A stretch of 64,000 nt of DNA from an uncultured archaeon (GCA_964392445.1 CAYMPD010000001.1:46698-110697); one strand, 5' to 3'; counted from the first letter of the stretch, positions 1 through 64,000 are shown. Numbers and translations: made by a program. Notes: generated by a model not told the origin, from the letters alone.

Positions 1-9
1 GATGAGACT

Positions 10-1671
10 ATGTTCTGGTCAGACAGAATTGCGAATTTATTGATAGAAAGAAAAAAATATAACTACATAGACAAAAACACTCAAAAACCAGAGAAATTTC
101 AAGTAAAAAGTAGTACTTCTATATCAGGTGTTCCACACATAGGTAATGCTTCTGATGTGATAAGACATGATGCCGTGGTCAGATCTCTAAAAGAAATGGG
201 AGAGAAAGTACATTTTATCTGGGTATCTGAGGATATGGATCCTTTAAGGAAAGTACCTGCCGGAATTCCTAAAGAATTTAGTAAATATTTGGGTATGCCT
301 GTATCAGATTTACCTTGCCCAGAGGGTTGTTGTGAGAGTTATGTCAAGCACTTCACTAGATTATTCATAGAAAGTCTTCATAAGCATTTTGGAACTGAAC
401 CGGAATTAATTTCAACCACAGATGCTTACAAAAATGGGAAATTTTATCCTTATGTTAAATTGTCTTTGGAAAAGATTGATATAATAAAAAAGATACTTAA
501 CAAACATAGAACCAATCCTCTACCTAAAGTTTGGAGTCCCTTAAAACCAGTTTGTGATAATTGCGGGAAGATAATAACTACCAAGATAGATGATGTAAAT
601 AAAGATGTTGTTAGTTACAGATGTGAAGATTACTCCTTTAAAGAATTTGGTCAGAAAGCCTACACTAAAGTTGAGGGTTGTGAACATAAAGGCGGATGTG
701 ACATTACTAAAGGTAATTATAAATTGTTATGGAAGATCGAATGGGCAGCTGAGTGGCCTTTGTGGAAGATTAATTTCGAAGGTGCGGGAAAAGAACACTA
801 TATGCCAGGTGGTTCCTTCTGGAATGCTGGCGAAATTTGTGAAAAAGTGTTTGATTGGCCTGAACCTTATCCTGGAGAAAATGAAATCCAGCCTTATGAG
901 TACATTTTAGTAGACGGAGAAAAAATGTCTGCATCTAAAGGTAATGTGGTCGCAACATGGGAATGGCCTGAATTTGCTCCGCCTGAAATACTTAGAATGC
1001 TCCTTTTAAAGAGACCAAATAAGACAAGAGGATTCTCCTATGAAAAAATACCCGAAATGGTTGATGAATTTGATGAATTAAAGGAAATCTATTATGGCCA
1101 TAAAAAGATTGAAAATGAAAAGGAATTAAGAAATTTGAAAAAACTTTACGAAGTTTCTAGGATCGAAGAAAAATATCATTATACCCCTAGCGTTTCGTTC
1201 AGTTACTTGGCTTTAATAAGTCAGATGATTCCTGAATCTACTACAAGTAATTTTGATAGAGTAATTCAAGTTCTCAAAAAAACCGAACATATTACAGAAG
1301 ATAATGAAGAGATTAGAACTCATGTAAAGAAGAGACTGGAAATGGCTGGAGAGTGGATGAAAAGATATGGTCCCGAAGAGGATAGGATAAAATTATTGAA
1401 AAAGGTACCAAAAGAAATAGTTGGGAAATTGAGTGAAGAACAGAAATCGTCCTTGAAAGAACTTTCGGGATTTATCCAAAAAGACTTTACAAGAAAAGAA
1501 ATGTGGGATGAAATAAAATCAACAGCGGAAAAGTACGGAATAAAACCCGGAAAAATATTCCAAGCAGCTTATCTAGTTCTAATTGGAAGAAAAAGAGGAC
1601 CAAGAATGATACCTTTTATTCAACTATTGGATAGAGATTTCGTGATTAAGAGATTTAGTTTGGAAGATTAA
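10..1671 (+). CDS. lysK: Lysyl-tRNA synthetase, class I (archaeal type)
   Basis: 553 aa; class-I LysRS variant of the HIGH motif (PHIGN near the N-terminus) and KMSASKGN (KMSKS-type) motif; length typical of archaeal LysRS-I. Confidence 0.85.
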   Translation: MFWSDRIANLLIERKKYNYIDKNTQKPEKFQVKSSTSISGVPHIGNASDVIRHDAVVRSLKEMGEKVHFIWVSEDMDPLRKVPAGIPKEFSKYLGMPVSDLPCPEGCCESYVKHFTRLFIESLHKHFGTEPELISTTDAYKNGKFYPYVKLSLEKIDIIKKILNKHRTNPLPKVWSPLKPVCDNCGKIITTKIDDVNKDVVSYRCEDYSFKEFGQKAYTKVEGCEHKGGCDITKGNYKLLWKIEWAAEWPLWKINFEGAGKEHYMPGGSFWNAGEICEKVFDWPEPYPGENEIQPYEYILVDGEKMSASKGNVVATWEWPEFAPPEILRMLLLKRPNKTRGFSYEKIPEMVDEFDELKEIYYGHKKIENEKELRNLKKLYEVSRIEEKYHYTPSVSFSYLALISQMIPESTTSNFDRVIQVLKKTEHITEDNEEIRTHVKKRLEMAGEWMKRYGPEEDRIKLLKKVPKEIVGKLSEEQKSSLKELSGFIQKDFTRKEMWDEIKSTAEKYGIKPGKIFQAAYLVLIGRKRGPRMIPFIQLLDRDFVIKRFSLED

Positions 1672-1708
1672 ATAAAACGTTAAGTAAATTAATTCATAAT
1701 CTATTGTC

Positions 1709-2800
1709 ATGAGTGTCTTTGAAAATCTTCAACAATCCAGAATCTACAAAAACGAGGAAGCATTATCAACAGAATTCTTGCCAAATTTTCTTCCGCATAG
1801 AGAAACACAAATACAAGAGATAGCAAGGAATTTAAACCCGCTCACAAAAGGTAGAAAACCACAAAACACATTCATCTTCGGACCACCAGGAATAGGTAAG
1901 ACTTGTGTGACCAGATTCGTACTTAGAGAATTACAAGATTTTGCAAGCGATAATGTAGATACTGTTTTTATCAACACTTGGGATTATAATACTGCTCCCG
2001 CGTTACTGACCAAGATTGTGGTTGAGTTAGGTTACCCTTTACCAAGGCGAGGACTATCAAAAGATGAAATAATGGAAAAATTAATTGAAGTTTTAAAAAG
2101 AAAGAACAAAAGCTTGGTTGTTGGCCTGGATGAAATTGATCAATTAGTGAAAAAAGATGATTCTGCACTTTATGATTTACTAAGGATTAATCAGTATGTT
2201 AAGACACCTGTAGGTCTTGTAATGATTTCAAACTATGGTAATATTTTTGCTAAAGTTGAACCAAGGATTAAGAGTAGTTTAGACACCCAACAAATAGAAT
2301 TTAAAGGTTATTCGATTCAAGAAATGAAGGATATTATCAAGGAAAGATGTAAAGAAGCTTTTAGAACAGGGATTGTTCAAGAAGGGGTAACACTACTATG
2401 TGCTAATCATGCTGTTAACCGGGGAGGAGATGTTAGAGTAGGACTGGAATGTCTTAGAAAGGCTGCAAGAGCTTGTGAACAAGAAGACGGGGAAAAGATT
2501 CTCGTAAAACACGTGAAACAAATACTTCCTAGCGTTAAAACAGTTAAATTAAGATTGATGAGAGATAGGCTAGAAGGAGTTGACAAAAATATTGTTGAAT
2601 TACTAAAAACCAAGAAGAAGATAATCTTTTCCAAATTTATGAAGGATTACAATAAGAATTATGAAGCATTGTCAGATACTTCTCTTAAACAACATCTGGA
2701 TTACCTTGAAGGAGCAGGATTAGTAAGAACAGAGGAAACGAGAAGTGGTGGAAGAGGAAGAAAGTGTTACATTAGTTTGGTTAAGAGGAAGAAGTTCTAG
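1709..2800 (+). CDS. cdc6: Orc1/Cdc6 replication initiator
   Basis: 363 aa; Walker A GPPGIGKT, AAA+ core, C-terminal winged-helix region; archaeal Orc1/Cdc6 architecture. Confidence 0.9.
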   Translation: MSVFENLQQSRIYKNEEALSTEFLPNFLPHRETQIQEIARNLNPLTKGRKPQNTFIFGPPGIGKTCVTRFVLRELQDFASDNVDTVFINTWDYNTAPALLTKIVVELGYPLPRRGLSKDEIMEKLIEVLKRKNKSLVVGLDEIDQLVKKDDSALYDLLRINQYVKTPVGLVMISNYGNIFAKVEPRIKSSLDTQQIEFKGYSIQEMKDIIKERCKEAFRTGIVQEGVTLLCANHAVNRGGDVRVGLECLRKAARACEQEDGEKILVKHVKQILPSVKTVKLRLMRDRLEGVDKNIVELLKTKKKIIFSKFMKDYNKNYEALSDTSLKQHLDYLEGAGLVRTEETRSGGRGRKCYISLVKRKKF

Positions 2801-2865
2801 GTTAAAATTTATATGTGTGATTCTAACATAATAAGTTAGCGAGGTTAAATCTTAAAGGTTTTAAG

Positions 2866-2940
2866 AGCGAGATGGAGCAGCCTGGAGTGCTCGCGGGGCT
2901 CATAACCCCGAGGTCGGAAGTTCAAATCTTCCTCTCGCTA
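2866..2940 (+). tRNA. tRNA-Met (CAT), probable initiator
   Basis: 75-nt cloverleaf: acceptor AGCGAGA/TCTCGCT with A1:U72, D-stem GAGC/GCTC, anticodon stem CGGGG/CCCCG (three G:C pairs), loop CTCATAA (anticodon CAT), T-arm GGAAG-TTCAAAT-CTTCC. A1:U72 plus GGG/CCC is the archaeal initiator signature. Confidence 0.8.
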
Positions 2941-3001
2941 TCGGCCTATGCTTTTTTTCTGAATTCATTAATTATTTCACTACAAATCCCAAACTATAAC
3001 C

Positions 3002-3841
3002 ATGTGGTTCATCTACGCACTACTATCAGCATTACTTCTTTCATCTTATGCCTTGTTAATGAGAAAGACTCTCAAGGATAAAGGTAATCCAATAGTGTTC
3101 ACGGTAATTCTACAGTTTGTCATTTCCTTAGTTCTAATCTCACTCCTCCCTTTTGAAAATATTAGTTATCTCTTCACTACCAATAACCTCATCGTCTTAG
3201 TTTTAGTAATCATAGGGACCGCTATTCTCGCGATATTATTCACCAAAGGTAGACAACTTGAAGAAGCTTCGAATGTTTCTATTGGCGTTCAAGTAGGACG
3301 TGTTTGGAATCTGATTGGGGCAGCATTAATACTGGGAGAAGATGTAACTGGTTACAAGATAATTGGTGTGGGATTGATTATTCTTGGAAATATTTTGATT
3401 TCGTGGAAAGGCCAAAAACTGAAATTGACTAGAGGTATGATATTCATAATTACTGGAGCTTTATTATTTGCAACTGTTAATTTTGGTGATAAGTTCCTTT
3501 TAAAAACATTTTCTACAGCCTTTTATAACCTCCTACTTTATTCCATTTCTTCAATTATCTTATTCGGATTTATTGGATTCAACTTCAAAAAACTAAAGAA
3601 AGAGTTAAAATTACATGGGTCAGTGGTGTTTCTAATCGGAATTGTTTTTGGACTAGGAATGTATTTTTTTGAATTAGCTCTTAAATTAGGAGAGGTTTCC
3701 AGGGTTTCTCCCGTCCATAGTTCTTCAATGGTTTTCACAATATTAGCGGGTATAATCTTTCTAGGAGAAAGGGATCATCTGTTAAAGAAACTAGTAGCTG
3801 GTATAATCGTCTTTCTAGGAGTCTACTTACTTATTATCTGA
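3002..3841 (+). CDS. DMT/EamA-family membrane permease
   Basis: 279 aa; about 10 predicted TM helices in two repeated halves, typical of drug/metabolite transporter superfamily. Confidence 0.55.
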   Translation: MWFIYALLSALLLSSYALLMRKTLKDKGNPIVFTVILQFVISLVLISLLPFENISYLFTTNNLIVLVLVIIGTAILAILFTKGRQLEEASNVSIGVQVGRVWNLIGAALILGEDVTGYKIIGVGLIILGNILISWKGQKLKLTRGMIFIITGALLFATVNFGDKFLLKTFSTAFYNLLLYSISSIILFGFIGFNFKKLKKELKLHGSVVFLIGIVFGLGMYFFELALKLGEVSRVSPVHSSSMVFTILAGIIFLGERDHLLKKLVAGIIVFLGVYLLII

Positions 3842-4168
3842 TCAAATAGCCTGTGTTCTATCATCAGCCAAATCCACATCAGGAGAAACTATTTCTAAAT
3901 GATCAATCTTCTTTTTTAAAAAATTAATTCTTCCTTCGATATCATCAAGTGTTTTGTCGTAAGTCATCGCATCATCAATTGTTTTATCGAACTTCTGGGA
4001 AAGATAAGAAAGATATTTTGAAATTAGATTGATTTGACTGGTAATTGTATTGACTTTCTCAATTATCTCTTCCATTTCGGGTAGCCCTTTAGGGATTTCT
4101 TTCACTTTTTTTTCTTTCTTTGGTAAAAAGTCGAATGTTTCTTCTTGTTTTCTACTATTTCCGAACAT
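3842..4168 (-). CDS. hypothetical coiled-coil protein
   Basis: 108-aa ORF, charged/heptad-rich; no recognisable motif. Confidence 0.3.
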   Translation of the reverse strand: MFGNSRKQEETFDFLPKKEKKVKEIPKGLPEMEEIIEKVNTITSQINLISKYLSYLSQKFDKTIDDAMTYDKTLDDIEGRINFLKKKIDHLEIVSPDVDLADDRTQAI

Positions 4169-4242
4169 AATAAGATTATTGTTGGTTAAAGATTTAAATG
4201 GAAATGAAGCAAATTAAATGAAATCTAAATTAAATCCTGAAA

Positions 4243-5646
4243 TTATGTAAATGGATCATCCAAATCAGGGGACTCTTCGAAAAGAAATAATCCACTCTTT
4301 TTATCCATCCAAACATTTCGGTATTTATTCGTTCCTAATATTTGTCTGAACAGGGTAGTAGAGGCAACTCTAAACCCTCTTCTAAGATTAACAGGTGGTA
4401 AAATGAATCCATTACCAACTACCGAAAATGGCTCTAATGTAGATACATTATCACCTTCGCGCTCAACAAAAGAACTATAGCCAATAACCGCAGCTTCCAT
4501 CCTACCACCAAAAACACCGGAATTGTTCAAAATAACTGAAGGATATAATATATCATCATCTCTTAATCCAGTAATTTCAGTATCTTGACCTATAGAAACT
4601 CCATGGCCTATAATTGAATTGCTTATGTAGATATCTCCATCACCTCTCCCAGGATTAAAATCTGATCCTATCAGAACATGGCCACCAAATTGGATTTTAG
4701 CTCTCTCTACCTCTTCTAATGATTTTTCGTGAACTAAAACTCTCCCAGACGAAGTATCAAGTCTTTCATAATCATCAAAATCCAACCAATCATAATCACC
4801 AGTAATCGCTTTACCATTAGCACGTAAATAAGCCTTGATAGTTCCAAAGTCCTCCCAATCTTCAATCCTTCCTACCCCTTGTTGCCTTTGACCATAAGCA
4901 TACATTGAAACACCCTGATCAAGGAAATAAGGGAATATATCTCCTCCCATATCATCAAGTTTTACTCCATCCTCAATACCCTCTTCTAATATGTCTAAAA
5001 TAGTTGGAGAGAACATTACAATAGCTGTATTTATATAATCTGATGCGGGATCGGGTGATTTTTCTCTGAAATCCAATATACGGCCAGATTCATCGAATTT
5101 AACTGTTCCAAATTGATCTATCCCTGGCATTGAACCCCAATAAGTTACGCCTATGGTTACTCCTGGTGCATCTTCGTGTACTCTTTGATGGTATTTAGCC
5201 ATATCAATTGGATCAAAATTTGCAAAATTATCAGCATTTAATACCAGAATCAAATTATCCTGGATTTTTTCTCTATTGTTTCTTAAAAAATGGATAAAAG
5301 CGTCACCACTGCCTTCTGTTACACTTCTTCTCTCAAGAGATTTTTCTGGATCATAATAAGTTGAATATCTAATAGATAAATTATCTGCAATATTTCTACC
5401 GTCCTTCAAATCAGCAGGTACAAAAATATCATTAGCTAATCCATGTGTTGTAATATAACCTCTAAGTTCCTCCTGGTGATCCTGGAGAGATAGATATAAC
5501 ATTTCAACTACAGCCCTTAAGGGTGTTCTATTAGCTATATCTAACCAACCCTTTGATATTCCCATCTCAACTCCACCTATGGTCAGAGGATATAATCTAG
5601 TAGCTTCTCCACCTACAGGCACATAAAATACTAATTCTTTAAGCAT
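4243..5646 (-). CDS. Sugar-1-phosphate nucleotidyltransferase (GlgC/RmlA-like) with C-terminal left-handed beta-helix
   Basis: 467 aa; N-terminal GGEATRLYPLT (G-x-G-T-R-L-x-P-L-T pyrophosphorylase signature); Gly/Ile-rich hexapeptide-like C-terminal region. Confidence 0.7.
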   Translation of the reverse strand: MLKELVFYVPVGGEATRLYPLTIGGVEMGISKGWLDIANRTPLRAVVEMLYLSLQDHQEELRGYITTHGLANDIFVPADLKDGRNIADNLSIRYSTYYDPEKSLERRSVTEGSGDAFIHFLRNNREKIQDNLILVLNADNFANFDPIDMAKYHQRVHEDAPGVTIGVTYWGSMPGIDQFGTVKFDESGRILDFREKSPDPASDYINTAIVMFSPTILDILEEGIEDGVKLDDMGGDIFPYFLDQGVSMYAYGQRQQGVGRIEDWEDFGTIKAYLRANGKAITGDYDWLDFDDYERLDTSSGRVLVHEKSLEEVERAKIQFGGHVLIGSDFNPGRGDGDIYISNSIIGHGVSIGQDTEITGLRDDDILYPSVILNNSGVFGGRMEAAVIGYSSFVEREGDNVSTLEPFSVVGNGFILPPVNLRRGFRVASTTLFRQILGTNKYRNVWMDKKSGLFLFEESPDLDDPFT

Positions 5647-5743
5647 ATTAACTCCTAATTTTTCATTTTAATGGATGTATAGGTGGTTATTCTTTTATAG
5701 TGATATCCTCTTCTTTTTTATAAGAAATGAAAAAACAGAAAAG

Positions 5744-5848
5744 TGGGCCGACCCAGAATCGAACTGAGCTTTTCGCCTATCCTGGTCATACCTGTAAGGG
5801 TTCCGCGATCAAAAGACCTCGACGTCCTAACCGATAGACTATCGGCCC
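5744..5848 (-). tRNA. tRNA-like gene with about 30-nt insertion; anticodon arm not resolvable (atypically spliced tRNA or pseudogene)
   Basis: Minus-strand sequence has perfect 7-bp acceptor stem GGGCCGA/TCGGCCC with discriminator A, canonical D-arm (GTCT-ATCGGTTA-GGAC) and T-arm (CTCAG-TTCGATT-CTGGG). The 54 nt between D- and T-arm cannot be folded into a 5-7-5 anticodon arm with any single canonical or non-canonical intron I tried. Confidence 0.45.
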
Positions 5849-5931
5849 TCAGTTAATTAATTGGATAAATTAGATTTAAAAATATATTGATAACGAAAGA
5901 AATCAAAATTAATAAAAGAAAAAAACCTGAA

Positions 5932-6660
5932 TCAGGAAGGAAAAGTATTCCTAACATTCATCATCATATCAATGAATTGCTTTATCTCTTCTCTTGGTTT
6001 ACCTCTGTATGAACCATCGTACATCTTAATCGTTCCTCTTTCTCCATCAAAGGTTACTGTGTATTTGCTTCCATTAACCCAATCAATCTTGGGAATTACT
6101 GAGACTAATCTTAAGGAATTCGGGTTTGAAGAAATGTACTCAAGATATTTTTGATTCTTTTCTAATCTTTTTCCTCTCAAGATCTGATACCACATCCCAT
6201 GGATATACTTGAACATTGCTTTCTTGACCTCCTCACTGTTCTTGTTGACTATTGTTAGTAATTGTTGGGAAGTAAGGTCCACTTGTTCTAATCTCACTTT
6301 TAACAGTCCTTCGAAAAATTTCTTTATTTTTGCTGTTATGTGATCTTTTCCACGATATATCTCTAGTATTCCTGAAACCGTATTCAAATAACATAGGATA
6401 TCCCTACTAATCTTTTCCTCACCATTTTCTCTTAGATAATTCGCTAATTTCTCAGCTCTATCTGAAAATACTCTCTTCATCCCCGTTTCCAAGTCTTCCT
6501 CATAAGTCACTACTATCTCAATTTCCTTATCATTTTCTCTGGATCTTGTTGCTTCAAACTTACATTTTCCTAGATCTACCCCAGTCAAATTATAGAGTAT
6601 ATCTAATCTTTTAGGTATATGCGCCAATTTAAATACCGACACCGTTACCATTCTAATCAC
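5932..6660 (-). CDS. hypothetical protein
   Basis: 242-aa ORF with good coding periodicity; no motif recognised. Confidence 0.45.
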   Translation of the reverse strand: MIRMVTVSVFKLAHIPKRLDILYNLTGVDLGKCKFEATRSRENDKEIEIVVTYEEDLETGMKRVFSDRAEKLANYLRENGEEKISRDILCYLNTVSGILEIYRGKDHITAKIKKFFEGLLKVRLEQVDLTSQQLLTIVNKNSEEVKKAMFKYIHGMWYQILRGKRLEKNQKYLEYISSNPNSLRLVSVIPKIDWVNGSKYTVTFDGERGTIKMYDGSYRGKPREEIKQFIDMMMNVRNTFPS

Positions 6661-6752
6661 CTCGTTTCTATTCTCCAGTGTCTATACATTATATTGTAAT
6701 AAATATTTTTATATTAGTAGTATTTAAATAATACTGGAGGGGTGATGTTGGA

Positions 6753-7223
6753 ATGAACAAGAAAAAAACGTCCAAATCAGAGGAATACGATACCAAAAAC
6801 ACCAGGAGAATACTCAAAACTTTGGCTGAGAATCCTAGAGGTCTTACAATAACTGATGTAGCCTCAAAACTGGATTTAAACAGGCATACTGTTACCAAAA
6901 TCCTTGATAGGTTGTTAATAGAGAAGAGAGTGGATTATGACGAAAAAGGGCCTGCTAAAATCTTTTATTCCACAGGTACTAGTAGGTTTGTTGGGAGAGT
7001 CGATCAAGGTAAGTTTGATAAATTATGGATAGATGTGTTTAAGCCTAAGTATGAGGGTGAACAAGAATTTATAAGAATCAACCAGACCAAACATGATCAC
7101 TTGATTAGAACTCCAAGTAAGTTCAGAAGTGTTGGTGCAGTGGCTGTTAAGAGGAAGAATGTGATTAATCTGATTAGGATATTGAAGGATGTTGCAAGGG
7201 ACGAGTTGAATTTGAAGGTCTGA
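6753..7223 (+). CDS. winged-helix transcriptional regulator (MarR/TrmB-like)
   Basis: 156 aa; N-terminal HTH ILKTLAENPRGLTITDVASKLDLNRHTVTKILDRL followed by wing. Confidence 0.5.
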   Translation: MNKKKTSKSEEYDTKNTRRILKTLAENPRGLTITDVASKLDLNRHTVTKILDRLLIEKRVDYDEKGPAKIFYSTGTSRFVGRVDQGKFDKLWIDVFKPKYEGEQEFIRINQTKHDHLIRTPSKFRSVGAVAVKRKNVINLIRILKDVARDELNLKV

Positions 7224-7277
7224 TGATTATAGGGACTTAAAACGATAGATATTTAAAGCTTAGGATAGAATTAGGGC

Positions 7278-7550
7278 TTGAGAAACATGTATGGCGTTCA
7301 TATATCCAGCACATTTAGTAGAGAATATGTAGGAAGGACTGCGATAGTACCTGCTCCTTCAGATAACGGAGCTCTTTTTCATTGTTATGAAATAGGTTTT
7401 GATGGGGGATTACGTCCTAGAAACTCGAGTCTACCCATAGGACTAAGTGATGTACTAACCAAATATCCAAATTCTGATTTGACAGAAACTGGACTAAAAG
7501 TAGCATGGCAAAAACGTGAAAAAATAATAATCAAACAAAGTCCTAACTAA
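7278..7550 (+). CDS. hypothetical protein
   Basis: 90-aa ORF only. Confidence 0.25.
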   Translation: MRNMYGVHISSTFSREYVGRTAIVPAPSDNGALFHCYEIGFDGGLRPRNSSLPIGLSDVLTKYPNSDLTETGLKVAWQKREKIIIKQSPN

Positions 7551-7605
7551 TTTCTAAATTACAATCAAATTTAAACATTAACCTACCAATAATAAAGGAG
7601 ATTAT

Positions 7606-8028
7606 ATGCCACAAAAACAATTACAAGAAAAAATGCTTCAGTATCAGACTCTAGAAGAAACACTCAAACAATTGAATGAACGTCGAGAGTTATTTGGAAA
7701 TAGATTAATGGAAATAGATCAAACCAAACAAGCAATTCAAGAAGTAGAAAAATCAAAAGAAGATGATGTTTTTGTTCCTCTGGGATCAAGTGTGTTCTTA
7801 CCAGGAAAATTAAATAAAAAAGAAAAGATGATTGTAGGTTTAGGAGCAGATGTTGCATTAGAAAAGGATCCCGATGAGGTTAGAAAGATACTCGATGAAA
7901 GGAAAAAAATACTTGAAAAAGGAATTGAAGACTTGCAAAATAAAATGATTGAAGTTGTAGGTCAAATAAGAGAACTAGAACCAGAAATCCAAAAATTACT
8001 CTCAGAATCACAATTAAAAACGGGTTAA
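7606..8028 (+). CDS. pfdA: Prefoldin alpha subunit
   Basis: 140 aa; two coiled-coil segments flanking a central beta-hairpin region (VFVPLGSSVFLPGKL); conserved archaeal neighbourhood immediately upstream of ftsY. Confidence 0.75.
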   Translation: MPQKQLQEKMLQYQTLEETLKQLNERRELFGNRLMEIDQTKQAIQEVEKSKEDDVFVPLGSSVFLPGKLNKKEKMIVGLGADVALEKDPDEVRKILDERKKILEKGIEDLQNKMIEVVGQIRELEPEIQKLLSESQLKTG

Positions 8029-8031
8029 AGT

Positions 8032-8952
8032 ATGTTTGGTATTCTGAAAAAGAAATTACAAAACGTAGTTCAATCAGTGACAAAGACTGCGGAAAAGGCC
8101 CCAAAGAAAATTATTAAAAAAAAGATTTCCGAAAAAGATTTATCGCAAGTTCTGGAAGATTTAGAACTGAGTTTACTCCAGGCGGATGTAGCTTTTGAAG
8201 TTTCTGAAAAGATAAAAAAAGACCTTAAAGATGCTCTAGTCGGAAAGCAGGTTAAAAGGGGAAAAGTAAAGAAAATAGTGGAAAAAACTATTAGAAAGAG
8301 TTTACTTGAAATCTTGGATGTCCCTAAACTTGATCTGGAAAAGAAAATTAAAGGAAATAAACCTTACCTTGTTTTGTTTCTAGGATTTAATGGTTCAGGG
8401 AAGACTACTACACTCGCTAAAATTGGTCATAGATTAAAAAAGAAGGGGTATTCATGTGTATTTGCGGCCGGAGATTCTTTTAGGGCAGCGGCAATAGAAC
8501 AATTAGAAGAGCACGGAGAGAAATTAGGGATAAAAACAATCAAACATAAGATGGGGGCAGACTCTGCGGCAGTTATTTACGATGCAGTTGAACATGCTAA
8601 ATCAAAGGGAATAGATGTTGTTCTTGCTGACAGTGCGGGAAGAATGCATACCAATCAAAATCTTATGGATGAACTCAAAAAAATAGTTAGAGTTAATAAA
8701 CCTGATTTGAAAATACTTGTTATTGATTCTTTAACTGGGAATGATGCTATTGAGCAGGCTAAGAGATTTGATGAGGTTGTCGGGATTGATGGGGCAATTT
8801 TGACTAAGGTTGATGTTAATCCTAAGGGCGGTGCTATACTTAGTGTTTGTAAGATTCTTGGTAAACCTGTTGTTGGACTGGGTATGGGTCAGAATTATGA
8901 GGACTTGAAAAAGTTTGATAGAGAAGAGTTTGTTGGGAATTTGTTGGGTTAA
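8032..8952 (+). CDS. ftsY: Signal recognition particle receptor FtsY
   Basis: 306 aa; SRP GTPase NG domain: GFNGSGKTTT (G1), DSAGRMH (G3), TKVD (G4). Confidence 0.9.
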   Translation: MFGILKKKLQNVVQSVTKTAEKAPKKIIKKKISEKDLSQVLEDLELSLLQADVAFEVSEKIKKDLKDALVGKQVKRGKVKKIVEKTIRKSLLEILDVPKLDLEKKIKGNKPYLVLFLGFNGSGKTTTLAKIGHRLKKKGYSCVFAAGDSFRAAAIEQLEEHGEKLGIKTIKHKMGADSAAVIYDAVEHAKSKGIDVVLADSAGRMHTNQNLMDELKKIVRVNKPDLKILVIDSLTGNDAIEQAKRFDEVVGIDGAILTKVDVNPKGGAILSVCKILGKPVVGLGMGQNYEDLKKFDREEFVGNLLG

Positions 8953-9360
8953 ATTTCTAACGATCGAATAATTCCCCATAAACTTGGTCGAATTTGTCTG
9001 AAGAAGTTATATCAGTCGGTCTTAAAATTATATTATCATGAACATCAAAAAGCACTAAAGATATCCTTCCACCAAAAGCGTATTCTATAAGGCTTCCATA
9101 AATTTTACAACAGTCTGAAGGGTCAACGATTTTTCCGTTGGATAATTTTAAAAGAGTATGTCCCTCGAATCTGCCCCCTCCATTTCTATATCTAAAATTG
9201 ATTCACAATATATCTTTGAGCCATATTTATTCACTGCTTTTTAATAATAATTACTATATAAACATTTCTATATTTTACTCACTAAATTGTAGTAACTTAT
9301 TCGACCAAAAATCAATTTAAGTCTACATCCTTCTAATTAACTAATACTAGGTGGATAATC

Positions 9361-10686
9361 ATGGCACTCAAAGACATGGGAAAGAGTATAAGCGACTTAA
9401 TGAGGAGAGTACTAACCAAAACAACGGTTGACAGGGACTCTGTAGAGGCTTTAGTAAAGGGTCTTCAAAAAATCCTTCTAAAAGCGGATGTTGACCTTAA
9501 ACTAGTTTATGATCTCTCCCAAAGAATAAGAGACAGATCACTCAAGGAAAAACCACCAGAAGGGTTAACACTCAGAGAACATGTAAGTAAGGTAATCTAC
9601 GAGGAACTGGTAAACTTGCTCGGAGAAAGTCAAGAAACACTGATTGGAAAGAAAAGGATAATGCTTGTCGGTCTCTTCGGATCGGGGAAAACTACTAGTT
9701 CAGCTAAAATAGCAAAACACCTGAAAAAACAAGGTTTAAGAGTAGGAATGATCGCTGCAGATTATCACCGTCCCGCTGCCCCACAACAATTACAACAATT
9801 AGGAAATAAAATAGATGTTCCTGTTTATTACTCAGATACTAAAAGCCCTTTGGAGGCTTTAAGGTCGGGATTAGCCAAATTTCATAAATTAGATAGTATT
9901 ATAATCGACACTGCAGGTAGAGATGCTTTAGACGAAGAACTAGCCGAAGAGCTAAAAAAAATGTACGAAATTGTTAAACCAGACGAAGTTCTATTAGTTA
10001 TACCTGCGGATATAGGGCGTATAGCAGGAAAACAGGCTAGAGAGTTCCATAAGCTCGCTAAAATAACCGGGATTATTGTTACTAAAACAGATGGTACTGC
10101 AAAAGGAGGAGGCGCACTCTCGGCTTGTTCTAACACGGCGGCAAAGGTTAAGTTTATTGGTACTGGGGAGAAGTTGGATGATTTTGAACCTTATGATCCT
10201 GTTAGGTTTGTTTCCCGACTTTTAGGTATGGGGGACCTTGAAGGGCTTCTGGAAAAAGCAAAGGATGCTGAATTTAAAGAAGAAGATATGCAAAAAATAC
10301 TCTCTGGTAAGTTCAGTCTTCAAGATTTCTATGACCAAATATCGGGAATGGACAAGATGGGACCACTGGATCAAGTGATGGACATGATTCCTGGAATGGG
10401 GCACATGGTACCGGATGATATGATAAAAACTCAGAAAAAAAAGATGAAGAAGTGGAAATATATTATGGATTCTATGACTAAGAAAGAAAGAGAGGGTGAA
10501 GATGATATTCATGCATCGAGGATTAAAAGGATCGCTAAAGGTTCTGGAACACAAGAAAGTGATGTTAGGGAATTATTAAAACAGTATAGACAAAGTAAGA
10601 AAATGATTAAAAAACTTGGTGGGATGAAAGGTATGAAAAGAGGTAATCTTGCTAAGATGGCTAAGAAATTGGGTATGAAGTTATGA
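9361..10686 (+). CDS. srp54: Signal recognition particle protein SRP54
   Basis: 441 aa; NG domain GLFGSGKTTS, DTAGR, TKTD; Met-rich M domain (MGDLEGLL...MDMIPGMGHM). Confidence 0.95.
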   Translation: MALKDMGKSISDLMRRVLTKTTVDRDSVEALVKGLQKILLKADVDLKLVYDLSQRIRDRSLKEKPPEGLTLREHVSKVIYEELVNLLGESQETLIGKKRIMLVGLFGSGKTTSSAKIAKHLKKQGLRVGMIAADYHRPAAPQQLQQLGNKIDVPVYYSDTKSPLEALRSGLAKFHKLDSIIIDTAGRDALDEELAEELKKMYEIVKPDEVLLVIPADIGRIAGKQAREFHKLAKITGIIVTKTDGTAKGGGALSACSNTAAKVKFIGTGEKLDDFEPYDPVRFVSRLLGMGDLEGLLEKAKDAEFKEEDMQKILSGKFSLQDFYDQISGMDKMGPLDQVMDMIPGMGHMVPDDMIKTQKKKMKKWKYIMDSMTKKEREGEDDIHASRIKRIAKGSGTQESDVRELLKQYRQSKKMIKKLGGMKGMKRGNLAKMAKKLGMKL

Positions 10687-11900
10687 AAGTAAAAGAAAAA
10701 CTAATCAAAGTCCTGGAAGATGAATACGTCTGCAATAGATGTTTAGGAAGACAGTTTGCTAATCTACTTTCAGGCTACACAAACGAAGAAAGGGGTGAAA
10801 TACTCAGACAATACCTAGCCATGCTAATCGACTCAGGAGAGAAAATAGAGATTAACAAAACCAATTTCTACGAAATAAAATTTCATCTAAAGACTATAAA
10901 ACCCAAAAAACCAGGAAAATGTTCTGTTTGCGGGGATTTATTCCCGAAACTTAAAAAAAAAGTGAAAAAAATAGTTAAGAAATTGGGAAATTACGATTAT
11001 GGTACATTTCTAGTAGGTTCTAGGCCTTCTTCTGAATTGCTCAATAAAGAACAAAGACTCTGGGAAAAAGTAGGCATAGAATGGTGCGAAACCATAAAAT
11101 CAGAGATTAATCGGGTAATTGGAAAGGAAATTGAATCATCTACAGGAAAAGTTATGAAAAGAAAGCTTCCGGATATAACCATACTTTATGACATGACTAC
11201 AGACGAAATAAAACTCAACGTCCGCTCAATCTTTGTTTACGGAAAGTATCAAAAACTGGTTAGAGATATGCCTCAAACAACCTGGAAAACAAGAATTTAC
11301 CCTGTTGCTGTTGAAGATATTGTAGCAGAGCCTTTTATGAAGCAAACTAAAGCCGAAGATCATACGCTTCACGGCTGTGGGAGGGAAGACGTAGATGTTA
11401 AATGTCTGGGTTGGAGGCCTTTTGTTTTGGAACTACATAATCCTCAAAAAAGAGAGATTGATCTTAAGAAAGCAGAAAAAAAGGTAAACAAGTCCAAAAA
11501 AGTGAATGTAAAAGACTTAGAAATAACCAATCACAGGAGAGTGACCAGAATCAAATCAATGAGACCGGACAAAACTTATCTAGCAGAAGTAGAATTCAAA
11601 GAACCATTAAAAAACCTGGAAGAATTAGAAGCTCTCAATGGAACAGTAATATCCCAGAAAACACCTACAAGAGTGATGACAAGAAGAGCAAACAAGACCC
11701 GAAAAAGACGGGTAAAGGATATAAAATATAAATCCCTAAACAAAAAGAAGTTGGAATTGACGGTAAAAACAGAAGCAGGAACATATATCAAAGAACTGAT
11801 TCATGGAGACGAGGGTAGAACCCAACCCAACATATCAGAATTAATAAACAATAAAGTTAAAAGTATAAAGTTAGATGTAATAAAAGTACATTGTGATTGA
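10683..11900 (+). CDS. pus10: tRNA pseudouridine synthase Pus10
   Basis: 405 aa; N-terminal Zn-ribbon with CNRCLGRQF (Pus10 CxxCLGR motif) and second CxxC; catalytic-core signature GREDVDVKCLG containing the catalytic Asp. Confidence 0.8.
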   Translation: MKVKEKLIKVLEDEYVCNRCLGRQFANLLSGYTNEERGEILRQYLAMLIDSGEKIEINKTNFYEIKFHLKTIKPKKPGKCSVCGDLFPKLKKKVKKIVKKLGNYDYGTFLVGSRPSSELLNKEQRLWEKVGIEWCETIKSEINRVIGKEIESSTGKVMKRKLPDITILYDMTTDEIKLNVRSIFVYGKYQKLVRDMPQTTWKTRIYPVAVEDIVAEPFMKQTKAEDHTLHGCGREDVDVKCLGWRPFVLELHNPQKREIDLKKAEKKVNKSKKVNVKDLEITNHRRVTRIKSMRPDKTYLAEVEFKEPLKNLEELEALNGTVISQKTPTRVMTRRANKTRKRRVKDIKYKSLNKKKLELTVKTEAGTYIKELIHGDEGRTQPNISELINNKVKSIKLDVIKVHCD

Positions 11901-12186
11901 AATGACACATAAAGCAAGAGGACCAAGGAGCAAAACAAGAAAATTGCTAAGGAGAGGTATTAGGGATAAAACTAGTGTTAATAAGAGACTCAAAGAATTC
12001 AAGATAGGTTCCAAAGTGGTGATTAAACCAGACCCTTCTATAAGTAAAGGAAGACCATTTAAAAGATTCTATGGCAAAGCAGGAGTAGTTACCGATAAAA
12101 GGGGAAGATCCTATATAATTAAAATAAAAGATGGTGGAAAGGAAAAAGAAATAATAACCCCTCCAGTTCATCTAAAAGGTGTTTAA
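11893..12186 (+). CDS. rpl21e: 50S ribosomal protein L21e
   Basis: 97 aa; KARGPRSKTRKLL N-terminus and FKRFYGKAGVV motif characteristic of L21e. Confidence 0.85.
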   Translation: MIEMTHKARGPRSKTRKLLRRGIRDKTSVNKRLKEFKIGSKVVIKPDPSISKGRPFKRFYGKAGVVTDKRGRSYIIKIKDGGKEKEIITPPVHLKGV

Positions 12187-12519
12187 ATGCAAGAAATAGT
12201 TACAGAAAAAATAATTACAAATACAAGAGCAAAGGAAATACTGAAAAAGAGAGATAAAGAAATAGAACTGGGTTATGATCAAAAAAACTCACTGGATTAT
12301 CTGAAGAAATACGATCAATTGACCAAAACAAAAGCAAAAAAAATGATGGAAGAACTGAGTGAGAAGATCCCAAAATTAAGAAACAGACAGATAATATCAA
12401 TTGTAAATGTTCTACCTCAAGATTTGGATGATCTAAGAGTAGTTATGGAAAAAAATTACACTAGTTTAGATGAAGATGAAAAGAAACTTATTCTTAAAAC
12501 TGTAAAAGATAATATGTAA
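12187..12519 (+). CDS. rpoF: DNA-directed RNA polymerase subunit F (Rpo4)
   Basis: 110 aa; size and position in the conserved archaeal L21e-rpoF-DUF655 cluster; helical Rpb4-like profile. Confidence 0.6.
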   Translation: MQEIVTEKIITNTRAKEILKKRDKEIELGYDQKNSLDYLKKYDQLTKTKAKKMMEELSEKIPKLRNRQIISIVNVLPQDLDDLRVVMEKNYTSLDEDEKKLILKTVKDNM

Positions 12520-12526
12520 GGAGAGG

Positions 12527-13069
12527 GTGATTCTGATGAAAGATGAATATGTAGTAGTGCTAGATTTCTTAGCCAGAGGTCACTCTCACAGTCGAAAGTC
12601 AGAACCTGTTGCTCAAGGCGTAGGAGAGAAGTTCTTAAACCTTCTAGAAGTGGTTATAAAAGATGGTGTTGAAGTAAAAAGTGGGGATAGATTGTACATT
12701 GGTGAAAAGGAAAGGGACAAAGTCAAGTATATCAAAGGAAGGATGAAATACGATGAATTAACAAGTTATGCGAAAAAGGAATTAGAGTATGTTCTTGAAA
12801 AAATAATTGAAGATCATGAGGAGAATTTTGTGAAATTCTTTAACAAGGCTAGACCCGTTTCTACGAGATTACATAGTCTAGAATTACTTCAGGGTATAGG
12901 AAAAAAGCATATGTGGGCGATAATTAGGGGGAGAAGAAGGAAGAAATTTGAAAGTTTGAAAGAATTGAAGGATAGGGTTGATATGCTACCTGAACCCAAA
13001 AGAATGATCAAGAAAAGAATTATTGATGAACTGAAAGGGAAAGATAGGCATAAATTGTTCGTGAGATAG
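12527..13069 (+). CDS. DUF655-family protein (HhH-containing, RNA-polymerase-associated cluster)
   Basis: 180 aa; N-terminal EYVVVLDFLARG segment typical of DUF655; conserved position after rpoF. Confidence 0.6.
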   Translation: MILMKDEYVVVLDFLARGHSHSRKSEPVAQGVGEKFLNLLEVVIKDGVEVKSGDRLYIGEKERDKVKYIKGRMKYDELTSYAKKELEYVLEKIIEDHEENFVKFFNKARPVSTRLHSLELLQGIGKKHMWAIIRGRRRKKFESLKELKDRVDMLPEPKRMIKKRIIDELKGKDRHKLFVR

Positions 13070-13333
13070 TTACCAACTTCTAGCAACATTAGTTACTTCT
13101 ACTTCTTTAACACCAGAAATTGATCTTATTTGCTTTTCTACTCTTTCCATTTCTCCGTCTTTTTCCGGGATTACTTTAACTATTACTAATGATTTGAGCC
13201 CAAATGCTATTGGGATTATTTGTGACTTGGATGGGTTGACTTTTTCTTTTACTTTTTCTTGAAGTGCTTCCATATCTGTTTCTACGCCCTCAGGCATGAT
13301 TTTGAATGTTACCATAACTGATCCTTCACCCAT
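13070..13333 (-). CDS. ef1b: Elongation factor 1-beta
   Basis: 87 aa; MGEGSVMVTFKIMPEGVE N-terminus and overall aEF-1beta size/fold pattern. Confidence 0.85.
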   Translation of the reverse strand: MGEGSVMVTFKIMPEGVETDMEALQEKVKEKVNPSKSQIIPIAFGLKSLVIVKVIPEKDGEMERVEKQIRSISGVKEVEVTNVARSW

Positions 13334-13342
13334 TTAATCACC

Positions 13343-13513
13343 TCAAGGTCCTACAAAACCACATTTACTGCAAGTGTAATCGTTGGAAAGTCTTCTGCAC
13401 TTAGAACATCTGAAAATTGTTTCCTCTCCACAATTAGGACATTTAAACTGAACAAAATTGTCATCTCCTAACAAGTTTACACCGCAACTGTTACATTTCA
13501 TTTTCTTTGCCAT
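13343..13513 (-). CDS. small Zn-ribbon protein (translation-associated, conserved neighbour of EF-1beta)
   Basis: Not in ORF track (56 aa). Own translation: MAKKMKCNSCGVNLLGDDNFVQFKCPNCGEETIFRCSKCRRLSNDYTCSKCGFVGP; four CxxC pairs; 10-nt spacer to ef1b start. Confidence 0.6.
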   Translation of the reverse strand: MAKKMKCNSCGVNLLGDDNFVQFKCPNCGEETIFRCSKCRRLSNDYTCSKCGFVGP

Positions 13514-13571
13514 GATTACCACTTACTTTCTTATTGATTAAGTATGTTAATATTTATAACTGTTGCTGTAA

Positions 13572-13643
13572 GCCCTTGTAGTTTAATGGATAGAATATCT
13601 CCCTGCGGAGGAGGCGATCCGAGTTCGAATCTCGGCAAGGGCA
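13572..13643 (+). tRNA. tRNA-Arg (GCG)
   Basis: 72-nt cloverleaf: acceptor GCCCTTG/CAAGGGC + A, D-arm GTTT-AATGGATA-GAAT, anticodon stem TCTCC/GGAGG loop CTGCGGA (GCG), V CGAT, T-arm CCGAG-TTCGAAT-CTCGG. Confidence 0.85.
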
Positions 13644-13666
13644 TTGCTAGCGAATTTATTTTTTCC

Positions 13667-13969
13667 TTACTCCAATACATAAAACATATTCTTCAACATT
13701 CTAACTGCTTTCTCACAGACCTCTTTTCCTTTTTCTGTTATCCTGTAAACCTTTCTCTTTCTTTTACCTTGAAATTCCTCGTAAAATTCAACCAATCCCT
13801 TCTCTTCCATCCTAGCTAACAAGGGATAAATCTGTCCTGGACTTAATTTCTTTTCTAGTCTGCGCATGAACTCTTCCATTATCTCGTATCCATGCATGTC
13901 TCTTTCGAAGAGCAAAAGTAGTGTGAATAGCTTGGTTGGATTAGTTATGGTATCTTCTTCTGTTTTCAT
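13667..13969 (-). CDS. PadR-family transcriptional regulator
   Basis: 100 aa; MHGYEIM...SPGQIYPLLARMEEKGLV = PadR winged-helix signature. Confidence 0.8.
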   Translation of the reverse strand: MKTEEDTITNPTKLFTLLLLFERDMHGYEIMEEFMRRLEKKLSPGQIYPLLARMEEKGLVEFYEEFQGKRKRKVYRITEKGKEVCEKAVRMLKNMFYVLE

Positions 13970-14049
13970 AGGTCATTATTTGATAGTTATAATATATATA
14001 TATTATTGATATATTAATAGAAAATAAAAAGCTAGTATTTTATCAACTT

Positions 14050-14490
14050 CTATTGGGAAGCATTGTATCTAATTGCGTCAGTTATTAACTCAGCTAAAAT
14101 TGCACTTCCTCCACCTAAAACCATCGATCTTTCATCCCCACTAAGAGCATAAGCAGTCAATGCTGTGACAACTGGAGAAAATATATAATCCCTAAAAAAG
14201 GGCTCACTCCATAGTCCTCTTCCTATAGGAGTATCAGAAAGATTATAATTTAAAGCGTCATGAAGTATAGATGAACCCATTCTTCCTATTGCTGCACCTC
14301 TAACGCTAGGGTCCAGACCTTGATCTTGTTGGGTAAGGGTATCTAAAGCCCAGTCACCTGAGAAAGCCGCTAAATAAGTAAATATTGGATCCATAAACCA
14401 TCTATTTAAAAATCCGTCTTTCTTTCCCATTATTTTTTTAATAGGTCTTCCTAAAGTTCTTTTTTGAGTACTGTATCCTTCTGATTCCAT
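14050..14490 (-). CDS. hypothetical protein (composition outlier: Gly/Ala/Leu/Ser-rich, Lys-poor)
   Basis: 146-aa ORF; amino-acid composition unlike the Lys/Glu-rich neighbours. Confidence 0.4.
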   Translation of the reverse strand: MESEGYSTQKRTLGRPIKKIMGKKDGFLNRWFMDPIFTYLAAFSGDWALDTLTQQDQGLDPSVRGAAIGRMGSSILHDALNYNLSDTPIGRGLWSEPFFRDYIFSPVVTALTAYALSGDERSMVLGGGSAILAELITDAIRYNASQ

Positions 14491-14654
14491 TGAATTTACC
14501 TCTTTCTATTAAATTAAATTTTTTTCTTAGTTAATATGGTAAGTTAAAAAATATAAATATTACTATTAATAAGTGAGAAATTCTAATTTATATTTAATCC
14601 TTAATTTTACTTATAAGAAAAAAGGAGGGTCTCTAATAAATATATTTATTGAAA

Positions 14655-16757
14655 TTACTCATCCACAAATTCCACAGAGCAAGTACTAAGATTTTCCCCT
14701 ATTTCTTTAGGTCCTAACACATAAACCATGAAATTTATCTCAGTTTCATAACTATACTTTCCCAAAGATTGTATCAATTTCCTCTTAACACGTTTTGAAG
14801 AACAAACAAAAACTAAATCCCCATCAACTTTTTCCAAGTACTTATCAATATCATATCCAATAACCGATGTTTTGAATACAACCCTATTCCTCAAATCTTT
14901 CTTCTGGAAAACCAAATCATCTTTATCTTCAACTAATTCCCATCCTCTAGATCCATAATCCTCCTTAACCATCTCCTTCAAGTTCTCAACCGATTCCTCA
15001 TCCTCTCTGTTAATTATCTCCCCATACTTTGAAATGTAAACCAACCTTCCCTTCTTAGTCAAAAAGTAGTAATAAGCATAATTTCTATGCAACTTGACCT
15101 TTTTCCGGTTTATTATACCCTTATCCATTAACTCCTCAGCCCTATTCCTAAAAGTAGTCCCAGAAACACCCAGTCTTCTCTGTATTTGAGAGCTAGATAT
15201 CCCCTTTCCTGGAGCAAGAATTTTCAAAACATTCCAAAGAGACCTGTCCAAACTTTTAGCCATAGAAGCTATATCCTGTTTTTTGTGAAGCATATCTATA
15301 GCCTTTTCTGGGTCTTTTGGGATTTTAATATCCAATTCATCCTTCTTTTTCTCTTTATAGAGCTTTACTATCCTCTTTCCCATTATATCTCTAACTAAAT
15401 CGTCTTTAATCACTGAATTATCAATTCTAAGAAGTGGAAACTTAACCAAGAAAGGATTTCTGAAATCCATTCTCCTGGCAACAATATAACCATGTCCTGT
15501 TGGTAACTTCCTAATATATTCTATTTCCTCATTTGTTTTTAAACCAAGCATGTGTGATGCATCCATAATATCTGAAGAGGATTTAGTATCCAAACCCAGA
15601 TTCATGTAAATATGAGTACTAGTATTACCCAAAGCAGGATAACTTATCAAAGAAGGGTGCTGATCTAAATAAACCAAACCTACTCCTAACTCACGAACCT
15701 CACGAAATATAAGATCAACCACACCTTCCATTCCCGACCTAATCGTCTTCTCCCTATTCAGAATATTATGAGCTTCTTCAATGATTATTACACCATTCAA
15801 TTCGTTCCTCTTATCACTTACAAGCAACCAATCTCTTATCCACTGGAGCATTATTTCAATCATAAAAGTCTTGTCAGCGGTCGCAAGAGGGTCCAGTTCC
15901 AGAATCGTTATCTTTCCTTTTTCAAAGAATTTATCTGGAGTTATACCTTCTTCTGTATCAAATATATGTCCAACCTCACGAAATGTCAATGATTCCAATG
16001 GTCTTTGTGCGGTTGCAATCCAGTTTTTCTCTCTTGATGTCTTAGTTGATTTCAATGCTTCTTCAACACCTTTTTTCAGGTCTTTGATCTTTGGATATCC
16101 AGCTCCATCATCATAAACCTTATCCAGGGCTTTAAGTATAACGTGCCTACCTCCACCCAGCAACCAATAGGCGTGATCGAATATCTCTGCAAATTCCTTA
16201 GCCCATTGAGAAATTGGTATATTTTCAGGAGGTTTTAATGGATTGAATCTGAAGGGTGATACACTTCTACCAACCGTGTAAATACTAACTTTGTCTTTTA
16301 ACTCAGGATCTTTTAACAAATTCCTATAGTTTCTCTTTGAGAAGTCGAATATTAGAACCGGGATATCTTTCTCCGATAGTTTTTTCGTGAGCGATCTCGC
16401 CAGATTAGTTTTACCAGAACCCGAAGAACCAAATATTCCTATATGTGTCAAAAAATCTTCCTCGCTGAGCATTAGTGGATACAAACCTTGTTTATCATAA
16501 AGTACCGTTCCTAATTCCACGTTTCCTTTTAATGCAGCATGTTCTGAAGGAGGTTCCATAACTGGTATATTTTCAAATCTATCCTCTGAGAAAACTGCAG
16601 CCTTGATTGCGTCTATGGTTTCCTGGATTCTTTGTCTTGTTAATTCATCTCCGAGAAGATAAGCTGCTCTGATTTTTTTTGTGGACTTTTTCCCAACTAT
16701 AGGTGCTAGTCTATTGATATCATCAACTATCAATTCTTCATCAGTCCTGTAAACCAT
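14655..16757 (-). CDS. HerA/FtsK-like (DUF87-type) P-loop ATPase with C-terminal winged-helix domain
   Basis: 700 aa; Walker A GIFGSSGSGKTN, Walker B VIIIEEAHN (EEAH as in HerA/VirB4-like ATPases); C-terminal wHTH (SSSQIQRRLGVSGTTFRNRAEELMDKGII) plus about 120-aa unknown tail. Confidence 0.75.
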   Translation of the reverse strand: MVYRTDEELIVDDINRLAPIVGKKSTKKIRAAYLLGDELTRQRIQETIDAIKAAVFSEDRFENIPVMEPPSEHAALKGNVELGTVLYDKQGLYPLMLSEEDFLTHIGIFGSSGSGKTNLARSLTKKLSEKDIPVLIFDFSKRNYRNLLKDPELKDKVSIYTVGRSVSPFRFNPLKPPENIPISQWAKEFAEIFDHAYWLLGGGRHVILKALDKVYDDGAGYPKIKDLKKGVEEALKSTKTSREKNWIATAQRPLESLTFREVGHIFDTEEGITPDKFFEKGKITILELDPLATADKTFMIEIMLQWIRDWLLVSDKRNELNGVIIIEEAHNILNREKTIRSGMEGVVDLIFREVRELGVGLVYLDQHPSLISYPALGNTSTHIYMNLGLDTKSSSDIMDASHMLGLKTNEEIEYIRKLPTGHGYIVARRMDFRNPFLVKFPLLRIDNSVIKDDLVRDIMGKRIVKLYKEKKKDELDIKIPKDPEKAIDMLHKKQDIASMAKSLDRSLWNVLKILAPGKGISSSQIQRRLGVSGTTFRNRAEELMDKGIINRKKVKLHRNYAYYYFLTKKGRLVYISKYGEIINREDEESVENLKEMVKEDYGSRGWELVEDKDDLVFQKKDLRNRVVFKTSVIGYDIDKYLEKVDGDLVFVCSSKRVKRKLIQSLGKYSYETEINFMVYVLGPKEIGENLSTCSVEFVDE

Positions 16758-17301
16758 CTTCTCTCAACTCCTCGAATAATTCAGCTACTTTACTCTCTAT
16801 AGCCAACTGTTCTTCTAATTGGTGAAGCTCTCTTTGGACTTCAAGTCTATCCTTCCAGAACAAAAGATTCTCTCTTCTCCTTTCCATCTTAAGATTAGTT
16901 AGATCTAATTGTAAGTCTCGGATTCTTTCAGGATCATTCAAAGTTTTTATTTGACTTTCTTTTTCATCAATGTCTTGTGTTATTTCAGCTATTGAGTTTT
17001 TATTAATGGTTTGTCTTGCTTGAGCTGCTAATTTCAAATCAGATACTCTAATCTCTAAGAACTTGACTCTTTCAAAAATATTACCTATTAATTCCCCACC
17101 AAGTAATCTTAATGACCTCAGTCTTTCTTCCTTTATTTTTTGCCATCTTTTTTCTTGTTTTGTAACTACTTCTCTAACTATCCTTTCTCTTTCTTCGTAC
17201 AATTCTTGTCTTTCAAAACCTGGCGAAAGTCTCTCATCCTCTTCGTAAGGTCTTCTATCTCTAGGCGTTATATAAGGTGCACGTGGTACTCCGTCTTTCA
17301 T
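16741..17301 (-). CDS. coiled-coil protein, translationally coupled to the HerA-like ATPase
   Basis: 186 aa, almost entirely heptad/charged; overlaps ATPase start by 17 nt. Confidence 0.5.
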   Translation of the reverse strand: MKDGVPRAPYITPRDRRPYEEDERLSPGFERQELYEERERIVREVVTKQEKRWQKIKEERLRSLRLLGGELIGNIFERVKFLEIRVSDLKLAAQARQTINKNSIAEITQDIDEKESQIKTLNDPERIRDLQLDLTNLKMERRRENLLFWKDRLEVQRELHQLEEQLAIESKVAELFEELREDGLQD

Positions 17302-17419
17302 CCAAATCCCATCTGTCTTAATATGTCTTACATGGATGGTAAGATTTAAATACCTATCGGTAGTGACAGATTGCTCGATATAAAATTTATTAGGATTATT
17401 AAGACCTATAATCAGTCTT

Positions 17420-17821
17420 TTACCATCTCTTTAACTTTACTTTTTCCTTTTTACAGAATTTCTCATAATGTTTATCATTACTTAGAATATCATGACAATT
17501 CATGTGTTTCGCGGTTGAAGCAATTATAGAATCTATCAACGGTATTCCAAAAGTATGTGATATTTTACCGGCTTCTATGGTTATTTCATTTGTGGTCTGC
17601 ACTATTTCTATCTTTGGCTTAACTTTTAACCCATTCACAAAAGATTCAACTTTCTTTATAATTTTACCTTTTTTCAAGTAATTCCTAGTATATTCGCCTA
17701 AAACAATGGAAGGGATTATTAAATGATCTTTACCAGATACCGACTTCCTTAATATATTTAATGCCTTTTCATCCTTATCTGAAAGTAGTAGTAAAAACCA
17801 AGTATCGGCACAATGTCTCAT
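17420..17821 (-). CDS. vapC: PIN-domain toxin VapC
   Basis: 133 aa; acidic quartet positions (CADTW, VLGEY, LIDSII, LSND). Confidence 0.7.
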   Translation of the reverse strand: MRHCADTWFLLLLSDKDEKALNILRKSVSGKDHLIIPSIVLGEYTRNYLKKGKIIKKVESFVNGLKVKPKIEIVQTTNEITIEAGKISHTFGIPLIDSIIASTAKHMNCHDILSNDKHYEKFCKKEKVKLKRW

Positions 17822-18063
17822 CTCTCAGATTCCTCTCTTTCTTCTTGTATTCTCTTCCAGTCTTTCTTACCTAAACCTGAAGATGAAAAAAAGTCCACAA
17901 TATCTCTGAAATCTGGTTCTCGTGTTATTTTATCTACAAATATCATACTAGGCACGTAACTAACTTTAACCATGTCCATTGGACATATCCCCTCTTTTTC
18001 TCTAATCGATTTGGGTATTGTTATCTGCCCTTTTTGATTGACTTTAACTATTTTATTTAACAT
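17818..18063 (-). CDS. vapB: AbrB/SpoVT-type antitoxin VapB
   Basis: 81 aa; KVNQKGQITIPKSIREKEGI swapped-hairpin motif; 4-nt overlap with vapC. Confidence 0.7.
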   Translation of the reverse strand: MLNKIVKVNQKGQITIPKSIREKEGICPMDMVKVSYVPSMIFVDKITREPDFRDIVDFFSSSGLGKKDWKRIQEEREESER

Positions 18064-18157
18064 GTATTATTTTAAGAATTTCCTACTTTTATACTTTACT
18101 ATTCAGATACCCCCATAATTAACAAAAATGGAAAGAATAACAGGAAATTCCCAAAAT

Positions 18158-19093
18158 TTAATCTTTCTTCAACTTAATCTTCATCATATCTCTAGCAACA
18201 ACAGCATCAGGAAGAACTTCTCTTGCTTGGTCTTCCAGTTCTTTAGGATCAGTATATCTTCGGCTAATATGAGTGAGAATAAGTTTCTTAACACCAGCTT
18301 TCTTTGCCAATCTTGCGGCTTCTTTAACATCAGCATGAGCCTTAGAACCAACATCTTCCTCGAGGAAAGTCCCGTCATGTATCAGAAGATCCGCGTTCTT
18401 AGAAATTTTAATAATATTATCACAGGGAGCAGTGTCCCCAGAATAAACAACCTTCAAACCTTCCTTCACATAACCAACATCCTCTATCCTAATCTCCTTA
18501 TCTTCCCAAACCATCTTATCTTCCTTTTTCAATTTTTTAAGCCATGGTCCTCTATTTATCCCCATCTCCTCAAGCTTATCCTCATAAATATTCCATTTAT
18601 CTTTCTCCTTAAAACAAAAACCAACAGTAGGAACAGAGTGAAGAACAGGTATTGAACTTATCTCGTAGTTCTCATCCTCGTCTATTTTAGTAATCTCACT
18701 ACCTTCAAACGGGACATTCACTGCTTTAACTGGGAATCTTAATCCAAAGTAACCCATGTCAAGGATGTTTGATACAAATCTTTCAGCCTCGGGAGCAAAT
18801 ATGGTCAAAGGTTTGTCTCTTTTTTCCAGGTTCATAGTTTGTATAAGTGGTATTAATCCCGCAAAATGATCAGCATGCCAATGACTGATAAAAATCTTGT
18901 CAATCGCCATAAAACTTACATCCGACTTCATCAGTTGTTTTTGGGTTCCCTCCCCACAGTCGAAAAGAAATACCTGTCTTTCATTTGTAAAATGTTCTAG
19001 AACTATTGCTGGGTGATTCCTATGAAGACTAGGTATGCCTGACACTGTACCAAGGAATGTTATTGTTATCATAAGTAATTCTTTTAACCTCAA
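18158..19093 (-). CDS. rnz: Ribonuclease Z (tRNA 3' endonuclease)
   Basis: 311 aa; metallo-beta-lactamase motif HWHADH and downstream His/Asp ligands; size of short-form RNase Z. Confidence 0.85.
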   Translation of the reverse strand: MRLKELLMITITFLGTVSGIPSLHRNHPAIVLEHFTNERQVFLFDCGEGTQKQLMKSDVSFMAIDKIFISHWHADHFAGLIPLIQTMNLEKRDKPLTIFAPEAERFVSNILDMGYFGLRFPVKAVNVPFEGSEITKIDEDENYEISSIPVLHSVPTVGFCFKEKDKWNIYEDKLEEMGINRGPWLKKLKKEDKMVWEDKEIRIEDVGYVKEGLKVVYSGDTAPCDNIIKISKNADLLIHDGTFLEEDVGSKAHADVKEAARLAKKAGVKKLILTHISRRYTDPKELEDQAREVLPDAVVARDMMKIKLKKD

Positions 19094-19110
19094 ATTAATT
19101 ATAGTTATTC

Positions 19111-19596
19111 ATGCCACCCAAAATCTGGAGAAGTGTAATGTATGGACTTTTCATTGGTACTACTATCTCTTCAGTAGTTCTTTTTGTTTTCAGAATTATT
19201 CCTATTTCTACAATTGGTATGATAATGATACTTTATCTTTATGCTGCTGTTGGTGGGATCACGGGTTATATTGCTCATAGGAAATTTGAGGATAGTTCTA
19301 ATGTCCCCAGGGAAATAGAAAAGAAACCTGAAGAAAACCCTGATAACCCACCTCCAAAAGAAAAAGTTAATCCCACCCCAGTAAAACAGGAGATAATTAA
19401 AATCGAGAACTACAGACAAAAATTAGATGAAATTAAAAACCTCAAAAGAACTTCTCTTATTCTTAAAGGGTTAGTAAATACTCGAAAAAGGTTAGAAGAG
19501 TTAAAAAAAGAAAGTAACTCTATTCTTGAAGATAGTGTAGAAATAATGGACAATAAAAGTGCTGATTTGACTAAGAGTTATTTGAAGACTAGTTAG
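19111..19596 (+). CDS. membrane protein with C-terminal coiled coil
   Basis: 161 aa; two N-terminal TM helices, Pro/Lys-rich linker. Confidence 0.4.
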   Translation: MPPKIWRSVMYGLFIGTTISSVVLFVFRIIPISTIGMIMILYLYAAVGGITGYIAHRKFEDSSNVPREIEKKPEENPDNPPPKEKVNPTPVKQEIIKIENYRQKLDEIKNLKRTSLILKGLVNTRKRLEELKKESNSILEDSVEIMDNKSADLTKSYLKTS

Positions 19597-20699
19597 CTGT
19601 TTGTCGCTCCTGGGGTTGGTGTATCATCTACTTCGAAATCATTTGTATCACTATCCGTATCTATTCCATTAGATATCCTTGCGGTCGATCTACCGTCCTC
19701 AGGAATGGGTGCATTATCTGATGCATCACCATCATCAAAATCTCCATATGCTACTTGGTCTACAACCTCTGATAGCTCTCTTAGTATTATAACATCTCCG
19801 CCATCGTTTAAACCAAAACTGAAATCATCTCCTTTCACAAGTACCAAATACCCATTTTCCGGAATAACCATGCCATCTAAAGTGGTATTTCCACCCCCGC
19901 TACCATAAGTGGATCCTGTATTATCTTCAATTGTCCAACCAGTCAAATTAACCTCAGAACTTCCCTTATTGTATAATTCAATCCATTCATCTTCACCAGT
20001 GTTAGGATCTGAGACAAACTCATTAATTACCACTCCTTTATTGCTCTCATAGCCTTTTTTCTTTGTAGATGGAAATTCAGACTCAGATTTTATTTGCTCC
20101 ATTTTTTCGACTTCTTCTTGGAGTTCTTGTTCTACTCCGGCACAAACTTCCACAACATTCTCCTGATTTACACCCTCAAAGGTTTCGGTAACCTCACCCT
20201 TTTCCAAAACTTTAGTCAACTCTCCATTTGGAGTTGTACAAATCTGCTCAATATAACCTAAACTTCTTGTGATTTTAAATCGGTATTCATTTGTTGTTAT
20301 TTTCCAAACCGTTTTTTCGGTATCTTCTTTGACCACTGTTACTTTACCTGGTTTAGAGAGTTCCTGAAATACCTCCCCAGCAGAAATACGCATAGTAAAT
20401 TTACCAAAGGGTGTTTCATAAGTCTTTTCGAATTTTTCCGAACTAAAAATCTTTGACATTTTACTAGGAACACTTTCAACCTCACTTTCATCAGCCATAT
20501 CCAAAACTAATTTACCCGTAGGAACAGAATCACTTAACGGACCAGTGACAAGGAAAGGTATCGAAATAAGACCAGTTATAATCGAACTGATGATGACAAT
20601 ATCACTCAATGTCATGCTAATAATTGAAAATGTTCCCTTATATAATTTTCTATCTAATATAAAATTTTTTAATATGTTATATCCTAATGTAAAATACAT
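19593..20699 (-). CDS. membrane-anchored lamin-tail-domain (LTD) protein
   Basis: 368 aa; N-terminal TM; C-terminal EWIELYN...LTGW...VILRE beta-sandwich LTD pattern, acidic tail. Confidence 0.55.
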   Translation of the reverse strand: MYFTLGYNILKNFILDRKLYKGTFSIISMTLSDIVIISSIITGLISIPFLVTGPLSDSVPTGKLVLDMADESEVESVPSKMSKIFSSEKFEKTYETPFGKFTMRISAGEVFQELSKPGKVTVVKEDTEKTVWKITTNEYRFKITRSLGYIEQICTTPNGELTKVLEKGEVTETFEGVNQENVVEVCAGVEQELQEEVEKMEQIKSESEFPSTKKKGYESNKGVVINEFVSDPNTGEDEWIELYNKGSSEVNLTGWTIEDNTGSTYGSGGGNTTLDGMVIPENGYLVLVKGDDFSFGLNDGGDVIILRELSEVVDQVAYGDFDDGDASDNAPIPEDGRSTARISNGIDTDSDTNDFEVDDTPTPGATNS

Positions 20700-20853
20700 T
20701 AACTCCCTAAATCCCTAAAAAGTCGATTTTGAAGTCCTATTAGGAGTCCATATCTTTTAACCACTTTAAAGTAGCATTCAATTTAGCCCGTACCCCACTC
20801 TATCTCACACTCACTTTCAATCCGTGAGAGTTGTTCTATATTATATATTTTTT

Positions 20854-20906
20854 AAAACATATTTTACTTCTATCATATTTTTATTATATAATATAAAACA
20901 TATTTT
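20854..20906 (+). repeat. two direct copies of AAAACATATTTT (20854-20865, 20895-20906)
   Basis: Read directly in divergent intergenic region upstream of wHTH gene 20997; same 12-mer as half-site of palindrome at 22546. Confidence 0.4.
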
Positions 20907-20996
20907 CTGATTATAGTTTAAGTTAACTTATTTTAAAATCTATATATTTTGATTAAACCGCCTGAACATATAAATACTTGGGAAAACTAATAATTA

Positions 20997-21305
20997 TTGG
21001 ATTGTATGGCGGTAAAAGAAACTGAATTAACAAAGCTCTTCTTAAGGACTAAGCCTGTTAGAATGCTAATTGCTTTGAAGAAAGGTCCCAAATATTGTAC
21101 CCAAATTTCAAAGGAAATAGACTGTACCTATTCTCATACAATAAAACTTTTGGACGAGTTGGAAACATTGAATCTAGTCACATTCAAAAAACAAGGAAGG
21201 ATCAAAATTGTCAACCTAACAGAAAACGGCGAAGATCTTGCACATTCTATTGAAGGTACATTGATGAAATTGGCTAGAATCCGAGAGCAAAATAAGGAAG
21301 AGTGA
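20997..21305 (+). CDS. winged-helix DNA-binding protein
   Basis: 102 aa; HTH segment CTQISKEIDCTYSHTIKLLDELETLNLV. Confidence 0.5.
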   Translation: MDCMAVKETELTKLFLRTKPVRMLIALKKGPKYCTQISKEIDCTYSHTIKLLDELETLNLVTFKKQGRIKIVNLTENGEDLAHSIEGTLMKLARIREQNKEE

Positions 21306-21456
21306 CACTAAATAGTGTCATAAATGAGGGTTCTTGGTCTAACTGATAGTCTTTTGTTGTGTTATAGGGGGGTTTTTTCTCTTATTTAAAAGTAGTCAAT
21401 ATATGATGACATATTTATTTACTAGAAAAGGGGTATAATATAACAGGTATCATTAT

Positions 21457-22397
21457 ATGATGACGGATAATACATCAGAAGTAAAATGCCCTACATGTCG
21501 AAAAACATTCAAAAAGACTAGATATAGAAAAAAATACTGTTCTAGAGAATGTGCTCAAATAGGGATTGCTAATAGACCAAGAACAGAGGCGCTTAAATAT
21601 AAGGATAGATACTGTAAGTTTTGTGGAAATTTGTTTAGATCATCAAGAAGAGATCAAAAATTTTGTTCTAAAAGCTGCTATTATGATTATGTTAAACATA
21701 CCAATAAGTTGAGAAGACGTAAAGGACCTAACAAAGCGGAAAACATCTTATTAGGATAATAAAAGGACATGGTCTCCCTTTCAAATTTGTAGGGAATGGA
21801 GAATTCCATGTTGGGAAGAAAAATCCTGATTTTATCGGGATTGGTAAGCAAAAGTACAAAATAATAGAACTCTTCGGCGATTATTGGCATAAAAAGAAAA
21901 ATATAAGATATCACAGAACAGAAGAGGGAAGACAACTATATTATTGGAAAAGTGGTTATGATTGCTTAATAATATGGGAATCAGAATTAGAAAATGAAAA
22001 AAAGATTGTGAATAAAATTAAAAATTATCTAAGAGGTGATAACGTGCAAATTAAAACTTGGGTGATAAATAAAATAGACTATGATGAGTTTGACTGGAAT
22101 GACTTTATGGATACATTATTTCCAGGGAAAAAGGAGAAAACTAGAGAAGCTGCAAGTAAAATTTTGAAATATTTGAAAGAAAACCCAGCGACATTAAATG
22201 AAATTATTAAAAATAAGAATTTAGTTAGAGGGACAGCTTATAACGCATTTGACTATCTTAGAAAATCTGGACTTATATACAGAAAAGATAAGTATTCGAA
22301 AATAATAATCTCTGAGCAATTTGGAAGGGCACTTGAAAGGCTTGCTAAGTACTGGTATTTGTGGTGTAGAGGAGTTAAAGAAAAAAGAACTAGATAA
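21457..22397 (+). pseudogene. frameshifted gene: Zn-ribbon + Vsr/DUF559-like PD-(D/E)XK endonuclease + C-terminal wHTH
   Basis: Frame 1 ORF (21457-21759, CPTC...CSREC, CKFC...CSKSC) ends ...AENILLG*. Frame 0 is open from 21732 with no start codon and reads KGHGLPFKFVGNGEFHVGKKNPDFIGIGKQKYKIIELFGDYWH...GYDCLIIWESEL (Vsr motifs PDIV, FVDGCFWH, GWrVLrvWE), continuing to 22397 with a wHTH. The 22008..22397 ORF in the track is the tail of this frame (internal GTG). Frames join across an A-run near 21750-21762. Confidence 0.55.
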
Positions 22398-22545
22398 TAT
22401 AGGGTAAGGGAACAATTTTTATGTCCGAAAAGGGGGTGTTTTTACCTTAAATTATATACTAATTTATAATAAATTTTGATATAAGTTTAGTTAAATAATA
22501 ATTGAAAAGTATATTATTCATAATAACTAATTTTTGATACTTCCT

Positions 22546-22569
22546 AACATATTTACTAAAAAATATGTT
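22546..22569 (+). promoter_or_regulatory. palindrome AACATATTT-N6-AAATATGTT
   Basis: Read directly in AT-rich spacer; its half-site AAAACATATTTT occurs twice as direct repeat at 20854-20865 and 20895-20906 on the other side of the wHTH/Vsr-like islet. Confidence 0.4.
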
Positions 22570-22597
22570 TTATTTTATATAATAAGTATTCACACAC

Positions 22598-22610
22598 AAA
22601 AGTGAGAGTT
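22598..22610 (+). repeat. AAAGTGAGAGTTA motif copy 1
   Basis: Exact 13-mer, 80 nt upstream of gene 22691; starts a short GTG-initiated MRVK... reading frame. Confidence 0.6.
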
Positions 22611-22690
22611 AAATTTTGGAAAGTAGAAATAAGTTTTAGTCGGAAAACACGAGGAGAAGGGTTATAAGCACATAAAATCTTAATTTAGTT

Positions 22691-23116
22691 ATGAAAATTC
22701 CTGAAAGTGTTGGCTGGGATAGAATAAACGAAGGATTGAAAAAACTAGATGTAGTTGGGATAAACCATTTCAGTCTTGGGTTACCTAAGGAAAGTGAGGG
22801 AACAAATCCTGAAAAGGTAGAACTTTTCTTCGAGGAAATGGGAAAAATTATTGGAATAGAGAATCCTAAAGAGGTGAAATCGACTGAGTGGTTCATCTAC
22901 CCTGATGGTAAAACTCCAGGATATGAGCATCTACTTTGGCCTGGTAAAAAAGTTTTTTATCATATTGAAATCGATGTTAAGGATTCTAATGAAAGAATAA
23001 TGGAGGTTTTTCCTGAAGCATTTGAAGAAAGGCCCGGAATGTTTTGGTTAACAGTAGATAAGGGTTTCTTGGGAATACTGTGGGCGGTCATTATAACTAA
23101 CAAGAGAGAAAAGTGA
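22691..23116 (+). CDS. hypothetical protein
   Basis: 141-aa ORF; preceded 80 nt upstream by AAAGTGAGAGTTA motif. Confidence 0.4.
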   Translation: MKIPESVGWDRINEGLKKLDVVGINHFSLGLPKESEGTNPEKVELFFEEMGKIIGIENPKEVKSTEWFIYPDGKTPGYEHLLWPGKKVFYHIEIDVKDSNERIMEVFPEAFEERPGMFWLTVDKGFLGILWAVIITNKREK

Positions 23117-23120
23117 GGGT

Positions 23121-23498
23121 ATGAAGCTAATAAACAAGACCAAAAATAAAGTAATCGCAACAAAAATAATAGTAAGGAAGAGCAGGATAGGGTTAATGTT
23201 AGGACTGATCCCATACAAAACCAAAAACGAATACATCTACGATTATTTGAAGTTCAAAAAGTTCGGTAGAAAAGATGCTATGCTATTCAAAGTGAGAGGT
23301 AAAGGTGGGATTCATACATGGTTTATGAGTTTTCCGATAAGTGTTTTCTTCCTGGATAAGGATATGAAAGTAATTGATAAGGTTCAACTATATCCTTTTG
23401 AGAGATATAAACCAAAGAAAAGATATGAGTGTTTTGTTGAATTGGATGGTTCCTGGATAAATAAGATAAGGATTGGAGAGGAATTAGAACTAAAGTGA
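23121..23498 (+). CDS. DUF192-family protein
   Basis: 125 aa; IHTWFMSFPISVFFLD...ELDGSW matches DUF192 (COG1430) pattern. Confidence 0.55.
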   Translation: MKLINKTKNKVIATKIIVRKSRIGLMLGLIPYKTKNEYIYDYLKFKKFGRKDAMLFKVRGKGGIHTWFMSFPISVFFLDKDMKVIDKVQLYPFERYKPKKRYECFVELDGSWINKIRIGEELELK

Positions 23499-23504
23499 GA
23501 GTTA
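23492..23504 (+). repeat. AAAGTGAGAGTTA motif copy 2
   Basis: Exact 13-mer spanning the TGA stop of the DUF192 gene. Confidence 0.6.
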
Positions 23505-23720
23505 ATCCTTCAAACTTGGGAATCCTTCTAGGTTCTTTATATCGTAAATTTCGATTAGTTTTTTTCTGCCTTCCTTTGTTTTCGATAATTCCTTGTAAAC
23601 TCTTTGGTGGTTTTGGAAAAGTGAGTTAATGAATTGGGTGTGAATCTTTCTCCACTTATCTGGGTTATTTCTAACAAATTCTGCCCATCTTTCTATTTGA
23701 TCTTGATGTGTTTCCCTCAT
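23502..23720 (-). CDS. hypothetical small protein
   Basis: 72-aa ORF, 4-nt overlap with upstream minus-strand gene. Confidence 0.3.
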   Translation of the reverse strand: MRETHQDQIERWAEFVRNNPDKWRKIHTQFINSLFQNHQRVYKELSKTKEGRKKLIEIYDIKNLEGFPSLKD

Positions 23721-24274
23721 AATCTCAACTTCTTAATCATTTGTTTGATCTTTTTTACTTCTTCTTCTTTTACTTTATCCTTGTATACCCTCCTCAAATA
23801 CTCGGCGTCTTCCAAGTCTTTGGGGGATTTTAATAAGTCTTCCTTAAAGGCTATATTCATGTTAATGGAACTAAACCATACATCTAAACCAGTTAAAGGT
23901 AATTTTTCTTTTGTTTCGAATTGATAGTTATCAAGTTCATCCTTCGCGAATTTAAGTTCAATTTCGGGTAAAGGGTTATCTTCACGGGCATACCTCACAG
24001 GGATATTACTATCCAAATAATCATAAATTTCTTCTAAATCAGGGCTTTGTATACAAGTAAATCCTTCTTCTACTAAATCTTTGTGTAATTTCTTAAAATT
24101 CTCATAGCCCATTCTCCGTATTATTATGTCTATATCTTCTGTTCCCCGAGTTCTACCTGAGGCTATCACAACAAACCCAGACACTACTATGTACTCTACA
24201 TGCTCCTCAAGTATTTCACAAAAATCGGAACAAAACTCATTCAATACATTCTTATCTGATATCTGCCTTTCCAT
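23717..24274 (-). CDS. nucleotidyltransferase-domain protein
   Basis: 185 aa; GFVVIASGRTRGTEDIDIII = minimal nucleotidyltransferase (GS...D-x-D) signature. Confidence 0.5.
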   Translation of the reverse strand: MERQISDKNVLNEFCSDFCEILEEHVEYIVVSGFVVIASGRTRGTEDIDIIIRRMGYENFKKLHKDLVEEGFTCIQSPDLEEIYDYLDSNIPVRYAREDNPLPEIELKFAKDELDNYQFETKEKLPLTGLDVWFSSINMNIAFKEDLLKSPKDLEDAEYLRRVYKDKVKEEEVKKIKQMIKKLRL

Positions 24275-24308
24275 GATTATTACTAGAATTCCAGAAATTT
24301 ATTCTTGA

Positions 24309-24321
24309 AAAGTGAGAGTTA
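24309..24321 (+). repeat. AAAGTGAGAGTTA motif copy 3
   Basis: Exact 13-mer in spacer between two minus-strand genes. Confidence 0.6.
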
Positions 24322-24945
24322 TTTCACTACTTTAACACTCTTAATTACAACATCTTCAGCAGGAACATTCCCGTACATACCTACATTGTGAGTTTTTACC
24401 TTAGCTATAGAATCAACAACGTCCATACCTTCAATCACTTTACCAAAAACAGCATAACCATAAGGATCATTACCTCCTGGATTAAGAAAATCATTATCAA
24501 CTAGGTTAATGAAAAACTGGGAAGTTGCGGAATCAGGGTTGTTTGTCCTTGCCATTGCTATAGTGCCTCTTTCATTTGTTAGTCCACTGTCCTTGGCTTC
24601 GTTCTTGATAGTTGAGTATTTCGTTTCTTTTTCAGTCATTCCAGGTTCAAATCCTCCGCCCTGTATCATAAATCCATCTATCACTCTGTGAAAGATTAGT
24701 CCATCATAAAACCTATTCTCGACATACTTGAGGAAATTCTCGGTTGTTTTAGGTGCTCTTTGTCCATCTAACTCCAAAACGATTGTCCCCTTATTCGTTA
24801 CCATCTCGACATTGACCATACCCGAAACTTTGTTGTTAGAAATATTAATTAGTTTGTAACCGAAAAATGTAAGAACCACCAAAATTGTTATTAAACCTAG
24901 TATCAAATATTTTCTCTCTATCTGAATTTCCACTGACATGAACAA
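24319..24945 (-). CDS. Peptidyl-prolyl cis-trans isomerase, cyclophilin type, membrane-anchored
   Basis: 208 aa; N-terminal TM; [15 protein letters not shown]...NTNGSQFFI-like cyclophilin core. Confidence 0.85.
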
Positions 24946-24976
24946 TATTTGAAAAATAGATTATTATTTTTTACCG

Positions 24977-24989
24977 AAAGTGAGAGTTA
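24977..24989 (+). repeat. AAAGTGAGAGTTA motif copy 4
   Basis: Exact 13-mer; GTG within it opens a 33-codon hydrophobic ORF (MRVKLTILDLIIASIGLILLGLGYIDQCNCVSI) upstream of the ATP-grasp cassette. Confidence 0.6.
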
Positions 24990-25103
24990 AACTAACAATT
25001 TTAGATTTAATTATTGCCTCTATAGGTCTTATTTTATTAGGACTAGGATATATAGACCAATGTAATTGTGTGAGTATTTGATCAGGTGATAGACTGAAGG
25101 AAC

Positions 25104-25125
25104 CCAGATAGATTCCTTTTCAGGT
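25104..25125 (+). repeat. 22-nt direct repeat, left copy (CCAGATAGATTCCTTTTCAGGT)
   Basis: 20/22 identity with 27792-27813; the two copies bracket the ATP-grasp/amidohydrolase three-gene cassette. Confidence 0.6.
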
Positions 25126-25136
25126 CCCTGAAAAGG
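25115..25136 (+). promoter_or_regulatory. perfect 10-bp-arm palindrome CCTTTTCAGG-TC-CCTGAAAAGG
   Basis: Read directly; overlaps left direct repeat, about 65 nt upstream of ATP-grasp gene start; operator- or hairpin-like. Confidence 0.45.
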
Positions 25137-25199
25137 GGATTTATATAGTTTCATCACCACCAAAATGCTTAATTTAGAGGTCATGTATATATTTCTTGT

Positions 25200-26081
25200 A
25201 TGAAAATTGTTATTTTAGGCTCCCCAGAAAGGAGAAAAAAAGACTTAGAACTCCTGAAAGACGCAAAAGGGGTTTTTGATAAAGCTTTATATGTTTCAAT
25301 AGATTCCGTTAAGTTGGAGGTATCAGACGAAATGAAAGTATCCTTCGAAAAGACTGATCTTTCAGATTTCGACGTAATTCTCCCTGTGCCCACATATGAA
25401 CACAAAGAAACCTATTATATGTGTCTGAAAATTCTTGAAAAAAGTTGTTATGTTCCATACAAGAGCGATGATTTCTTTTTACTCTGGAACAAACCACTTT
25501 TAATAAAGAAACTTCAAGAGAGTGATATTAACGTGAGGAAAACAGTTGTAGTCGCATCTAATTATATACCCGAAAATGCTGTAAAAGAATTGAAATTGCC
25601 TATCATTGTTAATTCATATAAGGGGAAAGTTTTGGTCACCGACAAAAATACCCTTAAGGATGTTATGGATTTATTTAAAAAAGGTATAATGAATAGACTT
25701 GAGAAGCCTATATCGGCTAATAAGAGTATCTGGTGCTTTATTGTCGGTGACGAAGTTATTGGTTGTTATGAAAAAGTAGGTGATGAGAGAAAAAGAATGA
25801 CTAAAGCCAGTTCGGATATTACTAAATTATCTAAAAGGATAAAATCCATTGTCAATACTGATTTCTGCATAATTAATTTCCTAGAAACTAAAGACAAAAT
25901 AATCGTAAAAAATATTAGTGTGACACCAGATTTCCCGTTGTTTGAAAAAATCACAGGTAAAAACCTAGGCTTGAGTTTACTAATTTATGTTAAAAGCCAG
26001 ATTGAAGAAGAAAAACTTCCTTTTATAACGAAATTCATAATAGACGTTATGGATTTATTGAAAAGGTTGGTGAAACAATGA
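25200..26081 (+). CDS. ATP-grasp (RimK-like) paralog, probably catalytically degenerate
   Basis: 293 aa; N-terminus and domain order parallel the downstream RimK-like gene (MKIVILG..LSDFDVILP) but lacks the Gly-rich ATP loop; 4-nt overlap with next gene. Confidence 0.5.
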   Translation: MKIVILGSPERRKKDLELLKDAKGVFDKALYVSIDSVKLEVSDEMKVSFEKTDLSDFDVILPVPTYEHKETYYMCLKILEKSCYVPYKSDDFFLLWNKPLLIKKLQESDINVRKTVVVASNYIPENAVKELKLPIIVNSYKGKVLVTDKNTLKDVMDLFKKGIMNRLEKPISANKSIWCFIVGDEVIGCYEKVGDERKRMTKASSDITKLSKRIKSIVNTDFCIINFLETKDKIIVKNISVTPDFPLFEKITGKNLGLSLLIYVKSQIEEEKLPFITKFIIDVMDLLKRLVKQ

Positions 26082-26944
26082 AAATAGCGATATTGGGTAA
26101 AGTAAAAAGGAGTTACGAAGAAATAAAGATCATAAAAGAAGCGAAGAAAGTTTTTAACTCTGTTTTATATTTACCTATACCAGAAGCGAGGATAGAGATA
26201 AATTCCGACTTCAGTGTTAAATTTAAGAACGAAGATTTGTCGGACTTTGACTGTATATTACCAAGGATTCCCCGAAGTTATAGGACATATGGATTCACGT
26301 TATTGTCAGCTCTTAAAGGCAAAACATTTGTGCCAATAGAGCCAATGTCCTTGTTCAACTGTCATAATAAATTCCTAACCCTCATGATACTGAATGAAGA
26401 GGGTTTACCTGTACCTAAAACATTACTATCCGAAAAGAGAAAAATCATCGAGGATTCCTTGGATGAAATAGGTTATCCAGTTGTAATGAAACTTCTCTAC
26501 GGTTCCATGGGGAAAGGTGTAATGTTTGCAGACGGCAAACAATCTGCTATAAGTTTCATGGACACACTTGAAAGATTCGACGAACCAATTTTCGTCGAGG
26601 AATTTGTTCCAAATAATGGAGAGGATATTAGAATTTACATGGTAGATCATGAACCCATTGCTTGTATGAAGAGAGTGGCAAAAGAAGGGGAAAAAAGGTC
26701 TAATATTGGGATTGGGGGAAAAGGGGAAAAGTACATATTGCCTGAAAAATACGAAGATCTGGTCCACAGTGCATCCAAGTCACTTGAAGCCAGGATTTGT
26801 GGCTTGGATTTGATGGAATCCAAGAAAGGACCCGTTTTTATTGAAGCTAATATCAACGCCCAATTCAAGGGACTAGAAGAAGCTACCAAAATCAACGTTG
26901 CAAAAATTATAATAGAATTTATGAAGAGCTGTGTGAAAGAGTGA
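26078..26944 (+). CDS. RimK/LysX-family ATP-grasp ligase (alpha-L-glutamate ligase-like)
   Basis: 288 aa; GYPVVMKLLYGSMGKGVMF (Lys + Gly loop), EEFVPNNGEDIRIYMVD, GLDLMESKKGPVFIEANINAQF (catalytic E-x-N). Confidence 0.8.
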   Translation: MKIAILGKVKRSYEEIKIIKEAKKVFNSVLYLPIPEARIEINSDFSVKFKNEDLSDFDCILPRIPRSYRTYGFTLLSALKGKTFVPIEPMSLFNCHNKFLTLMILNEEGLPVPKTLLSEKRKIIEDSLDEIGYPVVMKLLYGSMGKGVMFADGKQSAISFMDTLERFDEPIFVEEFVPNNGEDIRIYMVDHEPIACMKRVAKEGEKRSNIGIGGKGEKYILPEKYEDLVHSASKSLEARICGLDLMESKKGPVFIEANINAQFKGLEEATKINVAKIIIEFMKSCVKE

Positions 26945-26948
26945 AAGA

Positions 26949-27785
26949 ATGGATTTTCTTAGATTTAGTGACTTAAAATCAATGGATAGTTTTCTAGAGG
27001 AGATTAGTGTCAAAAGAGAAGACAAAATGGAGTATTACAAATTTAGCAAGTTCGAGGAGAACAGAATTCTTTTTACAGCCGAGCACAGCAAAATCGTGAA
27101 ATTTCAGACCTCTAAATTCCCAAGACCCAATTGTATCGAATTAGGTGATAGAAATACTGACAAAATCGCTAAACTGATGTCCTACAAACTTAAATCTGGG
27201 TATCTTATTTTCGGGTACCCGAGAACGGAAGTTGATGCATCAAGATCTTTCAGAACTTTGGGTGGAGATGAAAAAATAAAGGCTGCAGTTACAAGAAAAA
27301 AAGAATTATTAGGAAAAGTGGATGTAAAGATACACCAAAATGAGAAATATTTGTCAAACCTTCAGAAATACCATTCTATAGTTGAAAAATCGAACCCTAA
27401 GATAATAGCGTCCATCCATGGTATACAGAGGAGACACAAAAATGATGTAGTTTTTGGGTTAGGTGAGAATTCTGAGTATGTGGGTGGGGCGAAGGAAGAG
27501 AAAAGGTTAATGAATATACTCGAAAAAAATCTTGAAGAAAATGGTCAATCAGACTTGAAATTCAGAGTTTCAAAAAAATATTATACTGGTAAAAGGAATT
27601 TTGTTTTACATCGAAATATCCTCGAGTTCAATAGAAGTAATCCAGAAAAAAGGTACGGCATGCAGATAGAATTTAATAGGAGAACCAGAGTGGGAGATAA
27701 ATCCAAAGAGTTCATAAAAAAGAAATATCAAATTGTATGTCAAATAATAGCGGATTCAATTTTAGAGTGGGGAAAACCTAAATGA
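26949..27785 (+). CDS. putative creatininase/ArfB-family-like amidohydrolase (tentative)
   Basis: 278 aa; FTAEHS, GDRNTDKIAKL, IIASIHGIQRRHKN segments resemble creatininase-family metal ligands (EQHG / TD..IA / NGHxxN) from memory; cannot be confirmed without a profile search. Confidence 0.4.
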   Translation: MDFLRFSDLKSMDSFLEEISVKREDKMEYYKFSKFEENRILFTAEHSKIVKFQTSKFPRPNCIELGDRNTDKIAKLMSYKLKSGYLIFGYPRTEVDASRSFRTLGGDEKIKAAVTRKKELLGKVDVKIHQNEKYLSNLQKYHSIVEKSNPKIIASIHGIQRRHKNDVVFGLGENSEYVGGAKEEKRLMNILEKNLEENGQSDLKFRVSKKYYTGKRNFVLHRNILEFNRSNPEKRYGMQIEFNRRTRVGDKSKEFIKKKYQIVCQIIADSILEWGKPK

Positions 27786-27791
27786 GTCGAT

Positions 27792-27813
27792 CCAAATAGA
27801 TTCCTATTCAGGT
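27792..27813 (+). repeat. 22-nt direct repeat, right copy (CCAAATAGATTCCTATTCAGGT)
   Basis: 20/22 identity with 25104-25125; 7 nt downstream of cassette's last stop codon; further weak similarity extends about 40 nt (GGGATT-AT...). Confidence 0.6.
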
Positions 27814-27908
27814 AAGGGACCCAAAGAAGCCTAGATGCTCAGAAATGATGGGATTATTTCAATGGAGGGTGTGAAAAAGTATTATGATAAAAAACCATGA
27901 GTATCAAA

Positions 27909-27921
27909 AAAGTGAGAGTTA
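27909..27921 (+). repeat. AAAGTGAGAGTTA motif copy 5
   Basis: Exact 13-mer 50 nt upstream of ndk. Confidence 0.6.
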
Positions 27922-27970
27922 AATACAAAAAATTTAACTGATAAAACCAAATTAATTCAGAGGTGAGTTC

Positions 27971-28567
27971 ATGGGAGATGTATGGCAAAGGACATTATTT
28001 ATGGTTAAACCTGATGGTGTTAAAAGAGGGTTAGTGGGAGAGTGTTTTAGAAGAGCAGAGAACGCTGGATTAAGTGTTATAGCAATGAAAATGATCCATC
28101 CAACAAGAGAACAGGCGGATAGACATTATCCAAGTGAGGAAGATGATAAAGACTGGTTCCTAAAGGTAGCCGAGAAAGGAAGAAAAGGATACGAGAAAAG
28201 AGGTTTAGAATTTCCTTACGATGATATGGAATATGCCAGAAACATCAAAAAATGGTTAGTTGATTACTTATCTTCTGGTCCTGTTGTTGCTTCGGTTTTA
28301 GAAGGTCCAAATGCGATTAGTATGGTTAGGAAGATTTGTGGAGCAACGGAGCCTGCTCAAGCGGAAATAGGTACAATAAGGGGAGATTTCTCGGTTGATA
28401 GTTACAAACTGGCAAATAAACTAGAAAGACCACTCAAGAACATAGTTCATGCAGCATCCAGTCCTAAAGACGCGGAGAAAGAGATTAAAGTTTGGTTTAG
28501 TGAAGATGAAATAATGGAATATAAGAGAGCGGAAGAAGGTGTGATGTTCGATCCAATCGAAAAGTGA
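27971..28567 (+). CDS. ndk: Nucleoside diphosphate kinase (long form with insertion)
   Basis: 198 aa; TLFMVKPDGV, GTIRGDF, NIVHAAS (catalytic His) motifs; about 45-aa insertion relative to 150-aa NDKs. Confidence 0.85.
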   Translation: MGDVWQRTLFMVKPDGVKRGLVGECFRRAENAGLSVIAMKMIHPTREQADRHYPSEEDDKDWFLKVAEKGRKGYEKRGLEFPYDDMEYARNIKKWLVDYLSSGPVVASVLEGPNAISMVRKICGATEPAQAEIGTIRGDFSVDSYKLANKLERPLKNIVHAASSPKDAEKEIKVWFSEDEIMEYKRAEEGVMFDPIEK

Positions 28568-28631
28568 GACTTCACAGGGTAAAATCCTCGTCACTAGTTA
28601 CAAAAATCCAGACTTAGACGGAACTGCATGT

Positions 28632-29498
28632 ATGGTTGGTTATTCTGAATTGCTTAGAAAGAAAGGTGAGGATGCTAGTCCAGGTTATTTTGGAAATCTT
28701 CAAAGGGAGACTAAGTATCTTCTTAAGAAATTCCGTATCTCTAGACCTAAGAAGGGTGAGGATCTAATCGAAAAGTGTGATAAGGTTGTAGTAGTTGACA
28801 ATGTTAACCCCATTGGTTTATCGGAAAAAATAGACCTTGAAAAGGTCGTGGAAGTTATCGATCACCATTATTCTGAAAAGAGACTTTTGAAAGAATATCC
28901 TAATGCTAAAGGGGAGATAGAAGAGGTTGGAGCGGCAGCAACATTAATAGTTGAAAAGTATATGGAATCTGAAATACCGATCGACAGAGATCCTGCAATC
29001 TTGCTTTACAGTGGCATTATTTCCAATACCTTGAATTTCCAATCAAATACAACAACTGAAAGGGATAAGAAAGCTGCGAAATGGTTGAGAAAGTTAATTG
29101 ATATCCCTAAAACTTTTGCAAGAGATATGTTCGCCTCGAAATCGGATCTAAGTGATAAGAAAATTTATGATGTGTTAACTGGTGATTTGAAAGAACTGAA
29201 AGATGATTCTCTTTATATTGCACAACTAGAGATAATTGATTTAGAAAAAACAGTGAGAGAAGGGAAAGAGGAAATAACCAAAGCGCTCAAGACGATTAAA
29301 AAAGAAAAAAGTGGAAAATATGTCTTCCTAACGGGAATGGATCTCGAGAAAGGATTCAATCTCTTTTTGGTAGTGGATGATAAAAGTAAGGAACTTCTTG
29401 AGAAAGCTCTAAATGTTAAATTTGTTAATAATATAGCCAGGCGAGAAGGATTAATCATGAGAAAGGAAATAATACCAATAATTGAAAAATACTTGTGA
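28632..29498 (+). CDS. DHH-family phosphoesterase (start unresolved; conserved N-terminal motif lies upstream of first ATG)
   Basis: VVVVDNV..EVIDHHYS (DHH motif). The same frame is open from 28545 and encodes KILVTSYKNPDLDGTAC (DHH motif I) with no ATG/GTG/TTG before 28632. Confidence 0.7.
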   Translation: MVGYSELLRKKGEDASPGYFGNLQRETKYLLKKFRISRPKKGEDLIEKCDKVVVVDNVNPIGLSEKIDLEKVVEVIDHHYSEKRLLKEYPNAKGEIEEVGAAATLIVEKYMESEIPIDRDPAILLYSGIISNTLNFQSNTTTERDKKAAKWLRKLIDIPKTFARDMFASKSDLSDKKIYDVLTGDLKELKDDSLYIAQLEIIDLEKTVREGKEEITKALKTIKKEKSGKYVFLTGMDLEKGFNLFLVVDDKSKELLEKALNVKFVNNIARREGLIMRKEIIPIIEKYL

Positions 29499-29511
29499 AA
29501 AGTGAGAGTTA
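29499..29511 (+). repeat. AAAGTGAGAGTTA motif copy 6
   Basis: Exact 13-mer whose last A is the A of the NUDIX ATG; preceded by TGA stop of DHH gene. Confidence 0.6.
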
Positions 29512-29987
29512 TGAAACCAGGTAAAGACTTCATTGGCTTAGGAGTAGGAGCAATAATACAAAACGAAAAGGACCAAGTCCTACTTCTTAAAAGACCAGAT
29601 ACAATAACCCCTGATAGAACAACATCTGGAATGTGGTCAGTTCCTGGGGGTGAAGTTAAGTTTATGGAAAAAGTTGAAGATGCACTCAAACGAGAAGTGA
29701 GAGAAGAGATAGGAGTGGAAGTTGAAATAATTAAACCTATAGAATATCATGATCAGATACTAGATGAATCCCAAGTACACTGGCATTGTCAATCATTTCT
29801 TTGCAAAATTAAAGAGGGTAAACCTGAAATACATGAACCAAGTAAATGTGAGGATTTGAAGTGGTTTGATACTGATATTCTCCCCGAGAAGTGTGGTATA
29901 GCCCATATTGTTGTTCCTCTGTACAAGCTTGGCTGGATTAGTAAGAGTGAGTATGAAAGGAGATTAAGAAACACCCCCGAGAGTTGA
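29511..29987 (+). CDS. NUDIX hydrolase
   Basis: Nudix box GGEVKFMEKVEDALKREVREEIGVEVE; ATG at 29511 is immediately preceded by AAAGTGAGAGTT (track used in-motif GTG 29502). Confidence 0.8.
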   Translation: MKPGKDFIGLGVGAIIQNEKDQVLLLKRPDTITPDRTTSGMWSVPGGEVKFMEKVEDALKREVREEIGVEVEIIKPIEYHDQILDESQVHWHCQSFLCKIKEGKPEIHEPSKCEDLKWFDTDILPEKCGIAHIVVPLYKLGWISKSEYERRLRNTPES

Positions 29988-30526
29988 TTAGTATGGATAT
30001 AGAAATTTTCAAGAAAAATAAAAAGTCTCTCCTAGTCATGGGAATTGGTATTATAATAGGGATGATCGGGCTTTTTCTGTTCCCAACTTTTCTAATCTTT
30101 ACTATTTTTCTTGTAGGTACTGGAATCTTAAACTTCGTACAGAGTAGGATGGAACTTCCATTTGACCTGACACCCTCCTTAGCTATCTTGATTCTCTTCT
30201 CGATAAAATTAGGATTTCTTGAGGGGATGATATTTCTGATATTGGGTTCTATAATACCCGGGATACTGGGAGGGGGATTTAATCACATGACTTTATTTTT
30301 CTTCCTTTTAGCTATGGGTATAAGTTATCTGGGATCATCATCTTTAATTGGGGACTTGAGAATCTATGGTATTGTCCTTATTGTGATTCAAGGCGTCTTT
30401 AGTTATCTAATCATAAAGCTCTTTTCGGTTGATCCTACGGATATTTTATCTGTTTTTCTAGGGTTCTTTGTAAACATTAGTTATTTTTTAGTTTTAAGTG
30501 AGTTAATAGCGAGCGTATTGGTTTGA
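29984..30526 (+). CDS. polytopic membrane protein
   Basis: 180 aa, 5-6 predicted TM helices; 4-nt overlap with NUDIX gene. Confidence 0.5.
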   Translation: MISMDIEIFKKNKKSLLVMGIGIIIGMIGLFLFPTFLIFTIFLVGTGILNFVQSRMELPFDLTPSLAILILFSIKLGFLEGMIFLILGSIIPGILGGGFNHMTLFFFLLAMGISYLGSSSLIGDLRIYGIVLIVIQGVFSYLIIKLFSVDPTDILSVFLGFFVNISYFLVLSELIASVLV

Positions 30527-30563
30527 ATGATACTTATTTCTTTATTTTCCTAAAAAGTGAGAC

Positions 30564-30749
30564 ATGAGTTATTGGTATTGTTTGGATTGCAGAAAAGTCG
30601 TGGATACTTATATGGATATTTTCAAAGCTTTCTCGCTTTGCTGTAAAGAGTGTGGGAGTACTAGGTTGTTGAAATTGAATAAGATGGATGAGAAAGAGTT
30701 TGATAAATTTGTTGAAGAATTCAAAAGGAAGACTGGGGAGGTTGAGTGA
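30564..30749 (+). CDS. Zn-ribbon protein with acidic C-terminal tail ending in Glu (LysW-like architecture)
   Basis: 61 aa; CLDC...CKEC ribbon then MDEKEFDKFVEEFKRKTGEVE; ATG directly preceded by AAAGTGAGAC. Confidence 0.45.
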   Translation: MSYWYCLDCRKVVDTYMDIFKAFSLCCKECGSTRLLKLNKMDEKEFDKFVEEFKRKTGEVE

Positions 30750-30750
30750 A

Positions 30751-31155
30751 GTGAAGGTTTATGTTGCGTCTAGATTTAATAATCAGCAAAAAGTCAAAGA
30801 AATTTATAGGGAACTGATTGAAAATGGGTTTGAAATAACTGTTGATTGGACCAAACATAAAAAAGTGAAGCCTTATGAAAAGAATCCTAAAATGTCTGAG
30901 AAATATTCAAAGGAAGATATCGAGGGGGTAAAAGATTCTGATATTTTAATTTTGTTGACTACTGAAAACCCTGGTAAAGGCATGTTTGTAGAAATGGGGG
31001 CTGCTATAATAGTAAATATACTTACAGGAAAACCAAAGATTTACATAATTGGAGATTATAATAAACAATCCCTATTTTACTTTCATCCGAACGTTAAGCG
31101 CCTAAACACGATAGAAGATGTTATTGAAGACTTGAAGAAAAGTGAGGTTTCATGA
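30751..31155 (+). CDS. nucleoside 2-deoxyribosyltransferase-like Rossmann protein (tentative)
   Basis: GTG start at 30751 preceded by GGGGAGGTTGA (SD-like); MKVYVASRFNN...ENGFEITVDW resembles NDT-like family N-terminus; track ORF (30688) starts inside upstream gene. Confidence 0.45.
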   Translation: MKVYVASRFNNQQKVKEIYRELIENGFEITVDWTKHKKVKPYEKNPKMSEKYSKEDIEGVKDSDILILLTTENPGKGMFVEMGAAIIVNILTGKPKIYIIGDYNKQSLFYFHPNVKRLNTIEDVIEDLKKSEVS

Positions 31156-31517
31156 CCAAAGAAATGACCTTAAAAGAACTCCAAAAGGTTCAGAAAGAGT
31201 TCGATGAAAAATACTTTAGTAAATACTGGATTGATAAGGAAGATATAGATCAGAAGATTAACTTTCTCAAAGACATGGCCATAGCCTTAACAGGAGAATT
31301 AGGTGAATTCGCAAACATCATCAAAAAAGTGAGTAGGGACAGAAAGAATCTTGGTAAAGAACCTAATAAGGAAAATATCCAGAAACTCAAGGAGGAATTG
31401 ACGGATTGTTTTATTTACCTTATAATCCTATCCAACATACTCGAAATGGACATAGAAAAACAGTATCTAAAGAAGACAAATCTAAATCACAAAAGATTTC
31501 AGAAGTACTTAAAATAG
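31152..31517 (+). CDS. MazG-like nucleotide pyrophosphohydrolase
   Basis: 121 aa; all-alpha EExGE motif LTGELGEFANIIKK and second EELTDCFIYLIIL helix typical of MazG/dimeric dUTPase-like NTP-PPases; start overlaps upstream stop (ATGA). Confidence 0.65.
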   Translation: MTKEMTLKELQKVQKEFDEKYFSKYWIDKEDIDQKINFLKDMAIALTGELGEFANIIKKVSRDRKNLGKEPNKENIQKLKEELTDCFIYLIILSNILEMDIEKQYLKKTNLNHKRFQKYLK

Positions 31518-31535
31518 AAGTGGAAAAAGAAAAAA

Positions 31536-31646
31536 CTACTTACTAAATATCATACTTCCTATTAATGGTATTAGAGCTGCTCCGAAGAGTAAGCCCATTA
31601 CCAATAATGTTCCACCAACTTGAGTGCTGGCAAATTGTAATGACAT
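31536..31646 (-). CDS. possible small hydrophobic protein
   Basis: Own translation: MSLQFASTQVGGTLLVMGLLFGAALIPLIGSMIFSK (36 aa, one TM); below ORF-track cutoff. Confidence 0.2.
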   Translation of the reverse strand: MSLQFASTQVGGTLLVMGLLFGAALIPLIGSMIFSK

Positions 31647-31830
31647 AACTAATTACTTTCATAGTATGATTTAAAAGCTTTGGAGGTATTTTATTACAGA
31701 AATACTTAAATTACCCTTCTAAAAACCACTTTTGTTGGTATTTAATATATGTTAAAATGAAGTGAAAATTAAATTGAAATTTGGGAAAAGTTAAATATTT
31801 ATATTACAAAATCCTATATAGTAAGATTAT

Positions 31831-32001
31831 ATGGAAGAAAATTTTATCAGAAGGGTGAGAAAAAGTGGTTCAAGCCACTGTATTAATATTCCAGTAGAGA
31901 TAGTAAATTTACTCAACCTGGATGATGGAGAATTAGTAAAAGTTACAATTAAAAAAATACGAAAGGAGGTGAGTGATGATGCCGAAACACAAAGTGATTG
32001 A
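31831..32001 (+). CDS. possible AbrB/SpoVT-like small DNA-binding protein
   Basis: Own translation: MEENFIRRVRKSGSSHCINIPVEIVNLLNLDDGELVKVTIKKIRKEVSDDAETQSD (56 aa); overlaps glutaredoxin start by 29 nt. Confidence 0.35.
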   Translation: MEENFIRRVRKSGSSHCINIPVEIVNLLNLDDGELVKVTIKKIRKEVSDDAETQSD

Positions 32002-32218
32002 ATACGGGACTGAAACGTGCCCCTGGTGTCATAGAGCAAGAGAATTCTTTGAGGAGAATGAGATTAAGTACAAGTACATAGATGTGGGGAAGGACAGAAA
32101 AGCAGCAAAAGAAATGATTGAGAAGACAGGTCAAAGAGGAGTACCAGTGATTGAAATAGATGGGGAATTTATTGTTGGGTTTGATGAGAAAAAGATTAGG
32201 GAGAAGTTAGGTCTGTAA
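31973..32218 (+). CDS. Glutaredoxin-like protein
   Basis: 81 aa; CPWC active site in thioredoxin fold; GGAGGTGA SD upstream. Confidence 0.75.
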   Translation: MMMPKHKVIEYGTETCPWCHRAREFFEENEIKYKYIDVGKDRKAAKEMIEKTGQRGVPVIEIDGEFIVGFDEKKIREKLGL

Positions 32219-32232
32219 AAATATCCTTTATT

Positions 32233-32928
32233 TTAACCTAAAACCCGCCTAAGAATTTTAGAAAGACTATAGCAAAGAAAAGGTTCCACTAATAAATAAC
32301 TTTTTCCAATTTTTCGAACAGCTTTTTTTGTACCCTTTCTTTCACTATTCCCAACGAAAATTACTGGAGTTCCTCTATTAGGTCCCCTTTGCCTTATTCT
32401 TTCTGCAACATAAAACCCAGAAGTCCAGTATAATCTTTGCATATGCATTTTTCTTGCTACATCTAAAGAGAGATTAGGAACGTCCCTTTCTACTAATTCT
32501 GCAATTCTTCTTTGTATTGGCCGGGTATCTGCGTATCTTTCGTTCTCCCTAAAAAGTCTTTTTAATTCTCTCCTTGTTTCTGGAGAAAATTCGCTTGAAT
32601 CCAGTTCGGAGTCTGGCCCAAGAGTTAAAGACATCATTAAAAGATCGAATGGGGGTTCCGCCTTTGGGAAATGTGTTTTTCCGAAAGCATAAGCTTCGAA
32701 AGGGTATACAGTTTCTGATATATCTCCTCCAGATTCTAATTCTGGTTTCCAACAAATTCCCAGAATGATGAGGTCCCAGGGTTCTTTCCATAGTCTTTGA
32801 ACTGTGTCTGGGTACATTGAATAATCCAAGCTAGAATATCTTGATATTGTATTTTTATATTCATCCAACCTTTCTTCATCTCTCAATAAACCTACTTCAT
32901 AGTCTGCCCAAAAGGTTCTAGGGGACAT
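32233..32928 (-). CDS. hypothetical protein
   Basis: 231-aa ORF, comparatively GC-richer codons; no motif recognised. Confidence 0.45.
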   Translation of the reverse strand: MSPRTFWADYEVGLLRDEERLDEYKNTISRYSSLDYSMYPDTVQRLWKEPWDLIILGICWKPELESGGDISETVYPFEAYAFGKTHFPKAEPPFDLLMMSLTLGPDSELDSSEFSPETRRELKRLFRENERYADTRPIQRRIAELVERDVPNLSLDVARKMHMQRLYWTSGFYVAERIRQRGPNRGTPVIFVGNSERKGTKKAVRKIGKSYLLVEPFLCYSLSKILRRVLG

Positions 32929-33037
32929 ACTATGAAAAACTGGAAAATTAAATATTTAAACCCAATCTTTATAAGATAAACACCCAACCCACAAAAAATA
33001 AGTCTATCCTTACCAATAATTATATCTTAGGTGAACA

Positions 33038-34012
33038 TTGATGTATGACGTAATAATAATTGGGGGAGGACCTGCGGGTCTAACGGCTGGTATTTATGCT
33101 ATAAGAAGAACATTGAAAACTTTAATTATAAGTGAAGAATTTGGTGGTGTGGTTGCCACTGTCCCCTCGATTGAAAATTATCCTGGGTTCAAGGAGATTA
33201 GTGGAAGGGATCTGATGAAAAGAATGGTGGAGCAAACCAAAAATTTAGGAGTGGAAACTGTTAGCAGTGAGTCCGCAAGAGAGATAATTGAAAAGAAAGA
33301 TAAATTTATAATAAAAACAGAAGTGAGTGAGTATGAAGCCAAAGCTGTTATACTTGCATTTGGGAGATCGCCTAGACACTTAGATGTTCCGGGGGAAGAT
33401 GAATTTGAAAATAAAGGTGTCTCTTACTGTGTTAACTGTGATGGCCCGCTTTTCAAGGACGAAGTTGTTTGTACTGTTGGAGGTGGAAATGCTGCTTTGG
33501 ACGCTGCTTTAATGATGAGTGAGATTGCAAAGAAAGTTTATGTAATCCACAGGAGAGATGAGTTCCGTGGGTTTGAAGCGTTTGTAAATAAGATAAAAAA
33601 TAAAGACAATGTGGAATTTGTTCTGGATTCGGTTGTTAAGGAATTCAAAGGGGATAAGATGTTGAAATCAGTAATAGTTGAGAATGTTAAAACCAAAGAG
33701 ACAAGAGAGTTAGAAGTAGCAGGATCTTTCATCGAGATAGGTTCTGTGGTAGAGAGTGATTTTGTTAAGCATCTGGTTAAAGTTAATGATAGTAGACTCA
33801 TAGTAGTTAATAAGAATTGTCAGACTTTTTACCCAGATTCAGATAAAGTGAGGCCTGGAATATTTGCTGCAGGAGATGTTACAGATAATCCCTTCAAACA
33901 AATCGTGGTTGCTACTGGACAAGGAGCTATTGCCGCATTAGAAGCTTACAATTATGTTCAAGGTAGAGAAGGAGAACTTTATGCTGATTGGGGACATAAA
34001 AAGGAAAAATAA
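33038..34012 (+). CDS. trxB: Thioredoxin reductase
   Basis: 324 aa; FAD GxGxxG (IIGGGPAGLTAG), redox CVNCDG, NADPH GGGNAALDAA. Confidence 0.85.
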   Translation: MMYDVIIIGGGPAGLTAGIYAIRRTLKTLIISEEFGGVVATVPSIENYPGFKEISGRDLMKRMVEQTKNLGVETVSSESAREIIEKKDKFIIKTEVSEYEAKAVILAFGRSPRHLDVPGEDEFENKGVSYCVNCDGPLFKDEVVCTVGGGNAALDAALMMSEIAKKVYVIHRRDEFRGFEAFVNKIKNKDNVEFVLDSVVKEFKGDKMLKSVIVENVKTKETRELEVAGSFIEIGSVVESDFVKHLVKVNDSRLIVVNKNCQTFYPDSDKVRPGIFAAGDVTDNPFKQIVVATGQGAIAALEAYNYVQGREGELYADWGHKKEK

Positions 34013-34028
34013 AGGAGGTTGTTGGATT

Positions 34029-35129
34029 ATGATGAAATTAGAAGTTAAACAAGATGAATGGGGGCCTGAAAAGATTCTGTCAGTTTACGATCCTAAAACT
34101 GGGATGAAAGGATTTACGGTCATAGATAACACTGTCAGAGGGCCTGGTAAAGGAGGAATAAGAATGGTTTCTGATGTTACTGTGGGTGAAGTGTTTAAAT
34201 TAGCAAGAGCAATGACTTGGAAAAATGCTTTAGCGGACTTACCATTTGGCGGTGCAAAGTCGGGGATAATTTGGGACGGAAAACAAGACAAAAAAGTTTT
34301 AATGAGAGCTTTCGCCCGTGCAATCAAACCAGTAGTTCCAAGTGAATATGTTGCTGGACCTGATATGAATACTACTGAAAAGGAGATGGCCGCATTTGCA
34401 GATGAGATAGGAAATATGAAAGCTTCAACGGGAAAACCGTCAGAAATGGGTGGTTTACCACATGAATTGGGTTCAACGGGGTTTGGAGTTGCTGAATCAA
34501 CTGAGGTAACTGTTGAACATCTTGGTTGGGATATGGATGATTTAACTGTGGCAATAGAAGGGTTTGGGAATGTAGGGACTTTTACAGCGAAATTTTTATC
34601 AGAGAAAGGAGCAAAAATAGTTGCTGTTTCTGATTCCAAGGGGACAATATATAATAAAGATGGGATGGATGCTGAAAAACTAATCAAAGTAAAAACTGAG
34701 ACTAAGGCTGTAAAGAATTATGGTGATGGTAAAGTATTGCCCCCAGAAAAATTGTTTGAACTTCCTGTGGATATTCTAATCCCAGGCGCAAGACCAAATG
34801 TTATAACAGATAAAAACAAAGAAAAAGTCCAAGCAAAAATAATCGTAGAAGCAGCAAACATACCAATTCCCGAGTCGGTCGAAGAATGGTTTCACCAAAA
34901 AGGTGTTCTAGTAGTTCCAGATTTTGTGGTCAATGCTGGTGGAGTGATATCAAGTTATGTGGAGTTTATTGGTGGTAATGAAGAGAAGATGTTTAAAACA
35001 ATCAGAGAAAAAGTGAGACGTAATAGTGAATTGGTTCTGAAGAGATCTAGAAAAGAGGGAGAAGTTCCAAGAGAATCTGCGTTAGCTATTGCTCAGGAAA
35101 GAGTCAGACAAGCGATGGAAAATAGATAG
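34029..35129 (+). CDS. Glu/Leu/Phe/Val dehydrogenase-family enzyme (short GDH-like)
   Basis: 366 aa from ATGATG at 34029 (SD GGAGGTTG upstream); GPGKGGIRM substrate-binding motif, GFGNVG NAD(P) Rossmann motif. Confidence 0.8.
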   Translation: MMKLEVKQDEWGPEKILSVYDPKTGMKGFTVIDNTVRGPGKGGIRMVSDVTVGEVFKLARAMTWKNALADLPFGGAKSGIIWDGKQDKKVLMRAFARAIKPVVPSEYVAGPDMNTTEKEMAAFADEIGNMKASTGKPSEMGGLPHELGSTGFGVAESTEVTVEHLGWDMDDLTVAIEGFGNVGTFTAKFLSEKGAKIVAVSDSKGTIYNKDGMDAEKLIKVKTETKAVKNYGDGKVLPPEKLFELPVDILIPGARPNVITDKNKEKVQAKIIVEAANIPIPESVEEWFHQKGVLVVPDFVVNAGGVISSYVEFIGGNEEKMFKTIREKVRRNSELVLKRSRKEGEVPRESALAIAQERVRQAMENR

Positions 35130-35183
35130 TCCTCAAATTACCAAGAATAAAAATCCAAAAAACAAATACTAGTAAGAATTCAA

Positions 35184-35864
35184 ATGAAACTAGTATTATT
35201 TTCAAAAACAGAAATTGAAGAAGAACTTAAGCAAGAAATTAAAGATTATGGTTTTGAATATTCTGAAAAAAACCCAAATTTTGTAATAAGTATGGGTGGT
35301 GATGGGACTTATTTAAGATCTGAAAGACAGTGGCCTGGTATTCCTAAGTTAATTGTAAAACAAAATAGTATCTGCAGGAAGTGTGAGACCGATACGTTAG
35401 AGAAAGCACTTGAGAAATTAAAGAAAGGTAAGTTTGAGATAAAAGAAAACATCAAACTAGAAGCTAGGATAAGAAGAAAAAAAGTAACCTGTGTGAACGA
35501 ATTCTCGATCAGAAACATGTACGCGACAACCGCTATAAGGTTCTATTTGTGGATAAATGAAGAAAGAACAGACGAAATAATTGGAGATGGGGTAATAATT
35601 GCAACGCCATTCGGTTCAACAGGTTATTACAAATCAGTGGGTGGAAAAGAGTTTAAAGAAGGGATAGGAATAAGTTTTAACAACCCAACAGAAAAAATGA
35701 AGCATTTAGTAGTTCCAGAGGACTCAGAAATAAAAGTAAAGGTAATAAGGGAAGATGCCGTTTTTAATTCGGATAATGACCCAAGAGTTATTCTTCTTAA
35801 AAAAGATGAGGTTGTTAAAATTAAAAAAAGTAAAAAGGTTGCAAAGCTCGTTGATATAAGATAG
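35184..35864 (+). CDS. nadK: NAD kinase (short form)
   Basis: 226 aa; GGDGT and DGVIIATPFGSTGY motifs. Confidence 0.75.
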   Translation: MKLVLFSKTEIEEELKQEIKDYGFEYSEKNPNFVISMGGDGTYLRSERQWPGIPKLIVKQNSICRKCETDTLEKALEKLKKGKFEIKENIKLEARIRRKKVTCVNEFSIRNMYATTAIRFYLWINEERTDEIIGDGVIIATPFGSTGYYKSVGGKEFKEGIGISFNNPTEKMKHLVVPEDSEIKVKVIREDAVFNSDNDPRVILLKKDEVVKIKKSKKVAKLVDIR

Positions 35865-35903
35865 AAAAGCAATCGATAAATAATTAAAGAATAATTCTTT
35901 GGT

Positions 35904-36128
35904 ATGAACTTGCGTTTGATTGGGTTTGGGGGTTTATTAGGCGTAGTTGTATTTTTATTTAGTCAGCTTTTATTGATTTCCTGGACTGGAGAGGCGATTT
36001 TCACTGAACCACACAGTGGTATATTAATGGGAGAATTGATTCTATTGGTACTTTTAATGGTATTTACCTCATTTCTGCTAGTAGAAGAGCTTAAAAACGG
36101 GGGAAGGAGTTTAAAAAGGTTGAAATAA
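35904..36128 (+). CDS. small membrane protein
   Basis: 74 aa, two TM helices. Confidence 0.3.
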   Translation: MNLRLIGFGGLLGVVVFLFSQLLLISWTGEAIFTEPHSGILMGELILLVLLMVFTSFLLVEELKNGGRSLKRLK

Positions 36129-36172
36129 AAGACTTAAATATGTTTTTAGTGATAATAGTAGTAAATCTGTGA

Positions 36173-37234
36173 TTGAAAATGGCCAAGAAAAAATCTAAAG
36201 AAGATAAAAAGGTCTTTACAATTAAAATTCCTTCTTTTAGCTTAAAGCACGTTATCATTGTACTTGGTATTTTACTTGCTGTTAGCGCATTTTTCAATTT
36301 TAGAGGAGGTTGTTTTGGTACAGGTGCTTTAGTTAAGCCATCTCCTCTTGAAGGTAAACTAACAGAAAAGGAGGTAAGTGATAAGGCTGTTGATTATATA
36401 AACAATAATCTAGTGGCAACAGGTGAAGTTACATTGGTTTCTATGGAGGAAACTAATGGCATGTATAAACTAACTACTTCTTATCAAGGTCAAGAAATTC
36501 CTATTTATGCTACTTTGGATGGTAATTACATGTTCTTGCCTCAAGGTACAATTAACCTGGAAGAAACACCTGAAACCACGGAACCTGAAGAGCAGGAACC
36601 ACCTGAGGTACCAAAACAAGATGAAGTTGTAGCTAATGCGTTTATTATGAGTTATTGTCCTTATGGTTTACAATTTTTGAAAGCTTATGTTCCAGTTATG
36701 GAATTACTTGGTGATAAAGCCGATATACAAGTGAATTTTGTTGATTATGCCATGCACGATAAACAGGAACTCGATGAAAATAGCAGGATGTATTGTATAC
36801 AAAAAGAACAGGAAGATAAATTTACTGAATATCTTAGATGTTTTATCGTTGAAGGCGATTATGAAGGGTGTATTGAAGAAGTTGGAATAGAAGAAGCCAC
36901 TTTGAATGAATGTATAATTTCACTTGACGAGGAATATAAAATCACAGAACTTTATGAAGATAGAAGTACCTGGTCAAACGGCCAATTCCCAATGTACCCA
37001 GTAGAAACAGAACTTAATGAACTATACGGTGTCAGAGGATCACCAACATTTGTTGTTAATGGTCAAGCTGTAAGTGTTAACAGATCACCAGAAGCGATAA
37101 AAGATGCTATTTGTGCAGGATTTAATACACCACCAGAAGAATGTGAACAGGAATTGAGTACAACTGCAGAACAACCAAGCTTTGGTGCCATTGGTTCAGG
37201 AAGTGGAGGCAGTGATTCCACAGCCCAATGCTAA
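36173..37234 (+). CDS. membrane-anchored DsbA-like thioredoxin-fold protein
   Basis: 353 aa; N-terminal TM, SYCPYGLQF (CxxC-type CPYG), GSPTFVVNG; acidic linker. Confidence 0.6.
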   Translation: MKMAKKKSKEDKKVFTIKIPSFSLKHVIIVLGILLAVSAFFNFRGGCFGTGALVKPSPLEGKLTEKEVSDKAVDYINNNLVATGEVTLVSMEETNGMYKLTTSYQGQEIPIYATLDGNYMFLPQGTINLEETPETTEPEEQEPPEVPKQDEVVANAFIMSYCPYGLQFLKAYVPVMELLGDKADIQVNFVDYAMHDKQELDENSRMYCIQKEQEDKFTEYLRCFIVEGDYEGCIEEVGIEEATLNECIISLDEEYKITELYEDRSTWSNGQFPMYPVETELNELYGVRGSPTFVVNGQAVSVNRSPEAIKDAICAGFNTPPEECEQELSTTAEQPSFGAIGSGSGGSDSTAQC

Positions 37235-37268
37235 AACTAATTAATTTCTGATTGTAATTATTCTAATT

Positions 37269-37544
37269 ATGAAGTCAAGGCTACATTGTTTTATCTCAGG
37301 TAGGGTTCAAGGAGTACGTTTTAGATCTTATACAAAAAAGAGTGCTGAGAGATTGGGGCTGAAAGGTTGGGTTAAGAATTTGTCCGACGGAAGAGTGGAA
37401 AGTGTAGCTGAAGGAGAAAAGAAGAAGTTAGAGAAATTTATTAAACTTCTGGAGAGGGGTTCTATGTTATCTAGGGTAGATGAAGTAAAAGTTGATTGGG
37501 GGGATTATACCGGTTCTTTCTCAAAATTTAGGATAGTTTACTAA
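37269..37544 (+). CDS. acyP: Acylphosphatase
   Basis: 91 aa; VSGRVQGVRFRSYT and GWVKNLSDGRVE motifs. Confidence 0.8.
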   Translation: MKSRLHCFISGRVQGVRFRSYTKKSAERLGLKGWVKNLSDGRVESVAEGEKKKLEKFIKLLERGSMLSRVDEVKVDWGDYTGSFSKFRIVY

Positions 37545-37562
37545 TTTTATAACTACTTAACA

Positions 37563-38285
37563 GTGGTATTTAAATTTCTAACTGGTTATTTTACCCATAT
37601 GGGAAAACTTTTGTTGCTCTTAAAAGCTACTTTAATTGTTTTAATCCCTCTTTTAGTCGCGATTCTGTATGGAATTTTTATAGGAAATGTAAATGTTAAC
37701 AGCCAAGAAACTTATGAGGTTGAAGAGAATTTATGTGAGATACCAGAAGATGCTCCTGAAGATCAGGTAATAATAGATTTTTTAGAGAAGAGTTATGAAA
37801 GTGTTATTAATCAAAAAGATGGGAATATTCCTATGGTAGTTTTTGAGCAAAGACTAGAGTATGCTACTGATTATAGACCTGAAATTAGTGATTACCTAGA
37901 AACTAGGGGTTATCGATATCAGTTGCCAACAGAAGCGCAAAAAACCCTGGAAGGATTAGTCGAAGAAGATAGTTATTCTAAGACCGTTAATAACATTCAC
38001 AATTGGATAATTGAAAATATAGACTATAACTACAACAGAAACTGGTATACAGCAGAATCAACTTGGGAGGAGAAGGCAGCTAACTGTAACGGGATTAGTT
38101 TTTTGAGTTGTGGGATGATGAGGGAAGTGGGGATACCTTGTATAGTTGTTGCTAACCATGACCACGCTTGGACTGAATATTTGTATGTGGATGATCAAGG
38201 AAGATTGGTTTGGAACGTGTGGGACCAAGGGTTAGAAGGTTATCCTGTTCTTGGTAATAATGTTTATGAGTATGATTTGGATTAG
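37563..38285 (+). CDS. transglutaminase-like cysteine protease domain protein, membrane-anchored
   Basis: 240 aa; N-terminal TM; Cys-His-Asp core CNGISFLSCGMMREVGIP...HAWTEY...D. Confidence 0.6.
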   Translation: MVFKFLTGYFTHMGKLLLLLKATLIVLIPLLVAILYGIFIGNVNVNSQETYEVEENLCEIPEDAPEDQVIIDFLEKSYESVINQKDGNIPMVVFEQRLEYATDYRPEISDYLETRGYRYQLPTEAQKTLEGLVEEDSYSKTVNNIHNWIIENIDYNYNRNWYTAESTWEEKAANCNGISFLSCGMMREVGIPCIVVANHDHAWTEYLYVDDQGRLVWNVWDQGLEGYPVLGNNVYEYDLD

Positions 38286-38287
38286 AA

Positions 38288-39178
38288 TTATTTAGTCGTC
38301 ACAATAGGTTTATCCTGAACAATAACGGTTTCTTCGTGTTGTGCAACCTTGGCTTCGGATTTTTCACGTAGAGGTGGGTATCCTCTTATTACTCCACGAT
38401 TTTCAAGTTCTCTTAAAGCTAGGTGAAGTCTTAATGGGGTTGTGACATCTTTTAACCATCTCTTTGCAAAAGGTAGAGTCTTGTATTCTTCTCCTATTTT
38501 TTCGATTATTTTTCTTGATTCTCTTAATCTAACTGGAGCTAGTTGGTTGAACATGTAAATTAGGGTGGGAGATGATTCTTTTACCATTCCTTCTCCTCGG
38601 GTGGTAAACACTTCCATTCCTAGAACACTATCTTCGGGGATTAGTTGATCACTTGGGATTTTGCCATTGGGGATTGATAGTTCACCATGCTGCAGATATT
38701 GTCCGACACTGTGTCCTGCAAGATTACGGATTGGTTTAACTCCATGAGAAAGAACTACTTCCTCTATCAACTCAGAAATCTCACCAACTGTCTTACCCGG
38801 TCTTATTTCTTTTGTGACCTGATCTACTGCGTCCTTTGAAGCTTCAATTAAATCATTGTCCTGTCCACCAATACTAACTGTTGTAGCAGCATCAGCAATA
38901 TAACCATCAACATGAACACCTATGTCAACCTTCACCAAATCTCCATCCTTGAGAGTGAGGGTATCATCAATATCAGGAGTATAGTGGGCGGCTATGTCAT
39001 TGATTGAAAGATTAATTGGAAATGCTATTCCTGCTCCTTTGTCCTTAATCATTTTTTCTATTTTTTCTCCTAATTCCAGAACACTTACTCCCTCCTTGAC
39101 TTGTTTCAGTGTTAATTTCCTGACTTCTTTATGTATTTCTCCAGCCTTTCTATAATTTTTAAGAACTTCTTTTTCCAC
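38288..39178 (-). CDS. map: Methionine aminopeptidase, type 2
   Basis: 296 aa; pita-bread metal ligands (D..D..H..E..E) in IAAHYTPD, VDIGVHVDGYIAD, archaeal type-2 insertion. Confidence 0.85.
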   Translation of the reverse strand: MEKEVLKNYRKAGEIHKEVRKLTLKQVKEGVSVLELGEKIEKMIKDKGAGIAFPINLSINDIAAHYTPDIDDTLTLKDGDLVKVDIGVHVDGYIADAATTVSIGGQDNDLIEASKDAVDQVTKEIRPGKTVGEISELIEEVVLSHGVKPIRNLAGHSVGQYLQHGELSIPNGKIPSDQLIPEDSVLGMEVFTTRGEGMVKESSPTLIYMFNQLAPVRLRESRKIIEKIGEEYKTLPFAKRWLKDVTTPLRLHLALRELENRGVIRGYPPLREKSEAKVAQHEETVIVQDKPIVTTK

Positions 39179-39253
39179 TATATCAACTCCATGACTATTT
39201 AGTTACTAATATTGAAATAATAATAATAATAATAATAAACGATGTATAATTAA

Positions 39254-40183
39254 TTGTTAGGTGTGGTAATGGGAAAAGGTCAGATGTCGATTCAAATGAT
39301 TGTTGCCCTTGTTATACTTCTTGTTGTAGCTGTTGTCACGATTAGAGTGTTTCTTAAAAAAATGGGGGAAGCAGAACAGCCCCAACAAAATATGAAGGAG
39401 ATTATTCGGGATATAGGCTTTGAAGGTCAGTGTGAGAGACTTTGTAACGAGTATAAACTCGACGAATCAACAGCTGCTCTGGCCAAATACTGTTATACTA
39501 AGTTGGAAGGGGATACTGATCTAAACAATAATGGATTAGTGGACAGTTTTAATGCTAATACCAAGGTTCTTCCGATTTGTGAGGACGGAGTTTATTGTTT
39601 TCATGTGGTTGAATGCAAGACCAATACTGGCGTTGTTGACTGGGAGGATTGTAGGAAGACTGTTTGTGATGAGTACTCGAAGATTGATGGCGTTGATGTT
39701 GATGGTAAGGTGAAAGAATTGTTTCCAAGTGAAGGGAGTTGTGATTTACCTAGAGGTGAGAATTGGTGGGATATGTACTTTGGACCGATACCATGTAGTT
39801 TTCCTCCTGGGATTCTTGGGTTGAAGGATTGTTCTTATGATAGTGATACTGATGAGTTAATTTGTACGACTAATTGTGGTTCTGATCCAGATCCAGAGAT
39901 TGTGGTTGTTTTGACGGATACCGATGCTGATCCTGTTTGGAGTGCTGTTATGAATGTGACTCACCAATTTTTAATGGGTCCCGATGGGGAAGAAGATTTT
40001 TCGGGCGGAGAGATAATAACATTTGATGAAGATGAGAATGAAATAAAAGTGGAGAATCTTGTTAGTAATTGTAGTAAAGATGTTAATTTTGATTTTACTG
40101 ATCGGGATGATTGGTTTGTTTTTCTTGTTTCTACTGGTTTTCCACCGGAGTATGATATTGCTTATGTACAGGGAGTTGAGTGA
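39254..40183 (+). CDS. secreted Cys-rich protein
   Basis: 309 aa; N-terminal signal/TM, about 20 Cys, acidic. Confidence 0.5.
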   Translation: MLGVVMGKGQMSIQMIVALVILLVVAVVTIRVFLKKMGEAEQPQQNMKEIIRDIGFEGQCERLCNEYKLDESTAALAKYCYTKLEGDTDLNNNGLVDSFNANTKVLPICEDGVYCFHVVECKTNTGVVDWEDCRKTVCDEYSKIDGVDVDGKVKELFPSEGSCDLPRGENWWDMYFGPIPCSFPPGILGLKDCSYDSDTDELICTTNCGSDPDPEIVVVLTDTDADPVWSAVMNVTHQFLMGPDGEEDFSGGEIITFDEDENEIKVENLVSNCSKDVNFDFTDRDDWFVFLVSTGFPPEYDIAYVQGVE

Positions 40184-40194
40184 AGTGAGGTTTA

Positions 40195-42147
40195 ATGGAA
40201 ATATATAAGAAAAGAATTTCCTTACTCTTTATTTTATTCTTATCTTTTATGATATTTTCTATAAATATTATTAATGCGGATACTTGGGAAGATACATGCG
40301 AAAGTGACGAAGATTGTACTGAATATATAGATGAAAATACTGGAAACCCCATCGACACATGTAAAGATAATACTAAATGGTTTTGTGCTGTAGATTGGGG
40401 AACTTCAGAATGTGATCATCCTATTAAAAATTGCAGATTAAAATGTTTAGAAGGTTGTTGTTGGGTTGCTGACGGGAGTACTAATTGTGATAGTGGTTAC
40501 AGTTATTGTTATTGTCCGGATGGTCCTCCTCCTGAGGACGATGTTGGTTGTGAAAATATACCAAAAGACCATGTCCCAGAAAGTTGTCCTAAATGTAAAA
40601 ATTGTGAAGACTGTATATACCATTGGTGGACACCAGGAGGAAATTCATGCGGTTGGTGTGGTGATGATAATACATGTAAATATGGAAGTCTTTCTGGACC
40701 TGAAGAGGGAGAGTGTAATGATTGGTACTGGGTTAATTGTGAAGGAGCTGCGGAACCTCAAGAATGTTCACAAGGTTCACAGGAATCGACTGATTGGGAT
40801 TGGACACCAGACGGATGTATAACGTCACAATGGAACTGTGAAAATTGCGGTACAGCAGATGAATGCTGTGAGATTTGGGGAGATCCAGGATGTGAGTCTG
40901 GATTATATGTAAAAGGAACTAAGGGTTATATTTACGTTGTAGATCCTTCTATAAGTCAGGTTGCATGTGAAGAATATGAGCCTCCTAATGAAGCTCGTAT
41001 TGAAATTAGTCTTGATCCTGAACAGGAATGTTATGAACCAGGTGATGAAATGAACTATATAACACTTAAATTCTATTTAAATGACGTTTTAACAGATCCT
41101 AGCGAAAAGACCCTAAAAATAAAATATCATGAAGAAGATTTAATTAATGATTATACTGATCAGCTTTCTAAAAACAAAATAGGTGAATATAAATTCACTT
41201 GGGATTTGACTATAGAGGAGGAGGATGCTACGGGACTCAGAAAAATAACCGCAACAGCAACTTTTCCAGGAGGAGAAACAACAGAAGCAACTAAAGAATA
41301 CGAAATTCAAGAGACTTGTGATGGTAGTAGTGATGATGCTATCCCAATAACCGACTGTCAAGAAATAACTGAACCAGGGAATTACGTTTTAGCGAATGAT
41401 ATTACTATGACTGGTCAAAATAAAGTTAGTTATGATAAATCCAGTGGAGGTACTTATTACGCTTGTATAGTTATTAGTACTTCGAATGTTAATATAGAAG
41501 GTAATGGAAAGAGTATAGAAGGTTACCGAGAATATTTAGGTATAGCCATTTTAGGAGATAACAATAAGATTGAAAATTTAAAATTAAAAAATTTCTGGAC
41601 AGGCATTAGGATATATAGTGGAAAAAATGATAATACAATAACTGATACCGTAATTACAAATATGGACGAAGATGGTATATTTGTTGATTCAAATTCCAAT
41701 ATAATAAAAAACAATATATTTGAAAATAATGGGAGAAACGGAGTTTTTATCACTACGATCACTACGGATACAGAAGACAATACAATAGAAGGGAATGTTA
41801 TTAAAAAGAGTGGAGTTAATGGGATTGTGATTTTTGGGGGTACTCATAAAATTAATGGAAATACTGTCTGTGAAAACACTAATAATGATATAATGTTATC
41901 AGCGAGATCAACAACCTCTGAACTTTCCAATAACGTTTGTAACATTCTATCATACCCTTTGGGCCCAGGACGATGTGGAAGATTATGTCCCGGTACCAGT
42001 ACTCAATATTCTACCGAAACCCCCGAAGCAGGAGAATCACTCCAATTATCTTTTTACGGGCAAGATATATATCAAGGAGGACTAGCAATAATAACAGACC
42101 ACTTCAACGACCAATCATCCAACGAATCGAACACGGCTCAGAGGTAG
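40195..42147 (+). CDS. secreted Cys-rich protein with right-handed parallel beta-helix (pectate-lyase-like) repeats
   Basis: 650 aa; signal peptide, N-terminal Cys-rich module (about 40 Cys), then repeated N-x-I/V-x-x-N-G motifs typical of PbH1 repeats; ATG preceded by AAGTGAGGTTTA. Confidence 0.55.
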   Translation: MEIYKKRISLLFILFLSFMIFSINIINADTWEDTCESDEDCTEYIDENTGNPIDTCKDNTKWFCAVDWGTSECDHPIKNCRLKCLEGCCWVADGSTNCDSGYSYCYCPDGPPPEDDVGCENIPKDHVPESCPKCKNCEDCIYHWWTPGGNSCGWCGDDNTCKYGSLSGPEEGECNDWYWVNCEGAAEPQECSQGSQESTDWDWTPDGCITSQWNCENCGTADECCEIWGDPGCESGLYVKGTKGYIYVVDPSISQVACEEYEPPNEARIEISLDPEQECYEPGDEMNYITLKFYLNDVLTDPSEKTLKIKYHEEDLINDYTDQLSKNKIGEYKFTWDLTIEEEDATGLRKITATATFPGGETTEATKEYEIQETCDGSSDDAIPITDCQEITEPGNYVLANDITMTGQNKVSYDKSSGGTYYACIVISTSNVNIEGNGKSIEGYREYLGIAILGDNNKIENLKLKNFWTGIRIYSGKNDNTITDTVITNMDEDGIFVDSNSNIIKNNIFENNGRNGVFITTITTDTEDNTIEGNVIKKSGVNGIVIFGGTHKINGNTVCENTNNDIMLSARSTTSELSNNVCNILSYPLGPGRCGRLCPGTSTQYSTETPEAGESLQLSFYGQDIYQGGLAIITDHFNDQSSNESNTAQR

Positions 42148-42284
42148 AAATAACACCCCAATCACCAGGACAACTAGTAACGAGAGCAATATCGTTCGAC
42201 CCTGAAGTCAAAGTCACCAATCTTGTTCAGGAAGTGGAGGAGTAACAATCAACCTTTTTTACCCAGTATTCCTAATTTGTTATT

Positions 42285-44642
42285 ATGAACAAAACATTCA
42301 TCCTCGTCGTGATCATTCTTCTACTAATACCTGTAATCCGAGCTGGGGGTGTACCTGGTACCAAAATAGCCACTTTTGTCTCGAAATATTCATCTAGAAG
42401 TATGGACCCTGATACATATGAATACTACCAAAAAATAAAAGAAAATTATAATGTTTACATTGTCCAAGACTCTTCTGTTGCAGGTGATAGTCATGATTGG
42501 AAAACCGCTTCCCAAATTTCAGATCTAGTTTTCGTTACCGCCCTCAGTCACAAAATGTTAAATGAAAGTAAAGATGCGTTCTGTGAGAATTTGGGTCACA
42601 TATTAACAGAATCTGTTGGTTTAATTTTCGCAGGTAACTCTCTAATCTTCTATAGTAATAACACACCAGATGGAACTATTAATACTTCAAGTTGTATTTA
42701 TACTGATTATTTTGATTTTGGTCACGCCGCTCCTAATACAGAAATAACTGACAATAAAATCAAGATATCAGAGTATCATGAAATAACAGAAGGATATGAA
42801 ACAAAAGAATATAATTTAGCTCAATCTAACAAAATTTACCCTATAGTCTCTCCTAAGAATGGCCTGAACTTAGCCACTGTCTATGGGGACCCAGATGGTT
42901 CTGGGTCGATGGTAATAGGTCCAGATGATTATCCAACAGTGGTTTTATGGCAAGGAATTCGTCACAACACCCTAGTTTGGGGACTAACAACATCCGAAAT
43001 GGAGGGTTGTACGGATTGTCTTGGATGGGATTTATTTGAACAAATAATAGACTGGATATCAGACGAAGAAAACATGGGATTTGAGATTTACACGGATAAA
43101 GAGGTATATTTTTTGGATGAAACCATTAACATTGATGTCCAATCTCATGTTGATATCGAAGATATTAAGGGGAAAATAATCTACCCAACTGGCAGAGAAG
43201 AAGAATTATATTTCACTGGCTCGGGAAAATTTTGGAGTAGTATGTATCCTTTTGAAGTTGGTGATCCTCCTGGTAATTATACTATATCCACTACAATAGA
43301 TACATTGAATATAAGAAAAGAAGTCATTGTTAAGACAATGGAGATTGACATAGATGTCATTAATAATACAAAAGAAGTTGAAATTTATGTTGATCTAAAA
43401 GACAAATACAATGATCTCTTGGAAAACGGTAATATGAATATAACTATAACTAAGCCTTCTGGCATCCAAAGCAGTTACAATTTTGAAGATACTAGTTCTG
43501 CTCATCTTATATATAACGTCACCGAGAGTGGTATTCATGTTGTTTATATTTCTGCTCAAGGGAATGGTGGTTCACAATCTAAAACTGAAAGTTTCTATTT
43601 CAAACTAAAACCAAAACTGACTTTTATACCTGAAAATATCACTGAAACGGTTAACTATCCTCAAAACCTGACAAGAAGTATAACTATAAGTAACGATGGT
43701 AATGAGAGTGTTGCTAATGTTGTACCTAAAAGCGGGGGAGAGATTGGTGATTGGATTGATTTTAACGATACCCCCTTTAGTCTAGGAAAAGGGAACTCTA
43801 CCTACTTATCCTTGGAAATATCTGTACCTGAAGTGGGTGAAGGTGAACACAAAGGATTTATCAACTTCAGTTCAAGTGAGGGGTCTGATATATTTCCTAT
43901 AACTGTCGAAATTGATTATTTAGGTCAATTATCTGTAAAACCTCAATCATATCAAGAAGTGTTTTCAACGGGTGAAATACGAGAACTAGAATATCAATTA
44001 GAAAATATTGGTAAAGGAAGTTTAGAAATAAAATCAATAACACCTAGCCAACAAATAGAAGAATGGGTTCATGTCTCCAACCAACCTAGACTAATTCCAT
44101 CAGGAGGAAGAGCATCATTAAAAGTTCTAGTGTCGACTCAGGGTGTAGATGTTGAGGGAATGTTAAAGACGATAAGTGGGAATCTCGAAATAGTCACTGA
44201 TTTAGGTACATATGATTCTCCTCCCAGTTTGAGTTTTAAGGTCTACTCTGATATCTCTAAAAAGGCTGAAGGATTTTACCCAGATTTAGTTGAAATTGAG
44301 AGAAAATTGGAAGACCTAAAAGAGAAAACAGATGTGACAGAATTCCAAGAAGAAGTTGATAATATAAGGCTGAAAATAATGCAAGTTCAGGAACTTTATA
44401 ATAACGAACAGTTAGAAAGTGCTTATGAAAAATATAACTCGATTCAATCAGAAATTGACAATCTGGAATCAAAGGTTGATCAAAAGGAGACTGAACTGGA
44501 ACAAAGAAAACAAAAAACTATAACTATTGCTATTATCGCCGTGGGAGTTTTAGTTGGAATAATAATTCTTTACATAATCATCAAGAAACTTAAAGGGAAA
44601 TCCGAGTATGGGTGGTTATATCAGAAATGGAAAAATCGTTAA
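42285..44642 (+). CDS. large cell-surface protein with C-terminal coiled coil and TM anchor
   Basis: 785 aa; N-terminal signal, beta-rich Asn/Thr-rich body, coiled coil, C-terminal TM + KK tail. Confidence 0.5.
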   Translation: MNKTFILVVIILLLIPVIRAGGVPGTKIATFVSKYSSRSMDPDTYEYYQKIKENYNVYIVQDSSVAGDSHDWKTASQISDLVFVTALSHKMLNESKDAFCENLGHILTESVGLIFAGNSLIFYSNNTPDGTINTSSCIYTDYFDFGHAAPNTEITDNKIKISEYHEITEGYETKEYNLAQSNKIYPIVSPKNGLNLATVYGDPDGSGSMVIGPDDYPTVVLWQGIRHNTLVWGLTTSEMEGCTDCLGWDLFEQIIDWISDEENMGFEIYTDKEVYFLDETINIDVQSHVDIEDIKGKIIYPTGREEELYFTGSGKFWSSMYPFEVGDPPGNYTISTTIDTLNIRKEVIVKTMEIDIDVINNTKEVEIYVDLKDKYNDLLENGNMNITITKPSGIQSSYNFEDTSSAHLIYNVTESGIHVVYISAQGNGGSQSKTESFYFKLKPKLTFIPENITETVNYPQNLTRSITISNDGNESVANVVPKSGGEIGDWIDFNDTPFSLGKGNSTYLSLEISVPEVGEGEHKGFINFSSSEGSDIFPITVEIDYLGQLSVKPQSYQEVFSTGEIRELEYQLENIGKGSLEIKSITPSQQIEEWVHVSNQPRLIPSGGRASLKVLVSTQGVDVEGMLKTISGNLEIVTDLGTYDSPPSLSFKVYSDISKKAEGFYPDLVEIERKLEDLKEKTDVTEFQEEVDNIRLKIMQVQELYNNEQLESAYEKYNSIQSEIDNLESKVDQKETELEQRKQKTITIAIIAVGVLVGIIILYIIIKKLKGKSEYGWLYQKWKNR

Positions 44643-44968
44643 CCTTTGAGTTTAATTTGAATATGAACTCCCTGTGGGACCTGAATCCTCAGAACCTTTC
44701 TTAAAGCCCTATCATCAGCCTGCATATCGATTATTCTTTTGTGTACTCTCATTTCCCATCTATCGTAAGTTGTGTTTCCGTGCCCTGTACCGTCCCCGCA
44801 AGGTGTTTTCATAGTTGTTACCTTTAACTTTTTGGTAGGTAGGGGTATAGGACCTTTCCAATTAACTCCTAACTTCTTGGCAACTCCAGTTATCTCTGTA
44901 CAAATCTCTTTTAATTTTTCTGGGTCTTTGCTTGAAAGCTTAATTCTTGCCATCTGCATAAGTATCAA
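44639..44968 (-). CDS. rps10: 30S ribosomal protein S10
   Basis: 109-aa ORF (true start probably a few codons in: MQMARIKL); GPIPLPTKKLKVTT...DRWEMRVHKRIID uS10 signature; follows tuf as in archaeal str cluster. Confidence 0.85.
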   Translation of the reverse strand: MILMQMARIKLSSKDPEKLKEICTEITGVAKKLGVNWKGPIPLPTKKLKVTTMKTPCGDGTGHGNTTYDRWEMRVHKRIIDMQADDRALRKVLRIQVPQGVHIQIKLKG

Positions 44969-45007
44969 ATACTAAATGTGATGTTAATGCATTTAAATCT
45001 TTTGTTC

Positions 45008-46261
45008 TCAGGTTCCTTCTTTCCAGGAATTCAAATATTTTTTCTGTTTTTTAGTTAATTTATCGATTTTTATTCCCATTGAATCTAATTTCAGAGAAGC
45101 GATTCTTTTATCAATCTCGGGAGGTACATCATAAACTTTATTTTTTAGTTTCTTTTGATTTTTAACAACATATTCCGCAGATAAAGCATGATTACTGAAA
45201 GACATATCCATCACATTACAAGGATGTCCTTCTGCACCTGCTAGATTAACTAGTCTTCCTTCTGCAAGTAAATAGATTTTTTTACCGTTTTTCAGGGTAT
45301 ATTCAACCGTGTTTTCTCGGATTTTTTTCTTGTTTTTAGCAATTTTTTCAAGTCCCTTTACATCTACTTCCACATTAAAGTGTCCAGAATTAGCAACTAT
45401 AGCACCATTCTTCATTAACCCGAAGTGTTTCTCTGTGATAATATCTCTGTCACCTGTAGAAGTAACGAAAATATCTCCTAACTTTGCGGCTTCATTCATA
45501 GGCATTACCCGATAACCATCCATAACCGCTCTTAAGGCACGAAGAGGATTAACCTCTGTTATTATAACATTTGCACCCATTCCTCTAGCCCTTTTTGCTA
45601 TTCCACTCCCACAGTCCCCATAACCACCCATAACAAAGGTTTTTCCAGCGAACATAATATTAGTTGATCTAAGAATCCCATCAATTGTACTTTGAGCCGT
45701 TCCGAGATGATTATCAAACATGTGCTTAGTGGGTGTATCATTGACAGCAATGATCGGGTATTTCAACGCCCCATCTCTCTCCATGGCTCTAAGTCTTATT
45801 ACACCCGTCGTAGTCTCTTCCTGTCCCGCATAAACATCCTTGATTAGCTCCTGTCGGTCGCTGTGGATGGTTGAAATAAGGTCTGCACCATCATCTATAG
45901 TAATACTTGGCTTAAGATCTAGGGCTTTGTTAAGACACCAGTAATATTCCTTGTTAGTACATCCTCTCCAAGCGTAAACGTGAATTCCTTCCTTAGCAAG
46001 AGCTGCAGCGACATCATCTTGGGTAGATAAAGGGTTGGATTGACATAAACCTACTTTTGCTCCGCCCAATTTCAAGGTTTTAACTAGAACTGCGGTTTCT
46101 TTTGTGACGTGTAAACAGCAACCTATGGTTAATCCTTTGAATGGTTTATTTTTCTTGAATTCTTCTCTTATTTTCATCAGAACAGGCATATGATCTTCTG
46201 CCCATTCTATTTTTAATTTTCCTTGCTTAGTCAATTTAATATCTTTTACCTTATAATCCAA
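45008..46261 (-). CDS. ahcY: Adenosylhomocysteinase
   Basis: 417 aa; SAHH NAD-binding GYGDCGSG and substrate motifs HVTKETAVLVKTL, CNVMDMSFSN-like regions. Confidence 0.9.
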   Translation of the reverse strand: MDYKVKDIKLTKQGKLKIEWAEDHMPVLMKIREEFKKNKPFKGLTIGCCLHVTKETAVLVKTLKLGGAKVGLCQSNPLSTQDDVAAALAKEGIHVYAWRGCTNKEYYWCLNKALDLKPSITIDDGADLISTIHSDRQELIKDVYAGQEETTTGVIRLRAMERDGALKYPIIAVNDTPTKHMFDNHLGTAQSTIDGILRSTNIMFAGKTFVMGGYGDCGSGIAKRARGMGANVIITEVNPLRALRAVMDGYRVMPMNEAAKLGDIFVTSTGDRDIITEKHFGLMKNGAIVANSGHFNVEVDVKGLEKIAKNKKKIRENTVEYTLKNGKKIYLLAEGRLVNLAGAEGHPCNVMDMSFSNHALSAEYVVKNQKKLKNKVYDVPPEIDKRIASLKLDSMGIKIDKLTKKQKKYLNSWKEGT

Positions 46262-46346
46262 ATTATCTACCTCCCTAAAAGTTACTATTTAATTTTCTCG
46301 GTTCATTGATAAATAGGTTTAAATATTTCAGAAATATTATTTTTGC

Positions 46347-46568
46347 ATGGTATTAACAAATTTGCCTCAAGATATTAGAATTATAAACGAATACCAATTA
46401 CCTTCTGATGTAAAATTTGTTGATCTCTCCCATCCAGAGGTTGAAACTCGCCCATTTGATACCGTATATTCAGTTTTAGTTAAAGATAGAGTAGTGGGTG
46501 AATTAATACCCAAATACGGGAGATTATGTGAAGTTGAATATGAAGGTCATATATACTCATCAAGATAA
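46347..46568 (+). CDS. hypothetical small protein
   Basis: 73-aa ORF only. Confidence 0.25.
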   Translation: MVLTNLPQDIRIINEYQLPSDVKFVDLSHPEVETRPFDTVYSVLVKDRVVGELIPKYGRLCEVEYEGHIYSSR

Positions 46569-47465
46569 TTAAAATCTAACAATTTCCCTAAATTTCTGGT
46601 ATCTTTGCTCAATATCTTCCATTTTCAACGATAAAAATTTACCCACACTAAAATCCTCAACAGCAAAAGAACCCATAACATTACCATAAACAATTGCTTC
46701 TTTGAGTATTTTTTCGTCTAATTTTCCTTTTCTTGAGATATGCCCCAGAAAACCACCAGCAAACGAGTCCCCAGCACCAGTAGGGTCAACAATATCCTCC
46801 ATTGGGTAAGCAGGTGCAGGGAAAACAGTATCATTAGAAACTAATAGAGAACCATGTTCCCCTTTTTTGACAACGACATAATCTGGTCCCCATGAAAGAA
46901 TCTTTTTAGCCGCTTTAATCAGATTAGGTTCCTTACACATCATTCTTATTTCATCATCATTTAACACAACAACATCCACCGAGGACATCATCTCTTTGAC
47001 CTTATTTCTCTTGTTTTTTATCCAGTATTCGATTGTATCACACACTGACAAGACGGGATTATCAACTTGTTTCAAAACTTTAAGATTCTGAACAGGATCA
47101 TTATTCGCTAAGTAAACATAATCAGCTTTTTTGTAATAATCAGGCAATTCTGGGTTAAAATTCTCAATCACATTCAACTCAGTTTTGTTCTCCTCTCTTT
47201 TGCTGAATCCGTAGTCAAACGCTGAGTCATAAAAGAATGTTTTGCCTTTTTTGTCTACTTTTACCCCAGACAAGTCTAGTCTTTTCTTCAGAATTTTATA
47301 GTATTTATCGGGAAAATCTCCGCCGATTATCCCAACTATACCTGTTTTCGAGAAGAAACTTGCTGATAAGCCTGTGTAAACTGCTGCTCCACCTAGGATT
47401 CTTTCCATGGTTTTAAAGGGTGTTCTTGTCGTATCCAAAGCAACTGTACCAACGCAGATAATCAT
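46569..47465 (-). CDS. PfkB-family carbohydrate/nucleoside kinase
   Basis: 298 aa; C-terminal DPTGAGDSFAGGFLG anion-hole motif, N-terminal GG dipeptide region. Confidence 0.75.
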   Translation of the reverse strand: MIICVGTVALDTTRTPFKTMERILGGAAVYTGLSASFFSKTGIVGIIGGDFPDKYYKILKKRLDLSGVKVDKKGKTFFYDSAFDYGFSKREENKTELNVIENFNPELPDYYKKADYVYLANNDPVQNLKVLKQVDNPVLSVCDTIEYWIKNKRNKVKEMMSSVDVVVLNDDEIRMMCKEPNLIKAAKKILSWGPDYVVVKKGEHGSLLVSNDTVFPAPAYPMEDIVDPTGAGDSFAGGFLGHISRKGKLDEKILKEAIVYGNVMGSFAVEDFSVGKFLSLKMEDIEQRYQKFREIVRF

Positions 47466-47496
47466 AGTTAGAAATAGTTTTTTAGAATTAAGTGTT

Positions 47497-48783
47497 TTAA
47501 TTGGAAATAAAATTTTCCATTATTTTCCCAGCTTTGTCAAATACTTCCTCCTCGTCAATCCCAAGAATATCCTTATCCTTCATCAAAAATTTACCATTAA
47601 CAATAGTACTATCAACATCCCAACCCCGACAAGAATAAACCAGACTAGAGACAACGGTACTCTTACCATGAACAGGTTGGAGATGGGGTTTCTTAAAGTC
47701 AACAAGAATTAAATCCGCACTTTTACCTTCCTCCACACTTCCAACTTTATCGTCAATTCTAAAAACACTAGCACCATCAATAGTAGCCAAATCCAAAGCC
47801 TTCTGAGCGGGAATAAATGTAGGATCTCTGTTATAAAACTTGTTAACCAATGAACAATTCTTCATCTCTTCGAACATATCCAGATTATTGTTAGAAGCAC
47901 AACCATCTGTACCTAAACCTACTCTAATATTTTTGCTAAAAATCTCTCTCAGGGGCGGCATTCGACCATTAGCAAGTTTCATATTAGAAGTGGGGCAATG
48001 AACAACACTACAATTCCTTTTAGAAAATATATCAACATCCTTATTAGTCAACCAATTGCAATGGACAGCTATTAGTTTGTCGTTTAAAATTCCAATCTCA
48101 TCCAAGTGTTCCACAGGTGTTTTTTTCTTAGTTTTCTGAAAATCTTTAACCTCTTTCTCTGTTTCTGAAACATGCGTGTGCATAAGAATATCGTATTTGT
48201 CTGAACTTTCTTTTAATTTAAGTAATGTTTCTTCAGAACAGGAATAGGGAGCGTGCATGTTGACTAATGGAGTTATTAACTCATCTCCTAACCATTTTTT
48301 CGTAAATCTATCAGAGTAAGGAAGTTGTTTTCCAATATTCCAATCAAATATTACTTCACCTAAGAAGCACCTTAAACCCGTTTCTTCAACGGCTTTCGCT
48401 ATATCATCTACATGAATGTACATGTCGTTAAAACAAGTAACCCCAAATCTTATCATTTCCAAACAGGCAAGAAGAGAACCTAAATAGCAGTCTTCTGGTT
48501 TTAACTTTGCTTCTAATGGCCATATCTTCTCCTCCAACCAAGGTTTGAGCTCCATATCATCCGCATACCCGCGAAAAAGAGTCATGGATGAGTGAGTGTG
48601 AGCGTTGATTAGCCCTGGTAAAAGAACTTTTCCTTTTCCGTCAATTACATGATCTGCTTCTACTTTGGGATTTCCTATTTCTACTATTTTACCGTCTTCA
48701 ATGTAAACTGATTTATTTCTAAGGATTTCTCTTTTGGAATTTTGGGTTACTATCCAATCGGGATTTTTGAGTAGGATTGACAT
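47497..48783 (-). CDS. amidohydrolase, MTA/SAH deaminase (MtaD)-like
   Basis: 428 aa; metal-binding HTH (LPGLINAHTHS), downstream H..H..D ligands of TIM-barrel amidohydrolase superfamily; context next to ahcY/MTAP. Confidence 0.7.
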   Translation of the reverse strand: MSILLKNPDWIVTQNSKREILRNKSVYIEDGKIVEIGNPKVEADHVIDGKGKVLLPGLINAHTHSSMTLFRGYADDMELKPWLEEKIWPLEAKLKPEDCYLGSLLACLEMIRFGVTCFNDMYIHVDDIAKAVEETGLRCFLGEVIFDWNIGKQLPYSDRFTKKWLGDELITPLVNMHAPYSCSEETLLKLKESSDKYDILMHTHVSETEKEVKDFQKTKKKTPVEHLDEIGILNDKLIAVHCNWLTNKDVDIFSKRNCSVVHCPTSNMKLANGRMPPLREIFSKNIRVGLGTDGCASNNNLDMFEEMKNCSLVNKFYNRDPTFIPAQKALDLATIDGASVFRIDDKVGSVEEGKSADLILVDFKKPHLQPVHGKSTVVSSLVYSCRGWDVDSTIVNGKFLMKDKDILGIDEEEVFDKAGKIMENFISN

Positions 48784-48817
48784 GTTAAGTTTTATTGAAT
48801 TGAAAATTTAAATTAGG

Positions 48818-49780
48818 TTAGTGATAAAGGTCTCTAATAAGTTCACGAGATAATATTTCGATTCTAGGTCCAATTTTTTCCATCGCGGCCAATACCTCAG
48901 CATCATCAGTATTATTAGTAAGTGTATCATGATCAAATTTTTCATCATAAACCTCTTCCATTGTATTTGATATACCGGATATTCCTAAAACTCTTACATC
49001 TTCCAAATCATCTGAGCCCTCCAGGCCCAGAAACCCTCTCATTCCTATAAGTTCTATAATAGTTGACATCCCAACACTACCCAATCCAAATGCTCGAAAT
49101 CTTGATGTTTTAGCGGCAGGCTCAAATTCGGAGCCAGCAACATACCTATAAACACCAGTTCTACATGGTATTTCAAGTTTTTCAGCGATGTCTTTTACCC
49201 TATCTGTGAGCTCTAAGTCATAAATACCACCATAATAAGGTTGTGGGAGATGGTGAACTACACGAACATCAGGAGGTGGACATATTAAAGGGTTCTGATC
49301 ATGAGTTAAAGATGAGTAATCGTGATCAATTATTAGCATCAAATCCCCCACTTCATAGTCGGAATTAAGGCCCCCAGCAGCATTTGTCAAGACCAAAAGT
49401 TCTATACCCATTAATTTCATTAATCTCGTTAAAAATGCTATTTCATGTCCATTATATCCTTCATGGTAATGATTCCTACCGTTTGCAACTATTGTTTCAA
49501 CATCTTCAAAATACCCTACTGAGAATTTCTTTTCGTGTCCAATTGCGGAATATCTTCCAGGAATAGGAGGGAAACATAGAATATTAGAATATGGAATCTC
49601 AACACCACCCTCTGGTACTATACAACCCTTTTGTGCCGAACCAAGAATAAAACCTAATCTTGGACTTTGAAGACTTCTAGGAACTTGATCTAATAAATCT
49701 CTATAGGCTCTTGAAAGATCATGTGAAGTAAGATATTCCTTTTCCGCCTTTTCAATATAATTTAACCAGGGATTTATCAT
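48818..49780 (-). CDS. purine nucleoside / methylthioadenosine phosphorylase family
   Basis: 320 aa; FGLGSVGMSTIIELIGMRG (phosphate-binding G-x-G... VGMST) PNP/MTAP signature. Confidence 0.75.
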   Translation of the reverse strand: MINPWLNYIEKAEKEYLTSHDLSRAYRDLLDQVPRSLQSPRLGFILGSAQKGCIVPEGGVEIPYSNILCFPPIPGRYSAIGHEKKFSVGYFEDVETIVANGRNHYHEGYNGHEIAFLTRLMKLMGIELLVLTNAAGGLNSDYEVGDLMLIIDHDYSSLTHDQNPLICPPPDVRVVHHLPQPYYGGIYDLELTDRVKDIAEKLEIPCRTGVYRYVAGSEFEPAAKTSRFRAFGLGSVGMSTIIELIGMRGFLGLEGSDDLEDVRVLGISGISNTMEEVYDEKFDHDTLTNNTDDAEVLAAMEKIGPRIEILSRELIRDLYH

Positions 49781-49892
49781 AACCCTTTAATTAAAAATAA
49801 AATATTAATAAAGAAATCTAAACTTTCGTATAAAATAATTTAACTTCTAGTAGAATTTAACTAAAAATAAAATAAGAAAAAAGAGGAGGTCA

Positions 49893-51167
49893 CTACTTCT
49901 TAACTAAATCAATCACAATTCCAGCAGCAACTGTCTGTCCCATGTCTCTAATAGCAAACTTTGCTAATTGTGGAATATCTGTTTGTTTCTCTGCTACCAT
50001 GTCTCTTGTTGGAACAACCCTAATCCTCGCAGCATCACCTGTTTTCAAGAAATCTGGTTTCTCTTTAACAACCTGACCTGTCTTTGGATCAATCTTTGCA
50101 ATTATCTCTTCAACCTTACAAGCAACTGAAGCTGTTCCTAAGTGGAATACGGGTGTATATCCTGCTGTCATAACAGTTGGGTGATTCAAAACAACAATCT
50201 GTGCTGTGAATTCCTTTACAACTGTTGGTGGATTATCTGGATGTCCTGCTACATCTCCACGTTTAACGTCTTTCTTTCCTAAACCTCTAACATTGAATCC
50301 AACATTATCTCCTGGTTTAGCCTCTGGTTGTTTTTTGTGGAACATTTCTATTGATTTAACTTCACCTTCTTTTCCAGATGGCTGGAATACAACCTTATCT
50401 CCAACCTTTAGTACACCTGTCTCTATTCTACCAACTGGAACTGAACCTACACCTGTAACTGTATAAGCGTCTTGGACTGGTATTCTCAATGGCTTATCAA
50501 CTGGTAATTCAGGTGGTTCTATTGTACTGTCCATTGTATTAATTAAGGTCTCTCCCTCATACCACTTTGTATTCTCTGATTTTTCAAATACATTGTCTCC
50601 CTTTAAACCAGAAACTGGTACAAATGGTACCTTTGAAACATCATATCCTATTGATTTCAATAGTTTTTTTACGTTTGAAACAACTTCCTCATATCTTTTT
50701 TGATCATAATTTGCTGCATCCATTTTATTGATAGCAACCACTAACTGATTAACTCCCAATACTTTCATTAAGAATGCATGCTCTTTTGTCTGTTCTTGAA
50801 CACCTTCTCCCGGCTTTGCAGAAACAACAAATAGAGAAGCGTCCGCTTGTGATGCCCCAGTAATCATATTTTTAACAAAATCCCTGTGACCAGGACAATC
50901 AATTACTGTGTAAAAATATTTTTTTGTTTTAAACGGTCTGTGCATAATGTCAATAGTTAGACCTCTTTCTCTCTCTTCCTTTAATTTATCCATTACATAA
51001 GCAAATTCCCAAGTTTCTTTCTTATACTCCTTGGCCAACTGCTCCATCTTTCTCATCTGTTCTGGTTTTATTGCTCCAGAATCAAATAATAATCTCCCAA
51101 TTAGAGTAGACTTTCCAGCATCTACATGACCAGCACTTATTATGTTAATTTTTGGTAATTCTGCCAT
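49893..51167 (-). CDS. tuf: Elongation factor 1-alpha
   Basis: 424 aa; GHVDAGKST, DCPGH, NKMD GTPase motifs; GGAGGTG SD upstream. Confidence 0.95.
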   Translation of the reverse strand: MAELPKINIISAGHVDAGKSTLIGRLLFDSGAIKPEQMRKMEQLAKEYKKETWEFAYVMDKLKEERERGLTIDIMHRPFKTKKYFYTVIDCPGHRDFVKNMITGASQADASLFVVSAKPGEGVQEQTKEHAFLMKVLGVNQLVVAINKMDAANYDQKRYEEVVSNVKKLLKSIGYDVSKVPFVPVSGLKGDNVFEKSENTKWYEGETLINTMDSTIEPPELPVDKPLRIPVQDAYTVTGVGSVPVGRIETGVLKVGDKVVFQPSGKEGEVKSIEMFHKKQPEAKPGDNVGFNVRGLGKKDVKRGDVAGHPDNPPTVVKEFTAQIVVLNHPTVMTAGYTPVFHLGTASVACKVEEIIAKIDPKTGQVVKEKPDFLKTGDAARIRVVPTRDMVAEKQTDIPQLAKFAIRDMGQTVAAGIVIDLVKK

Positions 51168-51215
51168 ACCTACACCTCCTCTTTAAATAATATTTATATT
51201 ATTCTTATATATTTA

Positions 51216-53405
51216 TTAACTTTCTACCCCTGGAATTTTTTCACTCAACCCCCTTCTTTTTCTTACTTTTAAAACGGTTTGGTCTTGCAAACTCTTGGGT
51301 AGTTTCTCATATATAACATCAATTAAACTATAAAAACCTTTGCCTCCAGTCGCAGATTTCAATTCTGAGTTAAATCCGAACATTTCTGAAACCGGTAGCT
51401 TTGCTTGTATCATAGTCATTCCTCTTTCCTCATCCATTCCCAAAACCTGTCCTCTTCTGTTTTGAACCTCTTTTATCGCACCGCCCATATTTTCTGTAGG
51501 TACATCTATCCTGATTATTTGTTTAGGTTCAAGAATACTTGGTTCTCCTAGAAGCATTCCAATCTTAACCCCATGTCTAATTGCGGGTAAAACTTGTCCA
51601 GGGCCACGATGAACAGGATCTTCATGTAAACTAGCGTCAACTAAAGTAGCTTTTACCCCATAACATGGTTCTCTTGCTAAAGGCCCTTCATCCATTATAG
51701 ATTTGAATCCATCCTTCACCATTTCCATTGCTTCGTTCAGGTATTGTACACCTTTACATGAATTGAGAAGCATGTTCCTCTCGTAAATTAACTCAAGATT
51801 CTTGACATCATCAGCACTCATTCCTAACTCTTTTAAATCATCTATTAATTCTTGATTTTTCTTTTTCATATCATAGGTTGAGGGTATAGTATCTTCCTTC
51901 ATTGCCTCATAGTATTGTCTTTCAAGTGGCTCGATAATAAAGTAGAATCTGTTGTGTTTGTTCGGCGACTTTCCTTCTATCTCAGGTGATTTTTTAACTA
52001 GTGTTTCTCTGTAAACAACAATCGGCGGAGAAGCCCTGAATTCCAAGCCCATTTCTTTTAATTTTCTTTCCACTTTTGCATCAATATGTAATTCTCCTAA
52101 CCCAGAAACAAGATACTCCCCAGTTTCCTGATTAATTTTAACTCTGATAGTCGTATCCTCTCGCCCAAGTTTTTTCAAGAAGTTGATTAGTTTTGTTAGG
52201 TCTCTTGGGTTTTTCGGCTCCAAAGCTTTGGTAACTACAGGCTCAAATATATGTTTGATTTGTTCAAAAGGTTGAATTAGATAATCTGGTTCACAAATAG
52301 TTTCGCCAGAAAATGCATCAGGTATACCAACCAAACCAACAATATTCCCAGCCACGACTTCATCTACTTGTATCCTGTGTGGACCTTTGTAAACACTTAC
52401 TTGTTGTAATCTACCCGTCTTTCTTTTGCCGATCATCTTCACATCAGTTCCTTTGACTACTTTTCCAGAGAATATTCTCGCAGTTGCAATAAAACCAGCA
52501 TGTGGATCTGGTGTAACCTTGGTAACTACACCTGCCAAATGTCCATCAACATCAACCTTTTTCATGGATTGACCAATTTCCGAATCCATATCCCCAGACC
52601 ATATCTTCGGTATCCTGTACTCTTGTGCTTTAATCGGTGAAGGAAGATGTTTAATAATCATGTTAAGAACTACCTGGTGTAAAGGTGATTTTTCGGCAAG
52701 ATCGCTCTGTTTATCTTGTTCCGTCTTTTCAATTATCTCAGTGAAAGATATGCCCGTTTTTTCCATGTAAGGAATCGAAGTTCCCCATTTTTCCAGGGCT
52801 GAGCCAAAAGCAACTGAGCCATCGGCAACATTAACTAACCACTTGTCTTTGTATTCCTTTTCAGCATATTTTTGTATTAGAACATTAACATCAGTAATTA
52901 TTCGTGTGAATTTTTCTTGCATCTGCTCTGGTGTGAGTTTTAGTTCTTTGATTAGTCTATCAACCTTGTTAATGAATAGAATAGGTTTAACTCTTTCTTT
53001 TAAAGCCTGACGTAGGACTGTCTCGGTCTGAGGCATAGCACCTTCTACAGCGTCAACTAGGAGTATAGCACCATCTACAGCTCTTAGAGCGCGCGTGACA
53101 TCCCCACCGAAGTCCACATGACCGGGAGTGTCTATTAGATTGATTAGATAATCGTCCCCGTCCCAATTGTGAACCATACTAGCATTTGCTGACCAGATTG
53201 TTATTCCTCTTTCCTGTTCTTGATCATCTGTGTCCAAAAATCTTCTTTGGCCAGCTACATTAAACGAGATCATTCCCGCTTGTGCTATCAAACTATCAGA
53301 AAAGGTTGTTTTCCCATGGTCAATATGGGCGATTGTTCCTATATTTCTGATTTTGCCCGGTTTGTACATCAGTTTCTTTACTTTTTCTATCATTTCTTCT
53401 GCCAT
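51216..53405 (-). CDS. fusA: Elongation factor 2
   Basis: 729 aa; AHIDHGKTT, DTPGH, NKVD; diphthamide-region HRGPGQ present. Confidence 0.95.
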   Translation of the reverse strand: MAEEMIEKVKKLMYKPGKIRNIGTIAHIDHGKTTFSDSLIAQAGMISFNVAGQRRFLDTDDQEQERGITIWSANASMVHNWDGDDYLINLIDTPGHVDFGGDVTRALRAVDGAILLVDAVEGAMPQTETVLRQALKERVKPILFINKVDRLIKELKLTPEQMQEKFTRIITDVNVLIQKYAEKEYKDKWLVNVADGSVAFGSALEKWGTSIPYMEKTGISFTEIIEKTEQDKQSDLAEKSPLHQVVLNMIIKHLPSPIKAQEYRIPKIWSGDMDSEIGQSMKKVDVDGHLAGVVTKVTPDPHAGFIATARIFSGKVVKGTDVKMIGKRKTGRLQQVSVYKGPHRIQVDEVVAGNIVGLVGIPDAFSGETICEPDYLIQPFEQIKHIFEPVVTKALEPKNPRDLTKLINFLKKLGREDTTIRVKINQETGEYLVSGLGELHIDAKVERKLKEMGLEFRASPPIVVYRETLVKKSPEIEGKSPNKHNRFYFIIEPLERQYYEAMKEDTIPSTYDMKKKNQELIDDLKELGMSADDVKNLELIYERNMLLNSCKGVQYLNEAMEMVKDGFKSIMDEGPLAREPCYGVKATLVDASLHEDPVHRGPGQVLPAIRHGVKIGMLLGEPSILEPKQIIRIDVPTENMGGAIKEVQNRRGQVLGMDEERGMTMIQAKLPVSEMFGFNSELKSATGGKGFYSLIDVIYEKLPKSLQDQTVLKVRKRRGLSEKIPGVES

Positions 53406-53407
53406 AA

Positions 53408-54010
53408 TTATCTCGCCCCACTGGCCTCTCTCTCAATCCTTTCTTTTTCCTTAATCGCAAAAGACTTCGAGGAATCATTTTTATAAGCATGAATTATCTC
53501 ATCTACCAATGCATCAACCATTGATATTTTATTACCAAACGACTTCCTGTAAGACGATTGAACAATTATCGACAAAGCCGAATCAACTCTTCTTTGAGGA
53601 GATGTAATAACAGCTTTCCTAACTATCGTCCCTCCAATCTGATAAGAACTTATCTCCTCCCTCAAAGATGCATTTTCCAAAGCCCCAACTAGAATCTCTA
53701 TTGGGTTCTTTTTAGTCTTCTTTTCTATTTTTTCAAAACCTTCTTTTACAATATTAAGAATAGTTTGACTTTTTCCAGTAGTTCTACCTGAAGAAATAAG
53801 ATGTTTTTTCCCTCTATGACCAGGCACCATCAACTTGTTAACAAGTCTTTCTACAATATTCACTCTAGACTTACCAAATTTCTTTTGACTAAACTTCCCA
53901 CCAGTATTGGGAACAATAACTGGATCAAGATTAATATAAGGTTTTAATCCAGGATCATTCACCTTAATATCCTCAAAGGACCATCTGTTAAAAAGTTTAA
54001 TTTCTACCAT
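53408..54010 (-). CDS. rps7: 30S ribosomal protein S7
   Basis: 200 aa; uS7 pattern, conserved position between S12 and EF-2. Confidence 0.9.
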   Translation of the reverse strand: MVEIKLFNRWSFEDIKVNDPGLKPYINLDPVIVPNTGGKFSQKKFGKSRVNIVERLVNKLMVPGHRGKKHLISSGRTTGKSQTILNIVKEGFEKIEKKTKKNPIEILVGALENASLREEISSYQIGGTIVRKAVITSPQRRVDSALSIIVQSSYRKSFGNKISMVDALVDEIIHAYKNDSSKSFAIKEKERIEREASGAR

Positions 54011-54015
54011 AACTA

Positions 54016-54441
54016 TTACCTCACTGGTTTCTGCTTTTTACCTGCAAGTATTTCTGATAAGGCAACTCCATTCACTTTGACAACTTTGTATTTCAAACCC
54101 CACTGACTTCCAACGGGACCACCTTGAGAACCACCTACACCCTCTATCAAAACCTCGTCATGTTCAGTTATTTTATCAATCGCATGGTCACCTGGAACAA
54201 AGGCTGTAACCCTAATATTGTTCTTAACTAATTGTACTCTGACGGTTTTAATCAAACCAGAGTGAGGCTGTTTTTGCTCGCAAGATCTTTTATCAATAAC
54301 TATTCCTCTAGCTTGGGGAGCACCTTCTAACGGCTCTTTCTTTTTGAGATTGAGTTGTCTACGCATGTATTTATTATCCTTCCATTTGAATTTCTTTCTA
54401 TCTTTCTTAAGTTTTCTCGCGGCAAATTCTCCTCTAGCCAT
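54016..54441 (-). CDS. rps12: 30S ribosomal protein S12
   Basis: 141 aa; PKKPNSA-like and VRVQLVKNN...AFVPGDGH uS12 motifs. Confidence 0.9.
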
Positions 54442-54857
54442 TATTTCACCCTCAAATCTGATACATTATGGACTCTCTTTAATATTTCCCTATATATTTT
54501 TATTTTTTCCCCCCCACGCCCAATCACATAACCTTTATCGGATTTATCAACTTTTATCTCTATCTCAACCGAATCAGTATTATTGATCACAGTTACTTCC
54601 TTTGCTTGAGGGATTAAATTTTTAACGAATTCAACAAGATTAGGCGAGTATTCGAAGACTTTAACATTCTTTTCAATAGATTTTTCAACGTTTTTGATAG
54701 AACTTCCGCCCCTACCTATAGCCAACCCAATCTTCCCTTCTTCTACTATAAAATAAACGTCATCTTCATCAACAAAACAGTCTTTTACATGAACTTTTGT
54801 TATATTTTCAAATAAGTTCAGTAGTCTTATAGTCTCCATATTAAGTACAATTGTCAT
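54441..54857 (-). CDS. nusA: NusA-like transcription termination factor (two KH domains)
   Basis: 138 aa; two GxxG KH motifs ([21 protein letters not shown]); canonical position L30e-NusA-S12. Confidence 0.8.
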
Positions 54858-55126
54858 TTTTTACTCCCTTTTATTGCTAGCACGCTTACTGAAAATGGTT
54901 TACCGCAAACCAAACCCAATTCCAAGTTATCTTTGGGGTATTCTTTTACGATTATTTTTGAAATTTTTGAATTGTGAAGTATATTTTCCAATTTATCTCT
55001 TGGTAAATTATTTGAATGAACTACAAGTTTTGGTTTTCCAGTTTTAATTTCCTTTATTACACTTTTATAACCGAATATTATTCTTTTCTCCTTAACTGCG
55101 TCTTTTATAGTTTTATTCAAATCCAT
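54854..55126 (-). CDS. rpl30e: 50S ribosomal protein L30e
   Basis: 90 aa; L30e/L7Ae-fold size and conserved position after rpoA''. Confidence 0.8.
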   Translation of the reverse strand: MDLNKTIKDAVKEKRIIFGYKSVIKEIKTGKPKLVVHSNNLPRDKLENILHNSKISKIIVKEYPKDNLELGLVCGKPFSVSVLAIKGSKK

Positions 55127-57693
55127 TAATCTTCACCCATCCTTGCAACCAGATCAAATATTCCGGTACCCACGGGAACTTGCTGATTTATCATAACATT
55201 TTCAAATAAACCTGAGAAATCGTCAACTTCACTTCTAACCGAGGCCTTAATTAGGTGTTTTACTGTCTCTTCGAAACCCGCCCTTGTAAGTACAGAAGAT
55301 TTCATTCCAGCAACACCATACCTTCCTATCGCCTCTAACTCCCCTGTGAACACCATTATATCCGTCAAAATCATTACATGTCTATCATCTACATTCAAAC
55401 CCTGTTGAGACATCGTAGATTTTGTTTCCTCTATCAAAGCTCTTCTAGTAGCCTCTATACCCAGAACTTCTTGAACCTCGTAGAAATTATTAGTATGACA
55501 TCTCTTTGAGTCAACTTCTTCCATTTTAAGCACTTCGGAGTAATTAGATCCGAATGTTCTTATAACCCAGTCATCACCTTCCCTTAGAACAACCGCATTT
55601 GAAACTCCCTTAAGACCAAGTACGTTAATATTAAGTAATCTTTTTTTCAATTTCCTAAGATATTTAGTACTCAATTCCTTGTCCTCATCCTTGGATTCGA
55701 TTGTTACCCTGCTCTGCCTGACTGTAACCTTATTTCTTCTAAACTTCTTATTTATTAATTTAACTATCTCTTCCCTCTCTGACTTTTTAGTATCCTTAAG
55801 CTTAGCTCTGATTCTTTTATCAGTTAAATCCAATGAAACAGAATCTAGATATGATTTCATCTTTTTCTCTTTTATTTTATTAGCAAATCTCTCAGCTTTC
55901 TTTTGGGTATTGTATTTTCCCCTAAGATAAACAGTCATAGTTGGTGTTCTTGGCTCTTTTCTAGCATCGAATATTTCTATCAAACGAGGTAAACCAAGTG
56001 TAACCTGAAGACCAGCAGAACCCGCAAAGTGGTAAGTTCTCATTGTATTGTGTGTAACTATTCCATCAAAAGTTGTGAATGTCTCTAAGCCGTCAACAGA
56101 AAGATCGTAAACATATTCTTTTGTCGGTTTTACATAAGAAATTTCAACTATCTCGTCCCAGACAACATCCGAGTTAAACATCCTCTTCATGATTTCAAGT
56201 TCTTCGTCTATATCCACATTCTTTTCTTTAGCAAGTCTCTCAAAAAGGTTTATGTATCTGTAAAGTGTGGTTCTTCCTATCTTTTGTCTTTTAGTAAAGT
56301 TGTTAACATATCTTGTTGGATAGTTCAGTTTTTTTGCTGTTCGATGAAATAAATCACCAAATCCAGATATCATATCTGTGAAATCTTGAGAACTATTATC
56401 CCAAAACTTTTCTGCCATTTCAGAGAGCTTTACCAATCTCTTTCTCTTTTTCTCTATATCAGATCCTATCCTTGACAAGAATATGGGTGCATATTTGTAA
56501 GGAATAAGGAGGTAGTATTGTTTTTCATCTTTATTTTTACTGGCAAATATACCAAACCTAGTAAGTAAAAGTTTAATGCCATCTATTAGTTCTTCGGAAT
56601 TAGAATGTACCCTTATCATTTTTCTACTAACACTCACACTACCATCTCCATCAAAGTATCCCCTTAAAAGGCCAGAAACAAAATTTTCTTTCGCACTGTA
56701 AGCAAATTCTGGAACTCTTTTATTATAAGATCCCTTACCACAAGTATTCTCAATAAAGCGAGAAAATACACATGAATTTATCTCAAAATCTCTTGATGGT
56801 CCAAAAGCTCCTCGATATTCTCTGGTTTTAAAATCTACGTTTAACATTTGAGCGAAATTTTTGAAATTGGTTGAAAATCCCTTACTTATATTGGTAATTC
56901 TAATTTGACTATTCAAACAGCTGCCTTCAGAAAGATAAGCACCACTAAACCAACCAAATATTGAATTTAAAGGTATTTTCTCAGGAATTTTATTTATATC
57001 GTGAGTAGAAGAGAAAATCTGTCTATCTTTAACAAAGTATCTATCGGAAGGAACGTAATCTAACATGTTCAGATGTCCATTGCAATTTTCTGGTAAATAC
57101 TTCATCACTGGAATCCTATCACTGATACTTAGCTTTTTACCCGCTATTGGAATTACTTTATTGTTTTTTCTGATTAAGAACGAGTGATGATCTGTTGCGG
57201 TAATTATTCTCCCAGATTTTGTTTTTATTTTCATTAGTTTTTCATTAGTTTTATGTCTGATGCAAGAAGATATTCTCTTCCATTTAATTTTTTCATCTTG
57301 ATCTAAACTTAAAGTGAAAACATCCACGCCTTCAGGTAAATCGCAAATCTCATGTCCTTTTTCTCTTTCGAAGTTATAACTGTCTAGCATTTCATCCACA
57401 AATTCCCCAATTTTAAGGATTCTTATGTTATCGTCCATTTTTAGAATAAGTCTTTCATTATAATCGGTCGACATCTGAGTAGCTGGTTCAGAGAGTGATT
57501 GAGCAGAAATTATGCCTATAGCCTCACCAGGTTCAAATGAACTCTTAAGGTATCTTTTTTTAACTTCTTCTATCAATTTATTTCTCTTATAAGAACTAAA
57601 TTTCTCCTTCTTGCAAAGGCTCTCTATTTGATCCATTATTTCCATTGGTAATTCTAACTCATCTAAATATTTGGTCTGAGATTTTTTTGACAT
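55126..57693 (-). CDS. rpoA2: DNA-directed RNA polymerase subunit A'' (Rpo1C) interrupted by an in-frame intein
   Basis: 855 aa vs about 380 for A''; extein junction SEPATQM | TMRTYHFAG reconstitutes the conserved GEPGTQMTLRTFHFAG motif. Confidence 0.9.
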   Translation of the reverse strand: MSKKSQTKYLDELELPMEIMDQIESLCKKEKFSSYKRNKLIEEVKKRYLKSSFEPGEAIGIISAQSLSEPATQMSTDYNERLILKMDDNIRILKIGEFVDEMLDSYNFEREKGHEICDLPEGVDVFTLSLDQDEKIKWKRISSCIRHKTNEKLMKIKTKSGRIITATDHHSFLIRKNNKVIPIAGKKLSISDRIPVMKYLPENCNGHLNMLDYVPSDRYFVKDRQIFSSTHDINKIPEKIPLNSIFGWFSGAYLSEGSCLNSQIRITNISKGFSTNFKNFAQMLNVDFKTREYRGAFGPSRDFEINSCVFSRFIENTCGKGSYNKRVPEFAYSAKENFVSGLLRGYFDGDGSVSVSRKMIRVHSNSEELIDGIKLLLTRFGIFASKNKDEKQYYLLIPYKYAPIFLSRIGSDIEKKRKRLVKLSEMAEKFWDNSSQDFTDMISGFGDLFHRTAKKLNYPTRYVNNFTKRQKIGRTTLYRYINLFERLAKEKNVDIDEELEIMKRMFNSDVVWDEIVEISYVKPTKEYVYDLSVDGLETFTTFDGIVTHNTMRTYHFAGSAGLQVTLGLPRLIEIFDARKEPRTPTMTVYLRGKYNTQKKAERFANKIKEKKMKSYLDSVSLDLTDKRIRAKLKDTKKSEREEIVKLINKKFRRNKVTVRQSRVTIESKDEDKELSTKYLRKLKKRLLNINVLGLKGVSNAVVLREGDDWVIRTFGSNYSEVLKMEEVDSKRCHTNNFYEVQEVLGIEATRRALIEETKSTMSQQGLNVDDRHVMILTDIMVFTGELEAIGRYGVAGMKSSVLTRAGFEETVKHLIKASVRSEVDDFSGLFENVMINQQVPVGTGIFDLVARMGED
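56047..57471 (-). mobile_element. intein (475 aa) with LAGLIDADG homing-endonuclease domain in rpoA''
   Basis: Begins Ser (STDYNERL), ends ...IVTHN followed by Thr (+1); internal LLRGYFDGDGSVS (LAGLIDADG block) and second DOD-like block; coordinates derived from codon positions 75-549 of the ORF. Confidence 0.8.
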
Positions 57694-60142
57694 CTATTCC
57701 ACCTTTTTGTATTTTTGATGGATCTAAACCATCTTCTCCTGGGACAAATTGGACTATATTATTGCTACTGTCCCGAACGGTTTTATCATAAGTAACCTTC
57801 AAGTCTTTCAAAGCCGCGATTAATCTTCTTTCCAAATAACCACTATGCCTGGTTTTCAAAGATTTATCCATCAGCCCCTCTCTACCATTCATAGCATCAA
57901 AGAAGAATTCAAATGGACTAAGTCCTTGTTTGTAACCATTACTAACAAATCCCTTTGATTCTATAGATTTATCACCTCTTTTGAAATGTGAGAATGTTCT
58001 ATTATAGAAACCTATGTTAATTCTTTGACCCTTCACTGTTTCTTGACCTATCATTGCTGATGACTGGACTATATTCACTAAACTTCCTCTAGCCCCACTT
58101 TTAGCCATGATATTGATATTATTTTCCGGCATATCTTCTTTGACGATTTGGGTAACTTCATTTAACATATCAGCAAGTTCTTTTTGTATTAACGTCTCTA
58201 ATGTTTCTTCTGATGTTTTACCTATTATCAAATCGACCTTACCATCTTTAAAGTTCTTAATTATTTTATCGGTTTTAGACTTAACTTTATCTAATAATTT
58301 ACCCACTTTCTCACGCGCCTTATCACTTAAATCGGTGTCTGAAATGGAAAGACTAAATCCGTATAAAGATAAAATTTCAATTGAAAGTTTTGACATGTTA
58401 AACAGGAATTCCTTAGCATAAACATGCCCATACTCCTTATCGATGTAATCAAGTATCTTACCCTTAAAAGCCGCAAGTCCTCTTTCATCTATTGTACCTT
58501 TAACCAACTGACCATCTTTAATTACTACTTCATCGCTCTTACCCTTATACTCGAAATTAAGATCATCAGGTAAAAATAAGGAAAATATTTCTTTTCCCGA
58601 TAATGTTTTTTTGTTAGGAATTTCTATGTCAGGATCACATGCTCTTACTATATTTACAACATCTTTACGTTTGAATTTTTTATCCCCATTGGTCAAAATA
58701 TAAAATCCTGTTATATAATCATTTACAACCCCTATTATTGGTCCACTAAATCTAGGACTTCTGATTTGAGTGGTAACTGAAGCTAGAAGCTCGGTCTCGG
58801 TTTGCGACTCTTTGGTCTGAGGGACATGTATATTCATCTCATCCCCATCAAAATCTGCGTTATAAGGAGGACAAACAACTGGATTTAGTCTGAAAGTCTT
58901 GTAAGGCATTACTCTCACTCTATGACCCATCATACTCATTCTGTGAAGTGAGGGTTGTCTGTTGAAAATTACCCAATCACCATCACTTAGTTGTTTTTCT
59001 ACAGTATATCCGGGTTCAAGTTCTTCTGCTATCTCTTTTTTATTGATTTCCGATAGTTTCTTTCTTCTACCATCAGGTCTTATTATGTAATTAATAGTTG
59101 GCCAATTAGGATAATTCTCTACTAACTCTTTTAGATATTCTGAATTCCTCTCTTCCACGACAAGAGGTATTGTTAGTTCCCTTGCAATCTCTAGAGGAAC
59201 ACCAATCTCATCTATATCTAACATAGGATCTGGGCTAATTACGGTTCTTGCAGAAAAGTCCACTCTTTTCCCAATTAAATTGTGTCTAAATCTACCTTCC
59301 TTCGATTTTAATCTTTGTGTTAAAGTTTTCAATACTCTCCCTGATCGATGCCTAGCTGGAGGGACACCAGAAATTCCATTGTCTATGTAAGTCGCTACAT
59401 GATACTGTAAAAGTTCCCATAGGTCTTTGATTATAAAATCAGGCGCTCCTAAGTCTATATTCTCCCTTAATCTTTTGTTTATCCTTACTATATCCACCAA
59501 TTTATGAGTTAGATCGTCCTCAGATCTCTCACCTGATTCTAATGTAATAGAAGGTCTCATGGTCACAGGAGGTACTGGAAATAAACTTATTATGAAGTGT
59601 TCGGGTCTAGTATTTCTTATCCCCATATAAGCCAAATCTTCATCCGATATATTTTCTAATCTTTTTCTAACTTCTGTCTGGGTTAGTGTTTTTCCACCTT
59701 CGAGATGAGTTGTTGGTTTAATGAACTTGATTTTCTTTTGTTTTTCATTACAATATGGACAGGTTGTTTTGGAAAGTCTTCTCAATTTTCTCAAGGATTT
59801 TTTACTTTTTCTAAATTTATCTAACCTCTCTTCAGTAACAAGTATCCTATTACACTTCCTACAAGTTAACCTAAGGATATTGTATATTAGTTTAGCATAA
59901 TTAACATTCACCACTGGTCTCGTGAGCTCCAAATAACCAAAGTGACCCGTACATTCACCAACTGAACCCCCACATCTTCTACATCTCAGCCCAGGATCAA
60001 TTGTTCCTAGTCTTGGATCCATCAAACCTCCTTCAACTGGATACCCTTCCTGATCATACAAATCAGTCTTACTTATTCTAGCTGCTGCCATTTTCTTGAT
60101 AACTTCTGGCTTCATAACCCCGAAAACTATTTTATCTATCAT
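57659..60142 (-). CDS. rpoA1: DNA-directed RNA polymerase subunit A' (Rpo1N)
   Basis: 827 aa; Zn-binding CRRCGG..C, NADFDGDEMN catalytic motif; overlaps A'' start by 35 nt. Confidence 0.95.
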   Translation of the reverse strand: MIDKIVFGVMKPEVIKKMAAARISKTDLYDQEGYPVEGGLMDPRLGTIDPGLRCRRCGGSVGECTGHFGYLELTRPVVNVNYAKLIYNILRLTCRKCNRILVTEERLDKFRKSKKSLRKLRRLSKTTCPYCNEKQKKIKFIKPTTHLEGGKTLTQTEVRKRLENISDEDLAYMGIRNTRPEHFIISLFPVPPVTMRPSITLESGERSEDDLTHKLVDIVRINKRLRENIDLGAPDFIIKDLWELLQYHVATYIDNGISGVPPARHRSGRVLKTLTQRLKSKEGRFRHNLIGKRVDFSARTVISPDPMLDIDEIGVPLEIARELTIPLVVEERNSEYLKELVENYPNWPTINYIIRPDGRRKKLSEINKKEIAEELEPGYTVEKQLSDGDWVIFNRQPSLHRMSMMGHRVRVMPYKTFRLNPVVCPPYNADFDGDEMNIHVPQTKESQTETELLASVTTQIRSPRFSGPIIGVVNDYITGFYILTNGDKKFKRKDVVNIVRACDPDIEIPNKKTLSGKEIFSLFLPDDLNFEYKGKSDEVVIKDGQLVKGTIDERGLAAFKGKILDYIDKEYGHVYAKEFLFNMSKLSIEILSLYGFSLSISDTDLSDKAREKVGKLLDKVKSKTDKIIKNFKDGKVDLIIGKTSEETLETLIQKELADMLNEVTQIVKEDMPENNINIMAKSGARGSLVNIVQSSAMIGQETVKGQRINIGFYNRTFSHFKRGDKSIESKGFVSNGYKQGLSPFEFFFDAMNGREGLMDKSLKTRHSGYLERRLIAALKDLKVTYDKTVRDSSNNIVQFVPGEDGLDPSKIQKGGIDVKKISDQIFR

Positions 60143-60146
60143 TATC

Positions 60147-61943
60147 TCATTCCTCTTTTACAACTATTTTTGGATGTATTAACATACTCTTTAGCTCGTC
60201 TAAAAGAAGCTTGAAAGCATAAGCCATTTTAACTTCAATAATCTTAGAATCTCCACAAACAGGACAGAATTTTTTGTTTTTTATTTTATCATAAACAGCT
60301 GGTAAACCACATTCTTTGCATATCGGAATCTTTGTCTTGTCTGCATCAAATCTTTCTTTGAGTAATAGAGAACTACCATGAGCGATTAAACAGTCCTTCT
60401 CCATCTCTCCTAATCTAAGTCCTCCTCTCTTAGATTTTCCTTCTGTAGGTTGCTTTGTCAATAAAGTGACAGGTCCTCTGGATCTTGCGTGTATCTTATT
60501 TGAAACTAAGTGATCTAATTTCTGGTAAAAGACGCTTCCAGCAAATATATTATTCTTGTACTTCTCACCTGTATCTGCATTATAAAATGAGTCTTTCCCA
60601 TTCTCGTTAAATCCGTTTTCTTCTAATTTCTCTCTTAAATCCTTCTCTGAAACAGGATGAAAAGCAGGACTCATTATCCTTTCACCTTCTAAAGCAGATA
60701 CTTTACCCGTCATTATTTCTAAAAGTTTTCCCATAGTCATCCTTGATGGAATTCCGTGGGGATCAAATATTATATCCGGAACAACTCCTTGTTTTGAAAA
60801 TGGTAAATCTTCTTGAGGAATAATTAAACCAATAACACCTTTCTGACCGTGCCTGCTCGCAAACTTATCACCTATTTCTGGTTTTTTCAAATCTCGAACA
60901 ACCACCTTGACAAGTCTATTTCCTCCCTCGCTCTCAGTTACGAAAACCCTATCAACTATCCCTTGCTCACCATGTCTTAACTTAACAGATGTCTCTCTGA
61001 GATTTTCCAAATCGGTAATAAATTGATCCGGACTTCCTAAGAATCTTAAAGGTGAGGTTTTACCTATTACAACCTGCTCGTTCTCCAGTTCTGTTTCAGG
61101 ATTAACGATTCCATCTTCTGGTAAATGTTTGTAAGCATCCTCTCCTCCGTATCCCTTCACACCAGGTTCTGGAACGCCTATAATATCCTCCTGACCACCC
61201 ATGTACCTTTTTTCCTCAGCTTCATAAGATCTGAAAAGATAGCTCCAAAACAAACCTCTTTCTATCGCGGACTTATTCATGATTACTGCGTCTTCTATAT
61301 TAAAACACTTGAATGGCATTAAAACCACAGTTGTGTTATGTCCACCAGAATGAGTTTCGTGTTGAAGGACATCGTCTATATGAGTTTTAACCAAGAATTT
61401 TTGGGGGTAAACAAGAATATTAGTTTTTGTGTCAACTCTCTTCAGAAAATTCGTAGAGAACATACCAATTGCCTGTCCAATCATCTTAGAACCAAAATTT
61501 ACTCTGTCACCACGATTGAATTCAGGAAAAGGAACAAAGGCAGTTGATATGCCAAAAATGACCAAAGGATCAAGTTCAAGATGTGTGTGTTCTTTTGTGA
61601 GGTTCTTAGGCTTGAGAGCTACATAAGCATTTTCTTCTTCCTCCGCATCCAAATACTCAATAATACCAGTGTTGATTAAATCGTGCCACTTCATTTCTCC
61701 CTTCTTTAATTTTTCCAAGTGTTCTCTCGTTAACTTGGGTTTACCATCTTCAACCACGATTAATGGTCTCCTTACCCTCCCAGGATCAGTGACTATTTTT
61801 ACCTCGTTAAGATATTCCAAATGAGAAATATTGATTTGATTAGGTACTTTTCCTGCTCTTCTTTTTTCTCTTAAATCATCTACTAATTTATCTGGTTCAT
61901 CGGTGTCCCCGACATATCTACCATCAATAAATATCTCTGTCAT
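60147..61943 (-). CDS. rpoB1: DNA-directed RNA polymerase subunit B' (C-terminal half of split Rpo2)
   Basis: 598 aa; GDKFASRHGQKG, C-terminal CxxC...CxxC Zn motif; 4-nt overlap with B''. Confidence 0.95.
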   Translation of the reverse strand: MTEIFIDGRYVGDTDEPDKLVDDLREKRRAGKVPNQINISHLEYLNEVKIVTDPGRVRRPLIVVEDGKPKLTREHLEKLKKGEMKWHDLINTGIIEYLDAEEEENAYVALKPKNLTKEHTHLELDPLVIFGISTAFVPFPEFNRGDRVNFGSKMIGQAIGMFSTNFLKRVDTKTNILVYPQKFLVKTHIDDVLQHETHSGGHNTTVVLMPFKCFNIEDAVIMNKSAIERGLFWSYLFRSYEAEEKRYMGGQEDIIGVPEPGVKGYGGEDAYKHLPEDGIVNPETELENEQVVIGKTSPLRFLGSPDQFITDLENLRETSVKLRHGEQGIVDRVFVTESEGGNRLVKVVVRDLKKPEIGDKFASRHGQKGVIGLIIPQEDLPFSKQGVVPDIIFDPHGIPSRMTMGKLLEIMTGKVSALEGERIMSPAFHPVSEKDLREKLEENGFNENGKDSFYNADTGEKYKNNIFAGSVFYQKLDHLVSNKIHARSRGPVTLLTKQPTEGKSKRGGLRLGEMEKDCLIAHGSSLLLKERFDADKTKIPICKECGLPAVYDKIKNKKFCPVCGDSKIIEVKMAYAFKLLLDELKSMLIHPKIVVKEE

Positions 61944-63490
61944 GGTTTACCACCCATATTTTTCTTAACATAATCAAACAGTAATTTCCTATCCTTTTCA
62001 GCTAAACCTGTTGTTACCCTAGCCATTATAGCCAAGTATTTTCTTAAACCAATTGTTGCTCCTTCTGGTGTCTGAGATGGATCTATTCTCCCCCAGTGTG
62101 TGGGATGTAATTCCCTTGCTTCAAAGTGTTCCTGAGTTGGTGTTAGTGGAGATAGGACATTCCGAATGTGAGATATAGTTTTAACAAAACTATCTCTTTC
62201 TAACCTCTGAGAAACACCAGTTCTCCCACCTACCCAAGAACCTATAGCTATTGCTGAGACTATTTGGTTTGTTAAAACATTTGATTCGACTATAGAAGGC
62301 AAAGGTGGGAATCTTCCTCTTTTCGTAAGTTTTTGATAATTATAATTTATCCTAGTTATTAGGCCCCACTTGCCAAGTAAAATTGATCTGAATAGAATCT
62401 CTAAAAGGTCGCCAACTAGTCTTATTCTCTTGTTGGAATAATGATCTAAATCATAATCAGGTATCTTGTCAAGGTTGGATTGAATTATTTTCTCGATGGC
62501 TTTTGCCAAGAATTCTCCTTTTTCGTATCTATTCTTTTCTTTCTGTCCCAAATGAGGTAGTAAGTATCTATCTATAATTTTCTCAGCCCTTGCTATCCTA
62601 TACTCTTTTTGAGGTATTTTTAGATGAGCACCTATTTCTTCTATCGCCTCCTCAACTGTTGAAGAGTCAGTTTCAAATAGATTTGAATAGAATTCCTGCT
62701 GTACTTCTGGATCATCAGATATTTTTTCTATTATTTCTTTGTCAGATTCTAGCCCCAAAGCTCTCAGAAGAATAACAACTGGAAGCCTGTTAATGTTAGC
62801 AAAGTTGATCCTTATTATTCCATCCGTCTTTCTTTCAACTATGTGTCTTTGAACATAACCATCTTTTGAAGAATGTATACGAGCGTTTTCTGTTATATTT
62901 GATAAGCTTGAGTCCTCAATAATAATCCGGTTAGGGCATATCTCTTCTATTAAAACTAGGACCCTTTCTGTACCATTAATGATAAAGTATCCTCCAGGAT
63001 CGTCTGGATCTTCGCCAGCTTCTATAAGTTCTCTTTTACTCATACCTGAAAGAGGACACATCTTAGATTTAATCATAACAGGTAAATCACCGAAATTTAC
63101 ATACATTGTTTCACTTTCTATCCCATTTAAAACAGGTGTCATTTCAATATACATTGGTGCTGCGTAACTGAGATCCCTCATCCTAGCCTCTAAAGGAAGT
63201 ATTTCTCTTATAGAACCATCCGCCTCTTTTACTGACGGTCTTCCTATTTTAAACTTACCGAGTTTTATCTTGAAATCTCCTATATCAGGAACCTCTGGCT
63301 TAATTTCTTTTATTTCCTTTATAATTCTAGGTATTCTTGACTCGATGAACTCATTGAAAGATTCTAACTGAAAATCTATAAATCCCTCTTCTTTTACAAA
63401 TGATTCTAACAATATTTGAAATCCTTCTAAATCGTTCTTTTTTAAATTAGATACCTTCTTTTCCTTTTGTTGGATTTTAGACGACTTCAA
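61940..63490 (-). CDS. rpoB2: DNA-directed RNA polymerase subunit B'' (N-terminal half of split Rpo2)
   Basis: Conserved N-terminal LESFNEFIE region. The longest ORF (to 63553) would overlap tRNA-Asp by 44 nt, so an in-frame TTG at 63488-63490 is proposed as start; start uncertain. Confidence 0.85.
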   Translation of the reverse strand: MKSSKIQQKEKKVSNLKKNDLEGFQILLESFVKEEGFIDFQLESFNEFIESRIPRIIKEIKEIKPEVPDIGDFKIKLGKFKIGRPSVKEADGSIREILPLEARMRDLSYAAPMYIEMTPVLNGIESETMYVNFGDLPVMIKSKMCPLSGMSKRELIEAGEDPDDPGGYFIINGTERVLVLIEEICPNRIIIEDSSLSNITENARIHSSKDGYVQRHIVERKTDGIIRINFANINRLPVVILLRALGLESDKEIIEKISDDPEVQQEFYSNLFETDSSTVEEAIEEIGAHLKIPQKEYRIARAEKIIDRYLLPHLGQKEKNRYEKGEFLAKAIEKIIQSNLDKIPDYDLDHYSNKRIRLVGDLLEILFRSILLGKWGLITRINYNYQKLTKRGRFPPLPSIVESNVLTNQIVSAIAIGSWVGGRTGVSQRLERDSFVKTISHIRNVLSPLTPTQEHFEARELHPTHWGRIDPSQTPEGATIGLRKYLAIMARVTTGLAEKDRKLLFDYVKKNMGGKP

Positions 63491-63544
63491 CTCATCACCA
63501 AAATAGAAGCGCCCTGGACGGGATTTGAACCCGTGTCCCGGGAG

Positions 63545-63562
63545 TTCTCCCACTTAAAGTGT
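63545..63562 (-). other. tRNA-Asp intron 2 (about 18 nt, canonical 37/38)
   Basis: ACACTTTAAGTGGGAGAA follows anticodon-loop CTGTCA and precedes C38-TCCCG. Confidence 0.6.
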
Positions 63563-63575
63563 TGACAGTCCCGGA

Positions 63576-63605
63576 TTCTACAACATTTTAAATCATTAAA
63601 TGTTT
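63576..63605 (-). other. tRNA-Asp intron 1 (about 30 nt, D-arm region, non-canonical position about 24/25)
   Basis: Sequence AAACATTTAATGATTTAAAATGTTGTAGAA (RNA sense) interrupts ...TATCA | TCCGGGA...; boundaries +/-2 nt. Confidence 0.55.
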
Positions 63606-63705
63606 TGATAGACCGAGCTACACTACCAGGGCAGATTAGGTTAAAACAGAATTTTGTAGTTTGTTTTTGGGAGATCAATAAACAACACCGGGGTAATTAT
63701 TAAAT

Positions 63706-63819
63706 AGTTGGCAACGTCCTGGATTTCCCGCCAATGGCAGTACACCCCAGATCACTAGAGGTCTTAATTACCGTGTTCGGATGAGAACGGATGTTTCCCC
63801 TCTGTTTTGGTCGCCAACT
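63706..63819 (-). rRNA. rrf: 5S ribosomal RNA
   Basis: Minus-strand RNA of about 114 nt with 10-bp terminal helix I (GUUGGCGAC/GUUGCCAAC with a G-U that is an A-C mismatch on the other strand), GUUCUCAUCCGAACACGGUAAUUAAG (loop C/helix III CCGAAC...GUUAAG consensus) and GUACUGCC; TTTAAAT TATA box about 25 nt upstream. Confidence 0.75.
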
Positions 63820-63917
63820 CTAATACTATATACCATCATCTATTTAAATCTAATCAATATCGTGTATTTTTAGGAAATAAGATATAAATGTTTTATTTCT
63901 CTTAAAAGAAAGGTCAA

Positions 63918-64000
63918 TCCCCTCGGCCGGGGTTGAACCAGCAACCTCACGGTTTCTACGAACGCTTACTGGTGATGAATGCAAAACAGCAAACATCTAC
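63918..64000 (-). tRNA. partial tRNA (3' portion; 5' part beyond window edge, probably intron-containing)
   Basis: Minus strand: T-arm GCTGG-TTCAACC-CCGGC, acceptor 3' strand CGAGGGG + A ending at 63918; complementary 5' strand CCCCTCG not present within the remaining 80 nt, implying an intron and truncation by the window. Confidence 0.35.

Follow-up and report, generated by a model that had tools for sequence, protein, structure and literature searches.

Archaeal tRNA genes that contain several introns, introns at non-canonical sites such as 20/21, 22/23 and 25/26, and relaxed splicing motifs are described mainly from Crenarchaeota, Nanoarchaeota and ARMAN (PMC4090602, PMC3239211, PMC12397907, in the sections that treat such genes). 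The range of intron lengths quoted for these genes is 11-129 nt (PMC4090602). The tRNA-Pro(UGG) gene of Pyrobaculum islandicum, for example, has introns at 25/26, 56/57 and 37/38 (Sugahara et al., 2007, as cited in PMC4090602). Non-canonical disruptions are also found in ARMAN / Micrarchaeota, DPANN archaea with small genomes, whose splicing endonuclease, EndA, is of the epsilon2 type (Fujishima et al., 2011, PMC3239211; Kaneta et al., 2018, PMC5829648). For Aenigmarchaeota, we found no literature survey of tRNA introns or of EndA.

Here we describe a tRNA-Asp gene in a stretch of 64,000 nucleotides of DNA (the window) from an uncultured archaeon. The locus is confirmed as a real tRNA-Asp gene with two short introns, a reading that is well supported; as judged from sequence, it very probably functions as the tRNA-Asp(GUC) gene of a member of the Aenigmatarchaeota (DPANN), with bulge-helix-bulge (BHB) introns at 24/25 and 37/38. 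Like the P. islandicum tRNA-Pro gene, it combines a 37/38 intron with an intron in the D-arm region in one colinear gene, and like the multi-intron genes of Thermoproteales, as far as the sections of PMC4090602 describe them, it has short introns with BHB or relaxed HBh'/hBH motifs. Unlike the P. islandicum gene, it belongs to a DPANN host and not to a crenarchaeon, and has two introns, not three; its D-arm site is 24/25, vs. 25/26 or 22/23 in the Thermoproteales genes covered there. The site 24/25 lies outside those named in PMC4090602, whose list ends with "etc.," and we do not claim that it is new. The host resembles ARMAN / Micrarchaeota in being a DPANN archaeon with a small genome and non-canonical disruptions, and presumably relies, as they do, on a tolerant EndA. 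Both introns have homologs in tRNA-Asp genes of related Aenigmatarchaeota: intron 2 at the same locus in one group of relatives (L001-L004), and intron 1 in another (L014-L018), where the site, central helix and 5' bulge are identical. The type of gene is therefore already known, and the locus adds one member to it.

The gene and its orthologs

The 123-nt precursor gene lies on the minus strand of the window (63632..63510) and consists of three exons and two introns (Table 1). Read 5' to 3' as the reverse complement, it runs GCCCTGGTAGTGTAGCTCGGTCTATCA (exon 1), AAACATTTAATGATTTAAAATGTTGTAGAA (intron 1), TCCGGGACTGTCA (exon 2), ACACTTTAAGTGGGAGAA (intron 2) and CTCCCGGGACACGGGTTCAAATCCCGTCCAGGGCG (exon 3). 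On direct reading, every pair of the acceptor stem (GCCCTGG/CCAGGGC) and of the T arm (ACGGG-TTCAAAT-CCCGT) is Watson-Crick, as the first-pass annotation of this DNA had noted for a gene of this length. It had also proposed that removal of 30 nt after ...GTGTAGCTCGGTCTATCA (63605..63576) and of 18 nt after CTGTCA (63562..63545) leaves a 75-nt tRNA-Asp(GUC); ARAGORN agrees, calling the spliced 75-nt product tRNA-Asp(gtc), and our boundaries match those proposed exactly. The two introns that it saw, one of them at a non-canonical D-arm position, lie at 24/25 (in the D stem 3' strand) and at the canonical 37/38 site. The spliced tRNA has an acceptor stem of 7 bp, a T stem of 5 bp, an anticodon stem of 6 bp in which the 26-44 pair is counted, and a D stem with G10-U25 as its closing pair; none of the four stems is broken, and disabling changes are absent from the exons. 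It contains G34 U35 C36, C38, G73 and G10-U25. We take G73, C38 and G10-U25, besides the GUC anticodon, to be the tRNA-Asp identity elements, as in other systems. CCA is not encoded. The G+C content is 63% in the exons, 17% in intron 1 and 39% in intron 2, in a genome of about 35%.

Table 1. Coordinates of the tRNA-Asp gene, its parts and the neighboring 5S rRNA gene (window numbering).
Feature	Position	Strand	Description
Exon 1	63606..63632	-	tRNA positions 1-24: acceptor 5' strand, D stem 5' strand, D loop, first 3 nt of D stem 3' strand; colinear with uninterrupted orthologs L001-L004
Intron 1	63576..63605	-	30 nt, AAACATTTAATGATTTAAAATGTTGTAGAA, between tRNA positions 24 and 25
Exon 2	63563..63575	-	tRNA positions 25-37: U25, C26, anticodon stem 5' strand, loop to A37 including GUC
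Intron 2	63545..63562	-	18 nt, ACACTTTAAGTGGGAGAA, canonical 37/38 site
Exon 3	63510..63544	-	tRNA positions 38-73: C38, anticodon stem 3' strand, 4-nt variable loop, T arm, acceptor 3' strand, discriminator G73
Intron-1 central helix	63608..63611 (5' strand CUAU)	-	pairs with GUAG at 63578..63581, 4/4
Intron-1 bulges	63605..63607 (5', CAA); 63575..63577 (3', AAU)	-	3 nt each
Intron-1 inner hairpin (h')	63582..63604	-	AACAUUU (63604..63598) / AAAUGUU (63588..63582), 7 bp, 9-nt loop
Intron-1 outer helix (h)	63613..63617 (CUCGG, D loop)	-	with CCGGG at 63570..63574 (anticodon stem 5' strand), 5 bp
5S rRNA	63706..63818	-	73 nt upstream of tRNA-Asp; Rfam RF00001, 69.4 bits

Standard searches do not report the gene: it is missed by default ARAGORN and by Rfam at the gathering threshold, and ARAGORN without the intron option calls no tRNA in the unspliced gene or in either singly spliced version. 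Relaxing the Rfam search of 63400..64000 to E<=10 yields a tmRNA match of 17.8 bits over the 3' part only, which is spurious. A split or permuted tRNA gene is ruled out, the three exons being contiguous and colinear within 123 nt. Group I and group II self-splicing introns have a ribozyme core of hundreds of nucleotides; they are ruled out by the size of the inserts (30 and 18 nt) and by the lack of any Rfam intron match in 63400..64000 at E<=10.

Scanning one genome per species with RpoB'' gave 13 loci, and the best relatives are MAGs of Candidatus Aenigmatarchaeota (DPANN) with 89%, 83% and 82% identity, which places the genome in a DPANN lineage. A scan of metagenomes with the exon pattern, allowing a gap of 10-40 nt at the D-arm site, added five contigs (L014-L018). 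Syntenic tRNA-Asp orthologs are present on 11 related contigs in all (L001-L004, L014-L018 and L005/L006); the gene order 5S rRNA, tRNA-Asp, rpoB'' is common to the window and its relatives, and the exons of the window gene and the related Aenigmatarchaeota genes are nearly identical. In L001-L004 (78-89% RpoB'' identity), the D arm is unbroken (...GGTCTATCATCCGGGACTGTCA) and equals exon 1 of the window joined to exon 2; these genes have a single intron of 29-35 nt at 37/38. In L014-L018 (70-76% identity), the only intron is in the D arm, 17-20 nt long and placed after an identical ...TATCA (AAGTTTCAGCTGTAGAG, AAACATTGAATGTTGTAGAG, AAGTTTCAACTGTAGAG, and AAACGTTAAATGTTGTAGAT in two contigs); the anticodon loop is unbroken, with no 37/38 intron, and each gene splices in silico to a 75-nt tRNA-Asp. 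The tRNA-Asp genes of L005/L006 (65% identity) have no introns. Only the window gene, among those sampled, has both introns; none of the others has so long an intron 1 (30 nt vs. 17-20 nt) or so short an intron 2 (18 nt vs. 29-35 nt).

These orthologs bear directly on the exon boundaries. Since some have only the 37/38 intron and others only the D-arm intron, the two segments removed from the window gene are two separately attested introns. In the alignment with the syntenic orthologs, intron 1 is one clean 30-nt insertion in a continuous ...GGTCTATCATCCGGGACTGTCA, and the anticodon and T stems show compensatory changes across orthologs. A 1-nt ambiguity exists at each junction because A is repeated, and the motif geometry favors 24/25 and 37/38. 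The boundaries are fixed independently by the related genomes, not by choosing a fit.

The host is archaeal by the genes of the window, which encode split RpoB''/B' and RpoA'/A'', aEF-2, aEF-1alpha and a class I LysRS. The same-strand order is partial tRNA, 5S rRNA, tRNA-Asp, rpoB'', rpoB', rpoA' and rpoA'', with S7, EF-2 and EF-1alpha further downstream. The rpoA'' gene (55126..57693, minus strand) contains an intein with a LAGLIDADG homing-endonuclease domain (Pfam Intein_splicing, LAGLIDADG_3). The mechanically called RpoB'' ORF (61940..63553, minus strand) has a GTG start that falls inside the tRNA-Asp gene; the true start is likely the TTG at 63490, 19 nt past the tRNA and preceded by GGTGAT. 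The arrangement GGTGAT-N3-TTGAA also occurs in L001 and L002, with close variants in other relatives. Between the 5S rRNA and tRNA-Asp genes is an element, GGTG-N5-7-TTATTGAT(C/T) (63673..63689, minus strand), which is present 10-20 nt downstream of the 5S rRNA gene in the window, L001-L004 and L014-L017, and absent from L005/L006. The rest of the spacer is not conserved, and a similar TATTGAT occurs about 40 nt upstream of the 5S gene. The element could be a promoter or a processing signal.

Other interrupted tRNA genes occur in the window and its relatives. One, at 5744..5848 (minus strand), was missed by the first-pass tools; it scores 38 bits with the Rfam tRNA model (gathering threshold 29) only if the region is searched alone, and 44 nt replace model positions 30-40. 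If two segments are taken out, AGGTCTTTTGATCGCGGAA at 5819..5801 (19 nt, following position 29) and GGTATGACCAGGAT at 5792..5779 (14 nt, at the 37/38 site), what remains is a 72-nt tRNA-Val(TAC) with a perfect anticodon stem, in which, as worked out by hand, the central helices of both introns are only 3/4 paired. ARAGORN -i miscalls this gene as tRNA-Cys(aca). The 3' part of a tRNA (T arm, acceptor ...GCTGGTTCAACCCCGGCCGAGGGG) is seen at 63918..64000 (minus strand), cut by the window end and preceded by an apparent long intron after GTAG; at the syntenic place upstream of the 5S rRNA gene, L001 and L004 have a tRNA-Tyr(GTA) with an intron of 43-44 nt. In the more distant L013 (CP066684.1, an Aenigmatarchaeota chromosome), tRNA-Asp(GTC) at 5322..5420 lacks an intron at 37/38, but its D-arm region is interrupted by some 26 nt. 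When possible BHB-like cuts were enumerated and the products tested with ARAGORN, no convincing BHB register emerged for this insert; the adjacent tRNA-Lys(CTT) (5427..5540) has a 37-nt intron. The record of L004 (MFRS01000003.1) bears the title "Candidatus Micrarchaeota archaeon RBG_16_49_10", whereas its RpoB'', with 78% identity to that of the window, falls within the clade of MAGs labeled Aenigmatarchaeota; the phylum label is probably out of date.

Folding motifs at the two junctions

The motif geometry adopted here is a 4-bp helix with two flanking 3-nt bulges, in which anticodon nucleotides 34-35 lie within the helix, as given in the description of the motif in PMC4090602; each cut is placed between bulge nucleotides 2 and 3. 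Folding of the D-arm junction, a check that the first-pass annotation had suggested for both introns, is predicted to give a motif close to a canonical BHB: the central helix is paired 4/4, the bulges are CAA and AAU, and the inner helix has 7 bp. The outer helix is offset by 1 nt, with the U at 63612 unpaired opposite the 3' bulge; in the ViennaRNA MFE structure, this U is instead paired with the first bulge A, which adds an A-U pair and leaves a 3' bulge of 2 nt. The intron-1 motif also forms in the MFE structure of the full 123-nt precursor (-44.2 kcal/mol, z = -4.0), a stability that none of the shuffled sequences reached. A motif matching it (central helix 4/4, inner helix at least 7 bp, length fixed at 30 nt) is seen at 2 of 127,896 positions on both strands of the window (1.6e-5).

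The orthologs that contain intron 1 preserve this motif. Its central helix is invariant and paired in all of them, the outer helix has 5 bp in 6/6 intron-bearing genes, and the outer five pairs of the inner helix are kept throughout. In an alignment of the window with L014-L018 (5 distinct sequences), 14/14 pairs of the motif are 100% paired, with compensatory double changes at two inner-helix pairs (A-U to G-C and C-G to U-A), and registers slid by 1-3 columns are only 31-47% paired. Five distinct sequences make a small sample, and the observed covariation score and percentage paired are reached by 18 of 500 column shuffles. The covariation among orthologs supports the motif, short of proof.

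At 37/38, the motif is relaxed. It has both bulges (CAA and AAC), the inner helix (CACU/AGUG, 4 bp) and the outer helix, which is the anticodon stem (7 bp, made up of 6 standard pairs and 26-44). Its central helix CUGU/GGAG, however, has 3/4 pairs with one G.G mismatch, and when the region is folded by itself, the MFE structure adopts a register other than the canonical one. A motif of this quality matches 0.33% of window positions. The homologous introns of L001-L004 end in GGCAGAT/C and form a perfect central helix, CUGU/GCAG; among the homologous 37/38 introns, the mismatch is confined to the window. On this comparison, intron 2 of the window is a shortened, relaxed form of what appears to be an ancestral canonical intron.

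The locus might instead be a decaying tRNA-Asp pseudogene, in which the 30-nt segment is junk DNA that stays in the transcript and the G.G mismatch of intron 2 reflects decay. The insert is indeed absent from the closest relatives, L001-L004, intron 2 has been cut down to 18 nt with a mismatch that the relatives lack, and standard tRNA finders miss the gene. Yet five other contigs have an insert at exactly this site that shares the central helix and bulges and shows compensatory changes within its inner helix, the exons are free of disabling change, and the position between 5S rRNA and rpoB'' is conserved. DPANN genomes are small and usually have one gene per tRNA, general knowledge that also counts against decay, and we consider a pseudogene very improbable. 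A different architecture or identity, e.g., one long intron in a tRNA-SeC(tca), is hardly credible. ARAGORN with the intron option does make this call, with one 32-nt intron, i(36,32), and permissive enumeration of BHB-like cut pairs in the window gene gives many other products that ARAGORN accepts (Arg, Phe, Leu, "Stop"). ARAGORN accepts far too many of them, so that enumeration alone cannot discriminate, and the comparison of orthologs was used instead. None of the alternatives pairs two good motifs: they have 3/4 central helices with inner helices of 2-3 bp, or lose the D arm. Moreover, the intron-free L005/L006 genes and the singly interrupted orthologs are all unambiguous tRNA-Asp(GTC) genes colinear with the three exons; a different set of boundaries with a non-Asp identity is what the first-pass annotation had named as speaking against its reading. 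The locus is, then, best read as a functional tRNA-Asp(GUC) gene.

Splicing route and endonuclease

In the splicing of archaeal BHB introns, cleavage by EndA leaves a 2',3'-cyclic phosphate and a 5'-OH, which are joined by an RtcB-type ligase. By analogy, the primary transcript of the window gene would contain both introns and, following transcription and end processing, EndA would cut inside both 3-nt bulges that flank the 4-bp helix of each intron, four sites in all. An RtcB-type RNA ligase would then join the three exons to a 75-nt tRNA with a GUC anticodon, G73, C38 and the G10-U25 pair. One CCGGG strand is used twice in the predicted structures, in the outer helix of intron 1 and in the anticodon stem, which is the outer helix of intron 2. 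Since the 5' half of the anticodon stem is taken up by the outer helix of intron 1, the two full motifs presumably cannot coexist. In constrained folding, the conformer with the full intron-1 motif has -43.6 kcal/mol; a value of -38.7 kcal/mol is obtained if the anticodon stem and the intron-2 motif form and the intron-1 motif is reduced to its shorter HBh' part. Probably, either splicing is ordered, with intron 1 removed first and the precursor refolding thereafter, or intron 1 is recognized in the shorter, relaxed HBh' form.

The first-pass annotation had gone further, and held that the gene "marks" the EndA of the genome as an epsilon2 or heterotetrameric enzyme. This claim is not supported. 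Several DPANN lineages with many disrupted tRNA genes have an alpha4-type EndA with an extra "L3" loop, and alpha4 (L3 loop), (alpha-beta)2 and epsilon2 enzymes all occur within DPANN, in a survey that did not include Aenigmarchaeota; the subunit type contributes least to substrate recognition by EndA (Kaneta et al., 2018, PMC5829648). Subunit type is a poor predictor of specificity in DPANN, and the tRNA-Asp gene therefore does not mark the type of enzyme. The relaxed features, i.e., the G.G mismatch of intron 2, the 1-nt offset in the outer helix of intron 1 and the 3/4 central helices in the second split tRNA of the window, are slight, and are at most a hint of a tolerant enzyme.

The window has 58 ORFs of 120 aa or more. 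No match to EndA was found in the 55 of these that were scanned with Pfam, the other three being 54016..54441, 54441..54857 and 18128..18655, the last of which overlaps the tRNase Z gene; four EndA-sized ORFs that lacked a Pfam match were rescanned at E<=0.05. A tblastn search with M. jannaschii EndA (verified as PDB 1A79) returned nothing from the window and 18 related loci (235 kb). RtcB and archease were likewise not found among the Pfam-scanned ORFs of the window. Two other genes of tRNA metabolism are present: a tRNase Z-like metallo-beta-lactamase (18158..19093, minus strand) and a Pus10 pseudouridine synthase (10683..11900, plus strand).

Distribution and history of the introns

The most interesting aspect of the locus is the uneven distribution of the introns among close relatives. 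It was mapped on an RpoB'' tree, which is built from one protein (NJ, Kimura distance, 200 bootstraps). The window is sister to L001 (200/200) within a clade of the window, L001, L002 and L003 (200/200), to which L004 is next (132/200); L014-L016 form the sister clade (200/200), with L005/L006 outside, and the weak nodes have 119/200 and 132/200. On this tree, the 37/38 intron was gained once, basal to the window's clade. The D-arm intron occurs in the L014-L016 sister clade and in the window, but in no other member of the window's clade. Such a pattern calls for three or more independent losses, or else for a re-gain through transfer or gene conversion. The intron core of the window (AAACATT...AATGTTGTAGA) matches that of L015/L017 except for a 10-nt loop expansion and two substitutions, and L014/L016, which are sister lineages of L015/L017, are less like them in the intron core than the window is. 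The window contains no further copy of intron 1 with up to 3 mismatches besides the intron itself, and it thus gives no evidence of transposition between tRNA genes.

Re-gain would mean that the D-arm intron, as a mobile BHB intron, re-entered the window's lineage from one like L015/L017 by lateral transfer or gene conversion and reinserted at the same site. The distribution on the tree, the number of losses that vertical descent would need and the likeness of the intron cores all speak for such an event. However, tRNA introns are regarded as easily lost in a precise manner, so that several losses are not implausible, and most intron positions are constrained by the motif, which could account for the likeness. 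The tRNA exons are too short for a test of recombination tracts, the tree is a simple NJ of one protein with some weak nodes, and no similar intron copy exists elsewhere in the window. On balance, we regard transfer as unlikely. The fuller scenario, in which a mobile D-arm BHB intron was lost in the ancestor of the window's clade and re-inserted at 24/25 from the sister lineage, so as to yield the only sampled gene with both introns, in which the overlap of its outer helix with the anticodon stem would force an ordered, refolding-dependent splicing in two steps, we hold to be a little more doubtful still.

The locus leaves knowledge of how such introns work unchanged. It adds Aenigmatarchaeota to the lineages with multi-intron tRNA genes interrupted at non-canonical positions. 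Standard finders miss both the tRNA-Asp and the tRNA-Val gene in the window, and misses of this kind make the tRNA set of a MAG look incomplete. Finally, the relatives form a natural series for the gain and loss of BHB introns, with no intron, the 37/38 intron only, the 24/25 intron only, or both, over RpoB'' identities of 65-89%, and the same series would be useful for probing the substrate range of the EndA of this phylum.
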